IMG/VR virus record: IMGVR_UViG_3300049144_000095 | Span: 187,160 to 251,159 of that record | DNA: 64,000 nt | Origin: a virus | Lineage: Duplodnaviria > Caudoviricetes | Direction: 5' to 3' (one strand) | In this document: piece by piece, positions 1-64,000 of the stretch | Layout of the letters: each line of letters starts with the position of its first letter | Numbering within the stretch: position 1 is the stretch's first letter | Program-made: the position numbers and the translations under genes | The notes under the pieces: generated by a model | The model's database searches: none | What the model saw: the letters and a program-made list of their open reading frames with translations, nothing else | Told to the model about the DNA's origin: nothing

Positions 1-1
1 A

Positions 2-631
2 CTCCTTCACCGCCTTGCGGTGGGCACTTCCACTACCAACGAACGCAAGGCGAGGCGTGCACCGATAGAACCTGGTCCTGCCTACTCTCTTCGCTTCAAT
101 CAAGAGCTGCGCCGCCAACAACACCTTGGTGGCCCGACCGATGGCATCGGGATGCATGCCCAGCTCTTCAGCGATTTCCGCTTGCGTTTGCTCAACAGCA
201 CCCTGACTCCTCTCCGTGGCGCACCAGTACCAGACCAGCACCCGGAACTCCCCGTCCGTCAAGCCGGACGCTGCGGAGGCCAGCTCTCTACCCTGACGGA
301 CTCCGATCGCAGCGTGAGGACCGTCGAATGCGTAGGCGCCTGGACGTCCCCTGCTTGCACCCGACCAACCGCGAACCGCCTCGGAGATCAGCGGCAGTGG
401 ATCCTCATCGCCGAAGTCGAACCACTCCCCGTGCACCCGCCTGGTGGCGAACCCTTCATGGAGGAAGTTCTCTAGATCTTGCGGTCCGGGGTGGGTGTCC
501 AGGAGTTTCAGCCTGTAGGCCGAGCCCGTTTGAAGTTGCCTGAGCCTCCTTTCGGGCGCATCGCTCCAGCCGATCTTGACTCGGTTGCCCAGCTCGTCGG
601 CCCCCATCACGTACACGAAGCCGTCACCCAT
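2..631 (-). CDS. T5orf172/GIY-YIG-like domain fused to RepL-like winged-helix domain (runs off left edge)
   Basis: Not in ORF track (no stop in window). Manual minus-strand translation from ATG 631 with GGAGAGGAGAAGAG RBS: MGDGFVYVMGADELGNRVKIGWSDAPERRLRQLQTGS...RRVHGEWFDF, then LTDGEFRVLVWYW...TQAEIAEELGMHPDAIGRATKVLLAAQLLIEAKRVGRTRFYRCTP. Confidence 0.8.
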   Translation of the reverse strand, partial: MGDGFVYVMGADELGNRVKIGWSDAPERRLRQLQTGSAYRLKLLDTHPGPQDLENFLHEGFATRRVHGEWFDFGDEDPLPLISEAVRGWSGASRGRPGAYAFDGPHAAIGVRQGRELASAASGLTDGEFRVLVWYWCATERSQGAVEQTQAEIAEELGMHPDAIGRATKVLLAAQLLIEAKRVGRTRFYRCTPRLAFVGSGSAHRKAVKE

Positions 632-647
632 CTCTTCTCCTCTCCAT

Positions 648-687
648 AAGCGAGAGCGGGAAGCTGGTGGGCTTCCCGCTCTCGCTT
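648..687. terminator. 17-bp perfect hairpin immediately upstream of the RBS of the 631 gene
   Basis: AAGCGAGAGCGGGAAGC-tggtgg-GCTTCCCGCTCTCGCTT. Confidence 0.6.
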
Positions 688-799
688 CTTCTGCATCAGG
701 CTGCATGACGCTGTTCCTTAGAGGCACAAACGCCATACAGCCGTTCATCATGCTGTTGCCGTCGGGCACAGTCCCAGGTGGAACCGTGCCCGACGATCT

Positions 800-1129
800 C
801 TACGCAGTCCGCCGCAACGGCACCACGTTGTTCAGCTTGGGCTCCGCCTCCGGGCCGAGTCCGTAGTAGCGAACGTTGCCGTGCCTGGAGGCGACCCGAA
901 GCCAGCCCGCCTCCAGGAGGCGCGGAATCGTCCTGGACAGAAGGGGCCGGTTCATGCCGATCTCCTCAGCGACCCTCTCGCCCGTCATGACCACGGCGTC
1001 GTTGAAGTCGGGGTCTTTCTGGGTCGTGAGGTAGAACAGGGCGATTCGCATCTGGGGATGCGGCAAGTCCATCACCTTGCGCAGCACCTTGGGCTCGACG
1101 CCTTCCGAGACAAGCGGTGCGCTGTTCAT
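800..1129 (-). CDS. small winged-helix protein, RepL-like paralogue
   Basis: MTGERVAEEIGMNRPLLSRTIPRLLEAGWLRVASRHGNVRYYGL: HTH plus wing; start overlaps the stop of the upstream gene. Confidence 0.7.
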   Translation of the reverse strand: MNSAPLVSEGVEPKVLRKVMDLPHPQMRIALFYLTTQKDPDFNDAVVMTGERVAEEIGMNRPLLSRTIPRLLEAGWLRVASRHGNVRYYGLGPEAEPKLNNVVPLRRTA

Positions 1130-1611
1130 GCTGTCCGACCTTTCTTCTGTGGAGCGCCGGGAACGACGGGGATCCGGTGCGCTGCTGCATCTTGACGCTG
1201 CTGCTCACCGCCCACTCGTGAGGCGTGGTGTGGGCTGACCTTGTAGTAGATGACACGCCCGTGCTTCTCGGCCTCGATCAGGTACCCAGCCTTGGTCAGG
1301 CGCTTGATCGCGGTCGCTACGGTGCGGGCGCTGATTCCGAGGTAATCGGACATCTTCGCGCGAGGCCAGCGGAGCACGTCTCCGCGCCGTTCCGGACCGT
1401 GCACGTGAAGCGCGAGCACGTCCCGGTCTGATGGCGTCAGACCGCTCTCCTTGGACAGGATTTGCAGGCCGGTTCTGTTGCTTACTGCTGTGAAACCTCC
1501 CGGAAAGTTGTAGGCAGGCGGGCGACGGTCACCGTCCAGATCGACGTACTCATGGACCTCACCCGTCGCGGGGTCGGCGAAGCGCCGCACCGGAGCGGGG
1601 TTTGCTGACAT
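1126..1611 (-). CDS. RepL-like plasmid replication/maintenance winged-helix protein
   Basis: DPATGEV N-terminus, LTPSDRDVL, WPRAKMSDYLGISARTVATAIKRLTKAGYLIEAEKHGRVIYYKVSPH. Confidence 0.7.
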   Translation of the reverse strand: MSANPAPVRRFADPATGEVHEYVDLDGDRRPPAYNFPGGFTAVSNRTGLQILSKESGLTPSDRDVLALHVHGPERRGDVLRWPRAKMSDYLGISARTVATAIKRLTKAGYLIEAEKHGRVIYYKVSPHHASRVGGEQQRQDAAAHRIPVVPGAPQKKGRTA

Positions 1612-1850
1612 GCCAGCAAGCCGGACCTTTCCCCTGGGAACAATGGACGTGGCGATGGTTGCACATCACTGTTCCTCACAACAACAGTCCCACGCTGTCG
1701 TGCAGTTTTCTCCCCCGCCCGGGTGAGTCCCGGTCACATTTCGGAGCGCGAGCTGCTTCTGCGGGTGCGCACGGGAAGGGGTGCCCGATGCATCTGATGG
1801 GGCACGGCAAAGTGCATCCCAGCGCACAACACTGTGCTTCTGAGTAACAG

Positions 1851-1960
1851 TGAAACGCCTCTCGCTGCACTTTGAGACGTCTCCGGTTGCATGATGAGCA
1901 GCTCCTGATTGCATGATGAGTCATCCCGCGTTGCATGATGAAACGTCTGCGATTGCATGA
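1851..1960 (+). repeat. five phased 22-bp direct repeats (iteron-like)
   Basis: Units start at 1851, 1873, 1895, 1917, 1939; each begins TGA; core TTGCATGAT at 1887, 1909, 1931, 1953 (exact 22-bp period). Confidence 0.8.
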
Positions 1961-2559
1961 TCAGTGGGTGCATTTGCGCAGGTCAGAGCCCTGCAAGTCG
2001 CTCGCTCCTCTAAGTACACCAAGGAGGACGGCCACCCTCCGCACCGTACGGGTGACCCTGCGGTCCTCGCGCAAGCGCTGCGGTCCTCGGGGGGACCCCG
2101 AGCGGTACTCATTCGCCCGCGCCGCCGTCTTGGCCGGGGTGAGCAACAACAAGGAGGCGTGGCTGGTGCCGGATGGGGCTGACGTGACATACGCGCGCCC
2201 GACCGTTCGGCCCGCCCGCCGTCGTGGCGGGCTTTCGTCGGCTAAGGTCTCGACGGGGGGACTGAGGTGTCCCACGCCTGTGGAGGCACCCGGAAAGGGC
2301 GAAGCCCGATCGGGTAACGCCGACCGGGCTTCCGTGCCCCGCCTGATGAACGAAGCAACATCCACTGTACCAGCAGGAGTTCGGGTGAACGGGGCATCGC
2401 TGGGAAGGCCGTTTGTGCGGGCCGGGCCCGAGGCTGGTGCCGCCGACTCCTACGGTTACAGCGGCTGACGTGCCAGCTCCGGGCTCGACCCCCACGCTTA
2501 CGGCGGCGAAGCTCCAGCGGGTAGGACGGTCACTACGGTATCGACGGATACCGGTATCG

Positions 2560-2880
2560 CTATCGGACGGTGGTCCACCCGCCGCAGGTACGGCAGGACA
2601 CGGCGACGGGTACGTCCGCCTGGTCCGCCTCGTCGAGCGTGCGGGCGATCATGTCCTGCGTGGCGGCGGCCACCGTCCAGCCGGTGCTCTCCGTCGAGGG
2701 GAGGCGCGGGCAGCCTTCCTGGTGGACGCTGACGCGCCTCACGTGAGTGCCGTTGCGGAGGGTGGCTGCCCGCCGGATCGCCAGAGCGAGGGGCGGGGTT
2801 CGGCTTGCCGGGGATCCGGGCCGGGCCGTGACCACCTTGAGGGGTTCCGGGTTGATCTCCAGGCGCCGGTCGTTGATCAT
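2560..2880 (-). CDS. hypothetical protein (CxxC near C-terminus)
   Basis: ATG 2880 preceded by GAGGAGAGG; ORF track 2560..2913. Confidence 0.5.
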   Translation of the reverse strand: MINDRRLEINPEPLKVVTARPGSPASRTPPLALAIRRAATLRNGTHVRRVSVHQEGCPRLPSTESTGWTVAAATQDMIARTLDEADQADVPVAVSCRTCGGWTTVR

Positions 2881-2966
2881 CTGCCTCTCCTCACCCCTGG
2901 GCATGGACGTCATTCTCCCACCTCTCCCTCGCTCCCCACCCGGGATCTTGCTGTGCCATCAGGTGT

Positions 2967-3089
2967 GACTTTAGACAAAAGGAGCCCACCACCCACTAAG
3001 GGAGGTCGCGCGCGGCGCCGCCCCGCACGTTCCGCACTACGTCAACCACCCCGCCTCTTGGGTTGGGGCAGCTCCTTTTGTCTAAAGTC
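2967..3089. repeat. 123-bp element bounded by perfect 19-bp inverted repeats
   Basis: GACTTTAGACAAAAGGAGC (2967-2985) and GCTCCTTTTGTCTAAAGTC (3071-3089). Confidence 0.8.
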
Positions 3090-3221
3090 GATGCCGGATA
3101 GGATGAAGTCACGGATGAGACAGGCTGGTTGACGGTGAACCCGGCCTCCTGGCGGCTAGACCGCTCTCTCGTCCGACTTGATCAGCTACCGTGCGATCCC
3201 CGCGCAGACAGGACGTCCTTC

Positions 3222-3878
3222 ATGCCCAACGACCGCTTTGATCCGCGCTACAAGCCCACTCGTGAGGACGTGTGGATCGCCGTGGGCCTTCCCGACCCCA
3301 ACCCCCGGAGCGGCCCCGCTGACCCCGACCCCTTCAACATGAGCCAGCACCCTTCGACCGAGTTCGAGATCGCCAGCCGCATCGCACGGATCCGGACTCT
3401 GCCCCCTCATAGCTCGAACGAGGTCGGCCGCGTCCTGCAACGGAACCGGCTGCGGGAACTGCTCGACGAGATGGTGACCGAGGGAATGCTGGTCGGCCTC
3501 CCCCGCAGCGAATGGGCCGCCATGAGGCGAGAGCCCAAGAGCCGAGCCAAGGACACCCTGTACGCCCACCCGGTCCTCGTGAAGCTGTGGACGGAAATGG
3601 ATGAGGCGCGGGCGCTCGCAGCCGCCGCCACCGAGTACCGGCTCCTCCTTCCTGAAGGCGGCGGAGTCGAGGTGCGAGCAGCCCGACGGCCGCCCGGCCA
3701 GGGAAGCGGCTGGGCTGTCTCGGTCATGCGCAGCGGCGGCGGCCCGGCGTGGACCACCGAAGGGTGGCAGGAACCCGTTAGCGCACTTTCGGTGGACCGG
3801 CTGTTCTGCTGGCCCGAAGCCACCACGGCCATCGCCGAGATCCGCACTGCACTGTCACAGCCGGACGCGGGATCCTAG
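3222..3878 (+). CDS. hypothetical protein
   Basis: Long ORF with protein-like composition; ATG 3222 chosen within track ORF 3129..3878. Confidence 0.55.
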   Translation: MPNDRFDPRYKPTREDVWIAVGLPDPNPRSGPADPDPFNMSQHPSTEFEIASRIARIRTLPPHSSNEVGRVLQRNRLRELLDEMVTEGMLVGLPRSEWAAMRREPKSRAKDTLYAHPVLVKLWTEMDEARALAAAATEYRLLLPEGGGVEVRAARRPPGQGSGWAVSVMRSGGGPAWTTEGWQEPVSALSVDRLFCWPEATTAIAEIRTALSQPDAGS

Positions 3879-4132
3879 CGGGCGTGCCTGCTCTCCACGC
3901 CGCAGCTCCCGCGTCGGTCGAGAGGAAAGCCGCACTGCGAGCCGTCCACTGTCGGCGAGCTGCACGTGCTGCATCCGAGGGACCAGTAGTCGTCCCCTTC
4001 GTAGAGGTCGCCCATCGGCCAATTGGGGTCGTCCTCAGCGTCTTCCGGGTGGGGGCCGTACAGCTCGGGCTCGTTCGCCCACCTGATCATCTGCTCGCCC
4101 ACCGACGGGTACTCCCACTCATTCGCTTCCAT
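3875..4132 (-). CDS. small acidic, Cys-containing hypothetical protein
   Basis: C-terminal part of track ORF 3875..4438 from ATG 4132; fills the gap between neighbours. Confidence 0.3.
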   Translation of the reverse strand: MEANEWEYPSVGEQMIRWANEPELYGPHPEDAEDDPNWPMGDLYEGDDYWSLGCSTCSSPTVDGSQCGFPLDRRGSCGVESRHAR

Positions 4133-4211
4133 GTCCCGTTGGACGTGCGGATCATGGAGGTTGTTACAGGGCACCCGCCGGGAAGTACAGCAAATCCCGG
4201 GCAGTGCCAGG

Positions 4212-5072
4212 ATGTCCGCCATGGACTCCCGCGCCGTACTGAAGAACTGGATCGGCAACCCGGACCCTGAAGCCGTCCCGCCTCCGGACCGCCGGGGCAG
4301 GCGCGGCGCGCACCTGCGCGGAACCAGCCCCGAGCGGTACGCCGACGACGTCGCCGACTGGCTCACCTTCATCGAGGACGTTGTACGGATCGGCGCCTGG
4401 CACGCGGAGCCCTCCCACATCAAGACCTGGCTTGACATGAAGGGCGGCGCACCCCGCTCCCGAGCCCGCCGCGTCTCCGCCGTCGGGGCGTTCTACGCGT
4501 ACGCCGTGCACTTCGGGCACGCCCTGCACAACCCCGTCGACCCCCGCCTGAGCGGCAAGGCGCACCTCTCCACGCCGCGCCCCCGGCTGAGCGAAGGCCA
4601 GGTGCACCTGCTGCGCTGGGGCGCAGACCGACTCGACGGGGACTACGCCGAGCGCGACCGGCTCCTCGTCTACCTCATGCTGGCCGGATTGCGCCCCCGA
4701 CAGGTGGTGGAGCTGGACCTGTCGGGGGTCACCTTCGAGCAGCACCGCATGACCGCCCTGGTCTGGCAGCGCGGCGGAGGCCTGAGGCGCACGGCCTTCC
4801 CCGATGAGGTGCGCGACCTGGTGCGTGCCTACCTGCCGGTCCGAACTCACAGGGGGCCGGACAGTCACGAGGACAGGGGGCCTCTGCTGGTCACCTACCG
4901 GGGGCACCGGCTGGACCTGAACAAGACGCCACACGACATCCTGAAGATCGCCGTCGCACACGCCCGGAGCTGCCCGGACCCGGATGCGCCGGACCTGCCC
5001 GCCCGCGTCAATCCGGACATGGTGGCCCTCTCCCCCAGCCCCTTCGAGCCGCTGCGGGAAGTGCTGTCGTAA
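4212..5072 (+). CDS. tyrosine recombinase/integrase-like protein, catalytic motifs incomplete
   Basis: Core-binding-like segment (RYADDVADWLTF...RARRVSAVGAFYAY...NPV) and box I ERDRLLVYLMLAGLRPRQV; no HxxR and no C-terminal Tyr region. Confidence 0.7.
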   Translation: MSAMDSRAVLKNWIGNPDPEAVPPPDRRGRRGAHLRGTSPERYADDVADWLTFIEDVVRIGAWHAEPSHIKTWLDMKGGAPRSRARRVSAVGAFYAYAVHFGHALHNPVDPRLSGKAHLSTPRPRLSEGQVHLLRWGADRLDGDYAERDRLLVYLMLAGLRPRQVVELDLSGVTFEQHRMTALVWQRGGGLRRTAFPDEVRDLVRAYLPVRTHRGPDSHEDRGPLLVTYRGHRLDLNKTPHDILKIAVAHARSCPDPDAPDLPARVNPDMVALSPSPFEPLREVLS

Positions 5073-5370
5073 TGCGGCCAGCCGAACGCCGTCAACGTGC
5101 GGGCAGCCGCAGAAGACGACCATCGCCCCGAATGCTCCCCAGCGCCAACTGGGGTCGGATGTGGCGATGATCGCCTTCTGCTGGTTGGAGCCCCTGTAGC
5201 ACCCAGGAGTGATTCCATCGTATCTCCGCGTTCCGGCTCGCGGCATGTACCCGGAATTGCTGGTGCGATTCTGAATCAACTCGCAGCACCCTCGACGGAC
5301 TGCACGGTCTCGGAGATTCGCGCTACCGTGAAGAACCTGATCGATGAAGCCTGTTCACTGGAGGGTGACC

Positions 5371-5601
5371 ATGACTGGCAGGCCGGACCCCGACGAGGCG
5401 TTCGATGCCGAGGAGCTGGCAACGCTCCGCGAAGCAGCCGAGGAGAAGCGCGCTGCTGGTGATGCAGCTCTGGCCGACGTCCTCGATTACTACGCGGAGA
5501 ACGGGCTCCCTGTCGCCCAGGAGTGCACCCCCTGGGAGGAGCTGCGCGACGCGCACTACCGGTCCCTCGGAGTGAAGGTGTCGGGGTCGCATGTCGCCTA
5601 G
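5371..5601 (+). CDS. putative antitoxin (small acidic protein)
   Basis: GGAGGG RBS; acidic 76 aa; overlaps the start of a RelE-like gene. Confidence 0.45.
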   Translation: MTGRPDPDEAFDAEELATLREAAEEKRAAGDAALADVLDYYAENGLPVAQECTPWEELRDAHYRSLGVKVSGSHVA

Positions 5602-5842
5602 GCATGGTCCGCGCCGGTCTCAGGTGGTGTTCACCGAGGTCGCGGAGAAGCAGATCGAAACGCTGTCCCTGCCGGAGATGGTGGTCCTTGACCGGGTGAT
5701 TGTCGCCCTGACGGTCAATCCGTGGCTGGGTGACCTGGTCGGCAGGACCCCGCTGCGCGAGTACCAGGAGGATGGTGCACGCGTGCTCTACACGACGACC
5801 GTCATGGGCTCGGTCATCATCGTGGCCTATCTGGAGGCCTGA
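5591..5842 (+). CDS. RelE/ParE-fold toxin-like protein
   Basis: VVFTEVAEKQIETL...LTVNPWLG...LREYQEDGARVLY...IIVAYL follows the RelE/ParE pattern. Confidence 0.55.
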   Translation: MSPRHGPRRSQVVFTEVAEKQIETLSLPEMVVLDRVIVALTVNPWLGDLVGRTPLREYQEDGARVLYTTTVMGSVIIVAYLEA

Positions 5843-6105
5843 CCGACTTCGGCACCGAGGTCTGCCCACCTCCAGGGGGTGTGAGTGGTGTGCCGTCGAT
5901 GCCGTCCGCACGGCCTGCAACGAGACGGGGCGTGCCGCTTCGGTATGAAGCGGTGCAGGGGCAGTAGCCACTGTCCCTCGACTTCAACATGGTCGCCCCG
6001 GTGCTGGCCGCAGCCGTTGTAGTCGCAGATCCAGTAGCCGTCGCTCCCGTCGGGGCGAACCGGCCCCTCGCGGTGCCAGTGATCCGTGATCAGGGGGCTT
6101 GTCAT
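5827..6105 (-). CDS. Cys/His-rich hypothetical protein
   Basis: CxxxxC..H and CxxC..H motifs; last gene of a minus-strand run. Confidence 0.5.
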   Translation of the reverse strand: MTSPLITDHWHREGPVRPDGSDGYWICDYNGCGQHRGDHVEVEGQWLLPLHRFIPKRHAPSRCRPCGRHRRHTTHTPWRWADLGAEVGQASR

Positions 6106-6135
6106 TCGAGCACGCCCTCCTCTCGTCGCTGCCGG

Positions 6136-6510
6136 TCACGCCCCATCGTTGATGTGTCTGCCTTCGGCCGCAGACCATGTGGAGTCGCGACGCCTGTTCT
6201 CTTCGGAGCTGTCCTTCAGTTCGATCGTCGCCTTGCGGAACCGAGTGGAGTGGGCGGATCCTCTTGGATCACTTACGAGTACGGACACCTCCATGAACCA
6301 GTTCAGCTCGTAACTGCTGCGCTGTCCGACGATCCAGTGACCGGCTTCCTCCAGTGCTTCGAATTCGATGTACCACTGATCCCCGGTCCACTCGGCGGAG
6401 ATCACCTGAACCTCGCACCGTAGAGCGGGGTTCAGGGGCTCCCAGCACCAGACAGACCCCTTCTCAATGACCAGGGGGAACTCGGGCATGGGGTCACAGG
6501 GGACGATCAC
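6136..6510 (-). CDS. hypothetical protein
   Basis: GTG with GAGGAG RBS next to upstream stop. Confidence 0.55.
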   Translation of the reverse strand: MIVPCDPMPEFPLVIEKGSVWCWEPLNPALRCEVQVISAEWTGDQWYIEFEALEEAGHWIVGQRSSYELNWFMEVSVLVSDPRGSAHSTRFRKATIELKDSSEENRRRDSTWSAAEGRHINDGA

Positions 6511-6513
6511 TCT

Positions 6514-6834
6514 CTACTCCTCTTTCGGGTCTTTGATCTCTGACAGGACGGCGAACTCCAGGGTGTACACCCGGCCGCACTTGTCGTGGCAGACCTCCTC
6601 GCCCCAGTCGCGCAGTACGAACCAGGCGTCGCACGGCTCGCAGTAGACGTTGTAGTCGTCCGCCCCGTCGGCCGTGGCGAGGTCGCGCTTGAGCGGAATC
6701 CGTACCACTGCTTTGCCCTTGTCGCGCAGGCGGTGCACGATGAGCGACCGAAGACCGCTGTTGCGGGCGTCGCTGCGAGAGCGCGGACTCGTGCGCATCG
6801 AAAGCTGCCAGTCCCGGTCCGACAGGAACCCCAT
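6514..6834 (-). CDS. hypothetical Zn-ribbon protein
   Basis: CEPC and HDKC motifs; GAAAGGAGAAGG RBS before ATG 6834. Confidence 0.6.
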   Translation of the reverse strand: MGFLSDRDWQLSMRTSPRSRSDARNSGLRSLIVHRLRDKGKAVVRIPLKRDLATADGADDYNVYCEPCDAWFVLRDWGEEVCHDKCGRVYTLEFAVLSEIKDPKEE

Positions 6835-7003
6835 CACCTTCTCCTTTCCGTTCACGATGAAGCCGGGCGGGGGTGCGCAGGTGTAGCCGGTCCGTCCGCT
6901 GGCACCGGCGCAGCCGAACTGGTCAGCCCCCAACCCACGGTCTTGTCCGGCACACTCTTCCCTGCCTGCCCCGCCCGGCGGTCCTTGTCCGCCTACGCAG
7001 GCG

Positions 7004-7360
7004 TTACCTTCTGACGTACTTTCGGTCCACCTCGGACCAGACGCACTCCGAGAGGAGGCGGTTCAGGTCCAGGATGGCGTTCGGATGGGCCTCTTCGCAC
7101 GACGCCCACCCCATCCCCTCGCCAACCTCCCAGCGGGGGTATGCGAAGAAACCGTACTCGCGGCATTCAGCAGTGCCGGGCGCTTCGCCGGTCCAGACGG
7201 TGCGGCAATCCACGTCCGGCACATGGAACACCTCCACGCCCGACTGACAGTTGCTGACGCGACGTCGCCCGATCACCGCGCACCAGGCAACCCCGCACTC
7301 GCCTTCATGCAGCTCGCCCGGCAGCACCTTGCAGTCCGGGCAGAGCTGCGGCGTGCTCAC
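7004..7360 (-). CDS. Cys-rich phage-type hypothetical protein
   Basis: CPDCKVLPGELHEGECGVAWC; overlaps upstream stop. Confidence 0.65.
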   Translation of the reverse strand: MSTPQLCPDCKVLPGELHEGECGVAWCAVIGRRRVSNCQSGVEVFHVPDVDCRTVWTGEAPGTAECREYGFFAYPRWEVGEGMGWASCEEAHPNAILDLNRLLSECVWSEVDRKYVRR

Positions 7361-7638
7361 AGCTCCGCTTCCGGGTCGAGCGCGTTGGCCACGGCTTCGA
7401 GCTGAAGGCGTGCCTCGGATCCCTCGGGGTGCCTGGGCGCCCAGCCGGTGCGAAAGAGGTCGGCGTATTCGGCGCGAACACCCCGCCCGGTCTGCATCCG
7501 CTCGTCGGCGATCAGCGAGACTGCCCGGTCGAAGGGAATGTCGGCCGCGAGCAGCGTATCCAGTAGGTCCCGCTGCTCCGATGGAGTCCGTTTCGCCCGA
7601 TCGATGGTCCTCTGCTCGGAAGCCTTCACTGCGGCCAT
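7357..7638 (-). CDS. hypothetical protein
   Basis: GAGGAG RBS before ATG 7638; coupled to downstream gene. Confidence 0.55.
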   Translation of the reverse strand: MAAVKASEQRTIDRAKRTPSEQRDLLDTLLAADIPFDRAVSLIADERMQTGRGVRAEYADLFRTGWAPRHPEGSEARLQLEAVANALDPEAEL

Positions 7639-7701
7639 CGTGGTCTCCTCACCCGTCGTCCAGGACTGCTTGTCTCCTGCGGCGCTCACGCGTCTCCTCT
7701 G

Positions 7702-8991
7702 CTAATCCAGCAGGAACACCTTGGCGTTCTTCGACCAGGGCGCATCCGCCGGTCCCGCCACATACGGTTCGATCTCCCAGATGCCTTCACGGGTTTCACC
7801 TGTGGCCGGGACGTACTGCCGTGTGCGGATCACGGGCCCGATGACGGTCTTGACCGTCCACTTGCCACCCCCGCCGCTGCTGGCTGAAGCTCGGTGCTTG
7901 AGGGGCTGGCCGATCCGGATGACCTGCACACCGTCATTGATGCGCTCCTCCGGAACTCCGGCACGGCGCATGCGCTTGACCGCTGGCCGGGGCGCCGGAA
8001 TCTCCTCTCGCCGGGCGAGCTTCATCCTGCGGATCGCCAGAGTGGCCACGAAGGTCTTCACCATCTGCGACAGCATGGGGAGGATCTTCTCGTTGGCCTC
8101 GATGAAGCGGTCCGCAACTTGCCCACGCTCCGCTTCACGAAGATAGGAGGGGTCCGAGCGGACTGTCGACTGAAGGCGTTCCGGCTTGTCGCTCTCGAAC
8201 CAGCCGAGTGTCGTGCCGAGCGGCAGCACCTGCTCCCTCTCCAGCGGCTGCGGGTCCGAGAGCTGAAGGGCGACGGCGCTCTTGTCGATGATCGCCCCGG
8301 GGGGCAGGTCTGCCTTCTGTGCCTCGATGTGACGCTCGTAGTTCTGCCGGGCCTTGGAGCCGTCGGTGTAGAACACGACCAGCACCTCCTTGGCGCCGGG
8401 CAGGATCCGCCACGACAGGGCGTTCACCGGCGTCTCGGAGTCGCGGAAGCCTTCCATGACGTCATCGATCACCTCGACATCCACCAGCTCGCCGGAGTCC
8501 CTGTCGTACTGGGCGGTGAGCTTGCCTCGTGGCTCGGCCTCCCCGATGGGGGTGTCCCACATCATGAATCCGCAGGTCATCAGCGACTTCTTCTGCACAG
8601 GGTCCAGGTAGAAGAGGTCGAGGTCGAGGCGGAACTCCTTCATCTCGGTGCGCGCCGCGAGGTAGGAGATGTCCCGTCCGATGTACAGCAGCTTGGCCTG
8701 CTCCAGGGTGAAGGCATGGAAGGCGGCCAGCTCTTCGTAGGAGCGGAGTGTGGCAGCCTGCTGCACGGTGACCATGTGCTCGTGGGCCACCTCGGGGACG
8801 CCGGTCCGGCGCAGGGCACGATCGTAGGTCTCTCGCCGCAGGGCAAGGGCATCCTTCTCCGGGTTTTCGACTCCCGGCGGCCAGTAGAACGGCGATCCCA
8901 GGGCGGCCTTGCCGGACCACAGACGGCCAGCGGAGCGGCGTGTCCAGTCGGCAAGATCATGAACGAATTCGTGAAGCTGTGCCGGTTCCAT
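7702..8991 (-). CDS. conserved-looking hypothetical protein (about 430 aa)
   Basis: GGAAAGAGGAAG RBS; C-terminal ...IWEIEPYVAGPADAP resembles the tail of the 46015 protein. Confidence 0.75.
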   Translation of the reverse strand: MEPAQLHEFVHDLADWTRRSAGRLWSGKAALGSPFYWPPGVENPEKDALALRRETYDRALRRTGVPEVAHEHMVTVQQAATLRSYEELAAFHAFTLEQAKLLYIGRDISYLAARTEMKEFRLDLDLFYLDPVQKKSLMTCGFMMWDTPIGEAEPRGKLTAQYDRDSGELVDVEVIDDVMEGFRDSETPVNALSWRILPGAKEVLVVFYTDGSKARQNYERHIEAQKADLPPGAIIDKSAVALQLSDPQPLEREQVLPLGTTLGWFESDKPERLQSTVRSDPSYLREAERGQVADRFIEANEKILPMLSQMVKTFVATLAIRRMKLARREEIPAPRPAVKRMRRAGVPEERINDGVQVIRIGQPLKHRASASSGGGGKWTVKTVIGPVIRTRQYVPATGETREGIWEIEPYVAGPADAPWSKNAKVFLLD

Positions 8992-9072
8992 TTCTTCCTC
9001 TTTCCGGTATGACTCTGGCGCGGCACCCCTGAGGCCGCCGCGCCAGTCTGCCATCTGCCACCGACAGTCGCT

Positions 9073-9546
9073 TCAGCCGTCGGGGATGATCTCGTGTTCG
9101 TACGGAAGCCTGCGCAGAGTGCGCTCCAGAGTCCGGCCGACCACGCCCGCGCCATCCACGTTCGGCACCTTCATCCTGATCACGACAGTCACCTCCCGGG
9201 TGTCACCGTTCTCGGTGCCGCCAAGATCCCGGATCCGCTCCTCCAGGGCCCCTATCAGGGCTTGCCGACGAATCCAGGCGCTCCCCTGCTCGCTACTGCT
9301 GGAGGCGTCAGCCAGTTCTTCCAGGATGGAGTCGTAGTCGTCGCCTGCCACGTCTCCCCGGGGTGCCGGAATGCCCAGCATCTTGTGGTACATGCCTTCA
9401 GCGATGCGGGGTGCCGACCGGAGCAGGTAGTCCCGCAGGTTCGAGCAGTACTGCAAGCTCATTTCGCTGATCCGGTGACGCTCGCCGCTGCCGTCATACC
9501 AGAACTCCGTCTGCCCTAGCAGCACGGCATTGCTCGGCCGCTTCAC
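9073..9546 (-). CDS. phage-type hypothetical protein
   Basis: GTGA overlap with upstream gene; FWYDGSGERHRISEMSLQYCSNLRDYL. Confidence 0.65.
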   Translation of the reverse strand: MKRPSNAVLLGQTEFWYDGSGERHRISEMSLQYCSNLRDYLLRSAPRIAEGMYHKMLGIPAPRGDVAGDDYDSILEELADASSSSEQGSAWIRRQALIGALEERIRDLGGTENGDTREVTVVIRMKVPNVDGAGVVGRTLERTLRRLPYEHEIIPDG

Positions 9547-9902
9547 GGCCGTCCCCCGTTGAGGAGGAGACCGAGTGAACCCCACCCCTGTCCCCCGGCT
9601 GCCGGGATATCAGGGGTGTTGTCGCGGAGTTCGAACTCCACACCGTCACCGTCGGCCCGGAGGGCCTGGAGGTGGTACAGCTTCAGCGGCTGGAGCGCTT
9701 CGAGGTTGAGCCAGCGATTGGGGTGCAGTCCGTCGCCGATGAACAGCGGCCCTCGACTGACGGCAGCGAAGCCGAGGTGAACATCCCCGGCGCCTCCGGT
9801 GATCACCTGAATGCCGTTCGAGCCGGTGAGGATGGTGATCCGCTCTCCGTCCTCCAGCTTGTGCAGGTCGAGTCTCCTGGCGCTGACGTGAATCACATCC
9901 AC
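9543..9902 (-). CDS. hypothetical protein
   Basis: Overlapping genes in a minus-strand operon. Confidence 0.55.
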   Translation of the reverse strand: MDVIHVSARRLDLHKLEDGERITILTGSNGIQVITGGAGDVHLGFAAVSRGPLFIGDGLHPNRWLNLEALQPLKLYHLQALRADGDGVEFELRDNTPDIPAAGGQGWGSLGLLLNGGRP

Positions 9903-10120
9903 ACCCCTTCCCTGCTCTGAAGGGCGACTTCTTCGAGTGCGTCCTCCAGGATGCTGGCGATCCTTTCGTACATCTCATCCTGGAGCCCTTCGGGCAGCTT
10001 CGAGACGTCAGCGAGGATCTTGTTCTGAAGGACGGTGACCCTGCCCTTGGGCGTCTTGGCCCCCTTCAGCTTGTTGTCCCACCACTCGTCGCGGTAGCTG
10101 CTGCACTCCGGTCGCGCCAC
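9893..10120 (-). CDS. hypothetical protein
   Basis: GGAAAGGAGAAGAG RBS; downstream of an operator-containing promoter. Confidence 0.55.
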   Translation of the reverse strand: MARPECSSYRDEWWDNKLKGAKTPKGRVTVLQNKILADVSKLPEGLQDEMYERIASILEDALEEVALQSREGVWM

Positions 10121-10178
10121 GTCTCTTCTCCTTTCCGGGGTCCCGGGCGAGCCGGGACTTCCCCCCTTTCCGGAGTCG

Positions 10179-10208
10179 AGCCTATCAGAATGGCCTAGGC
10201 CATGTCAG
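10179..10208 (-). promoter_or_regulatory. putative promoter with GGCCTAGGCC palindrome in its spacer
   Basis: Minus strand CTGACA-N18-TAGGCT; palindrome at 10192-10201, extended ATGGCCTAGGCCAT. Confidence 0.55.
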
Positions 10209-11734
10209 CCCCTCTGGGTGGCGGCCTGCCGCTGCTGACGAGCGGGCGCCGGACGCAGTTCCCGCACGTTGCTGCCGGTGTCGATGCCCTCTTCGCGGGC
10301 CACCTCCTCGACCACGTCGCCGGTGAAGACGTCACCGGTGGGCTCGCAGTACGCGCGGGCCAGCTCTGCGTACTCTGCCGCCTGCGCCTTGGCGATGCCG
10401 CCCACGAAGTCGAGCACTTCAGGAATGGTCCGCTGCTCCTTCATGGCGGCCTCGGCGGCGGCCCGCAACGCCCAGACGATGCCGATGCGGATGCTGCGCT
10501 CCCTGAGGACCCGGGCGGCGCGAGTGGGCATGTCCGTACTCTCGAACGCCTTGGCCTCCAGCTCGCACAGGTACGGCAGCACCTGGCTGTAGGAGCCCTT
10601 GCCCATCTGCTCGATCTCGGCCGCCACCGTCTCGGGGGTGATCAGCATGAACTCCCCCTGTGCCGCGATCCGGGCGATGGCGCTGACGGCGATGTTCAGC
10701 TTGGCGTCATCCTTGATGTCGGCCGGGTTGATGTCGTAGCTCATCCCGTACCGGAGCATCGAGCCGACCAACTGCTCCTGGACCGCCTGCTGGCTGAAGC
10801 CTTCGAAGGCGACCGGCTTCTGGGTGTGCCTGGCTTCGACCTGGATGACCATCTGCGGGCGCTGGTCGACCGTCTCGAACGGAACGATTTCGAAGTCGTC
10901 GAGGCCGAGCCCGTAGGAAACATGGTCCGAGGTGTCGGCCCCCTTCATGTCGACCGGAGAGCAGACAACCCTCACCTGCGGGCACATGCGGGACACGTCC
11001 TCGAAGACCTGCTGCGCATGCTCCAGGCCGGGGTCGTCGCAGTCGGCGACGATGATGACCTCCACGGCCCCCCTGAAGTACCTGGCGTACTCACGGAGCC
11101 AGGACCCGGCGCCCATGGGCGAGGTGGTGGCCGCCTCACCCATGGACCACAGGAGGTCGGCATCCTTCTCGCCCTCGACGAACCAGATCCGACGACCCTC
11201 TTCGATGGCCTTCAGGATCTCCGGCAGCCGGTAGATGACGCGCCGGACACCCACCAGGTTCCAGCTCTTGCCGGACTTCTTCGTGGAGTCGGGCTGCCAC
11301 TGCGAGAACCCTCGCGGGCACCCCTGCCCCTTGCGTGAGCAGCGGGCCGACGCGAAGAGCAGGACTCCCTTCTCGTCGGTATACCGGTACTCGGCCGCCT
11401 TGTGGCCCGAGCACGGCTCGGGGTCGTCCGGCTCTTTCTTCCTTCGCTGGCACGGCATCCACAGATCGGGCGCCATGCGCCGGTCACCGTCACGTCCGTC
11501 GCCGTCGAAGATGGCGGGCCATGGCAACTGGAGCGCTGCGAGGATGTCCGCGTTCTCGCAGTTGGCGTGGCACTTGAGCAGCGCACCCTTCTCACCCTGG
11601 CTGACGCTGAGCGACGCGGTGCCGTCGTCGTGCGCGGGGCACTGGGCCGTGTAGTAGCCGCCGTGCGGGCGCACCCTGGAGCCGTGTTGGGCAAGTGCAT
11701 CGAGCACGTTCTGAAGCCCTGACCCGTGGGTCAC
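10205..11734 (-). CDS. phage/plasmid DNA primase (Zn-finger + Toprim) with DnaB-N-like C-terminal domain
   Basis: AQCPAHDD..SLS..CHANC zinc finger; FVEGEKDAD and IVADCDDPG Toprim motifs. Confidence 0.85.
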   Translation of the reverse strand: MTHGSGLQNVLDALAQHGSRVRPHGGYYTAQCPAHDDGTASLSVSQGEKGALLKCHANCENADILAALQLPWPAIFDGDGRDGDRRMAPDLWMPCQRRKKEPDDPEPCSGHKAAEYRYTDEKGVLLFASARCSRKGQGCPRGFSQWQPDSTKKSGKSWNLVGVRRVIYRLPEILKAIEEGRRIWFVEGEKDADLLWSMGEAATTSPMGAGSWLREYARYFRGAVEVIIVADCDDPGLEHAQQVFEDVSRMCPQVRVVCSPVDMKGADTSDHVSYGLGLDDFEIVPFETVDQRPQMVIQVEARHTQKPVAFEGFSQQAVQEQLVGSMLRYGMSYDINPADIKDDAKLNIAVSAIARIAAQGEFMLITPETVAAEIEQMGKGSYSQVLPYLCELEAKAFESTDMPTRAARVLRERSIRIGIVWALRAAAEAAMKEQRTIPEVLDFVGGIAKAQAAEYAELARAYCEPTGDVFTGDVVEEVAREEGIDTGSNVRELRPAPARQQRQAATQRG

Positions 11735-11798
11735 GTCGCACTCACCCTTTCGTCTTGACCAAGTTCAGCCCTGCCCATGGCAAACCGTCCCTCGCACA

Positions 11799-12386
11799 TC
11801 ATGCCGGTCGGTAGATCGGTCCGCTGCTGTCGTACACAACAGGAACCTCGAATCCCTCACCGTCCACCACAAGCGCATCACAACTCACCCGGATCACCCG
11901 GTTGCTGATGTCTCGTGATCCGTCGTCGAAATCCGGATCGACCACCAAAACAGGTGGCGCGACCCTTTTCTTGATACGCCGCAGATTCCGAGGAGAGAGA
12001 CGGGGTACATACACGAGATCAGCTCGTTCGACCTTCTCCCAGCCGGTGCCGCCGGTGTGCAGTGTGATCGGGAGCCGCCGCAACTCGCGGCTGGCGGACT
12101 GGGGGTCCCCACCGGCGAGCAGGGAGACCATCGCCTTCCACACGTCGTCGTCGCTGCGCTGGTAGGGCAGCAGCATCAGGGTCTTGGCGCCGGACACGGC
12201 CGCGCTGCACAACATCTGAGCCGCCAGCACCTCGGGGTACCCCCCCGTACCGTCTGTCACCAGCGTCGTCACGGTGCCCGTTTCCAGCCCCCATCCCGGC
12301 CGTGCCAGGGAGATGGGTCCTGCCGTGATCACCATTTCTTCACCTCTCCGAAGGCGAGCGCAAACCTCAACTCGCGTCTGCCTCAA
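11799..12386 (-). CDS. hypothetical protein, possibly an inactivated DnaB/RecA-fold remnant
   Basis: GLETGTVTTLVTDGTGGYPEVLAAQMLCSAAVSGAKTLML parallels the DnaB P-loop region but lacks GKT. Confidence 0.45.
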   Translation of the reverse strand: MRQTRVEVCARLRRGEEMVITAGPISLARPGWGLETGTVTTLVTDGTGGYPEVLAAQMLCSAAVSGAKTLMLLPYQRSDDDVWKAMVSLLAGGDPQSASRELRRLPITLHTGGTGWEKVERADLVYVPRLSPRNLRRIKKRVAPPVLVVDPDFDDGSRDISNRVIRVSCDALVVDGEGFEVPVVYDSSGPIYRPA

Positions 12387-12569
12387 TGTACTACATGGCC
12401 TGGGCCACTCGCACCAGTACGACAGTCCGCAGACGCGCGCGTGCCGGAAAGGGCTTGCTGAATCCCCATCATCCCCGTTGCCCTCACCCCCAATACGCCC
12501 CCAGCCGGGGTGAAGTCAGGCCAGGGCGCCTGCCCGTGGGCAGACCCCTGGCCCGCATGCCTTTCGAGC

Positions 12570-13043
12570 CTACCTGGCCCGAAACGTTGCTCCGTTGATT
12601 ATCTCAGTGTCGGAAGCATTTATCACCCGTTGAACTACTTCCTGGATCTGTGGTAGATCCACCCAACGGAACTCCGAGGACGGGTTCATGGGGGCCTGCT
12701 TACCCTGCTTGATCAGCCTCTCCACTTGATCAAGCCATTGGTCACAGAGAGCGAACTTCGCCGCCTCGATGGTCCAGGCCATGAAGGATTCCCGTACCGC
12801 ATCCCCGTGTTCGGCCAACTTCGCCCCCGCCAGCCGCTTGCGGAAGGCCTCGGCCTTCGTGAACGCCTTCCGGTACCTGTCGTTGACCCACTTGCGTTCC
12901 TCACGGACGCGCGGCAGGTCCCACTCCTCCAGAACCTCCAGCTCGCCGGGTTTGACCAGGCGCCCCAGGGGGCCCAGGTCGTCGGCTATCAGGAACTCGT
13001 CCTCGACCACACCGCACCCCCCGGAACGTGCACTCACCGTCAC
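12570..13043 (-). CDS. hypothetical helical protein
   Basis: GGAAAGGAG RBS before GTG 13043. Confidence 0.6.
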   Translation of the reverse strand: MTVSARSGGCGVVEDEFLIADDLGPLGRLVKPGELEVLEEWDLPRVREERKWVNDRYRKAFTKAEAFRKRLAGAKLAEHGDAVRESFMAWTIEAAKFALCDQWLDQVERLIKQGKQAPMNPSSEFRWVDLPQIQEVVQRVINASDTEIINGATFRAR

Positions 13044-13082
13044 GTTTCATCTCCTTTCCGATCCTGCCTTAACGGCCGCTTC

Positions 13083-14447
13083 TCACCAAGCGTCCGAAAT
13101 GCGCACTCCCGGCGGCAGGAACCGCTGGCGCATGCCATCGAAGATCAGTTCGTCGACCCCGACGGTGCCGTGCCGGTTCTTGATCGTGTGCGCCTCCGCC
13201 TCACTCCCCGGCTTGCCCTCCACGAACCTCCGGTGCAGCAGCATGATCGTGGAGGCCGCGTTCTCGATCTTCGCGCCGTACGAGATGTCGTTGACGTTGG
13301 TCGGCGCCTCCTCCTCCCTGCCCGGCATCGGCTTCTTGAGCTGGGCGAGAAGCAGTAGATGCCGGTTGAGAGTCAGACTCGTGTCATGCAGGCGCGAGAC
13401 CGTCTCGTCCATCCTGGCGCGCATGTCGTCGGTGTGCCGGTCGGACGCGACGGACTGGGCGTAGTCGACGATGAACAGCCGGGCACCCATGTCCCGGACC
13501 GCCTTGCGGGCGAGCAGGTGGATCTCGCCAGCCGTCGCACCCGGAACGAACTCCACGCGGAAGTTGCGGTTCTCCGCCTCCCTCTCGGCGAACTTGTACA
13601 CCCGCTCCCTCTGGTCGGCGGACAGGGTGTTCTCGCGTATGTCGCTGTAGGGGATGGACAGCTCCGCTGCCGCACGGCGCTGGATGAGGTCGGCGGGCGA
13701 CATCTCCAGCGAGAAGAACACGACCGGCGTGTCCTGCTTGAGCGCCACGTTGCGGCCCACGTCTCCGGCAAGAACGGTCTTGCCGATGGCGCTCCGTGCG
13801 GCGATGCAGGTCATGTGGCCCGGATGCATGCCCGACGTACGTTCATCCAGGTTGCCGTACCCGAAGAGCAGTCCCGGCTCCCGCTGGCGCAGCCCGAGGA
13901 TGACCCCCAGCCCCTCCTCCACCAGACGGTCGCGCTCGTATCGCGAGTTGGGCGCCTCCCCGTCCTCGACCGCGCTGGCAACCTGGGAGAAGGCGTCGGA
14001 GATCGCGACGTCGGCATCCTTCTCCCCGGAGCGCACCAGCCGTGCGCCGCCCTCCATGGCCTGGGAGACGACGCGCCTGCGGTACAGGTCCCTGAGGATG
14101 CGGGCCCCTTGCACCGCCCCGACCGGTCCCTCGGCATTGCCGGAGAGCCAGTGGACACGTTCCATGATGTCGGCATCCAGGACGCCCTCCCGGCGGAGAG
14201 CGGCGATGATTCCATGGGCGGCCGTCGAACTGCCGCTCACGAGGCACTGCATGAACGCCTCGTAGATCATCTGATTGTGCTCGACGGTGAAGATCGCCGA
14301 GCCCGCCTGCCCGAACGTCTCGATGACGTCCTCGCGCGGGTCGAGCGGATGCCCTTCACCGTTGAGGAGGGCGCCGAGGACCGCGTTCTCCACGGTCTCG
14401 TCCATCAGCAGCGTCGGCCTGCCGGGCAGACCTGACACATTAGTCAC
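13083..14447 (-). CDS. dnaB: replicative DNA helicase DnaB-like
   Basis: ENAVLGALL N-domain; Walker A AARSAIGKT; VFFSLEM; FIVDYAQ; LLLAQL; IKNRHG. Confidence 0.92.
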   Translation of the reverse strand: MTNVSGLPGRPTLLMDETVENAVLGALLNGEGHPLDPREDVIETFGQAGSAIFTVEHNQMIYEAFMQCLVSGSSTAAHGIIAALRREGVLDADIMERVHWLSGNAEGPVGAVQGARILRDLYRRRVVSQAMEGGARLVRSGEKDADVAISDAFSQVASAVEDGEAPNSRYERDRLVEEGLGVILGLRQREPGLLFGYGNLDERTSGMHPGHMTCIAARSAIGKTVLAGDVGRNVALKQDTPVVFFSLEMSPADLIQRRAAAELSIPYSDIRENTLSADQRERVYKFAEREAENRNFRVEFVPGATAGEIHLLARKAVRDMGARLFIVDYAQSVASDRHTDDMRARMDETVSRLHDTSLTLNRHLLLLAQLKKPMPGREEEAPTNVNDISYGAKIENAASTIMLLHRRFVEGKPGSEAEAHTIKNRHGTVGVDELIFDGMRQRFLPPGVRISDAW

Positions 14448-14471
14448 GAATGTCGCCTTTCTGAGTACCGG

Positions 14472-15533
14472 TCAGAATGTCCGTCGCCGCATCTTGCGAC
14501 CCAGCACCGCCAGGCGCTCCCGCGTGGCTTCGTCGTCGGCCGAAGGCGGAAGCTCGACAGGCGTCTTGGGCTCGGTCTTCACGGGGGCCGGACCGTCCCA
14601 CGGGATGTCTCCGAGGTCCACAACCTTGTCGCCCACCACGATGACCCCGTTGTCCTCCTGGTGCGCCGGAGGAGGGGTGCCGAGGTCGGCAGCCTTCTTG
14701 CGAAGGAACGACTCAACGCTGAAGATCTTGTCTGTGACCAGCAGGGAAAGCTTGGAGGCGATATCGGCGGGGCTCCAGCCTTGCTCCATGGCCGGTGCGC
14801 AAACTTCGGCCACCCGCTGCGCTTCGCCCCCGAGGAGTCCCTGACGGTTCATCCCCTTGCCGTGGCAGTTGCGCACCAGCAGGCGTGCCAGCTCGTCGAC
14901 CTCGGAAGAGGGGCCAGTCTGGACCTCTGCCGCAGGCGACCCGGCGTCACCCTGCTCCTCCATCACCCCGGAATCAGGGCCCGGCTCATCGTGCACCTCG
15001 GGCAGAAGGTTGCGGTCCTCGCGGTGCCCGTCCTCGAAGTTCTCCTCAGCCTGACGGGAGGCGGCCCTCGCCTCGTTGTTCCGCTGGGAACCGAGACGCA
15101 CTCCAGTCACCGCCGGGATGCCGGGCATGTCATCCTCCAGGCGCTGGTAGTACGCCTTGGTGCCGCAGCGCTTGGCGACCTTCTTCGCCTGGTCGTAGCC
15201 GTTGGTCGGGCCGCTGATCCGTCCGCGCGGGTCGACGACGAAGGCGATCACGAACCCGGAGCCGTCCTGGGGTTCGTTCAGGCGGATGAGCACGCCCTTG
15301 CTGATCAGCTCGTTGAGCCCGCGCCGGGCGGTGACCGCCGTCATCGGCTTCTGCCAGTGAGACGTCATCTCGGTGAACCAGCTCGCCGTGACATGCACGG
15401 AGTGGGGGACGACGCCGTTGCGCTCGAACGAGGCGTTGCAGCGCAGCAGCATGTAGACGGTGCGGGCCGCCGGTCCGAGTTCCATCAGGGCGACGTAGTC
15501 GTCCGCCAGTGAGAAGGTTGGCTTGGTCCCCAT
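14472..15533 (-). CDS. replication initiator-like protein (N-terminal winged helix)
   Basis: LGPAARTVYMLL...TARRGLNELISKGVL; directly upstream of dnaB. Confidence 0.65.
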   Translation of the reverse strand: MGTKPTFSLADDYVALMELGPAARTVYMLLRCNASFERNGVVPHSVHVTASWFTEMTSHWQKPMTAVTARRGLNELISKGVLIRLNEPQDGSGFVIAFVVDPRGRISGPTNGYDQAKKVAKRCGTKAYYQRLEDDMPGIPAVTGVRLGSQRNNEARAASRQAEENFEDGHREDRNLLPEVHDEPGPDSGVMEEQGDAGSPAAEVQTGPSSEVDELARLLVRNCHGKGMNRQGLLGGEAQRVAEVCAPAMEQGWSPADIASKLSLLVTDKIFSVESFLRKKAADLGTPPPAHQEDNGVIVVGDKVVDLGDIPWDGPAPVKTEPKTPVELPPSADDEATRERLAVLGRKMRRRTF

Positions 15534-15571
15534 AGTCTGGTATCATCCTTCGTAGGTTGGTTTTGGATCTG

Positions 15572-15598
15572 GGGCCCTGTGACAGCAGGGCCCTTTTT
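15572..15598 (+). terminator. intrinsic terminator on the strand opposite the rep operon
   Basis: GGGCCCTG-tgacag-CAGGGCCC-TTTTT. Confidence 0.6.
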
Positions 15599-15621
15599 CT
15601 GTGCCCTCAGCCGCTGTGCCG

Positions 15622-16005
15622 TCAGCCGTAGGTGACGACCGGCTTGCCGTCCACCTGAACGCGCCGGTCGATGAGGGTCTGGACCTTCGGCGGGTAGTCC
15701 TGAAGCCGGAACCGGATCCGCCCGTTGGCGTAGTCGGCGACCTGCGTGATGGCCCCGACCTCCATCAGCTCCTGGATCGCGGCGTAGCCGTCACCCTTGG
15801 CGAAGGCGTTGGCCTGCGGGCGGGTCAGGGTGATCCGCGTGCCGCCGGACTCGTCGTCCTTGGCGGCGAAGCACATCATCACGTAGAGCCGGATCGTCTC
15901 GGGGCGCAGGTCGAGAGCCAGCACCCAGTCGGAGACCCAGGTGTACTGGCCACCCTCGTGCATCTCGGCCATCTCGTCCATGTCCATGGTCTGCTTGGCG
16001 GTCAT
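15622..16005 (-). CDS. small winged-helix (initiator-like) protein
   Basis: YTWVSDWVLALDLRPETIRLYVMM...AIQELMEVGAI. Confidence 0.6.
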   Translation of the reverse strand: MTAKQTMDMDEMAEMHEGGQYTWVSDWVLALDLRPETIRLYVMMCFAAKDDESGGTRITLTRPQANAFAKGDGYAAIQELMEVGAITQVADYANGRIRFRLQDYPPKVQTLIDRRVQVDGKPVVTYG

Positions 16006-16027
16006 GTCTTCTCCCTTCCAGGGCGGA

Positions 16028-16057
16028 ACACTAGCCGTCGTATGGCCTAGGCCGCAA
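16028..16057 (-). promoter_or_regulatory. putative promoter with GGCCTAGGCC palindrome (16044-16053)
   Basis: Minus strand TTGCGG-N18-TAGTGT upstream of the replisome operon. Confidence 0.55.
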
Positions 16058-16818
16058 GGGTGTCCGCGAAAAACCCCAGGAATGAAGGCAAGCCCCCTTG
16101 ATCATTTCTGTCAACCCCCGTGCAGGCTTCCGCCGGGCAGCGGGGCGGCTCCCGACCCCCCGTCAGATCGTCATCAATCGAGCAGATTTGTCCAGTGGCA
16201 AATTGTCATAGTTCATGCGGGTCTCACGACCGGCCAACGTTTCACATCCAGAAGAAACCCCTCGGCCACAAAAGTGAGATCTCCTTCGACATCTGTGAAC
16301 GAACGGCGAGCCCCTGACCTGCGTGGATTGCGTAACCCCCGGCGCAAGAAGGTAAGAACCTCATCGGTCTACGGCGTGCGCTGGCGACCGTCGTTGACCC
16401 GAGGCTGCCCAGTCGGCCCAGCCCGTACCGGGTACCGGTCGGACGGTCGCCAGCGCACGCCTCCCGCCGGAGTGCAAGCGACTGTCGTCCTCCCTCCGCC
16501 ATCGCTGCGCGATGGCTCCCTTCTTGACCGCCCGGCTGACGCCGTCCGGCCTGAGGGGGGAGGACTTGCTCCGCCTCTTCGTTCGTGTTCCTGGCCTGTC
16601 CTGCGTGCGCGGCCCCGGGGCTGGGCGAGCGCCATCTGTTGACGGTGCACCTGCCGACGGCGGCTGCTGGCTCGCTTGGGTTTCTCTTGGATCGTGATGT
16701 ACCGAGATTCCCCGTTCGGGTCTTGTGCCGGTTTTACGGCGTCCATGGCCCAGGCCACTTTGTGCTAGGTTCGTAGCCGGGTTAAAGGACCCCGTCGGAA
16801 GGGTGAGAGGGTGATCAT

Positions 16819-17163
16819 GTGGTGACGGCTGTGTGCAGTCAGTCGACGGATGGGCTGGAGGCCCTGTTCGCTTCAGCCTGGAGCATCTACCAGGAGTTGG
16901 CGGCTTCGGAGGCTCCGGAGGCGGCTCGGCCGGTATCGCTGCGGTGGCGCTTCGACAGCTCCCTGCGGACCCTGGAGGCAGCGCTGGCGGCCGACGGTCG
17001 GGTGGGCGTCAGTACCGTACGACCGGAATGCTTCTGGCTGCCCGTGGAGCGGGAGACGGAGATCCGGCTGGCACAGTGGGCCCTGCGCCACGGAAAGATC
17101 GCTCAGGCGGGGTTCGCCGACACGGTGAACCGGAGCCACCGGCTCCGCCGGTCGGCATCCTGA
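16819..17163 (+). CDS. hypothetical protein
   Basis: RBS-like GAGAGGG; followed by a hairpin and T-run. Confidence 0.5.
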   Translation: MVTAVCSQSTDGLEALFASAWSIYQELAASEAPEAARPVSLRWRFDSSLRTLEAALAADGRVGVSTVRPECFWLPVERETEIRLAQWALRHGKIAQAGFADTVNRSHRLRRSAS

Positions 17164-17393
17164 GTCGCCATCTCCGATCAGGGCACCAGGAGGACCCCTG
17201 TGAACGCGCAGGGGTCTCCTTTTTGATCACATTTGCCCAACTCCCTTGTGGTAGAATGGATTTCACGGAAAGGAGAAGGTGAGCGCCCGTACCTCGCGAG
17301 GCTTGCGTGACGTTCACCCGTAAAGGAAGGTGCTTCTGTGACTTCCGAACGGAACACCCCCTGCGGTACGCGGATCTCGCAGGAGCGAGGGGC

Positions 17394-17777
17394 ATGACCC
17401 TGAACTCGGACAGTTCCGAACCGTGCGTTTTCTGCGACATCGTGACCGGGCGCTCGCCCGCCGAGTGGGTTGTACTGCCGGACCACTGGGATGATGTGGT
17501 TGCTTTCCTGGCGGACCGCCCGATTGCCGACAGGCACACCCTGATCGTCCCGAAAGCTCACGTCCGTGACTTTGCGTCAGACCCGGACATCTCTGCCCGG
17601 GTGATGCGGTGCGCAGCCGAGCTGGTGCACTTCTCTCCGCAACCTATGGCCATACTGTCTCTGCGTGGTGAAGCGGCAGGTCAGGAAGTCATGCACTTCC
17701 ATCTTCACCTGATACCGAGATCCGCTGGCGACGGTTTGCGAGTCATTTCACGTAAAGGGGGCGGGCGTAAACGATGA
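17394..17777 (+). CDS. HIT-family nucleotide hydrolase
   Basis: CVFCDIV; HTLIVPKAH; GQEVMHFHLHLIPR histidine triad. Confidence 0.9.
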   Translation: MTLNSDSSEPCVFCDIVTGRSPAEWVVLPDHWDDVVAFLADRPIADRHTLIVPKAHVRDFASDPDISARVMRCAAELVHFSPQPMAILSLRGEAAGQEVMHFHLHLIPRSAGDGLRVISRKGGGRKR

Positions 17778-18037
17778 CAGAGTCTGACGTTCTCACCGAC
17801 CTGGACGAAGAGGTCGAGTACAACGGCAAGTTGATCGCCATTCGGGACCTTCCCGTATCCGTCCGCCCTCACTTCGGTTACGGGCACTTTCCCGAGCACG
17901 GCGATGAGGTTGTGCCGCATCCGGACGGCGAAGCCTGGCCGTACACGCCGGAGAAGTGTCTTCGGGCTGACGACATGCGCGGCCTGTGGATCGAAGAGCG
18001 TCTGGTGTGCACCGGATGCGGTCTCGACGTCACCTGA
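17774..18037 (+). CDS. hypothetical protein with Cys motifs
   Basis: ATGA overlap; terminal CTGCG. Confidence 0.6.
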   Translation: MTESDVLTDLDEEVEYNGKLIAIRDLPVSVRPHFGYGHFPEHGDEVVPHPDGEAWPYTPEKCLRADDMRGLWIEERLVCTGCGLDVT

Positions 18038-18048
18038 GGGAGGCTGTC

Positions 18049-18654
18049 ATGAATCACACGGCAATTCCGGAACTCATAGCCGACGGCGTGCCCCGGTGGC
18101 GCGACCGCATCGGCCGCAGGCGCTTTCCCTGTGAACAGTGGGGCCTCGACCACTGGTCTCTCCTGGCCTACGTCGAAGTCCGGGTGACCGACCATCAAGG
18201 GGCGATCGACTGGAACATGCTCACGCTCTCGCGCCGGAACTGGCCGGAGCTGTGGGCTGCCCGGAATCCCTACGAGACGGCCCCGGCCCAGGACGCGGCG
18301 GATCAGTACGGCCTGCGGGTGAAGAGTGCCGACGGGGAAGATGAGCTGGTTCTGGGCCACTGCGAGGCGGACGCCCTGATGGATCTCGTCGACCACGGTC
18401 TCGTGACCATCACCATGCCGCCCGTCAGCGCGACGGGCCAGAGCTACCTTCGCGCCGACGGGCACGCCCTGAGCCACCCGAGTCCGTATGAGCCCGTCAC
18501 CGGGCTGACCGAGAAGCTGCTGATGCCGTGGGCCACGTTCGGCCTCACTGAGCGAGGCTGGTTCGTGGCGTCGCAGCTCCGGAAGCACCGGGGAGCCCGC
18601 CGGAGCCCGGCTTCGTTTTCGATGCCCGACGGTCTGGAGGCCGTGGGGCCGTAA
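18049..18654 (+). CDS. hypothetical protein
   Basis: GGGAGG RBS before ATG 18049; WGLDHWSLLAYVE. Confidence 0.7.
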   Translation: MNHTAIPELIADGVPRWRDRIGRRRFPCEQWGLDHWSLLAYVEVRVTDHQGAIDWNMLTLSRRNWPELWAARNPYETAPAQDAADQYGLRVKSADGEDELVLGHCEADALMDLVDHGLVTITMPPVSATGQSYLRADGHALSHPSPYEPVTGLTEKLLMPWATFGLTERGWFVASQLRKHRGARRSPASFSMPDGLEAVGP

Positions 18655-18831
18655 GGCCCGGGTGACGTAAAGACGGCAGCGGAAGAAAAGATCTTCCGCT
18701 GCCGTTGGCGTACGCCGGAGCAAGCCACGGGGATACCGTGGGCCACCGGACCGCTGAGGCGATGCGAACGGAACACAGTCCGGCCTGCGTGCCGGTGGAA
18801 CGGCAAGCGACCGGAAAGGGAAGGAACACGG

Positions 18832-19320
18832 ATGAGGGTGCAGCGCTCCAGCAACGTCAACGCGGGGCACGGCGTACAGGACTACAGCAACGGCGACAGG
18901 GCGGCGCTCCTGTTCATGCGCACGGGTGACGAGGAGGTCTTCGCCGCCCTGTCCAGGGTGTTCGCACTGCATGAAGCGCCTACCGTCGACCTGTGTCACG
19001 CAGCCCCTGACCCTGACAGGACTGCCGGGGGCTGCGTGATCCGCAACAACGGGATCCTCGTCACCATCCAGTCCGTTGTCCATCCGTCCGCCCGCAGCGG
19101 CGGACCGGGCATGTACGGGTTGAGTCTTGACTTGACATGGGGGGAGACGTCCCCGGTGTGGACCGAAGCGGCCCTGAAGAACGGCTACGTGACGGCCTGC
19201 CTGATTTCCGAGAGTCGCTACGAACGGGCCACCTCGCTCAACGGCGACGGCCGCAAGGTCGTGGACACGGCGAAGATTCCGTCGGTGCCCGTGCTCAAGC
19301 TGGGGGCGTTGCTCGGATGA
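18832..19320 (+). CDS. hypothetical protein
   Basis: GGAAAGGGAAGGA RBS. Confidence 0.55.
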   Translation: MRVQRSSNVNAGHGVQDYSNGDRAALLFMRTGDEEVFAALSRVFALHEAPTVDLCHAAPDPDRTAGGCVIRNNGILVTIQSVVHPSARSGGPGMYGLSLDLTWGETSPVWTEAALKNGYVTACLISESRYERATSLNGDGRKVVDTAKIPSVPVLKLGALLG

Positions 19321-19694
19321 CTGCGCCGCGAAGCATGGACATCGCCGACTACCAGAACGAGGTCACGGATCGCGCGGGCCCCCCGAGCGGTGGCGCTCCC
19401 GTCGACATGAGCGAGCCACGCCGCGTGCTGACCTGGAACGGCCAAATCCTGGGCGGGGCGTCCAACGGGGAGGGCCGCAACGACTGGACGTCACGTCGCA
19501 ACGTCACGGTGCATGTGGCAGTGACGGGCTCCGGCTATGCGTACGGTGCGTCCGTTGCGGCGTGCAACGGATCCGTGGAGCTGGGGTACCAGGCTGAGCT
19601 GTGCGATCTCGTGAAGATCTCCGAGGTCGACACCGGCCTGCTGTGCCGCCGTCCGGCGTGCCGCGCACTGAGGAACCTGTCGACCGAAGAGTGA
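19317..19694 (+). CDS. hypothetical protein
   Basis: ATGA overlap with upstream gene; LCRRPAC near end. Confidence 0.55.
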   Translation: MTAPRSMDIADYQNEVTDRAGPPSGGAPVDMSEPRRVLTWNGQILGGASNGEGRNDWTSRRNVTVHVAVTGSGYAYGASVAACNGSVELGYQAELCDLVKISEVDTGLLCRRPACRALRNLSTEE

Positions 19695-19800
19695 CTACCG
19701 TCACGGCCGTACCGTCCAGTCCTGGACTCTCAGCGGAGCCGTTCACGGCGAAGCTGAACTCAATGCGCCGCAGTCCGTGCGGCCTTCGGAAGGAGAAAAG

Positions 19801-20070
19801 ATGCAGCCCACCGTCATTGTTGCGTTCGTCAACACCCGGTCGACCCCCGAGGAGTCCATTCGGCGCCTGGTCCAGGCGACCAACTACAGCGACACCATGC
19901 TGTCCCACAGCGCCCTGCGGACCCTGGTCGCGCTCACTGCCATGGCGCACCCCACCCACAAGGAGGGTGACATCGTCTCGCAGACCGTTCCGACGGCGGA
20001 TCTCGACCAGCTCGAACAGCTCGGCTTCATCGCGAAGCCCGAGGACTCGATCGGAATCGAGCTGATCTGA
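19801..20070 (+). CDS. small helical protein, paralogue of 20188 gene
   Basis: GGAAGGAGAAAAG RBS; PEESIRRLVQA..LSHSALRTLV..LEQLGFI. Confidence 0.65.
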   Translation: MQPTVIVAFVNTRSTPEESIRRLVQATNYSDTMLSHSALRTLVALTAMAHPTHKEGDIVSQTVPTADLDQLEQLGFIAKPEDSIGIELI

Positions 20071-20187
20071 CGGACCATGTGACGGGAGCCACGGCCCCGG
20101 TGCCCACTACTGGGCACTGCTGGAAGCGCGGTGCTGCGAGGGTGGTGCAGTCGCCGCGAACGGCGCGGCTTCCGGAAGGAGAAGGCG

Positions 20188-20448
20188 ATGGGTGCGGTAT
20201 CGGTCGAGGTCGCAGGCTTCCTCAACGACGACAGCGTGGAGGAGTCCCTGGGGCGGCTCGGGCAGGCGGCTCTCGGCAGCGGCATCAGTGATGCCGCCCT
20301 GAGGTCCCTGGTCAAGATCACCTGCCGGGCGCACAACGTGCGGGTCGAAGGCCTCGACACCCACGGCATCGACGAGGAGCACCTGGAAGAGATGCGCAGC
20401 GTCGGCCTCATCTACCGGCCGAGCCGCTGCCAGGTGAAGATGGTCTGA
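20188..20448 (+). CDS. small helical protein, paralogue of 19801 gene
   Basis: GGAAGGAGAAGG RBS; VEESLGRLGQA..ISDAALRSLV..MRSVGLI. Confidence 0.65.
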   Translation: MGAVSVEVAGFLNDDSVEESLGRLGQAALGSGISDAALRSLVKITCRAHNVRVEGLDTHGIDEEHLEEMRSVGLIYRPSRCQVKMV

Positions 20449-20520
20449 CGCATCACCACGCGAGGCCGCCCGGTCATCCACTGGGCGGCCTCGCCGCACA
20501 CCGGAAAAGGAGAAGGAGCG

Positions 20521-21234
20521 ATGGGGATTCACGTACACAAGGCGATCGGTTACGGCCTGACCGACATGGCCTACAAGGACTACAGGATCACCGACCCCCG
20601 CATCAACACTGGCAGTTTCCTGCTCGGCGGACGGGAGGTGCCTCCCGTCGAGGATTACATCGCCTTCGTCGAACGCACCACCTCCGAGGGTGACTTCGAG
20701 GCCCGGCTAGAGGCGGGCATGCTCCGTGAGTACGAGGGTGCAGACGTCGACAGTCAGGAGCTGTGCATCTGGAAGGCTGAGTACGGCCTGCCGGAGGTGC
20801 TGCTGCTCCGGCCCTTCGGCTGCGCTCGATGGTTCAGGCGCGACGATCCGATCGACGTCGAGGAGGAGGCGATCCGAGGTACGACCATGGAATACCGCGT
20901 CGAGCGGACGGTCGGCAACATCCACCCTTACGACGGCATCTACATGGACGTCCGGACCGGAGAACGATTCGTCGGTGACCAGGCGACTCGGGTGAGGGCG
21001 TGGCGTCGCGTCATCAACGCACCTGTCGGCGAGAAGCTAACAGAGGAAGGCCGAGCCGACCTTCTCGACAAGATCGCCAAGGTCATTGGCTACAAGGACC
21101 ATGCCGAAGCCGAACAGCTTATTGCTCCCCTGGTGCCCGACGAGGTCCGGCGCATCTGCGAGTGGGGCGAGCTGTTCACCTCGCCCGACGTCTGGCGCCA
21201 GCTCCGGCCCATCCTGTACACGTACTGGGCCTGA
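20521..21234 (+). CDS. phage-type hypothetical protein
   Basis: Strong RBS; begins HVHKAIGYGL, ends PILYTYWA. Confidence 0.75.
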   Translation: MGIHVHKAIGYGLTDMAYKDYRITDPRINTGSFLLGGREVPPVEDYIAFVERTTSEGDFEARLEAGMLREYEGADVDSQELCIWKAEYGLPEVLLLRPFGCARWFRRDDPIDVEEEAIRGTTMEYRVERTVGNIHPYDGIYMDVRTGERFVGDQATRVRAWRRVINAPVGEKLTEEGRADLLDKIAKVIGYKDHAEAEQLIAPLVPDEVRRICEWGELFTSPDVWRQLRPILYTYWA

Positions 21235-21765
21235 GGTCAGGGCCGTCAACTCGCAAGCAGTAAGGGGGAAGTGTGATGAGCGAGTCCAACGAGACTCACA
21301 AGTTCAGTCAGCCGCTCACCGATGAGGAGGAGCGACGGCTGGCGGCTGAGGCGGGGCAGCAGTCGATCGCGGGCTGGTGGAACTCTTCCTGCGGCTTGGG
21401 CCGCCGCCTTCCAGTGACGCGGAGGCGTCCGAGTGGTCCATCCGTGCAGACAGAAGGGCCCGAACCATCACAGTTCGGGCCCTTCTGCTGTTGATCACAC
21501 ACAAAGGCCCACCCCGGTACCACGGGATGGGCCTTGTTGACCTTCACCCATTGCAGGGGCGGCGGTCGGGTAACCCCCCTAGCCGAGGGGTCACCGGCGA
21601 TTCCTTAGGGGAAATCTGCACCAGCATACCAGTCACGTCCACAGACTGGTAGACCGAGAGCACTTTTGCTGTTCCGTCGCGGCTGGTTGTGCATCCGGTC
21701 GATACGGCGTTTCTGAAGCAGCATCACCTGGCTGGCGACACTGATGAATCCGCAGGTCAGAGGCG

Positions 21766-21788
21766 TTGTCAGTGGTGCCCTGTAGAGT
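21766..21788 (+). promoter_or_regulatory. RecA-NDp/PafBC-type DNA-damage promoter
   Basis: TTGTCAGTG-N8-TAGAGT matches the actinobacterial consensus tTGTCRgtg-N8-TAnnnT. Confidence 0.7.
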
Positions 21789-21828
21789 GGAAACATCACT
21801 GAAGGAGTGCCGGAAAAGGGGTAGGAAC

Positions 21829-22983
21829 GTGACCACTGACGTCCTGAAGAACCACCGTGTGAACCACGTAGCTCTCGTCATCGACAAGTCCGGGTCGATG
21901 CGTCAGCACGAACAGACCGTCATCCGCGTCGTGGACGAGTTCGTGAAGGGCCTCAAGGAGGAGTCCCGGGAGCGCGTCGACCCGTCGACCGGCCGCAAGG
22001 TGCCCCGGCAGGAGACGCGCATCTCGCTGTACGCCTTCGACCACACGGTGGAGTGCCTGGTCTGGGACATGAGCGTGGAGGATCTTCCCTCCATGCGTGA
22101 CGTCTACCGGGTCCAGGGCGGCGCCACTTCGCTGATCGAAGCAACGGTCCTCTCCCTCGACGACCTGGCCAGCGAGGTCTCGCAGAAGTACGGCGAGCAC
22201 AGCTTCCTCCAGATCACCTGGACCGACGGAATCGAGAACGCCTCCGGCTGCTCCGAGACCGGCCACATGCACTCCTCGCCGGACGGGTACCGGGTCGAGC
22301 GTCCCGACCAGCTCAACCACTGGAAGAAGCGCATCCAGACCGCCATGGCGGAACTGCCGGACAACTGGACCTCCGCGATCCTGGTGCCGAACGTCCTTTC
22401 CAAGCGCAAGGCGCAGGAGTACGGCTTCCCGTCGGGCAACATTTCGATGTGGGACGCCGAGACGACTCAGGGTGTCGAGGAGGCCATCGGCACCATGAAG
22501 GCGGCTGCCACGAGCTTCTTGCGGGGTCGCGAGCGGGGCGTACGCGGTACCAGGAGTCTCTTCGCGGTCGGCCAGGATCTCGACGTGGCCACGGTGAAGT
22601 CGGTTCTCACGCCGCTCGACGGCTCGAAGTACAAGCTGCTCGACATCAAGGACACCGACCACGACCGGGAGATCCGCGATTTCGTCGAAAAGCGGATGCC
22701 CGGGGTCACGTACAAGCAGGGCATGGCGTACTACCAGCTCGGTCCGCGCGTGACCGTGCAATCCAGCAAGGACGTCGTGGTCCTCGACACCGAAACCGAC
22801 CTGGTCTACGGCGGACCGGACGCCCGTGAGCTGCTCTTCGGGGGCGCCGGGCGTGACGGCGGCTCCCTGTCGGTGAAGGCGGGGCAGAACTCCAAGCTCA
22901 AGGTGTTCGTCCAGTCCAAGAGCGTCAACCGCAAGCTGAAGAAGCTGACCGGCGACGACACCAAGCTCCTCGTCATGCTGTAG
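21829..22983 (+). CDS. von Willebrand factor A domain protein
   Basis: HVALVIDKSGSM (DxSxS), T-SL..A, TDGIEN MIDAS elements. Confidence 0.85.
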   Translation: MTTDVLKNHRVNHVALVIDKSGSMRQHEQTVIRVVDEFVKGLKEESRERVDPSTGRKVPRQETRISLYAFDHTVECLVWDMSVEDLPSMRDVYRVQGGATSLIEATVLSLDDLASEVSQKYGEHSFLQITWTDGIENASGCSETGHMHSSPDGYRVERPDQLNHWKKRIQTAMAELPDNWTSAILVPNVLSKRKAQEYGFPSGNISMWDAETTQGVEEAIGTMKAAATSFLRGRERGVRGTRSLFAVGQDLDVATVKSVLTPLDGSKYKLLDIKDTDHDREIRDFVEKRMPGVTYKQGMAYYQLGPRVTVQSSKDVVVLDTETDLVYGGPDARELLFGGAGRDGGSLSVKAGQNSKLKVFVQSKSVNRKLKKLTGDDTKLLVML

Positions 22984-23231
22984 TCCCGCACTCTTGCGTT
23001 CGCGCCCTCCCCCTCTTGGTTCGAGAATTGAAGAACAAGCGAGCTGGATTCCCAGGCACTTGAGGTTCTTCATTACAAATCCAGTGGTGGGTGAAACCTG
23101 AGGTAAAGTTGCAACCGGCGAGGGTGACCAGCAGCAGCCGTCTTTCGAGGGGAAGGCGGCTGCTGCTTTCTCTTTGATCCACATTGCCCCCGGCAGCGTC
23201 TACGCTGCTCCTATAGGGAGAGGGGGCTCGA

Positions 23232-26200
23232 ATGCCGCTGCCTGCTGAGCGCACCGTCACAGGGAAATACGTCAACCCGGTTACCGGCGAGCCGTATGAC
23301 GGACGAACTGGCGAACACTATGTCATTTTCGAACCCGTTCCGGACCGGTGGACCGATCAGGCGGGTAACCAGATCCTGCTCGGTGGTGGCCGGGTCAACC
23401 TCGACGAGACGGGCTCATTCGCCGAGGATGTGGTGTGCACCGACGTGGATGACGTGCTCCCCGAAGACGGGCGGCTGTGGCGCCTCAGGCAGTACGTCGG
23501 CGGCGCCTGGTCCGTGCAGTACCTCCAGGTCCCCACGGGCAGCGGACCGATCGACATCACCGACGTCGGATCCGTCGACCTGTGCGGCATCGAGTACGTT
23601 CCCGTCCCGGGTCCCCCCGGTCCGGCGACGGAGGTCACGGGTGTCGCCCCCGTGCAGGTGACGACGCAGGCGCCCGGCAAGGCGCAGGTGTCTCTGGAGC
23701 CCGGCGCGGAAGGACAGGTGCTGACGACCGCTGACGGGCAGGCTCAATGGGTGAATCCTTCCGGGGGTGGCGGAAGTTCGACCTGGGGCGGCATCCTGGG
23801 GACACTCAGCAATCAGGCAGACCTCAAGGCCGCCCTCGATGCAAAGCTGTCGGCCTCACTGGCGGGCGCCGCCAATGGTGTAGCGAGCCTGGATTCCAGC
23901 GGCATGGTTCCGCTCCCTCAGCTTCCCAGGGGCGGCCCGCTCGGGCTGGCCACGCTTGACGCTACGGGCAAACTCTCTCTGGGTCAGCTTTCGTCGGACA
24001 TTCCTGCTTCTTACGTCAACTCCGGCACCCTGGATTCGGCTCGCATTCCGGATCTCTCCTCGCTCTACCTGACGGCATCCCAAAAGGGCTCGGCCAACGG
24101 CGTGGCCAGTCTTGATTCCTCCGGGAAGGTGCCGAACTCCCAGCTTCCGGCGGCAACGCCCCTCGGGATGGCAACTCTTGACGCCGACGGCAAACTCGTT
24201 CAGACCCAGATTCCGGACACCGACGCAGCCAAGGTCACTTCGGGGGCTTTCGATCCTGCCCGTATTCCGGACCTTTCGAGTGCTTACGTCGCCGTCACCG
24301 AGGTCGGCGCAGCGGACGGAGTGGCCTCACTGGGGTCCGACGGCAAGGTCCCGGCGGGCCAACTCGACGTGATCACGGGTGGCCTGGACACGGCGACCCT
24401 GTCGGGCGGCAACATCCGCCCGAATACCGTCAACCCCCTCGCCATCGACATCGACCCACTGACGGGGCGCATTGTCGACTATTCGACAAACCCGCCCACT
24501 GTCACCGACGTCCAGACCGATGACGTGATCACGGTCGAGCTGGACTCCATCGCTCAGGAGCGGGGTATCACCTGGCTCCTCATGGGCGCTGACCACAGTG
24601 TCTTCCAGCAGGAAACCCGGCCGTCCCCCGAGGACCGCCGGAATTTCCTCGTTCTGGGCTTCGTGCTCCAGGACGGCGGTTCCATCGTCCTGGCCCACTC
24701 CATACCCACTGTCATCGAGCAGCCCGTCAACCAGCTCTACGACCTCCTCGACGCGATCGGGGCCTTCAACCTCTCGGGCAACAGCATCAGCCCGAACGGC
24801 AACAACCTGATACTGAACCACGAGCCGGGCCGCGTCTTCTCGCGGGGATGGAACTACTGGGACGGCTCCTCCCGCACCAACAGCCCGCACATCGTCTCCA
24901 CGGTCGGCGCCATTCCTGCCTCATGGGTGCACGTCACGCGGGACGGCGACATCAGTCCGGCATCCGCCACGGCCACCGTTGACGTCGGCCACTACGACCT
25001 GGACGGCGTACTGACCCCTGCCACGGAACCCGTGGTGCACCAGCTCTACGTTTTCCCGACGTCCGACGGCTCCGAGATCCACGTCCTCCAGTACGGCCAG
25101 CAGACTTTCGCTTCACTCGACGATGCCGTCCGACAGGCAGCAGCGGCACCCATTACGGTCAACCCCGCCCTGCCCGGCAACGCGGTTCTGCTGGCCTACC
25201 TCGCCGTCTCCCCCACCGCCACCGACCTGTCCGATCCGGCCCAGGCCCAGGTCATCATCGCGTCCGCATTCGGAGGTTCCGGCGGCAGCGGCGGTGGCGG
25301 GGGCGGTGGGTACGCCCAACTCAGTGGCGCCGAGTTCACCGGCCCGGTCGGCAGCGTGCGCGAGGAGTCCGACTCCATTGCCGAGTACGCCCGCACCACC
25401 GCCGACACCTCCCACCGCTTCCGCAGGCTGGTGGACGGAACGCAGCAGTGGGGCAGTGGATCTGCCCCCATGGATGCCGAGCTGCGCCGTCTCGCGGCTG
25501 GACTGCTGGCCTTCCTGGACACGGACGTCCTGGTGGGGCAGGACGGTGCGAAGGCTCTCCGTCTGAGGCAGTCCGGAACGAATGTAGGAGTCGACGCCTC
25601 GGCGGCCGACCTCTTCGTGTCCGTATGGGAACTGGCCGGGTTCGCCGGGGCGCAGCGTACGTACCTTCGGCTGGAGGCCACGGCGCAGCTCGCCCACGCC
25701 ATCGGCACGTGGGCTTTCGCGGCCGACAGCGACGGTTCCGCCGTGCACACGCTCGATGCGGCCAACAACAAGCTGGGACTTCACGGCGCCACACCTGTCG
25801 CCCGGCAGACCGTGAGCGGAGCCCGTTCCACCGGTGCCGCCCTCCAGAGCCTACTTCAGGCACTCAACCTCGTCGGCCTCATCAACGACACCTCCACCGC
25901 CGGGCCGGACATGGTCCAGACGGTCAACGGGGAGAGCGGTCCGGACGTCACGCTCGACGCGGCAGACGTGGGGGCCGACCCGGCCGGATCGGCGACTGCG
26001 GCAGGAAGCGCTGCCGTGTCTGCGGCTGCGGCGGACGCGGCGACGAAGTACACGCCGCTGACGGACCCCCGCCTGACCGACTCCCGGACGCCCGTTGCTC
26101 ACGCGGATACCCACGCTTCAGGCGGAACCGATTCGCTGACACCGGGCGCGATCGGTGCCCTCTCGGCAAGCCAGAAGGGCACCGCCTCCGGCGTAGCCAG

Positions 26201-29200
26201 CCTGGACGCGGGCACGAAGGTGCCGGTCGCCCAGATACCGAACCTTCCTGCGTCGCAGATCAACAGCGGAACGCTGGACGTCGCGCGGATACCCGACCTG
26301 TCGTCCCTGTACCTGGCCGCCAGCAGGCTGGGTGCGGCCAACGGTGTCGCCTCCCTGGGTGCGAACGGCAAGGTGCCCGCAGGGCAGCTTCCCGCGTCGA
26401 CCGTGGCCAACGTGAGGGACTACGGGGCCGTCGGTGACGGCACGGCCGACGACACCACGGCGATCCAGGCGGCGATCAACGCTGCCAACGGCGTGGGCGG
26501 CGGCACGGTGTACCTCCCCCGGGGCGAGTACAAGATCTCGTCCGCCCTGACCATCTACAACCACATCGCCCTCGTCGGTGACGGTGACTACGTCACCAAC
26601 ATCGTCCAGAGCAGCACGACGGCGCACGGCCTCGTCGGCAACAACCTGTCCTACGTGACGATCAAGTCGCTCCGCCTCACGGGCCCGAACAGCGGCAACG
26701 GCGAGGGCATCGCTTTCATGACCGAGTTCGACTACTGCATCATCGAAGACGTCACGGTCACGAACTTCGGCTCTACCGGCATCGACATCGAGCAGCCGAT
26801 CGTGAGCCATTTCGTCAAGGTGAAAAGCCGACTCAACGGCGGCGCGGGCTTCTACATCCACGGCACCGGCTCCGGCGCGGGCACCTCACTCTCAATGGAC
26901 GCCTGCTGGGCCCACGACAACGTGAGCAACGGCTACAGCTTCTACAACATGACGTACTGCTCGCTCAACGCTTGCGCGGCGGACAACCAGATCAACTCGG
27001 GCAAGTCCGGCTACCTGCTCAACACCTGCATCGGCTTCAACCTGTCCGGCTGCGGCAGCGAGAACAACAACATCGGCGTCACGTTCACCGGCGGCGGATC
27101 GCACGTCGTGAACGGATTCTTCAACTACAGCAACCCCTCCGGCGGCATGGGGTTCTGGGTCACCGGCGGGGCCAGCGACATTCAGTTGAACGCCATCAAC
27201 GAGAGCGCCCCGAACGCGAGCGCCCTGAGGTGGGTGCAGGTCGACACCGGATGCTCGGCGACCGTGCGCGGATCGTCGCACACCACGGCGGATCAGTTCG
27301 CCAGCGGCACCACCGTGCGCTACTCGAACGCCTCCGGCACCGAAGCCGTCGCCGGGTCCCGCGCCGCAGGCCAGAACCTCGTCGTCGGCGCAACGGCACC
27401 ACTGGGCGACAACGGGGTGGGCGAGATCCAGGTCGCCAACGCCACGACCGTCCCCACCACGAACCCGACGGGTGGCGCCACGGCTTACGCCCAGGGCGGT
27501 GTACTGAAGGTGCGCCAGGCGGACGGAACGGTCGTCACCGTTCAGAATCCGCCGGTTACCTCGGTCAACGGCAAGACAGGCGCCGCTTCGCTGACCGCTT
27601 CGGACGTCTCGGCCGTTCCCACCTCGGCGGTCGGTGCGGCCTCGGGTGTAGCGTCGCTCGACTCGGGAAGCAAGGTGCCCACCGGGCAGATCCCGGCGCT
27701 TCCCGCCTCGCAAATCGGGTCGGGCACGTTCGCCACTGCCCGGATCCCCGACCTGTCGGCGACGTATGTGGCCGTCAGCCAGAAGGGTGTGGCCAGCGGC
27801 GTCGCCACGCTCGATGCGAGCACGAAGATCCCTACCGCCCAGATCCCGGACCTTCCGGCTTCGCAGATCAACAGCGGTACCTTCGCCGTCGGGCAGATCC
27901 CCGATCTCTCCTCGGTCTATCTCGCCATCGGACAGAAGGGCGCGGCCAGCGGCGTTGCCTCCCTCGACGCGACGACGAAGATACCCGTCGCGCAGATACC
28001 GAGTCTTCCCGCCTCACAGATAAACTCCGGAGTCCTCGATCCTGCCCGCCTCCCGGACCTGTCGGGCACGTACGTGACCACCGGTCGGATCGGCGCCGCC
28101 AGCGGCGTCGCCTCACTGGACGCGGGGAGCAAGGTTCCGGCCGCGCAACTGCCGGATCTGTCGTCGACCTACCTCGCCACCTCCGCCGCCGGAGCCGCCA
28201 ACGGGGTCGCCTCCCTCGACGCGACGACGAAGATACCCGTCGCCCAGGTGCCCAGCCTCCCCGCCTCGCAGATCGCGTCGGGGACCTTCGCTGCCGCACG
28301 CATCCCCGACCTGTCTGCCGCCTATCTCACCGTGGCACAGCGAGCAGCGGCCAACGGCGTCGCATCTCTGGACTCCGCATCCCAGGTCCCCGTCGCCCAG
28401 ATCCCGAGTCTGGCGTACCTGCCCAGCGCTGGCGGCAACCTCACAGGACCCATCACTTCCACCGGGGCCTCGGCCGCCGCCATTCTTGTGGCCGGAATCG
28501 TCTCTGGCGACGGCTTCGATCGTTACCGCCTGACGGCCGACGGAGGTCAGGCCTGGGGGTCCGGCGCAGCAGCACGTGACACCACGCTGCGCCGCTCGGC
28601 GGCCGGTGTCCTGGCCACCGACAACACGTTCGCTGCTCTGACCGGTCTGCAAGTCGGCTCCGTATCCACGGATTTCGGCGGTGGAGCGGGCGTCGTCAGC
28701 ATCAAGAACGCCACCACCGTACCGACCGCCAACCCCACCAACGGTGGCATCCTCTACGCCCAGGGCGGCGTACTGAAGGTGCGGCAGTCCGACGGCACTG
28801 TGGTGACGCTGCAAAACCCGCCCGTCACCTCCGTCAACGGATCGACCGGCGCGGTCTCCGTCACCCCGGCCAGTATCAGCGCGGTGGCCACTTCCGCCGT
28901 CGGCGCCGCCAGCGGCGTGGCATCCCTTGACTCCTCGTCGAAGGTGCCGGTTGCTCAGATTCCCAGCCTCAGCAGCACTTACCTGACGGTCTCGCAGCGC
29001 GGCGCGGCCAACGGTGTCGCCAGCCTCGACGCATCCAGCCTGGTGCCGACATCCCAGCTCCCCGACCAGAGGGTTCTCGTCGGAGAAACGGGTCGGAAAT
29101 ACCGTCTGCTCAGCGGTGTCATCCGCAACACCGGCAGCGGCTGGGCCTTCATCAACGACACCGGTCACCAGCCCTCCGGATTCACCGGCGTTACAGCCAC

Positions 29201-29732
29201 GACGACCTATCTCACGCTCGCTCACGCTGTGGGCGGCCTCAAAGTCAGTTCGTTCCAGATCACCCCCGACGAGACGTTCGCAAGTCTGGGTATCCGGGTC
29301 GGAGCGAGCGTGGGCGTCGATTCGACGAACGTCTACATCTACCGAGAGCCGGAGGACCGGATCTCGGATTTCATCCAGTGGGACTCCACTAACGGCTGGA
29401 CCTCTCAGAACGGTGTTTTTACGGGCCTGTCCTTCGCCAGCGGCGTCCTGACGGTCACCCACGAAGCCATGGGCACGGACAAGCATCACAGCATCGCCAT
29501 TGCCAACCGGGGCGGCGTGCTTGCGCAAGCGGCTGCCCTCACCGACACCACCTTCCAGGTTGCCTTCTACAGCGGATCCTTCGGCAGCCTCGCATCGGTC
29601 ACCACGGCAGCGTCCACGATGCGCTTCTATGTCACCCGCTATGGACGTCGGGCCACGGTGCCTTCCGAGAACCCGGCCAACGTGGTCAGCGCCAACGGCA
29701 ACTTCTGGATCACCGGTCTGATCGAGGTATAG
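23232..29732 (+). CDS. giant tail-fibre/depolymerase-like protein with pectate-lyase-type beta-helix and about 15 internal repeats
   Basis: Actinophage minor-tail-like N-terminus; NVRDYGAVGDGTADDTTAIQAAI...GGTVYLPRGEY; repeated GAAxGVASLDxxxKVPxxQ(L/I)P. Confidence 0.8.
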   Translation: MPLPAERTVTGKYVNPVTGEPYDGRTGEHYVIFEPVPDRWTDQAGNQILLGGGRVNLDETGSFAEDVVCTDVDDVLPEDGRLWRLRQYVGGAWSVQYLQVPTGSGPIDITDVGSVDLCGIEYVPVPGPPGPATEVTGVAPVQVTTQAPGKAQVSLEPGAEGQVLTTADGQAQWVNPSGGGGSSTWGGILGTLSNQADLKAALDAKLSASLAGAANGVASLDSSGMVPLPQLPRGGPLGLATLDATGKLSLGQLSSDIPASYVNSGTLDSARIPDLSSLYLTASQKGSANGVASLDSSGKVPNSQLPAATPLGMATLDADGKLVQTQIPDTDAAKVTSGAFDPARIPDLSSAYVAVTEVGAADGVASLGSDGKVPAGQLDVITGGLDTATLSGGNIRPNTVNPLAIDIDPLTGRIVDYSTNPPTVTDVQTDDVITVELDSIAQERGITWLLMGADHSVFQQETRPSPEDRRNFLVLGFVLQDGGSIVLAHSIPTVIEQPVNQLYDLLDAIGAFNLSGNSISPNGNNLILNHEPGRVFSRGWNYWDGSSRTNSPHIVSTVGAIPASWVHVTRDGDISPASATATVDVGHYDLDGVLTPATEPVVHQLYVFPTSDGSEIHVLQYGQQTFASLDDAVRQAAAAPITVNPALPGNAVLLAYLAVSPTATDLSDPAQAQVIIASAFGGSGGSGGGGGGGYAQLSGAEFTGPVGSVREESDSIAEYARTTADTSHRFRRLVDGTQQWGSGSAPMDAELRRLAAGLLAFLDTDVLVGQDGAKALRLRQSGTNVGVDASAADLFVSVWELAGFAGAQRTYLRLEATAQLAHAIGTWAFAADSDGSAVHTLDAANNKLGLHGATPVARQTVSGARSTGAALQSLLQALNLVGLINDTSTAGPDMVQTVNGESGPDVTLDAADVGADPAGSATAAGSAAVSAAAADAATKYTPLTDPRLTDSRTPVAHADTHASGGTDSLTPGAIGALSASQKGTASGVASLDAGTKVPVAQIPNLPASQINSGTLDVARIPDLSSLYLAASRLGAANGVASLGANGKVPAGQLPASTVANVRDYGAVGDGTADDTTAIQAAINAANGVGGGTVYLPRGEYKISSALTIYNHIALVGDGDYVTNIVQSSTTAHGLVGNNLSYVTIKSLRLTGPNSGNGEGIAFMTEFDYCIIEDVTVTNFGSTGIDIEQPIVSHFVKVKSRLNGGAGFYIHGTGSGAGTSLSMDACWAHDNVSNGYSFYNMTYCSLNACAADNQINSGKSGYLLNTCIGFNLSGCGSENNNIGVTFTGGGSHVVNGFFNYSNPSGGMGFWVTGGASDIQLNAINESAPNASALRWVQVDTGCSATVRGSSHTTADQFASGTTVRYSNASGTEAVAGSRAAGQNLVVGATAPLGDNGVGEIQVANATTVPTTNPTGGATAYAQGGVLKVRQADGTVVTVQNPPVTSVNGKTGAASLTASDVSAVPTSAVGAASGVASLDSGSKVPTGQIPALPASQIGSGTFATARIPDLSATYVAVSQKGVASGVATLDASTKIPTAQIPDLPASQINSGTFAVGQIPDLSSVYLAIGQKGAASGVASLDATTKIPVAQIPSLPASQINSGVLDPARLPDLSGTYVTTGRIGAASGVASLDAGSKVPAAQLPDLSSTYLATSAAGAANGVASLDATTKIPVAQVPSLPASQIASGTFAAARIPDLSAAYLTVAQRAAANGVASLDSASQVPVAQIPSLAYLPSAGGNLTGPITSTGASAAAILVAGIVSGDGFDRYRLTADGGQAWGSGAAARDTTLRRSAAGVLATDNTFAALTGLQVGSVSTDFGGGAGVVSIKNATTVPTANPTNGGILYAQGGVLKVRQSDGTVVTLQNPPVTSVNGSTGAVSVTPASISAVATSAVGAASGVASLDSSSKVPVAQIPSLSSTYLTVSQRGAANGVASLDASSLVPTSQLPDQRVLVGETGRKYRLLSGVIRNTGSGWAFINDTGHQPSGFTGVTATTTYLTLAHAVGGLKVSSFQITPDETFASLGIRVGASVGVDSTNVYIYREPEDRISDFIQWDSTNGWTSQNGVFTGLSFASGVLTVTHEAMGTDKHHSIAIANRGGVLAQAAALTDTTFQVAFYSGSFGSLASVTTAASTMRFYVTRYGRRATVPSENPANVVSANGNFWITGLIEV

Positions 29733-29782
29733 CGGGGGCCTGTGAGCCGAGAGGCGGCCGTTCATCAGTGCGACGGCCGCCT

Positions 29783-30226
29783 CTACTGCTTCCGTCGCCA
29801 GAACCGGTGATACCCGCTCAGCTTGCGACGCGCTCCCGGCCAGCCCATGGCCTTCTGCGGGGCGTCTACCGCCAGGTAGCTGCGGGCGCCCGCCCGGCTC
29901 GTGCCGTCAGCGCTCACGTCCATCAGCAGCCCCTCGTCGAGGAGGGCGTCGAGGGCTTCTCTCGTCCGGGTCTTGGAGGACGGCTTTCCGTTCACGCCGG
30001 GGAGCAGCCAGCAGACCTCGTCCAGGGTCATCGGAGGAATGCCGAGCCCGTTCTCGAACTGCATGGAGCGCAGGATGCACCACAGGCGGAAAGCCGTCGG
30101 GGTGATCCGCTCGCACAGCATGACCCAGTCGGGGATCAGCGTGAACGAGGGCCGCCTTCGCCGCAGCATTCTGCGTCGAAGGCGCCTTCCAGTCGGAACC
30201 GACGGCACATCAGTCTGCTGCCCCAT
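29783..30226 (-). CDS. winged-helix (initiator-like) protein
   Basis: FTLIPDWVML...ITPTAFRLWCIL...TREALDALLDEGLL; G-rich RBS before ATG 30226. Confidence 0.65.
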   Translation of the reverse strand: MGQQTDVPSVPTGRRLRRRMLRRRRPSFTLIPDWVMLCERITPTAFRLWCILRSMQFENGLGIPPMTLDEVCWLLPGVNGKPSSKTRTREALDALLDEGLLMDVSADGTSRAGARSYLAVDAPQKAMGWPGARRKLSGYHRFWRRKQ

Positions 30227-30418
30227 CCCCCCTCCCCTCGCAATCCCCGCATCGGACCCTAGTCGTGTTTTCGGCTGCCACTGCCGACCGGGCGCGTTCA
30301 TCCGTGCGCCTTGCCCGAAGGGGTGCCGCAAGTGGCTGACCTTTGAGGGGGCACCCGGTCGGCGCCTGCCTTCACAGAGGCCGTCGCAGCAGCTCAAGTC
30401 TACTCTCCAACAGGCTAC

Positions 30419-30448
30419 TTGACGGCCTAGGCCACTCCATGGAAGAGT
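30419..30448 (+). promoter_or_regulatory. putative promoter with GGCCTAGGCC (30424-30433)
   Basis: TTGACG then palindrome then AAGAGT at N18; same layout as 58966. Confidence 0.5.
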
Positions 30449-30494
30449 ACTCCATGTCGCCACAACGGGGCGGCCTCGGAAGGGAGAACCAAAG

Positions 30495-30776
30495 GTGAGC
30501 AACGGCCGAAACGGAAAGATCAAGCCGATGGGCTTCGACGCTGCGGCGACAGTTCTGACTTGCGACTTCTCCCCTGAGGCACGCACCAACTTCACCACTC
30601 TGGTGAGGGACGTGGCCCGCCAGTACGACCACAACGACTCCGTCGCCCTGAACCGCCTCCGCAGCCGCCTGAACCGGGCGGCAGGAGGGCGCAACGCAAC
30701 GAGGCGACGCTGGGCCGAGGAGGTACTGGCGAAGCTCCCCAAGCGGGAGCCCCTGGCTGCCGGTTTCGGCCGGTAA
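30495..30776 (+). CDS. small basic hypothetical protein
   Basis: GGGAGA RBS; first gene after the palindrome-containing promoter. Confidence 0.5.
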   Translation: MSNGRNGKIKPMGFDAAATVLTCDFSPEARTNFTTLVRDVARQYDHNDSVALNRLRSRLNRAAGGRNATRRRWAEEVLAKLPKREPLAAGFGR

Positions 30777-30981
30777 CCAGAGTCATGAAGCCCTAGGAGG
30801 GCCGTGAGAGCCGTAGGTGGCTACCTCGCCGCAGCGGCTGCATCCATGACCGCGTGGTCCTGGGCCGTTCTCGAACGCCAGGTTCACGCGGTCATGGCAT
30901 TTCTGCTCGTCGCTGTTGTCGCAGCAGGTTCCACGGTTAGATCGCAGTCAAAACAACGCAGAAGTGGGGAGGGAGAAGATC

Positions 30982-31104
30982 GTGAAGAAGGTGTGGGCGT
31001 GGGTGTGTCTGACGGCGGCGGCGGGCCTGATGCTCGTGGCTGGTGAGCGCCGGGCGGTCGAGGCTGTCGCGCTCGACTCGGACAACCTGGCGGGCATCCG
31101 GTGA
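30982..31104 (+). CDS. small membrane peptide
   Basis: GGAGGGAG RBS; hydrophobic VWAWVCLTAAAGLMLVA; GTGA overlap with next gene. Confidence 0.4.
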   Translation: MKKVWAWVCLTAAAGLMLVAGERRAVEAVALDSDNLAGIR

Positions 31105-31490
31105 AGCAGCCCTGGGAGGTCATCACTCGCCTCCCCGAGGGCAGCCAGTACCTGGAGGCCGTGATCTGGGTGCCCGACGAAACGGAGAGGGCCGACGTCA
31201 AGGAAGCCCTCTACAGTCTTGGCGCCCAGTTCTCCAGCTTTCCCGGCGATGTCGCTACCGGTTACCTGCGGTCCGGCAAAGCGTTTTTCTCCCGTGACTC
31301 CGTCGCGGTCGAGGTCCACGGATTCGGCGTACTGGCCCCCCTGGAGATCTCCAGTGTCCTGCTGGAGGACATCAAGTGGCTCCGCCTGCACGTGGCAGAG
31401 GAGTCCCACAACACCAAGGACCGCGCCAGGCGTGAGTGGCTGACCGCAGCCGTTCCGCTGGAGCGGCTGGAAGAGGAGTCCCATGAGTAG
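31101..31490 (+). CDS. hypothetical protein
   Basis: Coupled overlaps on both sides. Confidence 0.6.
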   Translation: MKQPWEVITRLPEGSQYLEAVIWVPDETERADVKEALYSLGAQFSSFPGDVATGYLRSGKAFFSRDSVAVEVHGFGVLAPLEISSVLLEDIKWLRLHVAEESHNTKDRARREWLTAAVPLERLEEESHE

Positions 31491-31722
31491 ACGTGACCGA
31501 CGGCTGGCGGCCGAGAAGTACGCGGGCCAGCCCTCGGCGTCGGAGACGAGCCGGGCCAAGGAGGCGAAGCGGGGGCGCCCGTCCGCCCCGGCTGCGGGGA
31601 GCGTCCAGCAGGCGCTCGCCAACTTCGATCCGAGCAACCCCAAGGAGACGGCGATACCGCGCGACGAGGAGTCCAAGAGCCGCGCGCGCTCACACCGGCT
31701 CGGTCTCCCCCGGCTGCCCTGA
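31483..31722 (+). CDS. small basic hypothetical protein
   Basis: GAGGAG RBS; overlaps upstream stop. Confidence 0.45.
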   Translation: MSRRDRRLAAEKYAGQPSASETSRAKEAKRGRPSAPAAGSVQQALANFDPSNPKETAIPRDEESKSRARSHRLGLPRLP

Positions 31723-32001
31723 CGGACCCGTCTTCCGGCTTTCGGGCGGGAATTCGGACCTCACCCCAGAGGTATTCGGGAGGTAACTGAAACTGCACTC
31801 TGAGTGAGAGGGGGACTCGATTCTTCACCGAGTCCCCCTCGGTGTGTTCCCATATTTATCAATGATGGTGTAACCATGAACCAGCCGACATCGTCGTCCT
31901 GTTCTCCCTGAACCCTCTGTAAGCTGCAACTACCCTCGCAATCTGGCGATTTGGCTGGCAAGCGGTGGTAGGATAAGCGCAGTTGAGGAAAGGAGCCACA
32001 C

Positions 32002-32352
32002 GTGGCCGCAAGCGAAAACGTCCCGCCGAGTCTGAACAAGGGCAAGCTGGCTGATGCCCTGGCTGAGCGCACGGGATTGGCCCGTCCCGTGGCCAAAGAG
32101 GTCGTGGAAAATGTCTTCGAGATCCTCGCTTCGACCGTGGCGCGAGGCGGCCGGGTTTCCATCTCCAACTTCGGCGGGTTCTCGCGTGCGGAGAAGCGGC
32201 CACGGATGGCGCGCAATCCGCACAACGGCGACAAGATCCAGGTTCCCGCGCGGAAGGGCATCAAGTTCTCCGTTTCCCCACGCCTGCTCGACTACGCAAA
32301 CTCGGACGACCCGTCTGCCACGACCATCCGCAAGAACCCCGCTTCCAAGTAG
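32002..32352 (+). CDS. HU/IHF-family histone-like DNA-binding protein
   Basis: LNKGKLADALAERTG...RVSISNFGGF...RMARNPHNGDKIQVPARKGIKF. Confidence 0.92.
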   Translation: MAASENVPPSLNKGKLADALAERTGLARPVAKEVVENVFEILASTVARGGRVSISNFGGFSRAEKRPRMARNPHNGDKIQVPARKGIKFSVSPRLLDYANSDDPSATTIRKNPASK

Positions 32353-32431
32353 TGGCCCAGGCCAGACTGTGGTAAGCTTCTGATGTTCAACGAAGCGAAC
32401 CCATAAGGCAGTTGACGGAAAGGCAGAAGAG

Positions 32432-32911
32432 ATGTCCCTCGGTACCACGGCCCGTGCCCTGATGCGCTCGGCCAAGAAGAAGTTCCCCGGCGCCGCCAAC
32501 ACCGACCTCGTCGAGTACGTCACGCTCCAGGTGCGCACGGCGCTCGCCCACCCCTCCACCACCATCAAGGACGACGAGCTGATCCGGCTCGCCGACGCCG
32601 AGTTCGCCAAGGCCGTCGAGCAGGGCGAGACCTGGGCCGTCGCCCTGACGAACTCGTACCGCGACAACGTCATCGCGCCCCTCGTCGAGAAGGCCCGGGA
32701 GAAGGGCGTCGACCCCGTTCCGGCCATCGTCATGCAGACGGACCTCACCGAGGCCGAGGCCAGCGCCCTGGTCGCGTCGCTGGACGCGGACGCCGGGGCC
32801 GACAGCGACGGTGACTCCGACGACGGCAACCCCTGGTCCTCGGCGGGCGAGGACGAGGGTGACAACGACGACCGGCAGGCGGCCGGTCTGGCCAACGCCG
32901 CGTCCTACTGA
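32432..32911 (+). CDS. hypothetical protein with acidic tail
   Basis: Strong RBS; followed by a hairpin. Confidence 0.65.
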   Translation: MSLGTTARALMRSAKKKFPGAANTDLVEYVTLQVRTALAHPSTTIKDDELIRLADAEFAKAVEQGETWAVALTNSYRDNVIAPLVEKAREKGVDPVPAIVMQTDLTEAEASALVASLDADAGADSDGDSDDGNPWSSAGEDEGDNDDRQAAGLANAASY

Positions 32912-33009
32912 CCGTCAAGGTCGCACGAGGCCGGTCCCGGTGCCCCACACCCGGGTCCGGCCTTTCGTGTCCCCAGCTCCAGTCGCCCCGACACTGCATG
33001 GAGGAAGCG

Positions 33010-33342
33010 ATGTTCCTGTATTACGTTGCACCTGTCGTGCGCACCGACGCAGGCATGACCGTCAACCCCCTGAGCGGAGCCTGCGTGCTGGCCGGTTCGC
33101 CGCACGAGGGTCATCGATCCCTCGGGCTGCCCGACGCGGGCGAGATGTTCGCCGTCTGGGTGTTCGGTCAGACCGACTCTGCCGAGCGCCCCGAGCTGAC
33201 CCTGTGGCGGGCGGGTGAAATCTGCTCACAGATGCCACCCCACAGGGTCTACGCCTGTCTCGGCGGTGGCGCCTTGTGTGAACTGAACATCGATCCGCTG
33301 CTCGATGTGCGTGTGGAGGCCGGACGTGCTGGTGCCGACTGA
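33010..33342 (+). CDS. hypothetical protein
   Basis: GGAGGAAG RBS; overlaps the FtsK-like gene. Confidence 0.55.
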   Translation: MFLYYVAPVVRTDAGMTVNPLSGACVLAGSPHEGHRSLGLPDAGEMFAVWVFGQTDSAERPELTLWRAGEICSQMPPHRVYACLGGGALCELNIDPLLDVRVEAGRAGAD

Positions 33343-34645
33343 CGAAGAGCAGCGCCTACTGGAATGCCTGTCAACGGAGTGGTGGTCGAAGAACGCCACC
33401 GCTCCGGTCGTTCGAGATGTTGTCGTGCTCAAATCGGAGATGACACGGGCCGGTGTTGAGGCACACCTGAAGATCACCGGAAACAGCACCAACGCGACAC
33501 GTCAGAAGCTGGAGGACGGTGTCGACTTCTTGCGCGTCCTGCTGGATGTCGAAGATGACCATCCACTGGTGGTTCTCCCCAACGGCCGAGCCTCACAGGT
33601 GAAAATCGCCATCCGTACCCGACGGGTCACTGAGGAGATGGACATGTTCTGGCATCCGGGCCGCGTCGGGCTGGGTGTCGACAGCGTGACCGGGGATGTT
33701 GTCGACATCCCCTTCCAGAAGCAGCTCCAGGTGTCCGGCGCCAAGGGGTCCGGCAAGTCCTGGGCCATGCGCCCGATGATGGCGCGTGCCGTCATTCTGC
33801 CCGAGATCAGCCCGGTTTTCGCCGACCCCAAGATCGTCGAAGGTACCTGGTGGGAGGGGCTGATGCCGGTCTACTACCCGGGTGAGTTCGAAGAGATGCT
33901 GGACTCGGCGACCGACGACATGCACACCCGCGCCGAGCTGATGCGGAAGGAGAGGTCGACCGTCTGGCGCCCCGAGTTCGGCCCCTACCGGATCTACATC
34001 GTGGATGAAGGCCGCGAGTTTCTGGGCAACCTCCGGCGAATCGACTTGGTCAACCAGAAGCTGGCCCGTGCCAGGCGGCGCAGCGAAGAGGAGAGCGAGG
34101 TCGAGCTGTCTCCCGGGGACGGCGAGTGCCTGGACAAGCTGCTACGCATCTCCAGCATGGGTCGAGCCTGGGGCGTCTTCCTCTGGTGGGCCACGCAGTA
34201 CCCGATCGTTTCTGGGAAGAATCCCGGCATCGATACCAATGTCGACGCGAATGCCGACTACCGCTTCTCTCTTCGCGTGAGCAAGCCTGGGCATGCCGCC
34301 GTGGCGCTGGGCGAAGATGCGGACTACGGGCCTCACCTGCTCACGGCGGACGACAGGAACCGTGGCTTCGGTTATCTCGGCGGATACGGACCGTCCCTGA
34401 TTCAGACTTGGACCGTGACCGACGAGATGATCTCACTTCTGGGGTATCCCGATCACGGGCGCGGAAAGTGGCCCCGCGACATCGCCCTCAAGGCGATTCA
34501 GGAACAGCCGGGCGCCGTATGGACGCCGGATCTCCTGACGTCGCGAGTCGGCTGCGGCCGAGTACAGGCGAGCAGGTTCCTGCGAACCTTCTCACGTGAG
34601 GGGCTGATGACTGCCGACCGAGACGCTTTCCGCCTGGTCGTGTGA
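33326..34645 (+). CDS. FtsK/SpoIIIE-family ATPase, TraB-like DNA translocase with C-terminal wHTH
   Basis: Walker A GAKGSGKS; FADPK; Walker B YIVDEG; GRAWGVFLWWATQYP; terminal LTSRVGCGRVQASRFL. Confidence 0.8.
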   Translation: MLVPTDEEQRLLECLSTEWWSKNATAPVVRDVVVLKSEMTRAGVEAHLKITGNSTNATRQKLEDGVDFLRVLLDVEDDHPLVVLPNGRASQVKIAIRTRRVTEEMDMFWHPGRVGLGVDSVTGDVVDIPFQKQLQVSGAKGSGKSWAMRPMMARAVILPEISPVFADPKIVEGTWWEGLMPVYYPGEFEEMLDSATDDMHTRAELMRKERSTVWRPEFGPYRIYIVDEGREFLGNLRRIDLVNQKLARARRRSEEESEVELSPGDGECLDKLLRISSMGRAWGVFLWWATQYPIVSGKNPGIDTNVDANADYRFSLRVSKPGHAAVALGEDADYGPHLLTADDRNRGFGYLGGYGPSLIQTWTVTDEMISLLGYPDHGRGKWPRDIALKAIQEQPGAVWTPDLLTSRVGCGRVQASRFLRTFSREGLMTADRDAFRLVV

Positions 34646-34682
34646 ACTCGCAGCCAGATGAGGGGCACCGTATGAGAACCCC

Positions 34683-34712
34683 TTGACCTAGGCCACTCCG
34701 GCTCGATAACGT
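34683..34712 (+). promoter_or_regulatory. promoter of the RNA island, overlapping a GACCTAGGCC operator variant
   Basis: TTGACC-N18-TAACGT. Confidence 0.6.
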
Positions 34713-34825
34713 AGTAACCAGTTCGAAGGCGGAAGCCGCACTTCGGATCACAACGAGGGTGATGTTACGACCGTCCTCGTTGTCTGTTCGCGCCGAGCGG
34801 CCCTCCGAACCGCCCGGCGCGAGAC

Positions 34826-34900
34826 TGGCGAATAGCTCAGCTCGGTCAGAGCGCGGAACTGATAATTCCGAGGTCGAAGGTTCAAGTCCTTCTTCGCCAA
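34826..34900 (+). tRNA. tRNA-Ile(GAU), CCA not encoded
   Basis: TGGCGAA/TTCGCCA acceptor; GCTC/GAGC D stem; CGGAA-CT GAT AA-TTCCG; GAAGG-TTCAAGT-CCTTC. Confidence 0.93.
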
Positions 34901-35104
34901 CTGAGCCAGGGGGGTAGCGCTGGGCACGGCGCACCTCCTGGCTCACTCTCTCTCCCCGCTGCACCTGGTACGGGCGGTGCAGCGGGGAGACGCCAAGCGA
35001 ACGGCGCAAGGAGCAGGTCGCATCGAGATGGGTGGTTCGTCGGAGCAGGTCAGGGGGTTTCGGCCCGACGGCCAAGCGGTCAACTAACCACCATCGTCCA
35101 TAGC

Positions 35105-35133
35105 TTGACGGTCGAACTGAGAGTAAATACCTT
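35105..35133 (+). promoter_or_regulatory. putative sigma70-type promoter for the Y-RNA array
   Basis: TTGACG-N17-TACCTT. Confidence 0.55.
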
Positions 35134-35169
35134 GCGGCACTACCGCAGGATCTTGTACTGTTTTTCTTA

Positions 35170-35245
35170 GCACCCGGTGTGAAGGCAACGGTTACTTCTT
35201 CTGCAAAAAGAACCCACACCGTAGCCGATTCGGTTAACCGGGGGC
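35170..35245 (+). ncRNA. Y-RNA-like gene 1 (short; scaffold plus single anticodon-like stem-loop, GCA)
   Basis: CCCGGT/ACCGGG closing stem; shared GGTGTG..ACGGTTACTTC..CACCGT..CGATTCGGTTAACC; TTCTT-CTGCAAA-AAGAA hairpin. Confidence 0.75.
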
Positions 35246-35263
35246 GTCAACTTCACAGTGGTT

Positions 35264-35408
35264 CTGGAGTCGTTCGGTGTGATAGTGACGGTTACTTCAC
35301 CTCTGGAGTGAGTAGACCGGTTCAACTCCGGCGACGGCGAAAGCCCGGTAGTGTAACGGCAGCACGCTAACGTACACCGTTGCGATTTGGTTAACCGGAC
35401 GACCCCAG
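35264..35408 (+). ncRNA. Y-RNA-like gene 2 (YrlA-type; circularly permuted tRNA-Gln-like module)
   Basis: CTGGAGTCGTTCGGT/ACCGGACGACCCCAG stem; TTCAC-CTCTGGA-GTGAG, T arm CCGG-TTCAACT-CCGG, GAAA-capped acceptor remnant, D arm GTGT-AACGGCA-GCAC. Confidence 0.82.
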
Positions 35409-35432
35409 AGTCACTGTGATGTGCGCAGACAA

Positions 35433-35576
35433 ACCGGCTGGTGTGTAAGCATCAGTTACTTCCGGTAATCTCTAGGTCGTTGGTTCAAGTCCAACCCGGA
35501 GCTTAAACACTTCGGTAGCTCAGTTGGCAGAGCAAGAGACAAATTGTCACTGGTGCGACTTGGTTAACCAGCCGGT
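35433..35576 (+). ncRNA. Y-RNA-like gene 3 (YrlA-type; circularly permuted tRNA module)
   Basis: ACCGGCTGGT/ACCAGCCGGT stem; TCTCT-AGGTC-GTTGG TTCAAGT CCAAC-CCGGAG loop CTTCGG-TA-GCTC AGTTGGCA GAGC-A-AGAGA (T arm precedes D arm). Confidence 0.88.
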
Positions 35577-35593
35577 CTGCCTGCGTACATGAG

Positions 35594-35622
35594 ATGCCCC
35601 CTCCCTGGAGGGGGCATTTTTT
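35594..35622 (+). terminator. intrinsic terminator closing the Y-RNA array
   Basis: ATGCCCCCTC-cctg-GAGGGGGCAT-TTTTT. Confidence 0.85.
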
Positions 35623-35643
35623 GTTTGACCGGAAAGGGGAGAA

Positions 35644-35859
35644 ATGAAAGCAGTCGGTGTCAGATATACGAACATCGACGCCCCCGAGAGTAACGGGTGC
35701 GACGGGTGCCTTGCCCTGAAGAACGTAAGGGCCTTCTGTGCGGATCACCGAGAAGGTCGCCCCTGTCTCTGGTGCCTCGACAGGGGCTACGCCGTGAGGG
35801 AAAACCGCTGGTTGCCGTGCGGATGCCGAACGGATCGAGTCAACGAAGAGGAGAACTGA
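35644..35859 (+). CDS. small Cys-rich (Zn-binding) protein upstream of Ro60
   Basis: GGAAAGGGGAG RBS; CDGC, CADH, CLWC, CGC; stop 3 nt before the TROVE start. Confidence 0.7.
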   Translation: MKAVGVRYTNIDAPESNGCDGCLALKNVRAFCADHREGRPCLWCLDRGYAVRENRWLPCGCRTDRVNEEEN

Positions 35860-35862
35860 ACC

Positions 35863-37473
35863 ATGACCCGTTTCAACATCAAGACAACCCAGCCGAAGGC
35901 GAAGGCTCCGGCCATCGGCACCTCTGTGAACCACGAGGGCGGCACCGGCTACACGCTCCCGGAGAAGGGTGAGCTGTTCAATCTCGCCACCGTCAACTTC
36001 GTCGGACAGGACACCTTCTATGAGAAGGGCGTCGACCGGGACGCACGCTACAACGGGCTCGTTGAGAGCGTCGCAGTCGACGACTGGTCCTGGTTGCGTG
36101 GCATGCTGACATGGCTGCGCTCCGACGCCAACATCCGCACCGCCTCCCTCACAGGCGCCGCGCACGCCGTGCACCGCCGCCTGGCAGCCGGTCAGTACGA
36201 CGGCAACGCCGAACTGGTCGACTCCGTGATCCAGCGCGCCGATGAGGTCGGCGAGTTCGCCGTGTACTGGCTCGCCACCTTCAAGGGCACCATGCCGAAG
36301 CCGGTCAAGAAGGGCCTGGCGATGGCGATGGTGCGCCTCTACACGGCCCGCAACGCCCTGAAGTGGGACTCGGGGGCGCGCGGCATGCGTTTCGCCGACG
36401 TCATCAACCTCGTCCACCCGAAGCCGCGCGACTCCGAGCAGGAGGCGCTGTGGAAGTACCTGCTCGACGAGCGCGGGCACAAGGACGGCAGCATCGACAC
36501 GGTGCCGATGATCGCCGCTCGCAAGCGCTGGTACGACGAGTTCTCCGACGAGCAGAAGCTGGCCTCGCTCCGCGACGGCTCGGCGTTCCGCGACTGCGGT
36601 CTCACGTGGGAGAACGCGTCGTCCGAGCTGAAGGCCCGAGTCGGCGAGAAGGTGCTATGGGAAGCGATGGCCTCGCACCTGCCCTACATGGCCGCCATAC
36701 GCAACCTGCGAAACATGGACCAGGCGGGCATCTCGTACACCACGGCCAGCAAGCTGGCGGCGCGCATCGCAGACCCGGCGGAGGTGGCCAAGTTCCGGCA
36801 GCTTCCGTACCGGTTCCTGTCCGCCTACCTGGCGGCTCCGAGCGACCGCTGGAAGGGTGCCCTGGAGGAGGCCATCAACCTGTCGCTGAAGTCCGTGCCG
36901 GAACTGCCGGGGCGCACGCTGGTCCTGGTCGACACTTCGGCGTCGATGAACCAGATGGGTTTCTCGGAGAAGTCCAAGGTGACCCCGGCCGTGGCGGCGG
37001 CCATCTTCGGCACGATCCTGGCCCAGCGCAACCCGGGCCGGGTCGAGCTGTACGGCTTCGCCAGCGGCGTGTTCAAGCACGACGTCAAGCCGGGTCAGGG
37101 GGTCCTCGCCGCCACGCAGGGCTTCATTCGCCGGATCGGCGATGTCGGGCACGGTACCGAGATGACGGCGTCCATCCGCCAGACGTTCACCGGGCACGAC
37201 CGCGTGTTCGTGATCAGCGACATGCAGTGCTTCGCGGACGACTCCGGGACGATGCTGACCAACGGTGAGACATACGGCGCGGTTGCGCAGCCGGTTCCGG
37301 TGCCGAACGGTACGAAGGTGTACGGCGTCAACATCGGCGGCAACACCAAGACCGCGATCGACTCGCGGATCAAGAACCGGTTCGAGTTCGCCGGACTGAC
37401 CGACCAGGTCTTCCAGCAGATCCTCGCACTGGAGGCCGGGTTCGCCGAGAAGTGGCCGTGGATGACTGCCTGA
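35863..37473 (+). CDS. rsr: Ro60/TROVE RNA-binding protein with C-terminal vWA domain
   Basis: NHEGG..Y....KGELF..FVGQDTFYE; WLRSDANIRTAS; RFADVINLVHPKP; LPYMAAIRNLRN; QLPYRFLSAY; LVLVDTSASM. Confidence 0.93.
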   Translation: MTRFNIKTTQPKAKAPAIGTSVNHEGGTGYTLPEKGELFNLATVNFVGQDTFYEKGVDRDARYNGLVESVAVDDWSWLRGMLTWLRSDANIRTASLTGAAHAVHRRLAAGQYDGNAELVDSVIQRADEVGEFAVYWLATFKGTMPKPVKKGLAMAMVRLYTARNALKWDSGARGMRFADVINLVHPKPRDSEQEALWKYLLDERGHKDGSIDTVPMIAARKRWYDEFSDEQKLASLRDGSAFRDCGLTWENASSELKARVGEKVLWEAMASHLPYMAAIRNLRNMDQAGISYTTASKLAARIADPAEVAKFRQLPYRFLSAYLAAPSDRWKGALEEAINLSLKSVPELPGRTLVLVDTSASMNQMGFSEKSKVTPAVAAAIFGTILAQRNPGRVELYGFASGVFKHDVKPGQGVLAATQGFIRRIGDVGHGTEMTASIRQTFTGHDRVFVISDMQCFADDSGTMLTNGETYGAVAQPVPVPNGTKVYGVNIGGNTKTAIDSRIKNRFEFAGLTDQVFQQILALEAGFAEKWPWMTA

Positions 37474-37484
37474 GCGGCGCACAG

Positions 37485-37518
37485 CGACGGGCCCCTTCGG
37501 AAACGAGGGGGCCCGTCG
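37485..37518 (+). terminator. GC hairpin after the Ro60 gene
   Basis: CGACGGGCCCCTT...GGGGGCCCGTCG. Confidence 0.65.
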
Positions 37519-37540
37519 TGGTTCACTCTCACCGAAGGAC

Positions 37541-37570
37541 TGGCCTAGGCCACGAAGTTTCCCATAGAAT
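37541..37570 (+). promoter_or_regulatory. promoter with GGCCTAGGCC (37542-37551)
   Basis: TGGCCT-N18-TAGAAT. Confidence 0.6.
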
Positions 37571-37598
37571 GGAATGGTTGACGGAAAGGAAAAGAAAC

Positions 37599-38621
37599 GT
37601 GACCACCAAGATCTGGATCAACCGAGCCCGCACGTACAAGACACACCTCATCGACATGCTGCGCAGCAATCCCGACGGGCGACCGGTGGAGATCTACACC
37701 ACGCACGTGGAAGCCAGCCCGGCGACCGCCCGTGCGGACCACTACAGCGCCGAACCCTCCCGGGAGACCCCGGACGAGGAGTACGCCGCCTGGGCCCTGG
37801 AGTTCGCGGAGCGCAATGGCATCGACTTCCTGCTCCCTTCGGACCGGGTCGTCGCACTGTCTCACTACCAGCACGAGTTCGCCCGGATCGGCACCACGCT
37901 GCTCTCCGCGCCGAACCCCGACCGCGCGGCCGTCACCAACTCCAAGACGGAAACGTACCGCCTGGCGGCAGAAGCGGGCCTGCGGGTGCCCCTACATGTC
38001 CAGGTGTCCACTGCGGCCGACTTCCGTGACGCGGTTCGCAAGATCGAATGGCAGGGCTTCCCGGCCTGCGTGAAGCCCGACACGGGGTGGGCGGCCGACG
38101 GTTTCTGGCTCATCAATCACCGGCGTCCCAGTGCCTCCGAACTCTTCACTCGCGGGCAGCGTACGGTTCGCGCAGAGGACTACGCCCGAGCCCTCCACGA
38201 CCTGGAAGACGGCGGAGAGAAGATTCCGCCACTCATCGTGATGCCCTACATGGACGACCCGGAGACGAGCATCGACTGCCTCACCGCTTCGGACGGCCAG
38301 GTCGTCACCACGATCGCCCGCAGCAAGGGTCGTTACGCGCGCACCTTCAGCGACGATCCGGCAGTGCATCACATCGCCCGCACGATGGCGCAGGCGCTCG
38401 GCATCACCTACCTGTCCAATGTGCAGACCAGGATGCTGGACGGTGAACCCATGCTGCTGGAGGTCAACCCCCGCGCCTCGGACGGTCTGCCCCACTGCAT
38501 GGCCACCGGCATCAACCTCGCCTGGGAAGCGGTCCGCCTCGCCTCCGGAGAGCCCGTGCGTGCACTGCGGCCCGACACCAGCAAGCTGCTCTACGTCGTG
38601 GACAGCATCATCGAGCTGTAG
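37599..38621 (+). CDS. ATP-grasp protein, Ter-associated type
   Basis: KIWINRARTY..LIDMLRSNPDG; YAAWALEFAERNGIDFLLP; CVKP; LIVMPYMDDPETSIDCL; LLEVNPR. Confidence 0.8.
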   Translation: MTTKIWINRARTYKTHLIDMLRSNPDGRPVEIYTTHVEASPATARADHYSAEPSRETPDEEYAAWALEFAERNGIDFLLPSDRVVALSHYQHEFARIGTTLLSAPNPDRAAVTNSKTETYRLAAEAGLRVPLHVQVSTAADFRDAVRKIEWQGFPACVKPDTGWAADGFWLINHRRPSASELFTRGQRTVRAEDYARALHDLEDGGEKIPPLIVMPYMDDPETSIDCLTASDGQVVTTIARSKGRYARTFSDDPAVHHIARTMAQALGITYLSNVQTRMLDGEPMLLEVNPRASDGLPHCMATGINLAWEAVRLASGEPVRALRPDTSKLLYVVDSIIEL

Positions 38622-38673
38622 GGATGGACCTGGGGTCCTCCGTGCAGCAGGCACCTTGAAGGAGGGGCCTGGA

Positions 38674-39057
38674 ATGGGTCAGGGAAGCACGGTCGAAGTC
38701 GGCGGAGAGGTTCTTTCCGTCGGTGACACGGTGATCGTGGAGAAAGGGCGGGACCGGGTGGAATGTCCGATCACCTCGATCGGCAATAAATACATCCACG
38801 TGAAGATGCACAACAGGGCGCTGAGGTTCCGTATCGGCGACCAGTCGGTTGCCGACAACCGGCGCGGAGTGCCCGCCCGCTTCTACACGCACACCGAAGT
38901 GGCTCGGGCGAAGAAACGGAGGGATCTGATCCTTCGCCTTCATGCTCTCGGATTCAAGCCGGTGGAGGGTTCTCTCAGCTCCGCGTCTCAGTACGATGAT
39001 GAGACGTTGGAGCGGGTTATCGCCGTCTTGTCCGAAAGCGTCAACTCCGGGAAATAA
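38674..39057 (+). CDS. hypothetical protein (SH3-like beta-rich N-terminus)
   Basis: GGAGGGG RBS; LSVGDTVIV...ITSIGNKYIHV. Confidence 0.6.
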   Translation: MGQGSTVEVGGEVLSVGDTVIVEKGRDRVECPITSIGNKYIHVKMHNRALRFRIGDQSVADNRRGVPARFYTHTEVARAKKRRDLILRLHALGFKPVEGSLSSASQYDDETLERVIAVLSESVNSGK

Positions 39058-39096
39058 CAACGGGGTTGGACCGTGGTGCCCCTCCTCTGCTAAACT

Positions 39097-39106
39097 GGCC
39101 TAGGCC
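39097..39106. promoter_or_regulatory. GGCCTAGGCC palindrome between a -10-like TAAACT and the RBS of an HTH gene
   Basis: TAAACT-GGCCTAGGCC-GATAAGGGAGGGG. Confidence 0.6.
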
Positions 39107-39123
39107 GATAAGGGAGGGGCACC

Positions 39124-39483
39124 ATGGAGCAAATCCAGGGGTTCTACGACGCAACCCACATCGCCCGGCGTCTCGGAGTGAAAACGTCCGAGGTTATGCG
39201 ATGGGTGAACAGTCCGACTGCCCGCTTCCCTCTGCCCATCGCCATCCTCCTCCAGGACAACGGCAAAGACCGGCCGATATGGAGCCGAGATCAGGTCCCT
39301 GAGCTGCGCGCCTGGCTTGCCCGGCGCCTCAACCTGAGCAACCCGGCTGCCCACTGGGCACTGATCGACCGTGGCGGAGAACAGCCCGGAGATCACCCGG
39401 ATCAGATGGCCATGTTCCAGGCCACTCACGACGGACCGGCCGAGAGCGACACCCTCTTCGCTGTCGAGAGTGAGGTCGCGTGA
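39124..39483 (+). CDS. HTH protein (Cro/excisionase/AlpA-like)
   Basis: DATHIARRLGVKTSEVMRWV...FPLP. Confidence 0.7.
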   Translation: MEQIQGFYDATHIARRLGVKTSEVMRWVNSPTARFPLPIAILLQDNGKDRPIWSRDQVPELRAWLARRLNLSNPAAHWALIDRGGEQPGDHPDQMAMFQATHDGPAESDTLFAVESEVA

Positions 39484-39713
39484 AAGGCCACCTGCTGTAC
39501 TGCGCCTTGATCACCACGCCTCTCCTTGTGGGCGGTGTGCTGCTCGGCCTGTTCGTCCATCCGCTGGCCGGAGCCGTCTATCTGATCGTCTTCTATGTGG
39601 CCTACACGCGTTACAACTGGCTACACCTGACGGCGGATCGCATCTCAAAGGGAATCGGAAAGGGGAAAAGCGGTGAACGATCCGCGTCTCGAACAGCATC
39701 TCGTCATCCATAG
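39480..39713 (+). CDS. small membrane protein
   Basis: Two hydrophobic segments; GTGA overlap. Confidence 0.55.
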   Translation: MKGHLLYCALITTPLLVGGVLLGLFVHPLAGAVYLIVFYVAYTRYNWLHLTADRISKGIGKGKSGERSASRTASRHP

Positions 39714-39897
39714 CGCAGCCACCCTGGCCTTGGCCGTCCTCTGTGGCGCGGCCGGAGGGCTCGTTGTCCACTCGTGGGCGGTCGGCGTCCTCATGGTGGC
39801 CACGGTCATGACTCTGGGGGTCCTGGCCATGCGGCTCGGCCCGGTCCGGCGCAGCATCAACCGGGTCGCTCTGGCCGTCGTCGAGGGCGCTCGATGA
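39673..39897 (+). CDS. small membrane protein
   Basis: Two hydrophobic segments; AGGGGAA RBS. Confidence 0.55.
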   Translation: MNDPRLEQHLVIHSAATLALAVLCGAAGGLVVHSWAVGVLMVATVMTLGVLAMRLGPVRRSINRVALAVVEGAR

Positions 39898-40145
39898 GGC
39901 GGATCGCAGACCATGTCTTCCGGGGGCAGAGCAGGTGCCTGTACCCCGTGCCGAGCCGGATCCCCGGCGAGGGTGCCGTCTGCGGCAGACCGGAGCAGAT
40001 GCACAAGGAGAGCGCCGACGGTCGCTCGCGCCCCTCCGTGCACTTGTTCATCGGGCTTCGCCGCTGTGCCGGATGCGGTCTGGGCTTCGATCATCCGGGC
40101 CACTACTTTTCCCCCAGCAGGCGAAGGTTCGGCAGGGCCCAGTAG
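39894..40145 (+). CDS. Cys/His-rich small protein
   Basis: ATGA overlap; C..CGRPEQMH and CAGCG...H. Confidence 0.5.
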   Translation: MRRIADHVFRGQSRCLYPVPSRIPGEGAVCGRPEQMHKESADGRSRPSVHLFIGLRRCAGCGLGFDHPGHYFSPSRRRFGRAQ

Positions 40146-40175
40146 AGGCCTGCACGAGGCAGGGGGAAGGGCGTC

Positions 40176-40376
40176 ATGCAGATCACTATCGATCTGGCGG
40201 TCTTACTGGCGATCATCATCGTCATCCGGCTCCGCCGTCGCACCGAGGCACGGAGCCGGAACGACGAGCTGTTGACAGTGCTGATCGTGCTCGTCTTCGG
40301 TGTGCTTGTGGCGCCGACGTCGTTCGGGCACGCAGTCGCCGGACTGGCCGACTCGGTCGTCCATAGCAAGCCATGA
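40176..40376 (+). CDS. small two-TM membrane protein
   Basis: Hydrophobic-RLRRR-hydrophobic pattern; GGGGAAGGG RBS. Confidence 0.6.
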   Translation: MQITIDLAVLLAIIIVIRLRRRTEARSRNDELLTVLIVLVFGVLVAPTSFGHAVAGLADSVVHSKP

Positions 40377-40392
40377 CAGGAAAGAGGACAGC

Positions 40393-40572
40393 ATGGCCCG
40401 AACGGAATCGGTCGGCCGGATGGATCGCGTACAGGTGATCCGTGAGCTGATATCCGACGCTGCGGCAGAGACGCCGCGCACCGTCGAGGACGGCCTGGAG
40501 CAGCAGGGAGCACTCCGCTTCCTGCAACGCAAGCTCAGCGAAGCTTCCACGGAGGTGATCACGGGTGACTGA
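40393..40572 (+). CDS. small hypothetical protein
   Basis: AGAGGA RBS; overlap with next gene. Confidence 0.45.
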   Translation: MARTESVGRMDRVQVIRELISDAAAETPRTVEDGLEQQGALRFLQRKLSEASTEVITGD

Positions 40573-40882
40573 GCAAAGCCGCAGCGGCGACCAGCGGTCC
40601 GGCCGCTTGTCGGTGACCGAACCGGACCTCCGCCTCGTGCAGATGTCCGACCTGCTTCCTACAGTCCGGCTGCGCTGCCTGAGCGCTGAGGCGGCCCAAG
40701 AGGTGGTTCGGCGGTGCGACGAGGCGCCGCACAAGGGCTGGAACAACCAGACCCGTCTGGACGGCGACAGCGTGGTCATCACGTACGCCGACAAGCGGTG
40801 GCCCTACGACATCGCAGAGATGGCGCAAGAGTTGGATCTGGCTTCCGACGCGGATGCAGCCCGGGTGATCGCATGCCTCTAG
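40565..40882 (+). CDS. hypothetical protein
   Basis: Coupled operon gene. Confidence 0.55.
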   Translation: MTEQSRSGDQRSGRLSVTEPDLRLVQMSDLLPTVRLRCLSAEAAQEVVRRCDEAPHKGWNNQTRLDGDSVVITYADKRWPYDIAEMAQELDLASDADAARVIACL

Positions 40883-41205
40883 GCGCTCCATCGGATCTGG
40901 GTGGCGGCCGAGGTCTCTACCTGTATGGCGGCTGCGAGATCGTCACCAGGCGAGGCGACCGGGTTCGGGTGCAGGACTCCTCGTCCATCGAAGGGCCGCA
41001 CCTGCGGGTCTTCCGTGATCCGGGACCGCGCGAGAGTGCGGACTGCCTGCACGTGACCCTGACGGAGGTCATCGAACTCCGCGACCGGCTCGATCAGTTC
41101 CTGGGCTGCGTGAACTCCCGGTGGGGTGACGGAGTCCTGGAGGCCGCCCTGGAGGCGGTGGCGCAACATCGCAGAGACGGCCACAGGGCCGACATCGGAG
41201 AGTGA
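40873..41205 (+). CDS. hypothetical protein
   Basis: Part of track ORF 40714..41205; VRVQDSSSIEGPHLRVF. Confidence 0.5.
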   Translation: MPLGAPSDLGGGRGLYLYGGCEIVTRRGDRVRVQDSSSIEGPHLRVFRDPGPRESADCLHVTLTEVIELRDRLDQFLGCVNSRWGDGVLEAALEAVAQHRRDGHRADIGE

Positions 41206-41214
41206 GAAGAAGAA

Positions 41215-41502
41215 ATGATCGCACACGAGCAGGCGGTTCTGGCAGTCCACCCCCGGGCGCGGGAGTTCCGGCCCGTCCACAAGTCGCTGGGCGGTGGCAT
41301 CTGGGGCTGGGTGTACCAGGTTCCGGCCGGGGAAGGGTCGGCATCGGTCGTGTTCTCCTGGGTCACGGTTGACGGAGAAGTCTCCCAGGACTGCACGAAG
41401 GAGGTGCGTCGGGCCGAAGGGAACCTCAAGACGTACATGCGCAATCGTCGCGCCCACAAGGCCCCGCGCATCCAGTCGGGCCACCTGGAGGACATGAAGT
41501 GA
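41215..41502 (+). CDS. hypothetical protein
   Basis: GTGA overlap with helicase gene. Confidence 0.55.
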   Translation: MIAHEQAVLAVHPRAREFRPVHKSLGGGIWGWVYQVPAGEGSASVVFSWVTVDGEVSQDCTKEVRRAEGNLKTYMRNRRAHKAPRIQSGHLEDMK

Positions 41503-43154
41503 AGACGCTTCGCCCCTACCAGAAGGAGGGGGTTGAGATCCTGGCCGGAGGCGGCCTGAACGCTTCCGGCCTCGGTGCGGGCAAGACGCTGATGAGCGTC
41601 GAGAGTGTCCGCACCCTCCGGCTGGGCCGTTCGCCGCGCATCCTCGTCGTCGCCCCGGTTACCACTCTGCGCCAGTGGAGGGCCACGTTCGTCGAGCAGT
41701 TCCCCACGCTCGATTCCAAGAACCTGGTGCACATCGTCGGCACCCCGCAGAGCGACCCGGACGGCTGGCAGCGGCTGACCCGCAAACAGTCGGGGGTGTT
41801 CATCATCGGCTGGCAGGCCATGCACGGCGGTATACCGGAGCAGACGCGACGTGACGCCTCTCACGGCCGGAACAAGACCGCCCGGCGCCCCAAGGTCACC
41901 GTCGAGGCGGTCAGGAAAGCCATCGCCAAGGGCACCGTGCCGCCGTGGACCAGGACGGGCACGTGGGACCTGGTGATCCTTGACGAGGTGCACCGCGCGA
42001 GCAACAAGGACGGCGTCCCCCACTACGTCCTGCGGATGATCAAGGCCGATCGCAAGCTGGCCCTCTCTCACACCCCGGGCGGCAACAACCCGGAAGGCCT
42101 GTACGCCGTACTGAACCTTCTCTGGCCGAAGAAGTACAGCAACTACTGGGACTGGGTTTACGCGCACTTCCACGTAAAGCCCGACACGATCTACAAGAGG
42201 GGGCCCAACGGGCAGGCAACGCCCCATGAAGTGCTCAAGATCGGCAAGGAGCTACGGCCAGGCAGCATCTGGGACGACATCCCGGCCGTGGTCCGGTACC
42301 GGACCGAGGATGTCTACGACCAGCTCCCGCCCGTCATCGATCGCGTGGTGCAGGTTCCCATGGGGCCCGAACAGGAGGAGCAATATCTTGATTTCGCCGA
42401 GCAGTCGTTGGCCTGGCTCGGTGACCTGCCGGTTGCCACACCGCTGCCCGTCGAGCAGCGCACCCGGTTGCGCCAGGCGGCCCTCGGCACCCTCAAAGCC
42501 GAGGAGACCAGGAAGCGGAAGGTCTCCTGGCTCACCGAAGACGGCCTGGCGAAGAAGAGGGAAGACCCCAAAACTCTCGACCTGAAGGTGCTCGAAAAGA
42601 GGATCAACGAAGAGACCGGGGTCGCGAAGTACCAGGTCTCCTATCTTCAGGAGAACCTTGACATCTCCTACGAGGAGAACGCTCCGCAGCCCAAGCTCGA
42701 TGCAGTGAAGGACATCCTGGCCGACCTGCCCGATGGTGAACCACTGCTTGTCTGGACGCACTCGGCGAAGTGGGCACGCATGGCAGAAAAGGCCCTGGGC
42801 ACCCAGGCGGTGTCCTGGACCTCCAGCACCACGGATAGCAAACGGCGGCAAATCGAGGAGGAGTTCGGCACCAAGTGGCGAGTCCTCGTAGCTCAGCTTC
42901 AGTCCCTGTCCGAGGGGGTCGACTGGCTGAAGGACGCCTGTCGCTGCGAGGTCATTGCCTCCGTCACCGAAGACGAGGTGATGAACCAGCAGGCCGAGGG
43001 CCGCTTGCACCGGCCAGGACAGAAGTCGCCGGTGCAGCGCTGGCGGTTGATGACAGAAGGGACGGTCGACGAGGACGTGACCGTGAACAATCTGAAGAAG
43101 CGTCTCCGGATGGGGTCGCTCTACAAGGACCCAATCGGAGAGGAGGCCGCCTGA
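41499..43154 (+). CDS. SNF2-like superfamily 2 helicase
   Basis: LRPYQKEG; GLGAGKT; LVILDEVH; LSHTP; SEGVD; QAEGRLHRPGQ. Confidence 0.88.
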   Translation: MKTLRPYQKEGVEILAGGGLNASGLGAGKTLMSVESVRTLRLGRSPRILVVAPVTTLRQWRATFVEQFPTLDSKNLVHIVGTPQSDPDGWQRLTRKQSGVFIIGWQAMHGGIPEQTRRDASHGRNKTARRPKVTVEAVRKAIAKGTVPPWTRTGTWDLVILDEVHRASNKDGVPHYVLRMIKADRKLALSHTPGGNNPEGLYAVLNLLWPKKYSNYWDWVYAHFHVKPDTIYKRGPNGQATPHEVLKIGKELRPGSIWDDIPAVVRYRTEDVYDQLPPVIDRVVQVPMGPEQEEQYLDFAEQSLAWLGDLPVATPLPVEQRTRLRQAALGTLKAEETRKRKVSWLTEDGLAKKREDPKTLDLKVLEKRINEETGVAKYQVSYLQENLDISYEENAPQPKLDAVKDILADLPDGEPLLVWTHSAKWARMAEKALGTQAVSWTSSTTDSKRRQIEEEFGTKWRVLVAQLQSLSEGVDWLKDACRCEVIASVTEDEVMNQQAEGRLHRPGQKSPVQRWRLMTEGTVDEDVTVNNLKKRLRMGSLYKDPIGEEAA

Positions 43155-43726
43155 TGTCCGCACTGTTCAACGAGGAACGGTCCAGGGTTGTATGGACCGG
43201 CTGGGATGAGGGTCTTCCGCCGGGGTACGGCATGGCGACCGGGCGGGACGAGGCGAACCGACGATGGATCTGGGTCTTCAAGGGACGTGAAGCCAAAAAG
43301 GCGGACTTCATCGGTTCCGTCGGCCTGCCCGTCAGCGAGAGGGACGACCGCCTTCATGTGTACGACTCCACTGGCGGATACCTGGGACCGTGCCTCGACC
43401 AGACGAAGGCGTTGCGCGAGATCGTCTGGCACTACAAGGAGGCGACGTCAGGCGGGATCCCGGGTGAGACCGGAACCCTTCAGCAGCGCATCGCCGGAGT
43501 CGTCGAGAACGAGGTGCCGGTCGCCTACGTGAGCCTTCTGACCGCCCGCCTCCGGCAGACGGTACGACAGTGGGAGGATGAAGCGGCTCAGGCAGCGCGC
43601 ACCGAAGCTCAGCGGGCCCTTGCCGCCCTGGTGCCCGACCAGGCCGACATCACTGTGGCCCACGAGGTAGCTGACCGCATCATGGCCGCTGCGCACATCT
43701 CGGACTCTGAGGATGAAGCATGGTGA
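43154..43726 (+). CDS. hypothetical protein
   Basis: TGATG overlap with the helicase stop; GGAGG RBS. Confidence 0.6.
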   Translation: MSALFNEERSRVVWTGWDEGLPPGYGMATGRDEANRRWIWVFKGREAKKADFIGSVGLPVSERDDRLHVYDSTGGYLGPCLDQTKALREIVWHYKEATSGGIPGETGTLQQRIAGVVENEVPVAYVSLLTARLRQTVRQWEDEAAQAARTEAQRALAALVPDQADITVAHEVADRIMAAAHISDSEDEAW

Positions 43727-44025
43727 TGCGCGTCGATCATGAGCGGTTCCACAAGATCCTGACCGAGGCCCAATGGGAGCGGTCCCTGCGGAACGACTGG
43801 GTCGAGTCGCCGGACGGACCCAGCGAGCTGGGGTGGGTCATCTTCGAGCGGGAGACCATGCATCGCGCCGTGAACCAAGTGCGAGGCGAGAACGGGCTGG
43901 CCGAGATCTCGGTCGAGCACGTGAAACGCGTAGAGAGGATGGCCACGGGCCACTCCGACTACACCTTCAAGTACGCCCTGTACTGCGCCGAGCTGGCGGC
44001 CGACATCATGCTGCCAGCCCCCTAA
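43720..44025 (+). CDS. hypothetical protein
   Basis: Overlapping operon gene. Confidence 0.6.
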   Translation: MVMRVDHERFHKILTEAQWERSLRNDWVESPDGPSELGWVIFERETMHRAVNQVRGENGLAEISVEHVKRVERMATGHSDYTFKYALYCAELAADIMLPAP

Positions 44026-44046
44026 GAGATCGGAAGGAGAAGAAAG

Positions 44047-44715
44047 GTGAAGATCTACGACGTGAACCTGCGCGTACGGACGGACGACCACGTGGGTCCC
44101 GAACTGGTCAAGGCGAAGCTCACTCAGTCCAGCCAGGACCGGCGCTTCAATGTCAGCGTCACGGACATAGAGCCCGGCCACCTCACAGTGGAGGAAGTCG
44201 ACAGCCTGGCTGCCTTCATCCATGAGGGGCAGACCGACAAGGGCGGCACGCCCTACGTCGAGCACGTGCGAGCTGTCGCCGCCGGACTGAAGGCGTTCGG
44301 ACCCCTGCTCGTCATGGCTGGCCTTCTCCATGACTCCATCGAGGACGGCGAAGGCTGGAGCGCCGAACAACTCCTGACCGCTGGCGTCATCCCGTCTGCG
44401 GTGGAACTCGTGGAGATGGTCACCAACACGCCAGGAGAGCCCTACCAGGTCAAGATGAAGCGGATTACCCAGGACTATCTGGCGACCCTGCTGAAGATCT
44501 CCGACAACGCGCACAACAGCCGGGAAGACAGGCGGAAGGCGCTCGACCAGGCCACCAGGGACCGGCATGCCAAGAAGTACTCGAAGGCCCGTGAGACGCT
44601 ATGGGCAGCCGTGAAGCCGGAGGATGTCGAGACCATCCTGAAGGCGGTCAACCCAGGGCTACTGCCGGAGCTGTACAAGATGCACCCGAATCTCAGCGAG
44701 GAGATCACGTGCTGA
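44047..44715 (+). CDS. HD-domain hydrolase, RelA/SpoT hydrolase (small alarmone hydrolase)-like
   Basis: HEGQTDKGGTPYVEHVRAV; AGLLHDSIED; LKISDNAHN. Confidence 0.85.
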   Translation: MKIYDVNLRVRTDDHVGPELVKAKLTQSSQDRRFNVSVTDIEPGHLTVEEVDSLAAFIHEGQTDKGGTPYVEHVRAVAAGLKAFGPLLVMAGLLHDSIEDGEGWSAEQLLTAGVIPSAVELVEMVTNTPGEPYQVKMKRITQDYLATLLKISDNAHNSREDRRKALDQATRDRHAKKYSKARETLWAAVKPEDVETILKAVNPGLLPELYKMHPNLSEEITC

Positions 44716-45059
44716 ACGGCTGGAACACGCGTGACGACGTCGCCGAGGAACTGACGGAGACCTACGGCTGGCTGGAGGATCCTCAGTCCCCTGGCGTCTT
44801 CACGCTCGGGTACGCCAAGTGGACAGTCATCGCTGCTAACGGCGAGAGCGTCCTCACGGTTACCGGCACCCAGGCCGTCCCCGGCTACGCCATCAACTTC
44901 GTGCCGACTGTTCCGCACTTCCAGATCGTGCGCGCATGCATCGAGGCGACGGCGGACTGCTGGCGCTGCGGCACCGCCTGCGAGGGCGACTGCAACGAGC
45001 CGGACGGCGTCGTGTTCGGCCGCGACGGGGACGGCACTGTCTACAGCCGGACCCTGTGA
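44709..45059 (+). CDS. hypothetical protein with Cys cluster
   Basis: GAGGAG RBS; CWRCGTACEGDC. Confidence 0.55.
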   Translation: MLNGWNTRDDVAEELTETYGWLEDPQSPGVFTLGYAKWTVIAANGESVLTVTGTQAVPGYAINFVPTVPHFQIVRACIEATADCWRCGTACEGDCNEPDGVVFGRDGDGTVYSRTL

Positions 45060-45074
45060 CACGAGAGACGAGGA

Positions 45075-45128
45075 CTCGGGGGCGGACCAAATTCGGTTCG
45101 CCCCCGAGTTGTATCGCGCGATACAACT
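45075..45128. repeat. hairpin plus 22-bp perfect palindrome, copy 1
   Basis: CTCGGGGGCGGACC..GGTTCGCCCCCGAG then AGTTGTATCGCGCGATACAACT (45107-45128). Confidence 0.85.
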
Positions 45129-45153
45129 TGATGCACCACGGAAAGGGGAAGTG

Positions 45154-45930
45154 ATGAGCGACAAGACCGCACTCGGCGACCGCATGAAGGACTACGAAGC
45201 CGTCCAGAGGACCGTTCTGCCGCGCCGGACCTACACACTGCTGCGTCTCGACGGCAGGGCTTTCCACACCTACCTGCGGGGCGCCGACAAGCCCTTCGAC
45301 ATGCAGTTCATCGGCGATATGGCGGCCGTCGCCGAGGCCCTGTGTGCGGAGATCAGTGGCACCGTCTTCGCCTACACGCAGTCCGACGAGATCAGTCTGC
45401 TGGTCACCGACTTCGCGTCACCCCAGACTCAGCCCTGGTTCGGTGGAGTCACAGCCAAGATGCTCTCCGTCTCGGCATCTCTGGCTACCGCCGTGCTGAA
45501 CGAGCGGCGTCTGGGAGGACGTGCACTCTTCGATGCCCGGGTGTTCACCCTGTCGGACCCCGTGGAGGTGGCCAACTACTTCCTGTGGAGGCAGCGCGAC
45601 GCGGTCAGGAATTCCGTCTCGATGGCAGCTCAGGCGCACTTCTCGCACAAGCGGCTGAACGGAGTCGACAGCAACGGCATGCAGGAGCTGCTGTGGTCGG
45701 AGGCGGGCGTCAACTGGAACGACTACCCCGACGAATGCAAGCGGGGCAGCATCTCCCTTCGGATGACGGGCCCGCGCCCGGTGGAGTACTTCGACAAGCG
45801 CACCGAGAAGCTGATGCAGACCGTCGCTACTCGCTCGTGGTGGGAGACGGCTCCAGCGCCGCACTTCACACTCAACGCGGACGGCTGGTTGGCCGAGGTC
45901 ATCCCGGCCCTTCCCCGGCTCACGGGATAG
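45154..45930 (+). CDS. Thg1-like tRNA(His) guanylyltransferase / 3'-5' nucleotidyltransferase
   Basis: RMKDYE; LRLDGRAFH; KPFD; YTQSDEISLL; FDARVF; YFLWRQRDA.RNS. Confidence 0.93.
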   Translation: MSDKTALGDRMKDYEAVQRTVLPRRTYTLLRLDGRAFHTYLRGADKPFDMQFIGDMAAVAEALCAEISGTVFAYTQSDEISLLVTDFASPQTQPWFGGVTAKMLSVSASLATAVLNERRLGGRALFDARVFTLSDPVEVANYFLWRQRDAVRNSVSMAAQAHFSHKRLNGVDSNGMQELLWSEAGVNWNDYPDECKRGSISLRMTGPRPVEYFDKRTEKLMQTVATRSWWETAPAPHFTLNADGWLAEVIPALPRLTG

Positions 45931-46014
45931 CCAGTCTGTAGGGGTCGAGCGGGGCCGCCGATGAAGGTGGCTCCGTTCGATACAGTCGCGCATACGAGGA
46001 AAGGGGAAGGCGAG

Positions 46015-47229
46015 ATGGGTAAGGGCAAGAAGCCGTCGCCACGAGTACGTCGGGCCGCTGAGACCAACGAGGCCGTGGAGCGGATCATCGCGTGCACGCA
46101 GCGCGCGGCGGCAGATCTGGCACCCATCCCGCAGGCCGCTGAGAACGTGCGCCGACTCCGGCGCGGCATGGGCACTACCTGGCCGTACCCGCTCGTGGAG
46201 GCGTACGGGGCGGAGAAGGTGCTCTCGCTCGATGACTACGTGCTGCGGAACGCCGTGGTGGATCTGTGGCGGCTGGAGGGGCGCATCGCATACGACCTGC
46301 ATCCGGAGATGGCGGCCAAGCTGCACCGGGCCGACCTGAAGGGAAAGGTGCCCGGCGATCTGTTCAGCAGACTGCCTCACCGCAGCCCGCTGGTTCCCCT
46401 GCCTCGGCCGTGGCCGTTCCAGTCCGGCCGGAAGGGTCTGATCCGAGGCTTCTTCCTGACGGGTGTCGTCGGTAAGGGCGGTGACGCCGGGCTGTGCATC
46501 ACTACCGACCCTCGCTCGGACGGGCTGGGCGTCATGCCGTGGATCGAATGGGAGGGTGCCGGACCGGACGACTACGAGAAGGTGGTCACCCCTCTGTTCG
46601 TGCTGCCCTCCACTCGGGACGCATTCACGGTCGCCGACATCGTCGACCACACCAACGACTGGCACGGCACGGAAACGGATGGCAATGAGCGGAAGATCGT
46701 CAAGCAGATCCTCCCGGGTGCCATCTCGGTACTGATGTACCTGTGCTGCGACAACCGGGACATGCCGGAGCACGGGGATCGCGGGCCCGGCGCCAGCAAG
46801 CGAGGAAGAGCTGCGCCCCCTCGCGATCCGTTCTACGTTCGGGTCGGCTGGCACATCGGACCGAAACTGCATGCTGCCCGGCTGCTCGCCCAGGGCGGCG
46901 GACAGCTTCGCGACGGAGTGTCGGTACCGTCGGGCGTGGAGTACGGGCCGCAGCACCGGGTGGGTCACTTCAAGTGGGTCCATCACGGACCGGCCCGGTC
47001 GCAGCAGTCGTTCAAGTGGATCGATCCGTACTGGACGAAGCTGGACCTGCTGGAGGAGATGCGGGCCGAAGGCCGTGAGCCCAGCACGGGGATCATTCCC
47101 GTAGATGCGCAGCGCAGAGACCCGGCCGGTCATCGGGACGTGAAGCTGTCCAACCTGGGTCGGGCCAAGGAGCGTGAGATCCGCGAACGTGAGGCACAAC
47201 GGTCAAGGGAAGACGACTGGGACTGGTAG
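46015..47229 (+). CDS. conserved-looking hypothetical protein (about 404 aa)
   Basis: AGGGGAAGG RBS; C-terminal PQHRVGHFKWVHHG...KWIDPYW. Confidence 0.75.
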   Translation: MGKGKKPSPRVRRAAETNEAVERIIACTQRAAADLAPIPQAAENVRRLRRGMGTTWPYPLVEAYGAEKVLSLDDYVLRNAVVDLWRLEGRIAYDLHPEMAAKLHRADLKGKVPGDLFSRLPHRSPLVPLPRPWPFQSGRKGLIRGFFLTGVVGKGGDAGLCITTDPRSDGLGVMPWIEWEGAGPDDYEKVVTPLFVLPSTRDAFTVADIVDHTNDWHGTETDGNERKIVKQILPGAISVLMYLCCDNRDMPEHGDRGPGASKRGRAAPPRDPFYVRVGWHIGPKLHAARLLAQGGGQLRDGVSVPSGVEYGPQHRVGHFKWVHHGPARSQQSFKWIDPYWTKLDLLEEMRAEGREPSTGIIPVDAQRRDPAGHRDVKLSNLGRAKEREIREREAQRSREDDWDW

Positions 47230-47244
47230 AACTGCACACGTGAA

Positions 47245-47298
47245 GAAGGGGCGGACCACTGTGGTCCGCCCCTTCGAGTTGTATCGCGCGATACAACT
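47245..47298. repeat. hairpin plus 22-bp perfect palindrome, copy 2, 7 bp past the end of the par operon
   Basis: GAAGGGGCGGACCA..TGGTCCGCCCCTTC then AGTTGTATCGCGCGATACAACT (47277-47298). Confidence 0.85.
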
Positions 47299-47305
47299 TC
47301 CAGCG

Positions 47306-48226
47306 TCAGGCTGGCTGCCCGACGCCCAGCGCCGCGAAGATCTCCTTGGCTACGAGCAAGGCGATGTCCGGCTGAGCCTTGGCGACTTCTCGCACCCGGG
47401 CGGCATCAAAAACCCCCGCCTTGGTCTGGAACCTCAGCACCGGAGTGCTGTCGCCGGAGCCTTCCTTCTCCCCTTCGGAGATCACCTTGTTCGGTTCGTA
47501 GCCGAGCTGCGCCCGAATCTTCAGTAGAGACGGCGCACCGGTGTCCCCCCATCCCATGGCTGTGGTCCAGACTTCCCGGACTGCCTTCTGGCCGTAGTTC
47601 GTGAGGACCGGGGAGAGGGCATCGATTTGGCGAACGCCGAGCTTGCCGACGTCCAGGCCCTTCAGAGCCTCCATGATGGGCTCTTCTTTGGTCATCCGGT
47701 AGGCATGTTGCCGGGACACTCCGACCATGCGACACCAGGCACTCCAGGAGCGGCATTCCTTGTTCGTCGCGGGGTCGATGGTGTCTCGCCAGGATTCGCT
47801 TGCCCAGGCCAGACGTACGGCCGGTCCCGCGTAGTGGAAGTAGCTCGCCAGGGACCGCTTCTGCATCTCTTCGAGCAGAGCATTGGCTGCATGGATGCGC
47901 TTCTCGCAGGCGACAATGATCTCGGCACGCGTACCCGACTCGGGCAGCTCGGCCGTCAGCGCCTTCGCGAGGGCTTCGGAGAGGCCGAGAGCGGCAGGCA
48001 TTCCCGACCGCCCTCTCGGCTCCATCCGGGCCGCCTGCTTGCTGGCGTCCGATACGTCAGACTCCTGAGCGGAGGCGCCTTCGGTCGGCTTGACGTTCGT
48101 GGCGTCGCCCAGTGTCTCCCTCGTGACCTCGATCGGACCCTCGCCCGTCGGTGGCAGCATGCCTCGGCGAACCTTGGTTGCGGCGTTCCCGTTTGCCTGA
48201 CCTCCGACTACGGTTCCCTTCCTCAT
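47306..48226 (-). CDS. ParA partner, putative centromere-binding protein (no canonical ParBc motif)
   Basis: Start overlaps parA stop; flexible N-terminus, then ACEKRI..YFHYAG..WSAWCRMVGVSRQHAYRM HTH-like segment. Confidence 0.6.
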   Translation of the reverse strand: MRKGTVVGGQANGNAATKVRRGMLPPTGEGPIEVTRETLGDATNVKPTEGASAQESDVSDASKQAARMEPRGRSGMPAALGLSEALAKALTAELPESGTRAEIIVACEKRIHAANALLEEMQKRSLASYFHYAGPAVRLAWASESWRDTIDPATNKECRSWSAWCRMVGVSRQHAYRMTKEEPIMEALKGLDVGKLGVRQIDALSPVLTNYGQKAVREVWTTAMGWGDTGAPSLLKIRAQLGYEPNKVISEGEKEGSGDSTPVLRFQTKAGVFDAARVREVAKAQPDIALLVAKEIFAALGVGQPA

Positions 48227-49149
48227 CAGACGGCCAGCTCCTTCACCAGGTCATCCAGCTTTGCCGGTTCCATCAGATCCAGCTCCAGGATCTCTTCCCT
48301 GCTCAGCACTTCACCGTTGAGGAGCATCGGCACGAGTTCACCAACCTCCCGCTTGGTCATCAGCTTCGCGTCGAGCACCTGCTCCACGGTCAGGATCTCC
48401 ATCTCCAGGAGCATGGGCACGAAGCCGACCAGCTCGTCCCAGCGCGGGCAGTCCGGGTCGATGGCCGGTGAACCCTTCATTCGCGGGATGCGGCCGAACG
48501 TCCTCTTGTACGCCACGAGCATGGGGATGTCGGTGTCCAGTAGCGGGTACGGTCCACGCCTCGGGTCGTCCGGCTTGTACCGGGTGTCCTCCGAGAGAAG
48601 TACGTCGCGGCTGTCCTCCCGGTCGCGACTGTTCTCGCAGCGGCTCAGCACGTAGTAGAAGGCGCACCCCCAGGGGTTGAGTGTGGCAGCCATGAACGCG
48701 GCGTCGCGAGTTTTCGGCGCCTGCTCCAGGTCACCCTCGTCAGGGCAGAGGGGCACGAGCAGTTTGTGGGCCCGCTGGACAGCGCTCTGGAAGGCACCGA
48801 CGTTGCCGCCACCGACGTCAACGATGATGTAGTCGACGTCGCCTCGGTCGATGACCTTGTCGATCTCGTCATGGAGGGTGTCGAAGGGGTGGCGGATGAC
48901 TTCGACGCCCCAGTCATAGGCACGCTGCTTCGCCTTGAGGGGCCAGTTGGAGCTGGTCTGCGAGCCGGAGTCGGCGTCGAACACGACGACGCGGTACCCG
49001 AAGACGGTCTTCAGGATGAGGGCCATGAGCATGGCCAGGCGGCTCTTGCCGGTGCCGCCCTTGAGTGCGCCGACCGCGACGACCTGGGTCTGACGGGTCT
49101 CTCTGGGCTGCGTATCGTCCAGAGGTGCGGCGGGTTCAGGGATCTCCAT
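48226..49149 (-). CDS. parA: ParA-family partition ATPase
   Basis: VVAVGALKGGTGKS deviant Walker A; VVFDADS; YIIVDVGG; AHKLLVP. Confidence 0.9.
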   Translation of the reverse strand: MEIPEPAAPLDDTQPRETRQTQVVAVGALKGGTGKSRLAMLMALILKTVFGYRVVVFDADSGSQTSSNWPLKAKQRAYDWGVEVIRHPFDTLHDEIDKVIDRGDVDYIIVDVGGGNVGAFQSAVQRAHKLLVPLCPDEGDLEQAPKTRDAAFMAATLNPWGCAFYYVLSRCENSRDREDSRDVLLSEDTRYKPDDPRRGPYPLLDTDIPMLVAYKRTFGRIPRMKGSPAIDPDCPRWDELVGFVPMLLEMEILTVEQVLDAKLMTKREVGELVPMLLNGEVLSREEILELDLMEPAKLDDLVKELAV

Positions 49150-49295
49150 GGGGTTCCTTTCCGAGTGGGAGAGCCCCGGTCTCTGGTGCACTCAAAGGAG
49201 GTCGGGGCGATGACACCCAACCATCCTGATGCATGAAGATACAAGCGACGCCCCTGAGATGACGCCCAACCACCTGAAAATATGACCCTCGTCTG

Positions 49296-49613
49296 CTAGG
49301 AGGCGCTGGGTGCCGGGTTGGGCACGGGGGTGGGAGCCGTTGTGCAGATGCGGTCCGCCGCCAGCTTCGTTGACGACGAAAGCCGGGTGTCACCCTGGTC
49401 TCGCAGGAGGGCCCACAGGGCGCAGGTGAGCTGGAGCTGGTCCGAACGCTGCGCCAGCCCTGTCGTCTGGCCGCTCTTCAAGTTCGAGTACTGCGTCTGT
49501 GACTGTGCGTTTTGCCAGACGAGGAAGATGGCGACGGCGACGGTGACGGCGCCGACGATCATCATGATCAGAGTGGCGTCCTGTCGGGCTTTTCGCGCCT
49601 CAGGGGTCGGCAT
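49296..49613 (-). CDS. single-TM protein at the end of the lysis cassette
   Basis: LIMMIVGAVTVAVAIFLVW; two Cys in the C-terminal part. Confidence 0.6.
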   Translation of the reverse strand: MPTPEARKARQDATLIMMIVGAVTVAVAIFLVWQNAQSQTQYSNLKSGQTTGLAQRSDQLQLTCALWALLRDQGDTRLSSSTKLAADRICTTAPTPVPNPAPSAS

Positions 49614-49615
49614 GA

Positions 49616-50308
49616 TTACTCCCCTCGGAAGAGAGCCGCCAGCAGGGCGGGGATGACAGGCACGGTCTCTGAAGATCCAGGACTGGAGCCTGAGCCCGCC
49701 TCCGAGCTAGGGCTCGCAGATGGGCTGGGCTCGGGATTGATGCGGCGGCAGACCAGACTGTCGGGGTCATTGGGGTCCGTTTCCAACCGGTACCCGTCCG
49801 GACAGGTCTGCCCGTCCCGCCCGTCCTTGCCGTCCTTGCCGTCCTGGCCAGCCTGGCCAGCCTGACCGGCGGTCCCAGGGGAACCGACGGGGCCGACCGG
49901 CCCGGGGACGGTTGAATCGGCTCCAGGCGCCCCCGCCGGGCCCGGAACGGTCGATGACGGCCCTATAGGTCCAGGCGGCCCGCTGGGTCCTGGAATTGTC
50001 GAGACGGGGCCCGGCGCCCCTGCCGAGCCCGGTGCGCCTGCTGGACCCTGAGGCCCCGGGACGGTGGAGGTGGGCCCCGGATCGCCCCTTTCCCCACGGG
50101 CGCCGACGACCGGTGTTCCGCCAAGACTGCGCACCTGCTCAACCAGGGCGTCTCGCTGAATCGACAGGGTGTGGACAGTGACCAGCACGTAGCCGAGCAC
50201 CAAGACAACGGCAAGGACTCCCGCCGCCCAGACGAGGTCACTTCGCCGCCGCGCCCGAGAAGGCGTGCTCGGTTTGAGCCCCCTCCTTCTTGCGTGTTCG
50301 CCGTTCAT
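49616..50308 (-). CDS. membrane-anchored collagen-like (Gly-X-Y) protein
   Basis: N-terminal TM; about 30 G-X-Y triplets; CPDGY...LVC. Confidence 0.8.
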   Translation of the reverse strand: MNGEHARRRGLKPSTPSRARRRSDLVWAAGVLAVVLVLGYVLVTVHTLSIQRDALVEQVRSLGGTPVVGARGERGDPGPTSTVPGPQGPAGAPGSAGAPGPVSTIPGPSGPPGPIGPSSTVPGPAGAPGADSTVPGPVGPVGSPGTAGQAGQAGQDGKDGKDGRDGQTCPDGYRLETDPNDPDSLVCRRINPEPSPSASPSSEAGSGSSPGSSETVPVIPALLAALFRGE

Positions 50309-50309
50309 C

Positions 50310-50672
50310 TCACGTCCCCTTGCTCGCCAAGTACACCTGAAGCAGGGTGAGAAGAAGCGGAACGACGAGCGCGGTCAGGATGAGCCGCTTGTCGGACGCC
50401 CTGCGTGCCTCCAGTTCCCGCTGTTCCTGCTGTCGACGCTCGGCTTCCCGGGCTCGCTCGTTTTCAATCTGCGCTACCCGAAGAACCAGTGCCTCATGTC
50501 TCTCATCCTGACTTCGTTGCTGAAGTTCCAGCAACGTCGCATCGACCTTCGTGTCCAGACGTGTCGTCAGGGCACGCATGTCTTCTTTGAGGTCTTCGAA
50601 GCCTGCATCCAAGCGACGAGCCAACTCGCCGTTCGTCGGCTCGACGCTCACGATGACCTCCTCGCACGGCAA
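50310..50672 (-). CDS. coiled-coil protein with C-terminal TM (lysis-cassette)
   Basis: EPTNGELARRLD...LILTALVVPLLLTLLQVYL. Confidence 0.7.
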   Translation of the reverse strand: MPCEEVIVSVEPTNGELARRLDAGFEDLKEDMRALTTRLDTKVDATLLELQQRSQDERHEALVLRVAQIENERAREAERRQQEQRELEARRASDKRLILTALVVPLLLTLLQVYLASKGT

Positions 50673-50722
50673 CCGTCACTTTCGCTGGTCTCTCACGGCG
50701 GCGGGTTTGCGAATCCCGAGAG

Positions 50723-51100
50723 TCACGCCGCCTTCGACAAGGCGGCCGGGGCGCGCTGTTCGATCGGGGTGATGGCGACCGGCGCCGTGACACGCTCGCG
50801 CAGCCACAGAGCCACGGCACCCTCGACCGCGAACATCCACAGGGCCTGCGTATGGGTGTCCATGTTGAGCCCGAAGGCGAGGAACAGCGCCAGGGCGCCC
50901 TGTGCCAGGTTCACGATGGCGGCGCCTATCGCGCCGGTCTTCAGGACGACCGCCTCGACAACGGCGACCACGAGGGAAAGGAGCGCCATGATGGCACCCT
51001 GCTGCGCCTCGGAGACGTCCAGGCCGTACGCCGTGGCCAGCTTCAGGACGACGGCCACGAAGGCCAGAATGTAGACCGGTTCCCGGCCGAAGATCTTCAT
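50723..51100 (-). CDS. holin-like membrane protein
   Basis: KIFGREPV; about four hydrophobic segments; directly after endolysin. Confidence 0.75.
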   Translation of the reverse strand: MKIFGREPVYILAFVAVVLKLATAYGLDVSEAQQGAIMALLSLVVAVVEAVVLKTGAIGAAIVNLAQGALALFLAFGLNMDTHTQALWMFAVEGAVALWLRERVTAPVAITPIEQRAPAALSKAA

Positions 51101-51118
51101 GTTTGTTTCTCCTGTCGA

Positions 51119-52048
51119 TCAGGCGACCACGGTGAAGCCGTGCTTCTTGCCGAGGGCGGTCAGTGAGTCCATGCCGGGGATGCCGTCGGCGGGGCCGCCG
51201 GACTTCGTGGAGGCGCCCGGGTACAGCTTGAGCTGCCACTTCCGGTACGCCGTGACGGTGTCGCTGCCGAAGTGGCCGTCGAGCCGGGACTTGGCCAGCA
51301 GTCCCTCGTTGATCAGGGCAGCCTCGACCGTCCGGGTGCCGGAGTAGGTGACCGGGGTACCGCTCTTGTCGGGATCCGTCTCGGCAGCCTGACGGAGCTT
51401 GGACAGGTCCACCACGGGCTTCGACGGAGCCGGAAGCGGGTTCGGGGTGGACTTGTCGAGGCGCTTCGCGACGGCCGCGAGGACGAAGTCCCAGCTCATG
51501 CCGGGGCCGCGAGGGTCAACCTTCCCCGGCTGCCAGTCCAGGTGGCGCAGGGCGGAGCGGGCCGACCAGCCATGGTGGCGGCAGATCGCTGCGACCACCT
51601 TGACGATGGCGTCGATCTGTACGGACGGCCATTCGTCCTTGTTGTCGCCCAGGTTCTCGCACTCGAAGCCGTAGAAATGACGGTTGCCGTCCACAGTGGC
51701 CTCGTTGTCGGCGGGCGGCGTGCGCTCGGCGATGATGGCGCTGAGAACGTCCGGGTCACCGAGACCTGCGTGGTTGGCACGGCCGTAGCCAACCAGGTAA
51801 ACCGTGCCGTTCTTGGCGATCATTCCGTGGCACAGAGGGCCCGGCAGGTCGGTGTATCCGTTCCGCACGATGTTGACGGTGTTCTGAGTTCCTTTGGTCA
51901 CGGTGTGGTGAATCATCACGCCGTGGACGGGTCCCCAGGGCCCCTTGTGGTTGCGGTTGTGGTTCTCCCAGTCGCCGACTTCGACGACGGTGACCCCTTC
52001 GCCCTTCAGGGCCGCAAGGAAAGTTGCTGCGCTCATCGGCGTAGACAA
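51119..52048 (-). CDS. endolysin: N-acetylmuramoyl-L-alanine amidase plus peptidoglycan-binding domain
   Basis: GVMIHHT; RANHAG; GFECEN; H.DWQPGKVDP; DGHFGSDTVTAYRKWQ..ADGIPG. Confidence 0.9.
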   Translation of the reverse strand: MSTPMSAATFLAALKGEGVTVVEVGDWENHNRNHKGPWGPVHGVMIHHTVTKGTQNTVNIVRNGYTDLPGPLCHGMIAKNGTVYLVGYGRANHAGLGDPDVLSAIIAERTPPADNEATVDGNRHFYGFECENLGDNKDEWPSVQIDAIVKVVAAICRHHGWSARSALRHLDWQPGKVDPRGPGMSWDFVLAAVAKRLDKSTPNPLPAPSKPVVDLSKLRQAAETDPDKSGTPVTYSGTRTVEAALINEGLLAKSRLDGHFGSDTVTAYRKWQLKLYPGASTKSGGPADGIPGMDSLTALGKKHGFTVVA

Positions 52049-52158
52049 GGCTTTCTCCTTCCGGTTTGACAGTGATAGCCTGCCATGTTTTTGGTATCGA
52101 ACTTCTCGACAAACAGCGGGCTTTCCTGCAATACTGGTAACTGGAAAGGGGATTGAAC

Positions 52159-52770
52159 GTGAACAAGGAAAATGGCTCGACTACCGCAAGTTTCCGACGG
52201 AGCTTTCTGGTCGGAACGGGTGTCGCAACGGCGCTCGCCCTGACGGCCGCCTGCTCGGGAGGCAGTACCTACTACTACGGGATCCGTGGCGTGGTCGAGG
52301 ATGCCGTGATCAGCTACGACTGTCCTCGGAACCTGTCGATGGAACCCGTCTCGTTCGATGCAGGCCATGGACGAGGAAGCGGCCCTGCGAGTTCGACTGG
52401 CCGAAGCCGCAAGGGCTCGGATAACAGCTCGAAGGCGAACTCCGGATCACAGGATCGCAAGACTCGCTCCCCTCGGCCGCAGAACGGCGCGACGAAGCAG
52501 GGATCCACGGAGGGCGCCAAGAAGGCCCCGGCGTCCAAGGCCCCGGCGTCCAAGGGTGTCGCGCTCTCGGAGAAGCCCGAGAAGCCCGAGCGGGTGAACA
52601 GGGTGCCGTCTGCACAGTCTGCGCTCGCGAGGCGCGGCTGCAAGGTCGATGACTACGAGCTGTTCATCCGGAACAAGAACGGTCTGTACGAGCAGGACGT
52701 CCGGCGCACGGACTACAAGAAGTGCACCAACAAGGCGCGCATGAGCTTCCCCGCCTGCACCACGATCTGA
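52159..52770 (+). CDS. putative Tat-exported lipoprotein
   Basis: SFRRSFL twin-arginine motif, hydrophobic stretch, LTAAC lipobox; four further Cys. Confidence 0.65.
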   Translation: MNKENGSTTASFRRSFLVGTGVATALALTAACSGGSTYYYGIRGVVEDAVISYDCPRNLSMEPVSFDAGHGRGSGPASSTGRSRKGSDNSSKANSGSQDRKTRSPRPQNGATKQGSTEGAKKAPASKAPASKGVALSEKPEKPERVNRVPSAQSALARRGCKVDDYELFIRNKNGLYEQDVRRTDYKKCTNKARMSFPACTTI

Positions 52771-52839
52771 TCAACGTTGACCGGGCCGCCGCCTCCGCCA
52801 CACTGGAGGCGGCGTTTCCGTTTAAGGGAAAGGGCGAAC

Positions 52840-53250
52840 ATGGCTGCACGAATGCGAGTGCTGGGCGAGCTATGCATCGAACCCCCGCTCACCCTGGCGG
52901 AGATCAAGCAGAGCAGCTTCCTGTCCACCAGCGACGGCGGCACGCGGGTTGCGGACGTGGTGCTGCAACTGACTCAGGAGACCAGGGAGACGGACACTGA
53001 GGTGGTCACTGTCATCACGTGCGAACGCGCGGTGCCGTGGACCACGAGCACCTATGACGCCGGGAACCTGCTGGAGGACGTCAAAGAGCTGGTCGCCGAG
53101 TGCGGGGAGCGCAAGGTCTCCGGGCAGATGATCGCCTACGACACCGAAATCTGGTACGTCACGCGTGTCGTGGTCGATGAAGACGGTGTGCGCGAGGAGG
53201 TGGCCAAGATGATCTGGCCCGACGGAACGGAAGTCGAGTCGCTGTACTGA
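52840..53250 (+). CDS. hypothetical protein
   Basis: GGGAAAGGG RBS. Confidence 0.65.
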   Translation: MAARMRVLGELCIEPPLTLAEIKQSSFLSTSDGGTRVADVVLQLTQETRETDTEVVTVITCERAVPWTTSTYDAGNLLEDVKELVAECGERKVSGQMIAYDTEIWYVTRVVVDEDGVREEVAKMIWPDGTEVESLY

Positions 53251-53311
53251 ACTGAAGACACAAGGGGCAGGGCCACATCGGTCCTGCCCCTTCGGTCGCT
53301 GAAGGGGTCGC

Positions 53312-53605
53312 ATGAGGAACGACGCAAGGACGATGCTGCGCTTCGAGCTGGCCGTCAACATCCACAGGCTCCTGGGGAAGCGACGGGGTGAGGTGATCGC
53401 CATGCTGGAGTCCTGCGGCATACCCGCAAGGGACGTCCCGCGCGAGACGGCGATATGGCGCGAAGGGCCAGTGGTTCACCTGGAGCGGTTCGTGCGCCAC
53501 GAGGGGGACGGCCCCATCCTCGTGAACGACGACGGGACAGGGGCAAGGGTCGAACCGCTGTCGATTACGCCGGACCGGATCCCGGAGTGGATACCGATGG
53601 ACTGA
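53312..53605 (+). CDS. hypothetical protein
   Basis: GAAGGGG RBS; followed by a hairpin. Confidence 0.55.
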   Translation: MRNDARTMLRFELAVNIHRLLGKRRGEVIAMLESCGIPARDVPRETAIWREGPVVHLERFVRHEGDGPILVNDDGTGARVEPLSITPDRIPEWIPMD

Positions 53606-53639
53606 GAAGAGCCCGCTTCTGCTGAGGCGGGCTCTTCTC
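53604..53639. terminator. hairpin terminator, possibly bidirectional
   Basis: GAGAAGAGCCCGC...GCGGGCTCTTCTC. Confidence 0.7.
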
Positions 53640-54040
53640 GCGTCACGCGACTACCACTGGGTAACAAATCTTCCGATTCCGAAGCCATCAAAAGTTACTG
53701 GTAAGTCACTAGATTCCGGAAGGAACGGCTCCGAATTCCAGTGGAAGTACCGGAACACGAAGGGGGACGTACGGGTCGAAACGGACGGGATGAAGCGCAT
53801 GGAATCGGAGTCAACAGACGTGAAACAGGCCGAATCGGACATGCGCCCTGTCCTCTTTGATCTGATATGGGGTCTATGACCAGCGCTTTAGGGCGGCGAG
53901 TCCACCCTTCCTTGCAGTCGCTCGTCGGGGACCCGCCTGACCTGTCCCGATTCGACCCCATTCATGCAGACCTGGAAGACCGCCGAAGCGGGGCGGTCCG
54001 GCAAGTGGCCTATCTCTGGGGTAGGCCAGCCTGTATGCTC

Positions 54041-54050
54041 GACCTAGGCC
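54041..54050. promoter_or_regulatory. GACCTAGGCC operator variant
   Basis: Directly upstream of the RBS of the SLOG gene; preceded by -10-like TATGCT. Confidence 0.5.
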
Positions 54051-54064
54051 ACGAAGGGACAACC

Positions 54065-54553
54065 GTGTCGCCGCAACTTGCAAGCCCTGAAGCGAAGTTG
54101 AGTGCCAACCTGGAAAAACCGCAGGCCGTGTTCACTATCATCGTGACCGGCTCTCGGGGGTGGTGGCACTGGCCGTCCGTGCAGCAGCCGCTCGACAATC
54201 TCCTGCGGAAGCACGGCAGGCTCCTGATCCGTAATGGCAGGGCCCGTTACGGCCTTGACGCTCTCGTGCACCGGTGGACCGTGGAGCACGAGGCTCAAGG
54301 GGCCATGGAGGATCCACATTGGGCCGACTGGGACCGCTTCGGCAGGGCGGAGGCTGGCCGTATCCGCAACCAGCGGATGGTCGACGAGGGCGCTGACCTG
54401 CTTCTTGTGTGGGCGTTGCCCTGCCGGAAACGCACGCCCTGGTGTCCCCCCGGGGAGCACCCCACTCACGGCACGGCGGACTGCGTTCGGCGTGCCAGAG
54501 ATGCCGGTATTGTCCCGAAGTTCTGCCCGATGGGCATGAGCTGGGCAGCGTGA
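54065..54553 (+). CDS. SLOG-superfamily (YspA/DUF2493-like) protein
   Basis: IIVTGSRGW; G.A.GLDALV; ADWDRFGRAEAGRIRNQRMVDEGADLLL; HGTADCVRRA. Confidence 0.8.
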   Translation: MSPQLASPEAKLSANLEKPQAVFTIIVTGSRGWWHWPSVQQPLDNLLRKHGRLLIRNGRARYGLDALVHRWTVEHEAQGAMEDPHWADWDRFGRAEAGRIRNQRMVDEGADLLLVWALPCRKRTPWCPPGEHPTHGTADCVRRARDAGIVPKFCPMGMSWAA

Positions 54554-54691
54554 TCCGGCGCAAGCACTTCAAAAAAGGTCAACTCTGAAGATTCGCCTTG
54601 GAATTCGTGGCGAACACCCAAAAGGAACCACGGAAAGGAAGGGGGCTCTTGGCTATGGTCAGGAACCCCCGAAGAAGAAACGGAGCTAGTC

Positions 54692-55165
54692 ATGAACAGG
54701 TGCAAGAGTGTCGTCCTGTCCGCCACGCTCAGCGTCGCGTTCGCCGTCGGGGCGGCTACCAGCGCAAATGCCGCGCCGACCATACGAGATAAGGCGCTCA
54801 GCACGGCCGCTACCCAGAAGGGCGCCCGGTACGTCTACGGCGCTGCGGGCGGCTACAGCAAGGGCTACGACTGCTCGGGCCTGACGTCCTACGCGTACGG
54901 CAAGCACGGGAAGAAGATCCCCCGCACGGCTCAGGCTCAGTACAACCGATACACGCACATCTCGCCGAGCAACCGGCGCAAGGGTGACCTGATCTTCATC
55001 GGCACGTCGTCCAGCAACATCTACCACGTGGGCATCTACGCGGGCGTCAAGAACGGCTACGGCCTGATCCTGGACGCGCCCAAGCCGGGGCGCACGGTGG
55101 GCTTCCACCGGATCGTGAACTACACCGCAGGCTCACCCAAGGCCTACTACGCCCGGGTGAACTAG
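54692..55165 (+). CDS. secreted NlpC/P60 (C40) peptidoglycan peptidase
   Basis: Signal peptide ending ANA; YVYGA; YDCSGLTSYAY; IPRTAQAQY; GDLIF; HVGIY. Confidence 0.92.
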   Translation: MNRCKSVVLSATLSVAFAVGAATSANAAPTIRDKALSTAATQKGARYVYGAAGGYSKGYDCSGLTSYAYGKHGKKIPRTAQAQYNRYTHISPSNRRKGDLIFIGTSSSNIYHVGIYAGVKNGYGLILDAPKPGRTVGFHRIVNYTAGSPKAYYARVN

Positions 55166-55229
55166 TCGATTCACCTTGGATTCCAAGACGCCAGGGGCGC
55201 AGAGAGACCTTCGAAGGAAAGGGGGGGAC

Positions 55230-55472
55230 ATGGATACGCACGAGCGCAGCGCCGATGTCCCGGTGCAGGAGAAGATCGTCCAGACGGAGCTGATCATCCA
55301 GACGCGGCAGAAGGACACAGACCCGTGGTGCAGCCAGGGGAAGCCCTTCCCGGGCATCTTCCAAGCGGCGGCGCGGAGCTACCTTCGGCTGGTCAGGACG
55401 GGTTATCCGGGCCTGAAGAGCCGCATGATCGAGCGGTCCGTCATCCACCGCGACCGAGTCGTGGAGAGCTGA
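55230..55472 (+). CDS. hypothetical protein
   Basis: GGAAAGGGGGG RBS. Confidence 0.5.
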   Translation: MDTHERSADVPVQEKIVQTELIIQTRQKDTDPWCSQGKPFPGIFQAAARSYLRLVRTGYPGLKSRMIERSVIHRDRVVES

Positions 55473-55594
55473 CGGACGACGGGTCTGGACCACGTCGACC
55501 AAGTTGCCTGATTCACCCTGGAATCCAAGGCGAACGTGCATGGAATTAGCCTTGCTACCAGGGTGAACAGTCTAAATCGGAAAGGAAAGAAGGC

Positions 55595-55846
55595 ATGGAG
55601 CGCAGCCTCGACATTCCCGAGGGGGCTGAAATCACGGTGATCAGCAGGCGGATCGCCGTGCAGTCCCGGGCCGACGAGACCGAAGCATGGCGAGTCGAGA
55701 ACGACACCACCAACGCCACCTCGAAGGACGCTGTGGCCTGCGCCCGTCGGCTTGAGCGGATCTACCAGACCCAGGTCGACCCGAACCGTGAAACCCGCCT
55801 GGTCAGGCGCACTCACGCGGTGTTCGACGAAGTCCTGGAGGGCTGA
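55595..55846 (+). CDS. hypothetical protein
   Basis: GGAAAGGAAAGAAGG RBS; similar short beta-rich pattern to the 55230 gene. Confidence 0.55.
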   Translation: MERSLDIPEGAEITVISRRIAVQSRADETEAWRVENDTTNATSKDAVACARRLERIYQTQVDPNRETRLVRRTHAVFDEVLEG

Positions 55847-55847
55847 C

Positions 55848-56192
55848 ATGGGCGTCAAGTACGACGCCGGAGACCGGGTGTTCGACCCGGTCATGGCTCA
55901 CCTGCCCCCCCTGAAGGGGCAGGTCGGAGAGGGAACGCTACAGAAGATCACCTCCAGCCTGGTCGGTGGTCTACTGGCTCTGGGCTGGGGCAACGCCGAC
56001 GGGTGGGTGGGCATGTACGACACGGAACCCGCCGTCGTCGCAGCCTTCAAGGAGCACGGCGTCCGACTGAAGTGCATGTCAGAGAACGACGAGCATGGCG
56101 GCTGGTGCGAAGAGGAGCGCGGCCACTACCCCGAGACCCGGCACAGGGACGACGACGGCCGTACCTGGACCGAAGAAGAAGCAGTGCAGTAG
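55848..56192 (+). CDS. hypothetical protein with C-terminal C..C..H..H motif
   Basis: GGAGGG RBS; KC...WCEEERGH...H. Confidence 0.6.
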   Translation: MGVKYDAGDRVFDPVMAHLPPLKGQVGEGTLQKITSSLVGGLLALGWGNADGWVGMYDTEPAVVAAFKEHGVRLKCMSENDEHGGWCEEERGHYPETRHRDDDGRTWTEEEAVQ

Positions 56193-56202
56193 AGGAGGGG
56201 CA

Positions 56203-56406
56203 ATGGAAGACGAACTGTGCGGGGGCGTCGCAGGATGCGGCCACCCGAAGAAGGAGCACAGCAGGGTCGCGGGCGACTCCCGGACGGCCTGTGCTCACCA
56301 GCTCAGCAAGGGCGGGCGCAGCATCACGTGCTCCTGCCGTCGATTCAAGGCGGTTCGGTCCAGTTCGTCCATTTCGGGGCGCGCGGTGACGACAGCGCAT
56401 GGGTGA
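56203..56406 (+). CDS. small Cys/His-rich protein
   Basis: GAGGAGGGG RBS; CGHPKKEH..C..CSCRRF. Confidence 0.55.
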   Translation: MEDELCGGVAGCGHPKKEHSRVAGDSRTACAHQLSKGGRSITCSCRRFKAVRSSSSISGRAVTTAHG

Positions 56407-56647
56407 GCAGGCTCCCCCTCCGCAGCAGCGTCGCGTCAGAGGTCTCGCCTCCCTTCTGCTCGACCTGCACCGCTGTCAGCACGGTCGCCTGGAGGGGGAT
56501 CCCTGCGGCGGCTGTGACGGGACATCCACCGGGAACCGGCTCCTCCGGCCGGGCATGACGATCGGTCACACGCTGTACGGCGATGCGATCGTCATGCCCT
56601 CCTGGGAGAACCACAACGACCCGGCGGAATGGGTTCAGCAAGGATGA
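56399..56647 (+). CDS. small Cys/His-rich protein
   Basis: DLHRCQHGRLEGDPCGGC. Confidence 0.55.
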   Translation: MGEQAPPPQQRRVRGLASLLLDLHRCQHGRLEGDPCGGCDGTSTGNRLLRPGMTIGHTLYGDAIVMPSWENHNDPAEWVQQG

Positions 56648-56724
56648 TGGAATAGCTGGCCGTAAGGCCGGTAAAGGGCCCGCCGGAGCCTTTCTGGCGG
56701 GCCCTTCGGAAGGGAGAAGAGGGT

Positions 56725-58287
56725 ATGGAAACAAGGCACAAGAGGCCTGTCCCGCAGATGGCCGGGCTTCGTCAGTCTGTAGAGCTTCAGCACGCCAAGC
56801 GGGGCATGGGCCGTATGTTCCGCCGAGGCCTGCACGGCGCCAAGAACTGGATCCTGGAGCCGGACGATGAGGGCGGGCACCGGTCCTTCTGGGTCAAGGG
56901 GCTGAGATTTCTGGTGGTCATGACGCCCCTCTGGATCGCCCTGATGCCGTTCACCGGGGGGTCCGCGAGCGAGGGTCGGCAGATGACTGGCATGCAGGCC
57001 GTGTTCACTGTCGTCGTCTTCGCCCCTGCCTGTGCTGCGGTTCTTCTCGCCGTCTTCTCGGCTCGCGAGCGGCGGCTCGGGCGGGAGGAGCCCTGGTCGG
57101 ACCTGCCACCGTTGGTCACCGAAAGTAGTCAATCGGAGCCGGTCCCCGATGACGACACTGCGCCGGAAGCGCCTACCGCCCTCCTGGAGAAACCGCAGGT
57201 CAGCGAGATTGGTGCCGACGGCGACGAGGTGGTGCAGCAGAACATCACGGACACTCTCGGTAATTTGCCGCATATCGACCAGGGGTCGTTGCGCGGTCCG
57301 CTTCAGCAGGCCACTTCGGAGGAAGCGACAACCCTTGTCCTGCCTGCGGAAGAACACGGCCCAGAGGTGGTGCACCCGGCGATGCAGCAGGCCATCACGC
57401 TGGGTGCAAACCAGGAGGAAACGGAACGGACATCGGAGACAACCCCGGCACCCGTGCCGCCAGCCCCCGTGGAGGTGATGCAGACGGCCACTTCAGGGCC
57501 GTCCTTTCCGCAGGTCAAGGCCGAAGTAGAGGCGGTGCAAGGGGTCTCCGGGCAGGCCGCATCTGAGTGGGCAAAACTGGACACATCGGGTGACACGGAG
57601 AGTGACGAAGGGTTGATCCTCGACACGCCCACCGTTTCGCTGCATCCCGAGGTGCAGCCGGTGGTGCACGACCCGGGTCCTGCACCGGTATCCGCCCAGG
57701 TCAGCCTCAGCAAGGAGCCGTTGCAGCAACCGGTGCAAGGCGAGTTGCAGGTCCGTTTTGCCGCCCCGGGCCCATTCCCCGTGGGGGACGAACCGCTCGC
57801 CGAGGACTGGTTCCTGACGAAGCCTGACGTCGAGGAAGAGGCGGATCAGACCGGCGGCGACGCCGAGATGGATGCCGCCTCCAGGGACGGTGAACCGGCA
57901 CTCGACACCGGGGGCGCCCCGGCCGTCGAAGGGGCCGAGGTGGACGAGGCGGCCCCGGAAGCCGAGGCAGCCCCGGAAGCCGAGGCAGCCCCGGAAGCCG
58001 AGGCAGCCCCGGAAGCCGAGGCAGCCCCGGAAGCCGAGGCAGCCCCGGAGGGTGAACCGGCCATGCCTGGCGTCGTGATGCTCTACCTCGCCGTCCAGGC
58101 CAATCCTGCCGCGTTCGACCCGGAGGCACGCGAGAAGGCCCGTCAGAACGCGATGGGGTGGCTGCACGGAGAGATCGAGTCGGGGCGCCTCTCCCGGGCG
58201 CAGGCAGCCGTGATGTTCGGCGTGGACAAATCCACGGTCACCCGATGGATGAACAGGGATCCGTGGGCCGATGAAAGCGGCTCGTGA
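56725..58287 (+). CDS. two-TM protein with long acidic/Pro-rich linker and C-terminal HTH
   Basis: Two hydrophobic segments near the N-terminus; LSRAQAAVMFGVDKSTVTRW at the end. Confidence 0.75.
   Translation: METRHKRPVPQMAGLRQSVELQHAKRGMGRMFRRGLHGAKNWILEPDDEGGHRSFWVKGLRFLVVMTPLWIALMPFTGGSASEGRQMTGMQAVFTVVVFAPACAAVLLAVFSARERRLGREEPWSDLPPLVTESSQSEPVPDDDTAPEAPTALLEKPQVSEIGADGDEVVQQNITDTLGNLPHIDQGSLRGPLQQATSEEATTLVLPAEEHGPEVVHPAMQQAITLGANQEETERTSETTPAPVPPAPVEVMQTATSGPSFPQVKAEVEAVQGVSGQAASEWAKLDTSGDTESDEGLILDTPTVSLHPEVQPVVHDPGPAPVSAQVSLSKEPLQQPVQGELQVRFAAPGPFPVGDEPLAEDWFLTKPDVEEEADQTGGDAEMDAASRDGEPALDTGGAPAVEGAEVDEAAPEAEAAPEAEAAPEAEAAPEAEAAPEAEAAPEGEPAMPGVVMLYLAVQANPAAFDPEAREKARQNAMGWLHGEIESGRLSRAQAAVMFGVDKSTVTRWMNRDPWADESGS
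57946..58050 (+). repeat. 18-bp tandem repeat, about 6 copies, encoding (EAAPEA)n
   Basis: GAGGCAGCCCCGGAAGCC units at 57946, 57964, 57982, 58000, 58018, partial at 58036. Confidence 0.95.
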
Positions 58288-58388
58288 GTGCACCGCATCA
58301 CCGCAGAAAAAAGGGGCGTCGGATGGTTATCCGGCGCCCCTTTTGCGTACGCTGTGCCGGGATGCATCATGCGCAGAAAGGCGTAGAC

Positions 58389-58802
58389 ATGAGCGACGTA
58401 ACCTTCGACACCGCCACCCTCGGAAGCGAGGCCAGCAAGCTCCTGACGGTGCTGCTCAGTCACGCCCACAGTGACGGACGGGCGCAGGTGTCCACCGCCG
58501 GACTGCTGAAGGAGACCGGCCTGACGCAGGGCGCTCTCGTGCGCGCACGCAGTGAACTGACCCGGCATCGACTGCTCAACGTTGAGCGCGGGTACTCCGC
58601 GAACGGTTTGCGCGGGGCCAACGTGTACATCCTCAACCGCTACGCGCTCGGACTCAGCCTCGCGGGCTCTTCGGAAGACGGAACTGGTGCGCCTTCCCTG
58701 GAAGGCGCGACTGCGCCCGAGCGAACCACTTCCAGTGACGACATGGCCGAGCGAACGAGCATCTGGTCCCGCCTCTTCCGGCGGAACACCGCTTCCAGGT
58801 AG
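58389..58802 (+). CDS. winged-helix protein
   Basis: LGSEASKLLTVLL...VSTAGLLKETGLTQGALVRARSELTRHRLL..R...G....N.Y.L. Confidence 0.7.
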   Translation: MSDVTFDTATLGSEASKLLTVLLSHAHSDGRAQVSTAGLLKETGLTQGALVRARSELTRHRLLNVERGYSANGLRGANVYILNRYALGLSLAGSSEDGTGAPSLEGATAPERTTSSDDMAERTSIWSRLFRRNTASR

Positions 58803-58965
58803 CACGAACACCTTCCTGGCGGCCTGGAAGAATGGACTCGGGGATCGGTGGTTCGTCGGGTGAATCGGACGAACTCGGACAGAGTGGCGCCACATGTCCG
58901 GGCATCGTCTGCGAAAACGTCGAATCGGACAGAACGGAAACTGGAACGATCCCCGCCTGGTTCAG

Positions 58966-58994
58966 TTGACACGGCCTAGGCCATCTGGAAGAGT
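58966..58994 (+). promoter_or_regulatory. promoter with GGCCTAGGCC (58973-58982) in its spacer
   Basis: TTGACA-N17-AAGAGT. Confidence 0.6.
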
Positions 58995-59053
58995 CGTACG
59001 TATCGCCCCCGCAGGCACGAGGGGACGTCCTTCGGAAAGGGAGAAACGGGAAA

Positions 59054-60208
59054 ATGGCCGAGACGGAGAACGAGACGGTTCCGCAGAAGACGGAGAAGAC
59101 GAAGAAGCGCAAGAGGTTCAGTCTGCTGATCCTCCTCGCCGTGATCCTGTCGCTGGGGTCGCTCGTCTGGACGACCTACTCGCTCCTCGACTTCTTCCAG
59201 GACGGCGGCATCAACCCGGCGACATTCAACTGGAAGACCGTCAGCATCACCGGTCTCTCGGCGGCGGCCACGGCGGACATCGCATGGAGCCTGACGATGT
59301 TCGCCGACTACCAGGGTGTCCGGATCGTGAAGCGGTTCAAGTGGCGCGAGAAGCAGGCGACGGTGAACATCCTCCCCATCGTCAGTTGGGTCGAGGTGCT
59401 GTTCGTAGCAACACTGCTCCTCATTCACGGTCTGAACGTGGGGGGTGGCGAGGCGGCGTTCGCAGCGGTCCTGCCGGTCCTGACCCGGTTCTCCTGGATG
59501 GTGGCCCTGGCCGACCTGAAGGACCCCTCGGACCTTACGGACGAGGAGAAGGCGGAGATCGCCGAACTGGAGCGTGAGTCTCGGCGCATGAAGGCGCGGA
59601 TGGAGGCTACGGCCGCGAAGCATGAGGCCGAGCTGGAGGAGAAGCGCCGGAAGAACGCGGCCAAGCTGGAGGACAGGAAGGTCGAGAACGAGCTGGTGCT
59701 CCTCGACAACGAGACCGACTTCAAGCTGAAGGAACTGTCGATGCGGCAGGAGAACGAGCTGAAGGCGCTGGAAGCCACCTTGCGGGCCGAACTCCAGATG
59801 AAGGTGCTCGAAACCCGTGCGCAGGTCGAAGAGATGCGCGAGGAGCACGGCTGGAGCATGGGCATCCGCCGCCAGACGCAGCGCACGATCGTCGGCCACC
59901 TCGTTCCGCAGTACGGGCTGACGCAGGGAACCACCCTGGGGATCGAGACCGGCTCGCAGGACGACGTGACGTCGCCGTCCATCGACCTGGCAGCCCAGGG
60001 GCTGACCCCGCCTCAGCAGAGGCAGGCGGCCCTGGCTCTCGCCTGGTACCAGGTCGACGCCCAGTATGGCGGCGCGCTGACGAAGAAGGACTTCGTGGAG
60101 CAGAACAAGAGCCAGATCCCGGGGCTGTCGGCACCCCGCCTCAGCGAGGCGACGGGCAGCTTCCCGCGCGAGTGGTTCGCCGAGCGAGGTGTGGTGTTCC
60201 AGGGCTGA
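59054..60208 (+). CDS. SpdB-like multi-TM coiled-coil protein (plasmid spreading-type)
   Basis: Four hydrophobic segments, long charged coiled coil, short helical C-domain. Confidence 0.55.
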   Translation: MAETENETVPQKTEKTKKRKRFSLLILLAVILSLGSLVWTTYSLLDFFQDGGINPATFNWKTVSITGLSAAATADIAWSLTMFADYQGVRIVKRFKWREKQATVNILPIVSWVEVLFVATLLLIHGLNVGGGEAAFAAVLPVLTRFSWMVALADLKDPSDLTDEEKAEIAELERESRRMKARMEATAAKHEAELEEKRRKNAAKLEDRKVENELVLLDNETDFKLKELSMRQENELKALEATLRAELQMKVLETRAQVEEMREEHGWSMGIRRQTQRTIVGHLVPQYGLTQGTTLGIETGSQDDVTSPSIDLAAQGLTPPQQRQAALALAWYQVDAQYGGALTKKDFVEQNKSQIPGLSAPRLSEATGSFPREWFAERGVVFQG

Positions 60209-60219
60209 AAGGGCGCATG

Positions 60220-60262
60220 ACGAGAAGCCCCCGTTTTTTCAGGCGGGGGCTTCTCGTTTTTC
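60220..60262 (+). terminator. intrinsic terminator
   Basis: ACGAGAAGCCCCCG...CGGGGGCTTCTCGT-TTTTT. Confidence 0.85.
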
Positions 60263-60312
60263 AATTTGCTTGTATTCTAAATGTGTTGGTAATTACCGGG
60301 AAGGAGAAGATC

Positions 60313-60624
60313 ATGGCCTGGCGTCTTGAAGCTTCTGGCGCACGGGGCGCCAATTTGATCGTCATCGAACCGATCATGCCCAGTGACCCTGACTACATGT
60401 TGACTCACGTCCGCATCCGGGTGACACCCAAGGGTGGTCACGAGTTCCCTACGGTGCCGCTCTGGCCCCGGGGCACGCTCTACCGGGATCGCCTCGGATC
60501 CGAGTACACCATCATCAGGGGCATCGTCGAGGAGCGGGGCGGGGATGACGGAGAGTCCTCGATCTGGACGTACGACTACCTCGCCCTCTGGGGAGTTCAC
60601 GACTTGAGTGGACTTCAGGCGTAG
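60313..60624 (+). CDS. hypothetical protein
   Basis: AAGGAGAAG RBS after an AT-rich promoter-like stretch. Confidence 0.55.
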   Translation: MAWRLEASGARGANLIVIEPIMPSDPDYMLTHVRIRVTPKGGHEFPTVPLWPRGTLYRDRLGSEYTIIRGIVEERGGDDGESSIWTYDYLALWGVHDLSGLQA

Positions 60625-60692
60625 CATGTAGCCCGAAACGCGGAAAGGAAAAGGAACGTGAGGGTGAAAAAGGAAATGGCGGTGCTTTCGTC

Positions 60693-60905
60693 ATGATCGA
60701 GAAAGTCGTCTCCTGGGCCATCCAGAAAACAGTGGAAGAAGAGACGGGCGACAGCGTCACCACGGCGGCCCTGCTGGGGGCCGGACTGGACAGTGCAGCC
60801 TTCACTGCCATCGGCGTACCCGGCAAGGCGGCGGTCGCCGCCGGAGCCGTCACAGGGGCCGGGCTCCACGTCTGCAAAAAGATCCGGGAAGGGAAGAAGC
60901 AGTGA
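60693..60905 (+). CDS. small Gly/Ala-rich (glycine-zipper-like) protein
   Basis: AALLGAGLDSAAFTAIGVPGKAAVAAGAVTGAG; GTGA overlap. Confidence 0.5.
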   Translation: MIEKVVSWAIQKTVEEETGDSVTTAALLGAGLDSAAFTAIGVPGKAAVAAGAVTGAGLHVCKKIREGKKQ

Positions 60906-61366
60906 CCGACAGCATCAAGACCGACGACCCGAGACTGACCAGCCTGCTGGACCACATGCCGCCAGCCCTGCGCGCCGTCGTGATCGCGGTGGACAGCCTC
61001 CGTGAGAAGTGGGCGTCGTCCAGCGAGGAAGAGCGGCGAGAACTGTGGGGAGAGGTGGACCAGAAGATGGTCGCCGTCTACCTCTCGGCCGAGCCCTCCC
61101 TCATGGAGGCGCTGGCGGACGTCGTCTGCGAGCGCAGGCGACAGGACAAGAGGTGGGGCGAGCAGAACTACGGCGACTTCGAGGGAATCTCCATCCTCAC
61201 GGAGGAGGTGGGTGAAGCCGCCCAGGCCGCCAACGAAGCGAACTTCATCTCCAGTCCGACGCGCGGCGACTACTCCCGGCTCATCGAAGAGCTGATCCAG
61301 GTGGCCGCAGTAGCTGTGAACCACATCCAGATCATCCGCCGCCGCCGGGAGGGGGTGACCAAGTGA
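60902..61366 (+). CDS. MazG-like all-alpha NTP pyrophosphatase domain protein
   Basis: ERRRQDKRWGEQN; ILTEEVGEAAQA; EELIQVAAVAV. Confidence 0.8.
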   Translation: MTDSIKTDDPRLTSLLDHMPPALRAVVIAVDSLREKWASSSEEERRELWGEVDQKMVAVYLSAEPSLMEALADVVCERRRQDKRWGEQNYGDFEGISILTEEVGEAAQAANEANFISSPTRGDYSRLIEELIQVAAVAVNHIQIIRRRREGVTK

Positions 61367-62058
61367 CGACCGACTGGTGGTCATCTACGAAGCAGGGCGA
61401 GATCGACGTTCGCCCGTTGCCCACACCGCCGCCACCCTCTCACGCCGAACCGAGTCCTGCGATCACTCCGATCGTCGAGCCCGGCCCGGAAGTGCAGGCG
61501 CCGGAGAATGAGGAAGTGCAGCCTTCGGGCGTCAGCCGCACCCGGGCGATGAAGGTCGTCGGCCTCGTCGCGGGCGCCACCGTTGCAGGAGCCCTCATAG
61601 TCGGGGGCATGCACGACGGCGGTGAACAGAAGAAGCCGTCCATCACCTCGGCGGAACAGAGTGAGGAACTTCCCGCAGCGGGCGGGGGTCCGGAGGCCTC
61701 CCTTCCCAGCGGCGACGAGAAGGCGGTGCCTGGGGGTCAGGACCAGACCTCGGCTAGTGCGGCACCACGGGTCGTCACGCTGGCCGCTACACCCTCCGGC
61801 AGGGGACGCACGGGTGCCGTGATGAAGCTGACCGTTCACAACGGCACCGACAGTCCCGTCATCGTTCTTGCCAGCATGGTGAAGGGGGACGGCCACTCGG
61901 CCATCGTCGGCGAGGGAACCCTCGCCCCGGGGTCCCGTACGGTGCAGCCGGGCGAGACGGTCACTGGAACCGTGGAGTTCTCGACGGCCGCCGCTCCGCA
62001 CCAGGTGGCCTTACTGGACCTGTCGGGCAACGTGGTCGCCGCGAGCGACGAGAGCTGA
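61363..62058 (+). CDS. membrane-anchored protein with C-terminal Ig-like beta domain
   Basis: Pro-rich N-terminus, single TM, KLTVHNGT...TVQPGETVTGTVEF. Confidence 0.7.
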   Translation: MTTDWWSSTKQGEIDVRPLPTPPPPSHAEPSPAITPIVEPGPEVQAPENEEVQPSGVSRTRAMKVVGLVAGATVAGALIVGGMHDGGEQKKPSITSAEQSEELPAAGGGPEASLPSGDEKAVPGGQDQTSASAAPRVVTLAATPSGRGRTGAVMKLTVHNGTDSPVIVLASMVKGDGHSAIVGEGTLAPGSRTVQPGETVTGTVEFSTAAAPHQVALLDLSGNVVAASDES

Positions 62059-62079
62059 AGCGAACGAAAGGGGAGGGTG

Positions 62080-63084
62080 ATGGTCAAGCCGGTCCTGTCT
62101 CGACTGGAGCCGAGAGGGCGTGTGCAGCGCTACGGAGTCACCGGATTTGATCACCTGGTCGTCGAGGCTCAGTACTCCGACGAGGACTACCGGAAGCCTC
62201 AACTCCAGGACTGGGTCGTCATCGACACTCGGTTCGACCAGGCCTTCGACAAGTGGTCACGATGGTTCGTGTGGCTCGGGCCTGCCTTGTCTGACGTCCG
62301 GAACTGGGTCCGTGCGGGCGGGCCCAGCCTCTGGGACCCAGAGAAACGAAAGGCGGATAAGGACTGGTGGCCAGCGCCTGACGGCATGCGAGTGGGCGCG
62401 AGAACGCCCGGCCCTCGCAGAGAAGGTGGCGACGTGCCACTGAAGCGCCGCGACATCCGGCGGGCAGCCAACTACTGTGCCGCGATGATGCTCTATGCGG
62501 CAGGCGAGCAGGGCTTCGGCGTTTCTCAGGACGTGATCGACGATCTTGGTCTGAGTGACGAAGACGTGCAGCGCATCGAGGACGAAATAGATGCGATCCG
62601 TCAGGGACTGCTGGATCGAAGTCACCAAGGGGGGAAGCGTGGACCGGAGGACGGCGGCACGCGAGGCGAAGTTCCGGGCCGGGCTCATCCTGGAATCGGC
62701 CCTGGACAACGGATGGCAGGAGGAAGTCGAGGACCGCTACGGAGAGAAGGGGGCCTCGATGATCGCCGAGGAGATGTCGAAACTGGCCACTCGGCTCATC
62801 GAGAATTCCGGCCGGACGACGTAGCAGGCAAGAAGTATGCGGTGTGTCCCGCCTGGGTCACACCCGAGGACGGTGGCCGACGGCATGTCGGCTTCGCAGA
62901 CCTGGTCCAGTTGTACGGGGTGAACGAGTCGGAGTGCCTGCTCATTCCGGCAGACATACAGGATGACCGCCTGCCGTCCTACGTCGAGGATCTGGTCTGG
63001 CTGCACCCTCAGCCGTCCGAGGAGCGCTACCGCGACATGCGTGAGGAACTGGCTCGGGGGGCTGATGCGTTCAAGCTGACCTGA
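62080..63084 (+). CDS. mosaic ORF, probably several small genes read through in one frame
   Basis: Internal RBS+GTG at 62434; a separate phage-type KKYAVCP..LYGV..EC domain at the end; low-information linkers. Confidence 0.45.
   Translation: MVKPVLSRLEPRGRVQRYGVTGFDHLVVEAQYSDEDYRKPQLQDWVVIDTRFDQAFDKWSRWFVWLGPALSDVRNWVRAGGPSLWDPEKRKADKDWWPAPDGMRVGARTPGPRREGGDVPLKRRDIRRAANYCAAMMLYAAGEQGFGVSQDVIDDLGLSDEDVQRIEDEIDAIRQGLLDRSHQGGKRGPEDGGTRGEVPGRAHPGIGPGQRMAGGSRGPLRREGGLDDRRGDVETGHSAHREFRPDDVAGKKYAVCPAWVTPEDGGRRHVGFADLVQLYGVNESECLLIPADIQDDRLPSYVEDLVWLHPQPSEERYRDMREELARGADAFKLT
62639..62824 (+). CDS. small protein in the +1 frame inside the mosaic ORF
   Basis: GGGGAAG RBS + GTG; VDRRTAAREAKFRAGLILESAL...IAEEMSKLATRLIENS resembles the 62434 segment. 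Confidence 0.5.
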   Translation: MDRRTAAREAKFRAGLILESALDNGWQEEVEDRYGEKGASMIAEEMSKLATRLIENSGRTT

Positions 63085-63159
63085 TCCGGCGAGATCCCCT
63101 TCTAAGGCTGGCTGAAAAACGTCGAGACGCGCCATTCCTGTAGGACTAGCGTAAGCACC

Positions 63160-63196
63160 GTGAGCTAGTACGCGAAGTGTTCGTCTACTAGCTCAC
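63160..63196. promoter_or_regulatory. 11-bp inverted repeat upstream of the GntR gene (candidate operator)
   Basis: GTGAGCTAGTA-N15-TACTAGCTCAC. Confidence 0.55.
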
Positions 63197-63217
63197 CGGA
63201 GAGGGGGAAGAGACCAG

Positions 63218-63952
63218 GTGACACCGAAAGTGGAGCGCGTGCTGCCACCCTTCATGCAGATCGCAGAGGCTTACCGCACGCAGATCAGAGAGGGCGCCCT
63301 GCCTCAGGGCGCCCGGCTCCCGTCGATCCCGAACATCGCCCTGGACGCCGGAGTCGCTACGGCGACGGCAGCCAAGGCGATCCGGCAGCTCCAGAGGGAG
63401 GGATATGTCCGGTCGACGCGACAGGGGACGTTCGTCGACCTGGCGGGCAAGATGACCAGCGGAGCGGACCGCCTCCAGATGCTGAGGGCGACGGGTGGCG
63501 GACTGAGAACGGGGGAAGAGGTCGAGGTCACGGCGGCCGAGATGGTCTACATGTCGGGAGACATCGCGGACGCTCTCGCCATCAACGACGGCGGAGGGGT
63601 GATCCGGCGACGCAGGGTCTACCGCGACGGGGATGGAGTGATCGCCGTGTCGACGTCCTGGCTCCCGGGCGCCCTGGCCGACACCGCCCCTGAACTCCTG
63701 ACCTTGGGACCCTTGCCTCAGATGACCTTCGGGTTGATCGAGGAGCGCACCGGACGACGTGCATCCCGGCGAAGCGACCGGGTGGCCATCAAGGCTGCTC
63801 CCGACGACATCGCCGTACACCTGGAGGTTCCGGCGGGAACCCCGGTGCTGGCCATGACCAACCAGTACTGGGACCAGAACGGCGACCCCATCGAGTACGC
63901 CCTGGACTTCCTCGGGGCTGGCAGAGAGTTGTCCGCTGAGTACAACATCTGA
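63218..63952 (+). CDS. GntR-family regulator with UTRA domain (KorSA/TraR-like)
   Basis: PFMQIAEAYRTQIREG.L..GARLPS...GVATATAAKAIRQLQREGYV...QGTFV; UTRA C-domain. Confidence 0.92.
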   Translation: MTPKVERVLPPFMQIAEAYRTQIREGALPQGARLPSIPNIALDAGVATATAAKAIRQLQREGYVRSTRQGTFVDLAGKMTSGADRLQMLRATGGGLRTGEEVEVTAAEMVYMSGDIADALAINDGGGVIRRRRVYRDGDGVIAVSTSWLPGALADTAPELLTLGPLPQMTFGLIEERTGRRASRRSDRVAIKAAPDDIAVHLEVPAGTPVLAMTNQYWDQNGDPIEYALDFLGAGRELSAEYNI

Positions 63953-64000
63953 CCACAATGAGACGGGGGGTCGGTTGCAGGGTTGTGGCCTCCCTGCAAC

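Follow-up and report, generated by a model that had tools for sequence, protein, structure and literature searches.

The closest described relatives of the locus analysed here are Y RNA genes that accompany genes for Ro60 (Rsr). In M. smegmatis, a single precursor encoded upstream of rsr gives rise to both YrlA and YrlB, the latter carrying just a T arm (PMC4201824). A further bacterial representative is YrlA of Salmonella Typhimurium (RF02553; structure 6CU1, bioRxiv 10.1101/312249). Among phages, Thermus phage phiLo produces two such RNAs, Yrl1 and Yrl2, that are bound by the phage Ro60 (PMC12135203), and in Listeria phage CKA15 three highly transcribed regions at most 2 kb upstream of a Ro-like gene have been proposed to be Y RNAs (PMC12282133). 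The vertebrate Y RNAs Y1, Y3, Y4 and Y5 form another paralogous set.

The window, i.e., the whole 64,000-nt stretch of DNA analysed, belongs to the 251-kb genome of a large Streptomyces phage, most closely related to the ~186-kb Streptomyces phages Satis, Kradal and Quantum; the “phage-plasmid” label given to it in the first-pass annotation is unproven. Upstream of a TROVE/vWA (Ro60) gene and on the same (+) strand lie three stem-closed RNAs (Table 1), a region that is very probably a three-gene YrlA/YrlB-type Y RNA array serving the phage's own Ro60. Its sequence anatomy, the homology of its scaffold, the covariation of its stems and its linkage to Ro60 across many loci are seen directly. Between the end of the array and the start of Ro60 lie 238 bp, well inside the 4 kb from a Ro60 orthologue, on the same strand, that Chen et al. 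2014 set as a criterion for YrlA. The Ro60 gene is intact and encodes the arrangement by which Ro60/Rsr proteins are recognized, a TROVE HEAT-repeat ring and, behind it, a vWA domain that contains a MIDAS motif: Pfam matches TROVE at E 2.4e-15 and, weakly, VWA_2 at E 1.4e-3, and the vWA domain carries the DxSxS motif (LVLVDTSAS). Its best solved relative is the Ro60 of Thermus phage phiLo (9KOP, 9L5Y; E 6.6e-22 over residues 18-455), and it shares 71% identity with gp136 of Satis, annotated as “Ro-like RNA binding protein”.

Table 1. Features of the Y RNA array and its surroundings (window positions)
Feature	Position	Strand	Basis and remarks
tRNA-Ile	34826-34901		ARAGORN and Rfam tRNA; 270 bp upstream of array
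Promoter-like element TTGCGG-N18-TACTGT	35132-35161	+	Alignment with related phages; putative function
Y RNA unit 1	35170-35245	+	Scaffold plus single hairpin; fold and scaffold repeats
Unit 1 hairpin	35196-35212		5-bp stem, 7-nt loop CUGCAAA
Y RNA unit 2 with long outer helix	35250-35422 (core 35264-35408)	+	Inverted repeat, orthologue consensus fold
Unit 2 outer inverted repeat	35250-35278 with 35394-35422		29 nt, 83% complementary
Unit 2 anticodon-arm-like hairpin	35296-35312		Loop CUCUGGA
Unit 2 T arm	35317-35331		Clear
Unit 2 GAAA-capped 3-bp stem	35336-35345		Clear
Unit 2 D-like arm	35351-35365		Weaker
Y RNA unit 3 with outer helix	35419-35590 (core 35433-35576)	+	Rfam YrlA match, inverted repeat, orthologue fold
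Unit 3 outer inverted repeat	35419-35442 with 35567-35590		24 nt, 88% complementary
Unit 3 tRNA-like module	35469-35538		CUCU/AGAG stem, AGGUC variable loop, then the three elements below
Unit 3 T arm	35479-35495
Unit 3 acceptor-like stem	35496-35515		Closed, 6 bp; followed by UA
Unit 3 D arm	35518-35533
5′ scaffold arms (units 1, 2, 3)	35175-35198, 35275-35298, 35439-35462		24 nt; direct-repeat search
3′ scaffold arms (units 1, 2, 3)	35218-35244, 35375-35401, 35548-35574		27 nt; direct-repeat search
Intrinsic terminator closing array	35591-35625	+	Scan (35591-35620): 13-bp stem (7 G-C pairs), 4-nt loop, T run
71-codon Cys-rich ORF	35644-35859	+	Between array and Ro60; membership in system uncertain
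Ro60 (Rsr) homologue, 536 aa	35863-37473	+	TROVE ring and vWA domain

The three consecutive RNAs with terminal stems and common arms described in the first-pass annotation are recovered as repeats at the same places, the 5′ arms being 79-100% and the 3′ arms 63-100% identical, and RNAfold closes each unit by its own terminal stem, with z-scores of -1.9, -1.9 and -3.2 for units 1, 2 and 3, respectively. The first two of these values are modest and the opposite strand folds to a similar degree, so that strand assignment rests on the T/D motifs, the terminator and gene orientation. Pairing between arms is unit-specific: in the window, cognate arms pair at -15.3, -27.8 and -29.8 kcal/mol, versus -9.0 to -14.0 kcal/mol for non-cognate pairs, and over 43 units the means are -19.1 and -12.2, respectively. 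When a profile built from 55 5′ arms of other loci was run against the 251-kb genome, its top three matches were exactly these three sites, including unit 1 at E 1.3e-5 and unit 2 at E 0.037. Each unit is marked by G(R)UG(Y)G...UACUUC together with a unit-specific closing stem. All three units contain the conserved YUAY in the form UUAC, and their 5′ motif comes close to the published GNCGAA(N)G without matching it exactly, reading GGUGUGA(A/U/G) in the window (GGUGUGAAGG) and GGUGCGAAGG in Satis. An origin of the 5′ scaffold from a tRNA D arm was rejected because the possible stem would leave a 1-nt loop.

On this one scaffold sit three different inserts, as had been proposed. Unit 1 bears a single hairpin, contains neither T nor D arm, and is YrlB-like; its orthologues are found in Satis and in the related phage loci L003 and L004. 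Unit 2 carries a hairpin followed by a T arm, a mini-stem and a D-like arm. Unit 3 contains the YrlA-type series of T arm, acceptor-like stem and D arm, that is, the permuted tRNA-like domain with T and D stem-loops around a closed acceptor-like stem by which Chen et al. define the class. The suspected outer stems of units 2 and 3 were both recovered as inverted repeats. Since the 3′ arms of divergent units misalign (MAFFT and RNAalifold applied to 17 divergent short units recovered the inner stem alone), we used orthologue alignments and the arm-pairing test instead. The covariation proposed as a check was found by this route, in samples of 5-6 sequences from two or three clades, with orthologous arrays of the Streptomyces phages Satis, Frankenweenie and JustBecause showing the changes. 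The unit 2 consensus fold (6 orthologues) has 52 pairs, with compensatory change in 12, and the unit 3 fold (5 orthologues) has 53, with compensatory change in 20; either score was reached by 0/500 shuffles, and the signal of both units vanishes when partners are slid. In unit 3 the T and acceptor stems show compensatory changes, and the D arm is invariant. Together, scaffold homology, covarying stems and linkage across loci support as probable the first-pass view that these are Y-RNA-type genes whose partner is the neighbouring Ro60 gene.

Searches with existing models capture this array in part. At gathering thresholds, tRNA-Ile is the sole Rfam match, with none for units 1-3. The expected relationship to YrlA is seen below threshold in unit 3, which aligns to RF02553 at 35449-35559 on the + strand (E 8.1e-7) with 39.1 bits against a gathering score of 69; units 1 and 2 match no Rfam family. 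Phage and host relatives also reach just 32-47 bits, which argues that the YrlA model is weak for the actinobacterial branch, and a sub-threshold YrlA match occurs in one unit per array in 14 related phage and host loci. The Rfam Y_RNA model (RF00019) gave no match to the window even at E 10.

The first-pass annotation had placed the array in a Ro60 operon, behind a TTGACG-N17-TACCTT promoter and directly before the TROVE/vWA gene. That promoter is not conserved in related phages and was dropped. The conserved element is instead the one listed in Table 1, whose hexamers stand in invariant columns of an alignment in which L003, L004, Satis, Frankenweenie and JustBecause read TTGCGA-N18-TA(A/G)T(G/C)T; a strict sigma-70 scan called no promoter, at this element or elsewhere. 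The start predicted from it falls a few bases ahead of unit 1. The U-rich terminator was recovered by the scan as a strong intrinsic terminator, and Satis, Frankenweenie and the host loci have a corresponding hairpin behind their arrays. Because this terminator closes the array, we regard the array as a separate transcription unit and not as a clear member of a Ro60 operon. Nor does it immediately precede the Ro60 gene, since the 71-codon ORF sits between them. This ORF has no Pfam match and no homologue in any related locus examined, and is therefore not claimed as part of the system; it is absent from Satis, whose Ro60 begins right behind the terminator.

Among the known systems, M. smegmatis YrlA/YrlB resembles the array in several respects. 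Both are actinobacterial and lie upstream of rsr on its strand, with a single precursor established there and probable here; both pair an RNA with a full tRNA-like domain with one bearing a partial tRNA-like part, and both contain YUAY, next to a 5′ Ro-binding motif that the window units approximate. The window differs in having three units instead of two, in being phage-borne, in a unit 1 that lacks even the T arm and in the order of unit types, and its RNAs are predicted from sequence. Unit 3 aligns over the full length of the Salmonella YrlA model with the same arm order: an anticodon-like stem between the two scaffold strands, then the variable loop and T arm, and after these the closed acceptor-like stem, UA and D arm. 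However, Salmonella yrlA lies 3′ of rsr within the rtcBA repair operon, and the solved RNA lacks the intact anticodon-arm-like hairpin that unit 2 keeps. Like the window, phiLo has a phage Ro60 with Y-like RNAs directly upstream, yet these number two and are recognized by their CGAA motif and stem-bulge-stem shape; the window scaffold motif was not seen upstream of the phiLo Ro60 gene. CKA15 resembles the window in having three abundant transcripts on the strand of its Ro60-like gene, but it is a Firmicute phage, and the likeness is one of description to RNAs whose Y RNA identity is itself proposed. Vertebrate Y RNAs share the principle of a common Ro60-binding stem with a differing distal module, although they have no tRNA-like module. 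In Satis, the unit 1 orthologue has a 5′ arm that agrees with the mouse Y1 5′ end (sequence from PMC4597359) at 17/20 positions, a likeness reached by 0/2000 shuffles; for the window units the corresponding counts are 32-247/2000, which is not significant, and we keep the Y1 similarity as a mere lead because it is significant only for Satis unit 1.

Such rows of units are widespread, and about 100 units were collected in all. Arrays of 2-5 units with the same scaffold occur in 15/15 actinophage loci examined and in 6/7 Streptomyces/Kitasatospora chromosomal rsr loci, the seventh having a single unit; three-unit arrays are present in chromosomes of both genera. In a pattern scan of IMG/VR, many single matches are expected by chance (a rough estimate from pattern length and collection size), and counting was therefore limited to 40 further loci that also encode a Ro60 relative, of which 24 contain at least three arms. 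The arrays adjoin Ro60 on the Ro60 strand in the 15/15 phage loci, 6/7 host loci and these 40 loci. Two-member sets are also already published for M. smegmatis (PMC4201824) and phiLo (PMC12135203). The graded three-member set, which the first-pass annotation did not recognize as described while naming in advance a homologue survey as the measure of novelty, therefore loses its claim to be unusual: multi-unit arrays are routine, the norm in related phages, and triplets also occur in host chromosomes. Judged from its sequence, the window array is a further case of a known arrangement, rows of Y RNAs beside Ro60, and reveals no new kind of system.

Could the units instead be a decayed tRNA cluster, or a structured 5′ leader or attenuator of the Ro60 mRNA, neither yielding stable small RNAs? 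A true tRNA-Ile lies upstream, T-arm and D-arm sequences occur in the units, and in Satis and host loci the terminator hairpin directly ahead of the Ro60 start would suit attenuation. However, none of the units is called as a tRNA by ARAGORN or the Rfam tRNA model, and their arm order is permuted as in YrlA (T, closed acceptor stem, D). Even between phages with Ro60 proteins of just 35-40% identity, the scaffold arms outside the tRNA-like parts stay conserved and compensatory changes maintain the stems, features that decay would not preserve, and a leader would have no need of three independently closed modules. We consider this explanation very improbable.

Somewhat less remote, though still unlikely, is that the RNAs act chiefly as tRNA-part decoys or sensors for host tRNA-cleaving defence nucleases, with Ro60 as their carrier, rather than as classical tethers. 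The hairpins behind UACUUC would then mimic anticodon arms (CU-GCA-AA, CU-CUG-GA) and the T/D elbows tRNA bodies. In line with this, the motif's UUC is the opening of a hairpin (3-6-bp stem, 7-nt loop) in 13/43 non-duplicate units (18/50 listed units if the near-duplicate loci L003 and L004 are both counted), at least 8 different loops match the anticodon-loop pattern (Y)U-NNN-R-A, and several units continue after the hairpin with a canonical 5-nt AGGUC variable loop and a T arm; annotation pipelines label such units tRNA-Cys, tRNA-Arg or tRNA-Pro. JustBecause has an RNA ligase gene between array and Ro60, and in Salmonella damaged tRNAs regulate rsr-yrlBA jointly with RNA repair (PMC7790460), whereas a Pfam search found no RNA-repair gene beside the window array. 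Moreover, in the model of Chen et al. the same hairpin forms a variable arm (PMC4201824), an origin from dimeric tRNA could have left the loops as relics (bioRxiv 10.1101/312249), and loop sequences drift among close orthologues.

For the favoured Y RNA array, we infer transcription, processing, Ro60 binding and effectors; 24 sequencing runs contain this DNA, and all of them are recorded as something other than RNA. A single precursor would probably run from the promoter-like element to the terminator. Cleavage at the outer helices of units 2 and 3, which are long and abut each other, would then release three RNAs. Closing stem, 5′ G-G-U-G-Y-G-A motif, inner stem and UACUUC loop may form a common handle that docks on the Ro60 ring, as in Deinococcus, Salmonella, M. 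smegmatis and Thermus phage phiLo. The putative effector ends differ: a lone hairpin in unit 1, an anticodon-arm-like hairpin plus a tRNA elbow with minimal acceptor stem in unit 2, and a full YrlA-type tRNA-like domain with closed acceptor stem in unit 3. This variable end may recruit, or imitate the substrate of, other RNA enzymes, e.g., PNPase or tRNA-recognizing enzymes, so that one Ro60 could form several different particles during infection. A speculative extension, to which we give little credence, is that the array deliberately displays three tRNA sub-structures on one Ro60 handle: the anticodon arm alone, the anticodon arm with elbow, and the elbow with acceptor stem. If so, the phage could tether Ro60 to, or decoy, three classes of tRNA-recognizing enzymes, such as anticodon nucleases that the host employs for defence.

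The main value of the finding lies in annotation and in the choice of an experimental system. The array RNAs are missed at the Rfam threshold and escape current annotation: among the GenBank records inspected, that of Satis leaves the array unannotated, and others label parts of it as odd tRNAs (tRNA-Pro in Frankenweenie, tRNA-Cys in JustBecause, tRNA-Arg in GiJojo and VanLee) or as the small hypothetical proteins gp93 and gp94 (Rabbitrun). The motif and closing stem that mark each unit offer a simple way to find them. The cultured phages Satis, Kradal and Quantum carry the same triplet and, grown on S. lividans or S. griseofuscus, are a candidate system for the roles of Y RNA modules during infection.

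The window forms the right-hand end (64 kb) of an IMG/VR virus record of 251,159 bp (65% G+C), whose genome encodes seven tRNAs, and carries three Y RNA-like units upstream of a Ro60 gene. The three units proposed in the first-pass annotation are borne out: a repeat search recovers a 24-nt 5' arm and a 27-nt 3' arm three times each and encloses units 2 and 3 each in a long inverted repeat, every unit has its own closing stem in its predicted fold, and the array closes with a G+C-rich hairpin (13-bp stem) plus a T run. Different promoter hexamers had been named; the element kept in five related phages is TTGCGG-N18-TACTGT, from which transcription would start at the foot of unit 1. In each phage the spacer of this promoter-like element holds a short dyad, which could be an operator. 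Nor does the array lie directly before Ro60, as had been stated, for a 71-codon ORF intervenes, its stop 3 nt ahead of the Ro60 start codon. Its product is Cys-rich (CDGC, CLWC, CGC), falls into no Pfam family and lacks homologues both in related loci and in the rest of the genome. The Ro60 protein combines a TROVE domain with a vWA domain that bears the MIDAS motif DTSAS; among proteins of solved structure, Ro60 from Thermus phage phiLo is its best relative. Among the genes 3' of Ro60, one encodes a Ter-operon-type ATP-grasp protein (PF15632, E 5e-31) and another a phage ProQ C-terminal-like domain (PF24203, E 6e-14), which may make its product another RNA-binding protein.

Features of the Ro60 locus and of related phage loci (coordinates without a prefix refer to the window)
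Feature	Coordinates	Remarks
tRNA-Ile(GAU)	34826-34901	
Strong G+C-rich hairpin	about 34950-34991	follows tRNA-Ile; no T run
Promoter-like element	35132-35161	
Promoter spacer, 18 nt	35138-35155	dyad GCGG-CACTA-CCGC
Promoter spacer, Satis	L001 about 5995-6012	dyad GATCCC-CTCGC-GGGATC
5' arms	starts 35175, 35275, 35439	
3' arms	starts 35218, 35375, 35548	
Unit 1 (+)	35170-35245	
Unit 1 insert	35196-35212	hairpin alone, loop CUGCAAA
Unit 2 (+)	35250-35422	core 35264-35408
Unit 2 insert hairpin	35296-35312	similar to that of unit 1, loop CUCUGGA
Unit 2 insert, further parts		T arm with loop UUCAACU; 3-bp stem with GAAA cap; D-like arm containing GG
Unit 3 (+)	35419-35590	core 35433-35576
Unit 3 insert		CUCU/AGAG stem from both strands, AGGUC variable loop, T arm, closed 6-bp acceptor-like stem, UA, D arm GCUC-AGUUGGCA-GAGC
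Terminator	35591-35620	
71-codon ORF	35644-35859	
Ro60 gene (+)	35863-37473	
ATP-grasp and ProQ-like genes	37452-39057	
Satis unit 1 5' arm	L001:6030-6060	compared with mouse Y1
tRNA-Pro(tgg), Frankenweenie	L002:4500-4590	overlaps Y RNA unit
tRNA-Cys, JustBecause	L016:335-405	overlaps Y RNA unit
tRNA-Arg(cct), GiJojo	L012:1269-1343	overlaps Y RNA unit
tRNA-Arg(tct), VanLee	L015:1204-1275	overlaps Y RNA unit
gp93 and gp94, Rabbitrun	L013:921-1278	small CDSs, overlap Y RNA units
RNA ligase gene, JustBecause	L016:729-1481	between Y RNA array and Ro60

Over the Ro60 locus, the GenBank entries closest to the window are those of the Streptomyces phages Satis, Kradal, Quantum and EhyElimayoE (~186 kb; 77% nucleotide identity), followed by the more distant Frankenweenie, JustBecause and Kela (35-37% Ro60 protein identity). 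No feature met in this analysis of the Ro60 locus and its relatives would mark the record as a phage-plasmid, as first proposed, in preference to a large Streptomyces phage. An FtsK-like gene and the tRNA-Ile upstream of the array are syntenic with Satis and Frankenweenie. Several comparisons speak for the units being functional RNAs. The three units occur in unchanged order in Satis, Frankenweenie, JustBecause and two IMG/VR contigs. The unit 3 consensus fold from five orthologues has 53 pairs, 20 of them changed on both sides; 89.7% of its cells are paired, versus 31-37% with partners slid, and 0/500 shuffles show covariation as high. For unit 2 (six orthologues), 12 of 52 pairs show compensatory change, chiefly within the long outer helix, a level again reached by 0/500 shuffles. 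In a set of 43 non-redundant units drawn from 13 loci, outer 5' arms pair with their own 3' arms at a mean of -19.1 kcal/mol versus -12.2 with those of other units, and for 30 units the cognate arm is one of the five best among the 43. The inner stem beside the UACUUC loop likewise admits several pair types (position -3: GC 31, AU 7, CG 3, GU 1). A profile of 55 5' arms from other loci, run against the 251-kb genome, returned exactly units 1-3 as its top three matches (E 1.3e-5, 0.037 and 0.047) and the next at E 8.9, which also shows that there are no additional units elsewhere in the genome. Judged from sequence comparison, the window holds a well-formed array of Y RNA genes next to a phage Ro60, rightly identified in the first-pass annotation, and comparison with homologues supports its stems well.

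All three units are built on one scaffold: a closing stem that differs in sequence in each unit, a 5' motif G-G-U-G-U-G-A facing the 3' stretch GGUUAACC, and an inner stem with the loop UACUUC, whose UA is the counterpart of the conserved YUAY in YrlA (PMC4201824) and of the nucleotides at the kink of the Salmonella structure (bioRxiv 10.1101/312249). The insert of unit 3 follows the canonical YrlA order, and this unit's end-to-end alignment with Rfam YrlA scores 39.1 bits (E 8e-7), short of the 69 bits required for gathering; neither ARAGORN nor the Rfam tRNA model calls any unit a tRNA. In 13/43 non-duplicate units (18/50 listed units when the near-duplicate loci L003 and L004 are counted), the UUC of UACUUC begins a hairpin with a stem of 3-6 bp and a loop of 7 nt. 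The stem is often 5 bp and the loop anticodon-loop-shaped (window, Satis, Frankenweenie, VanLee, JustBecause, locus L007 and the chromosomal loci L018-L024), and many loops fit the pattern (Y)U-NNN-R-A. CUGCAAA recurs in five phage lineages, and host units have CUGUUAA, CUGUAAA, AUCCAGA and CUUCCAA. In several units AGGUC and then a T arm come after the hairpin, exactly as anticodon arm, variable loop and T arm are laid out in a tRNA. Chen et al. modelled the hairpin as a variable arm (PMC4201824); under the model of a dimeric-tRNA origin (cited in bioRxiv 10.1101/312249) it would be an anticodon arm that was retained. These features support a reading of the inserts as tRNA parts. That such parts serve as decoys is a further step which we consider quite unlikely, and which the hairpin geometry does not itself establish.

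Annotated tRNAs in Frankenweenie, JustBecause, GiJojo and VanLee and small CDSs in Rabbitrun look misannotated. At E 0.001, the Rfam tRNA model matched none of the JustBecause, GiJojo and VanLee features and found most other annotated tRNAs there. The Satis unit 1 5' arm agrees at 17/20 positions with the 5'-terminal sequence of mouse Ro-associated Y1 RNA (GGUCCGAAGGUAGUGAGUUA; PMC4597359), a likeness equalled by 0/2000 shuffles; the window's own units resemble Y1 less, and by shuffle test their likeness is not significant.

The three-member set had been regarded as novel, yet a homologue survey, the yardstick proposed with that claim, shows that triplets of this kind are routine. By counts of the scaffold motif, three units each are present in the window, L003, L004, Satis, Frankenweenie and JustBecause, four each in L007, L009, BRock, Rabbitrun and VanLee, five in GiJojo, and two each in the host-like loci L005 and L006 and in L008, where they lie downstream of Ro60. 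Streptomyces and Kitasatospora chromosomal rsr loci share the scaffold, with three units upstream of rsr in 5/7, two in 1/7 and one in 1/7. In IMG/VR, 119 stretches match the scaffold pattern, 40 of which also encode a Ro60 relative; these 40 have one (2 loci), two (14), three (10), four (4), five (6), six (2) or seven (2) arms, counted by a regex that can miss variant units and add chance matches. Previous studies describe YrlA and YrlB, the latter with a T arm only, on one precursor upstream of rsr in M. smegmatis, and 355 YrlA-like sequences in 276 genomes (PMC4201824), two Y-like RNAs upstream of, and bound by, phiLo Ro60 (PMC12135203), and, in a Listeria phage, three abundant transcripts that lie upstream of a Ro-like gene and were proposed to be Y RNAs (PMC12282133). 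The arrangement is thus ordinary for actinobacterial and actinophage rsr loci, to which the window array adds another member.

We propose that a single precursor would run from the conserved promoter to the terminator. The outer helices of units 2 (29-nt) and 3 (24-nt) abut at 35419-35422 and look like double-strand-specific processing sites that would free the units, for which M. smegmatis offers a precedent. The scaffold handle would dock on the Ro60 ring, because GGUG(C/U)GA resembles the vertebrate GGUCCGA and bacterial GNCGAA motifs, and the variable ends may recruit different partners, published candidates being PNPase and tRNA-elbow-recognising proteins. In L005, L006 and L018-L024, the 3' arm of the array-ending hairpin contains GGAGG/GAGGGG, placed 7-10 nt upstream of the rsr start codon, so the terminator in these host-like loci may also mask the ribosome-binding site and could act as an attenuator. 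The RNA ligase gene in the JustBecause locus, none being adjacent in the window, links the Y RNA/Ro60 system to RNA repair in that lineage. The phage might plausibly gain by re-targeting host exonucleases, by keeping a check on the quality of its structured RNAs, among them its seven tRNAs, or by withstanding damage to tRNAs.

Follow-up and report, generated by a model that had tools for sequence, protein, structure and literature searches.

A tRNA-Cys-type, anticodon-arm-like hairpin at the tip of a putative minimal Y RNA in an actinophage Ro60 locus

The Y RNAs of bacteria and phages are recognised mimics of tRNA. Next to Ro60, over 250 bacteria and 22 phages encode RNAs resembling YrlA, and the minimal partner RNAs described in the same study form long hairpins whose loops are small and rich in pyrimidines (Chen et al. 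2014, PMC4201824). That work also gave the Ro60-binding motif as GGUCCGA/GNCGAA, and gave the label 'V' (variable arm) to the less-conserved stem-loop that precedes the T arm. YrlA has since been said to be without an anticodon loop (Wang et al. 2018, bioRxiv 10.1101/312249; structure 6CU1). [quoted passage not shown] 2020, PMC7790460), and a Thermus phage has a Ro60 protein to which host PNPase and two of the phage's Yrl RNAs bind (PMC12135203). What the tRNA-like end of bacterial and phage Y RNAs recruits has been sought since 2014. A full-text literature search, with incomplete coverage of reviews, did not turn up any account of anticodon-type loops in bacterial or phage Y RNAs. Here we describe a phage array whose first, minimal member carries a hairpin with the loop of tRNA-Cys(GCA), and compare it with modules from other Ro60 loci.

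A three-module array upstream of a phage Ro60 gene

The window (the whole stretch of DNA analysed, 64,000 nucleotides) is the final 64 kb of a 251-kb IMG/VR record, from a Streptomyces-type phage. Following an FtsK-like gene (33305–34645) and a tRNA-Ile(GAU) gene (34826–34901), the latter being the upstream neighbour of the array, three tandem structured modules built on one common scaffold occupy approximately 35170–35590 of the + strand. An intrinsic terminator (35591–35623, +), comprising a 13-bp stem and then a T run, closes the three-RNA unit, and a 71-codon ORF separates it from the gene for the presumed protein partner, Ro60 (35863–37473, +; 536 aa; TROVE and vWA domains, Pfam TROVE E 2.4e-15). 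The array thus lies upstream of the TROVE ORF, on the same (+) strand. The closest GenBank relatives are the Streptomyces phages Satis, Kradal, Quantum and EhyElimayoE, with 78% identity across 35144–35643; the counterpart of this interval carries no annotation in any of these four records. Satis and Kradal likewise carry Y RNA 1. The Ro60 protein is 71% identical to a Satis protein annotated as 'Ro-like RNA binding protein'. On the evidence of their context and scaffold, the three units resemble Y RNAs. A scan of 34900–35900 for consensus sigma-70 promoters returned no match, and the predicted structure of the region at 35022–35100, which can be closed by GGUGGUU...AACCACC, is not significant (z = -0.97).

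The first module, Y RNA 1, is a minimal, YrlB-like unit of 77 nt (35170–35246, +; ends predicted). RNAfold closes it by a terminal helix, with a folding energy of -28.0 kcal/mol. The 5' strand of this bulged helix (35173–35182, +) carries the motif GGUGUGA(AGG), which resembles a Ro site, its likeness to GGUCCGA/GNCGAA being approximate; the 3' strand, GGUUAACCGGG (35232–35242, +), is the partner of 35173–35178 in the minimum-free-energy structure, with predicted pairs between 35173–35178 and 35237–35242. The approximate match to the GGUCCGA/GNCGAAN0-1G motif is formed by GGUGUGAAGG at 35176–35185 and by GGUGCGAAGG in Satis, and GGTG[CT]GA stands ahead of copies 1 and 2 here and of all three Satis copies. 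Inside the terminal helix lies a second stem of 9 bp, formed by GGCAACGGU (35184–35192, +) and ACCGUAGCC (35218–35226, +), which in Satis shows compensatory changes (GGUAGCGG / CCGCCGCC). The scaffold of Y RNA 1 is common to copies 2 and 3, to Satis and to the loci L004 and L005, and GGTTAACC is kept in all of these.

Between the two strands of stem 2 sits an insert of just 25 nt, which constitutes the tip: UAC, the hairpin, and a 3' linker CCCAC (35213–35217, +). The hairpin (35196–35212, +) begins at the TTC of GGTTACTTC (35190–35198), so that the last three nucleotides of the conserved UACUUC (35193–35198, +) form its first three pairs. It reads TTCTT-CTGCAAA-AAGAA, with five Watson–Crick pairs (35196–35200 with 35208–35212) around a 7-nt loop (35201–35207) that presents GCA at 35203–35205. 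The loop CUGCAAA is identical to the anticodon loop of tRNA-Cys(GCA) genes in five actinomycete genomes, three of them Streptomyces, and its residues C32 U33 G34 C35 A36 A37 A38 follow the Y32, U33, purine-37 and A38 pattern. The stem is unrelated to that of the tRNA: the actinomycete tRNA-Cys arm is ACGGC-CUGCAAA-GCCGU, against UUCUU/AAGAA here.

The sequence-only reading of this DNA had proposed such a hairpin with a tRNA-Cys loop, and had described Y RNA 1 as having neither D nor T arm. The sequence agrees on both points, with a caveat about the predicted register that we discuss below. No T-loop motif, T arm or D arm was found in the 25-nt insert, and copy 1 gave no match with ARAGORN or with Rfam, either at gathering thresholds or at E up to 10. 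[quoted passage not shown] Having no acceptor stem, no free CCA end and neither D nor T arm, copy 1 does not qualify as a decoding tRNA; it fits the description of a YrlB-type minimal Y RNA, a class defined by description and not by a sequence model (PMC4201824).

The sister copies carry more of a tRNA at the same place. Y RNA 2 has the anticodon arm UUCAC-CUCUGGA-GUGAG, with the Gln triplet CUG (35296–35312, +), and this arm, exactly 100 nt downstream, starts on TTC like the hairpin of copy 1, a shared scaffold position that had been noted from the letters alone. When the Satis version of copy 2 is de-permuted, ARAGORN calls it tRNA-Gln (ctg). In Y RNA 3 (35457–35473, +), UACUUC is followed by CGGUAAU and CUCU in the classical YrlA layout: the stretch after UACUUC is single-stranded and resembles an anticodon loop, and the CUCU (35470–35473), as 3' strand of the anticodon stem, pairs beyond the D arm with AGAG (35525–35528). 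The same arrangement occurs at locus L007, and it bears out the earlier description of a CC-GGT-AA remnant in copy 3 whose 5' stem strand is replaced by AGAGA from the 3' side. Copy 3 is the only module matched by the Rfam YrlA model (RF02553; 35449–35559, 39 bits, E 7e-7, below the gathering score), and its de-permuted homologue in L004 is called tRNA-Thr(ggt) by ARAGORN.

Anticodon-type hairpins on UACUUC across Ro60 loci

We surveyed 163 Ro60 loci, 83 of them viral and 80 from actinomycetes; out of 183 viral and 113 genomic matches, the best 80 of each had been retained. This best-match set yielded 427 parsed modules, of which 230 are non-redundant. TACTTC is concentrated on the Ro60 strand (318 occurrences versus 114 on the other strand, in 84 loci) and in nearly all modules comes after a GGTGCG-type Ro motif and a second stem; UACUUC appears to correspond to the conserved 'YUAY' at the start of the 'V loop' in PMC4201824. 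The non-redundant modules fall into a tRNA-like class with room for a hairpin ahead of the T arm (97), a minimal class (63), modules with the T arm directly 3' of UACUUC (22) and an unclassified remainder (48).

In the tRNA-like class, a UUC-anchored 5-bp stem with a 7-nt loop occurs 17 times, versus 1.7 in shuffled sequences (maximum 7 in 300 shuffles), and loops of the form YU-NNN-RA occur 21 times versus 0.16. When the D-arm side of each module is joined to its UUC side before analysis, ARAGORN finds a tRNA in 61 of the 97 de-permuted sequences and places the anticodon within the hairpin, the isotypes including Cys, Gln, Pro, Asn, Glu, Ser, Arg, Met, Lys, Gly and Trp. The hairpin is followed on its 3' side by a canonical variable loop, for example AGGUC, and then by the T arm. 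Both this order of elements and the placement of the anticodon by ARAGORN argue that the hairpin is an anticodon arm, and not the variable arm. As read from their sequences, the tRNA-like modules are whole tRNAs in circularly permuted form, with the Y scaffold attached between tRNA positions 26 and 27.

Of the 63 minimal modules, 19 have, starting 0–4 nt from the first U, a hairpin with four or more base pairs and a 7-nt loop, versus a shuffle mean of 3.9 and a maximum of 10 in 1000 shuffles; loops of 5, 6, 8 and 9 nt were found in 7, 7, 2 and 8 modules, respectively. Of these 19 modules, 15 carry U33, 16 have a purine at position 37 and 7 show YU-NNN-RA in full (in shuffled sequences, 0.07 on average and never more than 2). 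Minimal modules also have in common linkers of the GAA-(A)ACAC and CCCAC types. The enrichment of YU-NNN-RA loops at this position, for which the sequence-only reading had suggested a survey, is thus positive in both classes. The same reading had held that a loop of random sequence or variable length among homologues would count against it, and on this point the outcome is divided: the loop frame is enriched, and its length varies, 44 of the 63 minimal modules having a shorter hairpin, a longer one or none, and L072, which has UUCUUCUGC in common with copy 1, forming only UUC-UUCUGC-GAA with a 3-bp stem and a 6-nt loop. In short, an anticodon-like hairpin is common and non-random in minimal modules but not universal, and copy 1, with a full 5-bp stem in the 7-nt register, is at the tRNA-like extreme of their range. 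We read its 17-nt hairpin as the same element as the complete anticodon arm of many sister modules, copy 1 having retained only the arm.

That the tips of minimal modules differ in length and in sequence, and that modules are found at every grade of completeness (full, T-arm-first and arm-only), is what would be expected if the tip were a structural cap or remnant. According to this explanation, Y RNA 1 would serve only as a Ro60 'gate' or stabiliser; its tip would be what remained of a permuted tRNA-Cys module once the T, acceptor and D arms had gone, would have been retained because a U-turn loop makes a stable cap, and would present a triplet that nothing reads. We consider this possible but improbable on balance. 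Against it stands the frame of Y32, U33, R37 and A38, which occurs far above chance in the minimal modules of distant loci. The hairpin itself is also unchanged in a metagenome variant that is ~93% identical and has 26 differences over the array; one of these, C35303>A, alters the first anticodon base of copy 2.

Recurrence of the tRNA-Cys loop and register of the hairpin

The hairpin of Y RNA 1 is thermodynamically weak. Its stem is A/U-rich and amounts to 0.0 kcal/mol when folded alone, and in the context of the 77-nt module RNAfold gives the register with the 7-nt loop a probability of only ~0.14. The register favoured by RNAfold is shifted by three bases (35199–35212), with four pairs (UUCU/AGAA) around the 6-nt loop GCAAAA, a probability of ~0.85 and a gap of 1.3 kcal/mol. 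A different alternative, pairing of GGUU with AACC, had been named in the sequence-only reading as a structure whose dominance would tell against the hairpin; it has a probability of 0 in RNAfold, and was rejected.

The predicted preference for the shifted register, together with a UUCUUCU repeat that permits slippage, would suit a tip with no anticodon-like hairpin at all: either the shifted 4-bp hairpin or an open, pyrimidine- and A-rich loop would be offered to a single-strand binder, such as the KH and S1 domains of PNPase. Tethering of PNPase is the sole demonstrated effector function of bacterial Y RNAs, in Deinococcus and also in a Thermus phage (PMC12135203). The comparative evidence points the other way, however, and we regard this explanation as very unlikely. 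UUC of UACUUC is a family-wide anchor. The nearest relatives are not very informative, the four closest copies offering just one informative substitution: in Satis and L004, A>G at 35209 leaves a U·G pair in either register. At L005 the outer pair is lost, which leaves four pairs in the 7-nt register versus three in the shifted one.

Recurrence of the loop beyond these relatives is more telling. A scan for a GGTGYG motif followed by TACTTC, a spacer of 0–4 nt and CTGCAAA, with no pairing required, together with modules already in the set, gave 16 modules in Y context: nine minimal, six full and one with two hairpins. One of the nine minimal modules sits in a Spirillospora chromosome (L087). 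Across the 15 distinct modules, 89% of the cells of the 5-bp stem closing CUGCAAA are paired, versus 67% in shuffled sequences (0 of 500 as high); controls with slid partners reach 53–64%, and 63–64% when the slide is by a single position. All five stem pairs have changes on both sides. This pairing across modules favours the 7-nt register over the one preferred by RNAfold for the single sequence. The recurrence of CUGCAAA on stems that differ in sequence and length also weighs against a tip that is merely a cap or remnant. Part of the apparent 'covariation' of the CUGCAAA stems consists of stems of 4–6 bp sliding on U-rich and A-rich strands. Matches to the looser pattern TACTTCNNCTGCAAANNGR in viral contigs, among those listed, are mostly chance occurrences in coding DNA; its matches outside Y context were not used as a control because the pattern itself forces two pairs.

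Among the full modules with the Cys loop, L012 and L085 have a D loop of the tRNA-Cys type, and the best match of the L012 body is tRNA-Cys.

Anticodon triplets, possible roles and known systems

Measured against the tRNAs of one Streptomyces genome (53 distinct tRNAs with 43 anticodons), 33 of 38 loops with U33 and R37 carry a natural Streptomyces anticodon, versus ~67% expected by chance; this enrichment is a further point against the cap-or-remnant explanation. The natural triplets that were seen comprise 24 anticodons for 17 amino acids. Unnatural triplets also occur, with A34 (ACC, AUG), and the body of a module seldom agrees with its anticodon: the best match of the body has the isotype of the anticodon in only 6 of 32 full modules, the cognate-body test being weakly positive, and bodies of Gln type bear Ser, Pro or Asn triplets. 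Frequent mismatch and unnatural triplets are expected if positions 34–36 drift, as the cap-or-remnant explanation would have it. With only 6 of 32 cognate bodies and with unnatural triplets present, mimicry of tRNA identity is not general; for the former reason we also rejected freshly captured cognate tRNAs as a general account.

The triplet is the most changeable part of a constant arm. Between modules with similar flanks, positions 34–36 differ in 45–61% of pairs, versus 18% for position 32 and 8% for position 38; the choice of modules held positions 33 and 37 constant in this comparison. A single arm, UUCCA/UGGGG, bears GUU, GCU, GUC, CUU, UUU or CCU, and among minimal modules the 4-bp arm UUCU/AGAA displays CUCGCAA, CUCGUAA or CUGCAAA. 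As anticipated in the sequence-only reading, which pictured the array as presenting a set of anticodons, different anticodons occur within one array in the Ro60 arrays surveyed. A conserved frame with a free triplet would be compatible with diversifying selection or with drift at unconstrained positions, and fits either.

The recurrence of these hairpins at the same spot in many phage and actinomycete modules makes it probable that the Y RNAs offer anticodon loops for recognition by a tRNA reader. For Y RNA 1, we put at about even the prospect that it is a YrlB-type RNA, that its effector end imitates an anticodon arm and that this arm is presented on the Ro60 particle to a reader of anticodon loops. 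Its bulged terminal helix would bind Ro60, and the 9-bp stem 2 would carry the 25-nt tip. The tip would fold on UACUUC into the 5-bp hairpin displaying the 7-nt loop of tRNA-Cys, and this loop would engage a protein that reads the anticodon loops of tRNAs. Candidates are nucleases, modification enzymes and synthetase-like binders; the protein would thereby be tethered to, or sequestered on, the Ro60 particle. We infer, for this, that Y RNA 1 is made and bound by Ro60, that the 7-nt register is adopted in vivo and that a protein reads the loop.

A more specific role would be that of a Ro60-bound decoy, as favoured by the sequence-only reading, or of a sensor: the Cys, Gln and other loops would bind or soak up host anticodon nucleases, or signal an attack by them, and so shield the tRNAs of host or phage in the course of infection. 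We judge this to be unlikely. It would account for the differing anticodons in each array, for a triplet that changes fastest on a constant arm, and for loops that equal natural host anticodons, and it accords with the proposal that YrlA inhibits an anticodon nuclease (Hughes et al. 2020, PMC7790460). The tRNAs of the phage itself are few, with seven ARAGORN calls, of which Asn, Phe, Lys, Pro and Ile are convincing and Gly and Glu dubious, and there are none for Cys or Gln among them. However, nothing ties the Ro60 locus to a nuclease, to a defence system or to cleavage data; the same hairpins are found at Ro60 loci of bacterial assemblies, for example in Spirillospora, although these may include prophages; a stoichiometric decoy would need very high RNA levels; and neutral drift at positions 34–36 accounts equally well for the variability. 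The phage is also without RNA-repair genes, no RtcB and no CCA-adding or PolyA_pol family gene having been found in it. Similarly doubtful, in our view, is a broader proposition on actinophages and actinomycetes: their Ro60 loci would specify sets of anticodon arms tethered to Ro60, some on full permuted tRNAs and others, as in Y RNA 1, standing alone. Point mutation on a constant arm would diversify the triplets, and the arms would lure, block or signal host nucleases that cleave specific tRNA anticodon loops.

Returning to the anticodon-arm mimic, if a protein does read the loop, the search for a partner narrows to readers of anticodon loops, that is, nucleases, modification enzymes and anticodon-binding domains, and the 17-nt hairpin provides a minimal bait for partner tests. 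Should the partner prove to be a defence nuclease, the array would represent a new kind of RNA-based phage counter-defence, or guard, in the arms race over tRNA cleavage. Even without a defence nuclease, the accepted anatomy of a widespread Y RNA family would be revised to include a canonical anticodon-type arm on UACUUC, one whose loop often equals exactly that of a host tRNA.

Minimal YrlB-type RNAs and phage YrlA genes have been published before; the addition made here consists of the minimal form that has the arm alone, with the statistics on it. Among known RNAs, the YrlB RNAs of S. Typhimurium and M. smegmatis and Yrn2 of D. radiodurans are alike in being short RNAs encoded by rsr together with a tRNA-like sister. 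Here, by contrast, the tip is a discrete hairpin on UACUUC with a loop identical to that of tRNA-Cys, and Ro60 binding of Y RNA 1 is putative; in the literature searched, no reading of YrlB tips as anticodon loops has been published. YrlA (RF02553) shares the locus type and the scaffold of the array described here, and phage YrlA genes are known. In YrlA, however, the 'anticodon stem' continues into the Ro-binding stem, whereas copy 1 is without the tRNA-like body and only the hairpin that precedes the T arm is left.

Further comparisons concern the hairpin itself. The actinomycete tRNA-Cys(GCA) arm has a 5-bp stem, as does the 7-nt register of Y RNA 1, and an identical CUGCAAA loop, including U33 and A37–A38, but the stem of Y RNA 1 is much weaker, and, with no tRNA body, the RNA cannot be aminoacylated. 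The 'potential anticodon arm' of D. radiodurans Yrn1 (Chen et al. 2014) is, like the 7-nt register here, a hairpin with a 5-bp stem; its loop, however, is of 6 nt and lies between T-like and D-like arms, and no loop identical to that of a tRNA was reported for it. A likeness is also seen with the permuted-tRNA modules of L012, L008, L382, L360 and L308, which match copy 1 in scaffold position and in loop but are complete cloverleaves: L012, for instance, continues from UUCCU-CUGCAAA-AGGAG through a variable loop, T arm and capped acceptor to a D arm of tRNA-Cys type, whereas in Y RNA 1 the arm stands alone.

Layouts and range of forms of the Y RNA modules

The tRNA-like modules in the surveyed viral and actinomycete Ro60 loci (L001–L166; numbers after a colon give the module position in the locus) fall into two layouts. 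In the first, a closed anticodon hairpin is built on the conserved UACUUC of the scaffold and a conserved YUAACGUU-type linker lies 3' of the D arm, whereas in the classical YrlA layout, seen in window copy 3 and in L007, the linker is ACAAAU(U/A)GUC and the 3' strand of the anticodon stem pairs with the strand that follows the D arm. The same GUUAA loop occurs at the same array position in both layouts, as a closed hairpin in L006 and in the classical arrangement in L007.

In 22 non-redundant modules (for example, L070:1892, L074:1832, L082:2173 and L014:1892), the T arm directly follows UACUUC and there is no anticodon arm; the family therefore spans arm-only, T-first and complete permuted-tRNA forms. 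The arm-only form is represented in the window by copy 1 (35170–35246), and a Spirillospora sp. chromosome carries a minimal Y module (L087:1941) in which 6 bp of stem (UUCUUU/AAAGAG) close a CUGCAAA loop identical to the tRNA-Cys-type loop of copy 1. This bacterial copy suggests that the arm-only Cys-loop form is not confined to phage contigs.

Anticodon triplets on conserved arms and bodies

The first anticodon base of the Gln-like arm of copy 2 (arm 35296–35312; base 35303) is C in the window and A in a soil-metagenome variant of the array (~93% identical), which turns CUG into AUG in the same loop frame; the resulting CUAUGGA loop is also present in L035. Across loci, the arm UUCCA/UGGGG stays constant and carries the triplets GUU, GCU, GUC, CUU, UUU, CCU, UCU and ACU (L006:2353, L064:2348, L068:2340, L080:2334, L017:2360, L018:2349 and relatives). 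Single-base steps seem to change the anticodon on an otherwise conserved permuted-tRNA module with this arm.

Some modules pair a tRNA-Gln-type D arm (GGUGUAAUGGCAGCAC) with Ser, Pro or Asn anticodons (L051:2066, L082:2021, L089:2149, L049:2164 and L031:925). The identity of the anticodon is often uncoupled from that of the body.

Genes flanking the Ro60 gene

Two genes lie directly 3' of the Ro60 gene (35863–37473, + strand). The first (37452–38621) belongs to the Ter-operon type of ATP-grasp genes (PF15632, E = 5e-31), and the second (38419–39057) contains a domain similar to the phage ProQ C-terminal domain (PF24203, E = 6e-14); the product of this second gene could be a further RNA-binding partner in the Ro60 block. 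On the upstream side, a 71-codon open reading frame (35644–35859) with no match in Pfam separates the terminator of the Y RNA array from the Ro60 gene and ends 3 nt short of the Ro60 start codon. The related Streptomyces phage Satis lacks this reading frame at the corresponding position.

Follow-up and report, generated by a model that had tools for sequence, protein, structure and literature searches.

What the tRNA-like domain of bacterial Y RNAs does has been an open question since 2014, and the locus described here poses it in a narrower form: which arm of a tRNA is represented by a hairpin of that domain, and what would a phage gain from an RNA built in this way. YrlA RNAs adjoin Ro60 in more than 250 bacteria and phages, and their hairpin was modelled as a variable arm, "V", with the conserved YUAY beginning the V region (Chen et al., 2014; PMC4201824). 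It was later stated that "YrlA lacks the anticodon loop", and the solved structure of Salmonella YrlA has no such loop (6CU1; Wang et al., 2018, bioRxiv 10.1101/312249). A literature search found no paper in which the V hairpin is read as an anticodon arm, with the reservation that reviews may mention it.

Tandem Y RNAs upstream of a phage Ro60 gene

The window, i.e., the whole stretch of 64,000 nucleotides that was analyzed, comes from a 251-kb virus record that also occurs in soil metagenomes. Three structured RNAs follow one another at positions 35171-35628, upstream of a phage gene for Ro60 (TROVE), and a 71-codon ORF lies between the terminator and that gene (Table 1). The three RNAs have in common a 5' motif, GGUG(U/C)G..., then ACGGUUACUUC, and a 3' motif, GAUUYGGUUAACC, and folding predicted a long closing stem for each of them. 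The DNA of this region was 78% identical to that of the 186-kb Streptomyces phages Satis, Kradal, Quantum, and EhyElimayoE, in which the downstream gene is annotated as "Ro-like RNA binding protein"; the Ro60 protein of the window was 71% identical to that of Satis. The same three-RNA array was present in Satis and in two IMG/VR contigs (L002 and L003).

Comparison with the YrlA family of Rfam (RF02553) gave a match to Y RNA 3 only (39.1 bits versus a gathering score of 69); none of the Y RNA modules reached the gathering score, and Y RNA 2 gave no match at E up to 10. The RF02553 model has no positions for an anticodon hairpin. In Y RNA 3, UCUCU at 35469-35473 pairs with AGAGA at 35536-35540, and the corresponding strands in Satis are ACCGA and UUGGU, a compensatory change. 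Because of the common motifs, the long stems, the YrlA match of Y RNA 3 and the TROVE gene, the assignment of the region to a phage Ro60/Y RNA locus is secure. A promoter scan of the locus did not find a sigma-70 consensus site, and none of the RNA runs searched contained the locus; the expression of Y RNA 2, its ends and its binding to Ro60 are inferred.

Table 1. Position of the Y RNAs, of the elements of Y RNA 2 and of the neighboring features in the window.
Feature	Position	Strand	Description and basis
Y RNA 1	35171..35245	+	Minimal: Ro60-binding helix and self-contained 5-bp/7-nt hairpin; sequence, fold, alignment with Satis, L002, and L003
Y RNA 2	35254..35418	+	Whole RNA; sequence, fold, motifs common to all three modules and to Satis, L002, and L003
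Helix 5' strand to junction	35288..35297	+	ACGGUUAC, including the conserved YUAY; then invariant junction UU (35296-35297)
Anticodon-arm mimic (predicted)	35298..35312	+	Stem covariation and loop statistics in homologues
Variable loop UAGA	35313..35316	+	UAGU in Satis, L002, and L003; last base is position 48, partner of A15
T arm CCGG-UUCAACU-CCGG	35317..35331	+	4-bp stem (not 5)
Closed acceptor-stem stub CG-(AC bulge)-GGC-GAAA-GCC-CG	35332..35347	+	5 bp, 2-nt bulge
U8 A9 (35349-35350), D arm GUGU-AACGGCA-GCAC (35351-35365), G26 (35366)	35349..35366	+	tRNA-Gln(CUG)-type D region
C27' U28'	35367..35368	+	Top two anticodon-stem pairs (predicted), with G43 (35312) and A42 (35311)
3' junction linker AAC, then 3' strand of junction-proximal helix GUACACCGU	35369..35380	+	Helix pairing
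Y RNA 3	35420..35590	+	Standard YrlA topology without anticodon loop; weak Rfam match, fold, compensatory changes versus Satis
Intrinsic terminator	35591..35628	+	Closes the three-RNA unit
Ro60 (TROVE) orthologue	35863..37473	+	536 codons; Pfam TROVE 2.4e-15; presumed protein partner

Y RNA 2 had been named a Y RNA in the first-pass annotation, and the comparison with published YrlA RNAs identifies it as being of the YrlA type and adjacent to Ro60. It lies directly upstream of the Ro60 gene on the same strand (about 445 nt from its end to the start of the TROVE gene, both on the + strand), it has a putative Ro-binding helix with a candidate GNCGAA-like motif, and it carries the YUAY, followed by T arm, closed acceptor-like hairpin and D arm in this order, with the invariant tRNA bases and a covarying Levitt pair 15:48; as with published YrlA RNAs, several Y RNAs follow one another in the phage. 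The closing stem is formed by CACAGUG..GUCGUUCGG (35254-35277) and CCGGACGAC..CACUGUG (35395-35418), and the predicted Ro60-binding internal loop and helix have GGUGUGAUAG at their 5' side and GAUUUGGUUAACC at their 3' side. At the site of the 5' GNCGAA-like motif, where the window has GGUGUGAUAG, Satis has GGUGCGACAG and the bacterial homologues have GGUGCGCAGG or GGUGCGAAGG. The strand ACGGUUAC pairs with GUA-C-ACCGU (35372-35380); its YUAY motif, UUAC at 35292-35295, is located before the tRNA-like domain in a column that is conserved in the alignment.

The elements first reported for Y RNA 2, namely TTCAC-CTCTGGA-GTGAG (35296-35312) with its CTG, the T arm, the stub and the D arm, were all located in the sequence. 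In tRNA numbering, C29 A30 C31 correspond to 35298-35300, the loop C32 U33 C34 U35 G36 G37 A38 to 35301-35307 (triplet CUG at 35303-35305), G39 U40 G41 to 35308-35310, and A42 G43 to 35311-35312. The description of this RNA as a near-complete permuted tRNA-Gln(CUG) stands in part, as the arms are present but little more than a short, closed stub represents the acceptor arm.

Topology of the anticodon stem in Y RNA 2 and its homologues

Homologues were sampled through the Ro60 protein, which gave 7 viral contigs, 80 actinobacterial loci and 6 further actinophage loci, and a scan in which T arm and D arm were the only anchors returned about 100 YrlA-type cores upstream of Ro60 genes. In type II cores, which resemble Y RNA 3, the sequence preceding the variable loop is base-paired to the sequence following the D arm, as in the published YrlA topology. 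Type I cores, to which Y RNA 2 belongs, comprised 62 modules (60 distinct), which run from the conserved G(G/A)UUAC through UUCNN, a loop of 7 nt and five further bases to a variable loop of 4-5 nt and then the T arm. The hairpin of Y RNA 2 is more than a chance fold, since it recurs in about 60 modules in the equivalent position behind the conserved GGTTAC; whereas the published class is without an anticodon loop, Y RNA 2 and these relatives have a 5-bp stem with a 7-nt loop of the anticodon type. Anticodon-type loops were absent from L008, a viral contig of low GC content, and from several mini-modules whose loops are AAUUGG.

Base pairs were counted in the 60 distinct type I modules and in an independent MAFFT alignment of 57 of them; since the homologues are related, the counts of covarying cells are inflated and exceed the number of independent events. 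Next to the loop, 29:41 was C-G in 56 of 57 homologues, 30:40 was CG in 36, UA in 10, GC in 9 and AU in 2, and 31:39 was AU in 34, CG in 17 and UA in 5. The two outer pairs, formed with the bases right after G26, were Watson-Crick in 60 of 60 modules at 28':42 (CG 37, UA 20, GC 2, AU 1) and in 57 of 60 at 27':43 (CG 42, GC 10, UA 4, AU 1). Double-sided changes were found at 30:40, 31:39, 28':42, and 27':43. Where the 5' strand UUCCA is shared, for example, the 3' strands UGGGG, UGGGC, and UGGGA accompany CC, GC, and UC after position 26. Altogether, 99.5% of the cells of this composite stem were paired, versus 28-52% when the partners were slid by one to three columns, and shuffled controls also scored far below it; the T stem and the D stem were paired in 99.3 and 100% of cells. 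The corresponding pairs of the window are C35367-G35312, U35368-A35311, C35298-G35310, A35299-U35309, and C35300-G35308. Between the window and its close relatives (Satis, L002, and L003) covariation was not seen in Y RNA 2, because its core is invariant among them.

The Levitt pair 15:48 covaried as well (G:C 38, A:U 16, A:A 3), with A15:A48 in the window and A15:U48 in the sister phages. This indicates that the variable loop is the 4-5 nt following the hairpin, and thus that the 3' strand of the hairpin corresponds to positions 39-43. According to these comparisons, 27:43 and 28:42 use the bases after G26 and 29:41 to 31:39 use the 5' strand, so that the permutation point lies inside the anticodon stem, the chain entering and leaving the tRNA between positions 28 and 29. 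The stem thus holds a three-way junction at its middle, joined to the Ro60-binding helix, and the anticodon-type loop CUCUGGA is displayed constitutively.

In the first-pass annotation, GTGAG was proposed to pair either within the hairpin or with CTAAC (35367-35371), and the RNA to alternate between two states, a self-contained hairpin in which the Gln loop is exposed and a helix in which this loop is lost. Direct reading confirmed that the second pairing can form, with four of five pairs and a G.A mismatch. Nearest-neighbor energies did not favor the composite stem: for the window sequence the self-contained hairpin, in which the invariant UU pairs with A42 and G43, was better by about 5.5 kcal/mol and the most stable form, whereas the GUGAG/CUAAC helix was the least stable of the forms evaluated. 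The composite model is nevertheless kept on comparative evidence. The inner three pairs of the alternative helix (29':41, 30':40, and 31':39) were unpaired in 14, 34, and 31 of 57 homologues, i.e., in 25-60%, and conserved pairing of 35369-35371 with 35308-35310 was not found among these 57. The outer two pairs, in contrast, were nearly always Watson-Crick and covarying, and the loop-closing pairs covaried too. Both pairings, first taken as alternatives, are therefore two parts of one 5-bp anticodon stem, and a switch that hides the loop is improbable. The junction UU was invariant in 57 of 57 homologues and showed no covariation with positions 43 and 42; U27:43 was unpaired in 10 of 57 modules, with one-sided changes only. 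Since the energy model prefers the self-contained hairpin, at most a 2-bp partner exchange may occur, in which UU and the CU after G26 compete for A42/G43 and the loop is displayed either way. In Y RNA 1, which is without T or D arms, the corresponding UU does pair (UUCUU/AAGAA), and thus the geometry of 5-bp stem and 7-nt loop is kept in both contexts.

The published reading of the hairpin, as a mimic of a class II-type variable arm with an anticodon stem made from the flanking 5' and 3' strands and with no anticodon loop, follows the model in which YUAY starts the V region and the solved Salmonella RNA, and Y RNA 3 of the window has that very topology. For the type I modules it is very unlikely, as the 3' strand of the hairpin pairs with the two bases right after G26, which is the position of the anticodon stem, and a normal variable loop of 4-5 nt, ending in the Levitt partner 48, comes after it. 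Moreover, the loop has 7 nt with U33 and a purine at 37, unlike the loops of tRNA variable arms, which have 3-5 nt. Software for tRNA detection also takes the homologous hairpins as anticodon arms: homologous modules are labelled as tRNAs by ARAGORN and by the annotators of GenBank records, the anticodon being taken from the Y RNA loop, as in VanLee [tRNA-Arg(tct)], GiJojo [tRNA-Arg(cct)], JustBecause [tRNA-Cys(gca)] and, on contig L006, two modules ["tRNA-Ile(gat)" and "tRNA-Gln(ttg)"]. A number of the "tRNA" genes that have been annotated near Ro60 in actinophage genomes are thus Y RNA modules and not tRNAs. In the type I modules the published "V" stem-loop is the lower part of an anticodon arm, and the architecture is common to about 60 actinobacterial and actinophage modules. 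A functional tRNA-Gln, matured from a permuted gene through a circular intermediate or assembled as a split tRNA after RNase P cleavage, can hardly be the product of Y RNA 2. [quoted passage not shown] They are, however, processed to canonical chargeable molecules, whereas Y RNA 2 would stay permuted, embedded in a long Y RNA closing stem, with its ends entering the protein-binding helix. Its acceptor is a bulged 5-bp stub capped by GAAA; it lacks a 7-bp stem, a discriminator base and CCA and cannot be charged. ARAGORN and the Rfam tRNA model (RF00005) called only a tRNA-Ile at 34826-34901 and did not call Y RNA 2.

An anticodon arm has also been considered in another Ro60-bound Y RNA, Yrn1 of Deinococcus radiodurans, where a possible "anticodon arm" with a 5-bp stem and a 6-nt loop was noted (PMC4201824). 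Yrn1 differs from Y RNA 2 in the length of this loop, in having no variable loop and a doubtful D arm, and in its permutation, the hairpin between the T and D elements taking the anticodon position; its authors judged that it had evolved independently (PMC4201824).

Loop composition and likeness to tRNA-Gln(CUG)

The first-pass annotation had suggested looking in homologues for a 7-nt loop with U at its second position and varying anticodons, and this is the pattern that was found. The loop had 7 nt in 58 of the 60 modules and 8 nt in the other 2, with U33 in 60, a purine at 37 in 57, A38 in 59 and, at position 32, C in 51, A in 7 and U in 2. Positions 34-36 were hypervariable, with 19 different triplets. 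G36 was followed by G37 in 9 of 10 loops, while only 2 of 50 loops without G36 had G37, a contrast inflated by shared ancestry; in real Streptomyces tRNAs, G36 always goes with G37 and all others have A37 or U37. All the traits of an anticodon arm were therefore present: 5-bp stem, 7-nt loop, U33, purine 37, dependence of 37 on 36, and a variable loop of 4-5 nt.

The body of Y RNA 2 was compared with 53 distinct tRNAs of one Streptomyces griseoflavus genome, which is the source of one of the Ro60 loci collected. Among these, the D region fitted best with tRNA-Gln(CUG) (TGGTGTAATTGGCAGCACG, score 12), followed by tRNA-Glu(CUC) (score 11). The S. griseoflavus tRNA-Gln(CUG) has U-G-GUGU-AAUUGGCA-GCAC-G, the loop UUCUGGU and the variable loop UAGU, and is thus near-identical to Y RNA 2 in its D region (GUGU-AA..GGCA-GCAC-G). 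Among the 53 tRNAs, only tRNA-Gln(CUG) has the UAGU that forms the variable loop in Satis, L002, and L003, and loop positions 33-37 (TCTGG) are identical in Y RNA 2 and the host tRNA, including U33 and G37. The G36-G37 dinucleotide, also present in both, is the signature for m1G37 formation by TrmD. The likeness to actinobacterial tRNA-Gln, proposed in the first-pass annotation, was therefore confirmed for the D region and the variable loop, and the host tRNA does have G37. Two features separate Y RNA 2 from this tRNA besides the closed acceptor and the permuted chain with its ends between positions 28 and 29: the sequences of the anticodon stem and of the T stem are unrelated, and positions 32/38 are C/A in Y RNA 2 and U/U in the tRNA. 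In contrast to the published YrlA RNAs, the body of Y RNA 2 copies one specific host tRNA.

Within the phage clade, only 2 of 83 positions of the Y RNA 2 core (35290-35372) differ between the window and Satis (98% identical), while the core of Y RNA 3 was only 64% identical to that of Satis and the spacers 55-70%, indicating that the primary sequence of Y RNA 2, beyond its fold, is constrained. One soil relative of the window has a change from C to A at 35303, the first anticodon position. In Y RNA 1, the hairpin UUCUU-CUGCAAA-AAGAA (35196-35212) carries a loop (35201-35207) that is exactly that of Streptomyces tRNA-Cys(GCA), and this loop, CUGCAAA, recurs in phages (Y RNA 1 of the window, JustBecause, VanLee, and L006).

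The agreement of anticodon and body that had been claimed for Y RNA 2 holds for the window module, which is of the Gln type, and is not a trait of the family. Bodies fitting the anticodon were found for GUU modules (Asn/Lys-type, with a loop identical to that of tRNA-Asn), for CUC modules, which have a Glu-type D arm (UCGUCCAGCGGCCYAGGAC), and for CUG modules; bodies of the GCU, GUC, and UUG modules did not fit. Two Nocardia modules have the same Gln-type D arm and a UAGA variable loop with the loops AUUCGGA and AUUGGGA (anticodons UCG and UGG). Matching of bodies alone to Streptomyces tRNAs gave no clean rule between anticodon and body, and therefore a family-wide mimicry of tRNA identity is not claimed. 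The sequence evidence on anticodon identity is mixed, a pattern that fits a generic tRNA shape no less well than a specific mimicry.

Possible role of the tRNA mimic on the Ro60 particle

Taken together, Y RNA 2 is probably (with a probability of about 0.68) a YrlA-class Y RNA of a large Streptomyces phage that combines a Ro60-binding helix with a permuted mimic of the host tRNA-Gln(CUG). A large branch of actinobacterial and phage Y RNAs carries a mimic of the anticodon arm, built by an unusual exchange of strands inside the stem, and the phage version can copy one particular host tRNA. The structural reinterpretation extends family-wide, beyond Y RNA 2 of the window, and it points to a smaller set of candidate partners, namely proteins by which anticodon loops are recognized, such as anticodon nucleases, VapC- and MazF-type toxins, TrmD, and the t6A and i6A enzymes.

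A role related to RNA damage has been considered before for these RNAs. [quoted passage not shown] The idea of a decoy or competitive inhibitor is therefore already published, and the reading of the V hairpin as an anticodon arm is what the present analysis adds. In the mechanism proposed, Y RNA 2 would be transcribed together with Y RNA 1 and Y RNA 3 and held by the phage Ro60 ring, and its module shaped like tRNA-Gln(CUG), with the anticodon loop accessible, would be offered to a protein that reads the anticodon loops of tRNAs. The single most likely function is that of a competitive ligand, decoy or sensor for a host nuclease or toxin of anticodon loops aimed at tRNA-Gln(CUG), a proposal that we regard as tentative; Y RNA 1 would act likewise for a Cys-type loop. 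Phage-encoded anti-nuclease tRNAs with altered loops and the enzymes T4 Pnk and Rnl, directed against PrrC, offer a parallel in that they include phage-encoded RNAs of tRNA shape with a host-like anticodon loop. Those are functional tRNAs or enzymes, whereas Y RNA 2 cannot be charged and its role as a decoy is hypothetical.

Next in likelihood, and held with somewhat less confidence, is a generic adaptor, in which the anticodon arm would simply complete the L-shape so that the Ro60-Y RNA particle is recognized, stabilized or tethered by general tRNA-handling factors (e.g., PNPase, modification enzymes, or RNases), the triplet and the Gln identity having no meaning. Y RNAs do tether Ro60 to PNPase (PMC4201824; PMC12135203), and this includes phages, the Ro60 of a Thermus phage binding two phage Y RNAs and the host PNPase (PMC12135203). 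A hypervariable triplet in a fixed frame of loop (32, 33, 37, and 38) and stem geometry, together with the many modules in which anticodon and body do not match, would also be expected from such an adaptor. Several observations weigh against it: the phage clade keeps the loop and core of Y RNA 2 while a neighboring RNA has diverged, the D arm and variable loop are specifically those of tRNA-Gln(CUG), position 37 tracks position 36 as in real tRNAs, and the exact tRNA-Cys loop recurs in phages.

A broader version of the decoy proposal is speculative and is rated below both. According to it, the actinobacterial and actinophage YrlA RNAs would be whole permuted tRNAs. Chosen anticodon loops of the host would be displayed by them on the Ro60 ring, those of Gln and Cys in the window and those of Ile, Cys, and Gln, or of Arg, Ser, Asn, Lys, and Glu, elsewhere, and nucleases and toxins of anticodon loops would meet them as decoys or tripwires. 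If this were true, an arms race would have left its mark in the hypervariability of the triplet within an otherwise fixed loop, and cutting of the loop would be linked to decay directed by Ro60 or to RNA repair. In the related phage JustBecause, an RNA ligase gene adjoins that of Ro60, a likeness to phage tRNA-repair systems that provides a context for a role in RNA damage.

Ro60-proximal tRNA calls and gene neighbourhood

Analysis of the sequence directly upstream of actinophage Ro60 genes revealed that the 'tRNA' genes annotated or called there by ARAGORN overlap Y RNA modules beginning with the GGUUACUUC motif, and these calls most likely represent Y RNAs and not tRNAs. The annotated RNA ligase gene adjoining Ro60 in Streptomyces phage JustBecause connects RNA repair with the Ro60/Y RNA loci of phages. 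In the window, Ro60 is flanked by three genes, encoding a Cys-rich ORF, an ATP-grasp protein and a protein with a phage ProQ C-terminal-like domain, the last of which may be a second RNA-binding partner.

Features of the Ro60 loci compared (window positions, or positions within the comparison locus named)
Feature	Source	Position	Remark
'tRNA-Arg(tct)'	VanLee (L148)	2204-2275	overlaps Y RNA module
'tRNA-Arg(cct)'	GiJojo (L145)	2269-2343	overlaps Y RNA module
'tRNA-Cys(gca)'	JustBecause (L149)	1335-1405	overlaps Y RNA module
'tRNA-Pro(tgg)'	L144	2245-2335	overlaps Y RNA module
'tRNA-Ile(gat)'	viral contig L006	1903-1978	overlaps Y RNA module
'tRNA-Gln(ttg)'	viral contig L006	2209-2281	overlaps Y RNA module
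CUGCAAA loop	JustBecause (L149)	about 1351	in Y RNA module
CUGCAAA loop	VanLee (L148)	about 2382	in Y RNA module
CUGCAAA loop	viral contig L006	about 2075-2100	in Y RNA module
RNA ligase gene	JustBecause (L149)	1729-2481	immediately upstream of Ro60 gene
Cys-rich ORF, 71 codons	window	35644-35859	ends 3 nt ahead of Ro60 start
ATP-grasp protein, Ter-operon type	window	37452-38621	PF15632, 5e-31
Protein with phage ProQ C-terminal-like domain	window	38419-39057	PF24203, 6e-14

Module arrangement and the Cys-type loop

Upstream of Ro60, most of the bacterial loci have a tandem pair made up of one type-I module, which has the anticodon hairpin, and one type-II module, which lacks it. This is seen in L024, L033, L036, L041, L049, L051, L056, L059 and L061, from Kitasatospora and relatives, and Y RNA 2 and Y RNA 3 of the window show the same arrangement. 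The minimal Y RNA 1 bears a 5-bp/7-nt hairpin (35196-35212) as its sole hairpin. Streptomyces tRNA-Cys(GCA) has exactly the loop of this hairpin, CUGCAAA, and the same loop was found in Y RNA modules of two phages and a viral contig.

Variants and aberrant modules among relatives

In a soil-metagenome relative from run X7 (a 3249-nt contig, about 94% identical), the first anticodon position of Y RNA 2, 35303, is changed from C to A. Another relative, X6, carries two T-loop changes, at 35323 and 35326. Among relatives of the Gln module, the one in phage GiJojo (L145:2286-2400) is aberrant; it has a D arm of Gln type, UGGUGUAAUUGGCAACAC, and an 11-nt loop, AUUUCCUGGUA, with CCUGG within, on the stem UUCUA/UAGAA. 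In Gordonia phage Rabbitrun (L146:2211-2370), the type-I module has the loop AUUUUAA, with C-G and G-C as composite pairs, and a second complete T-arm-like stem-loop lies inside its acceptor hairpin. The Kitasatospora/Streptomyces modules L051:2015-2109 and L056:2028-2120 have 8-nt loops, CUUCCAAA and CUCCAUAA, respectively, on an otherwise standard stem.
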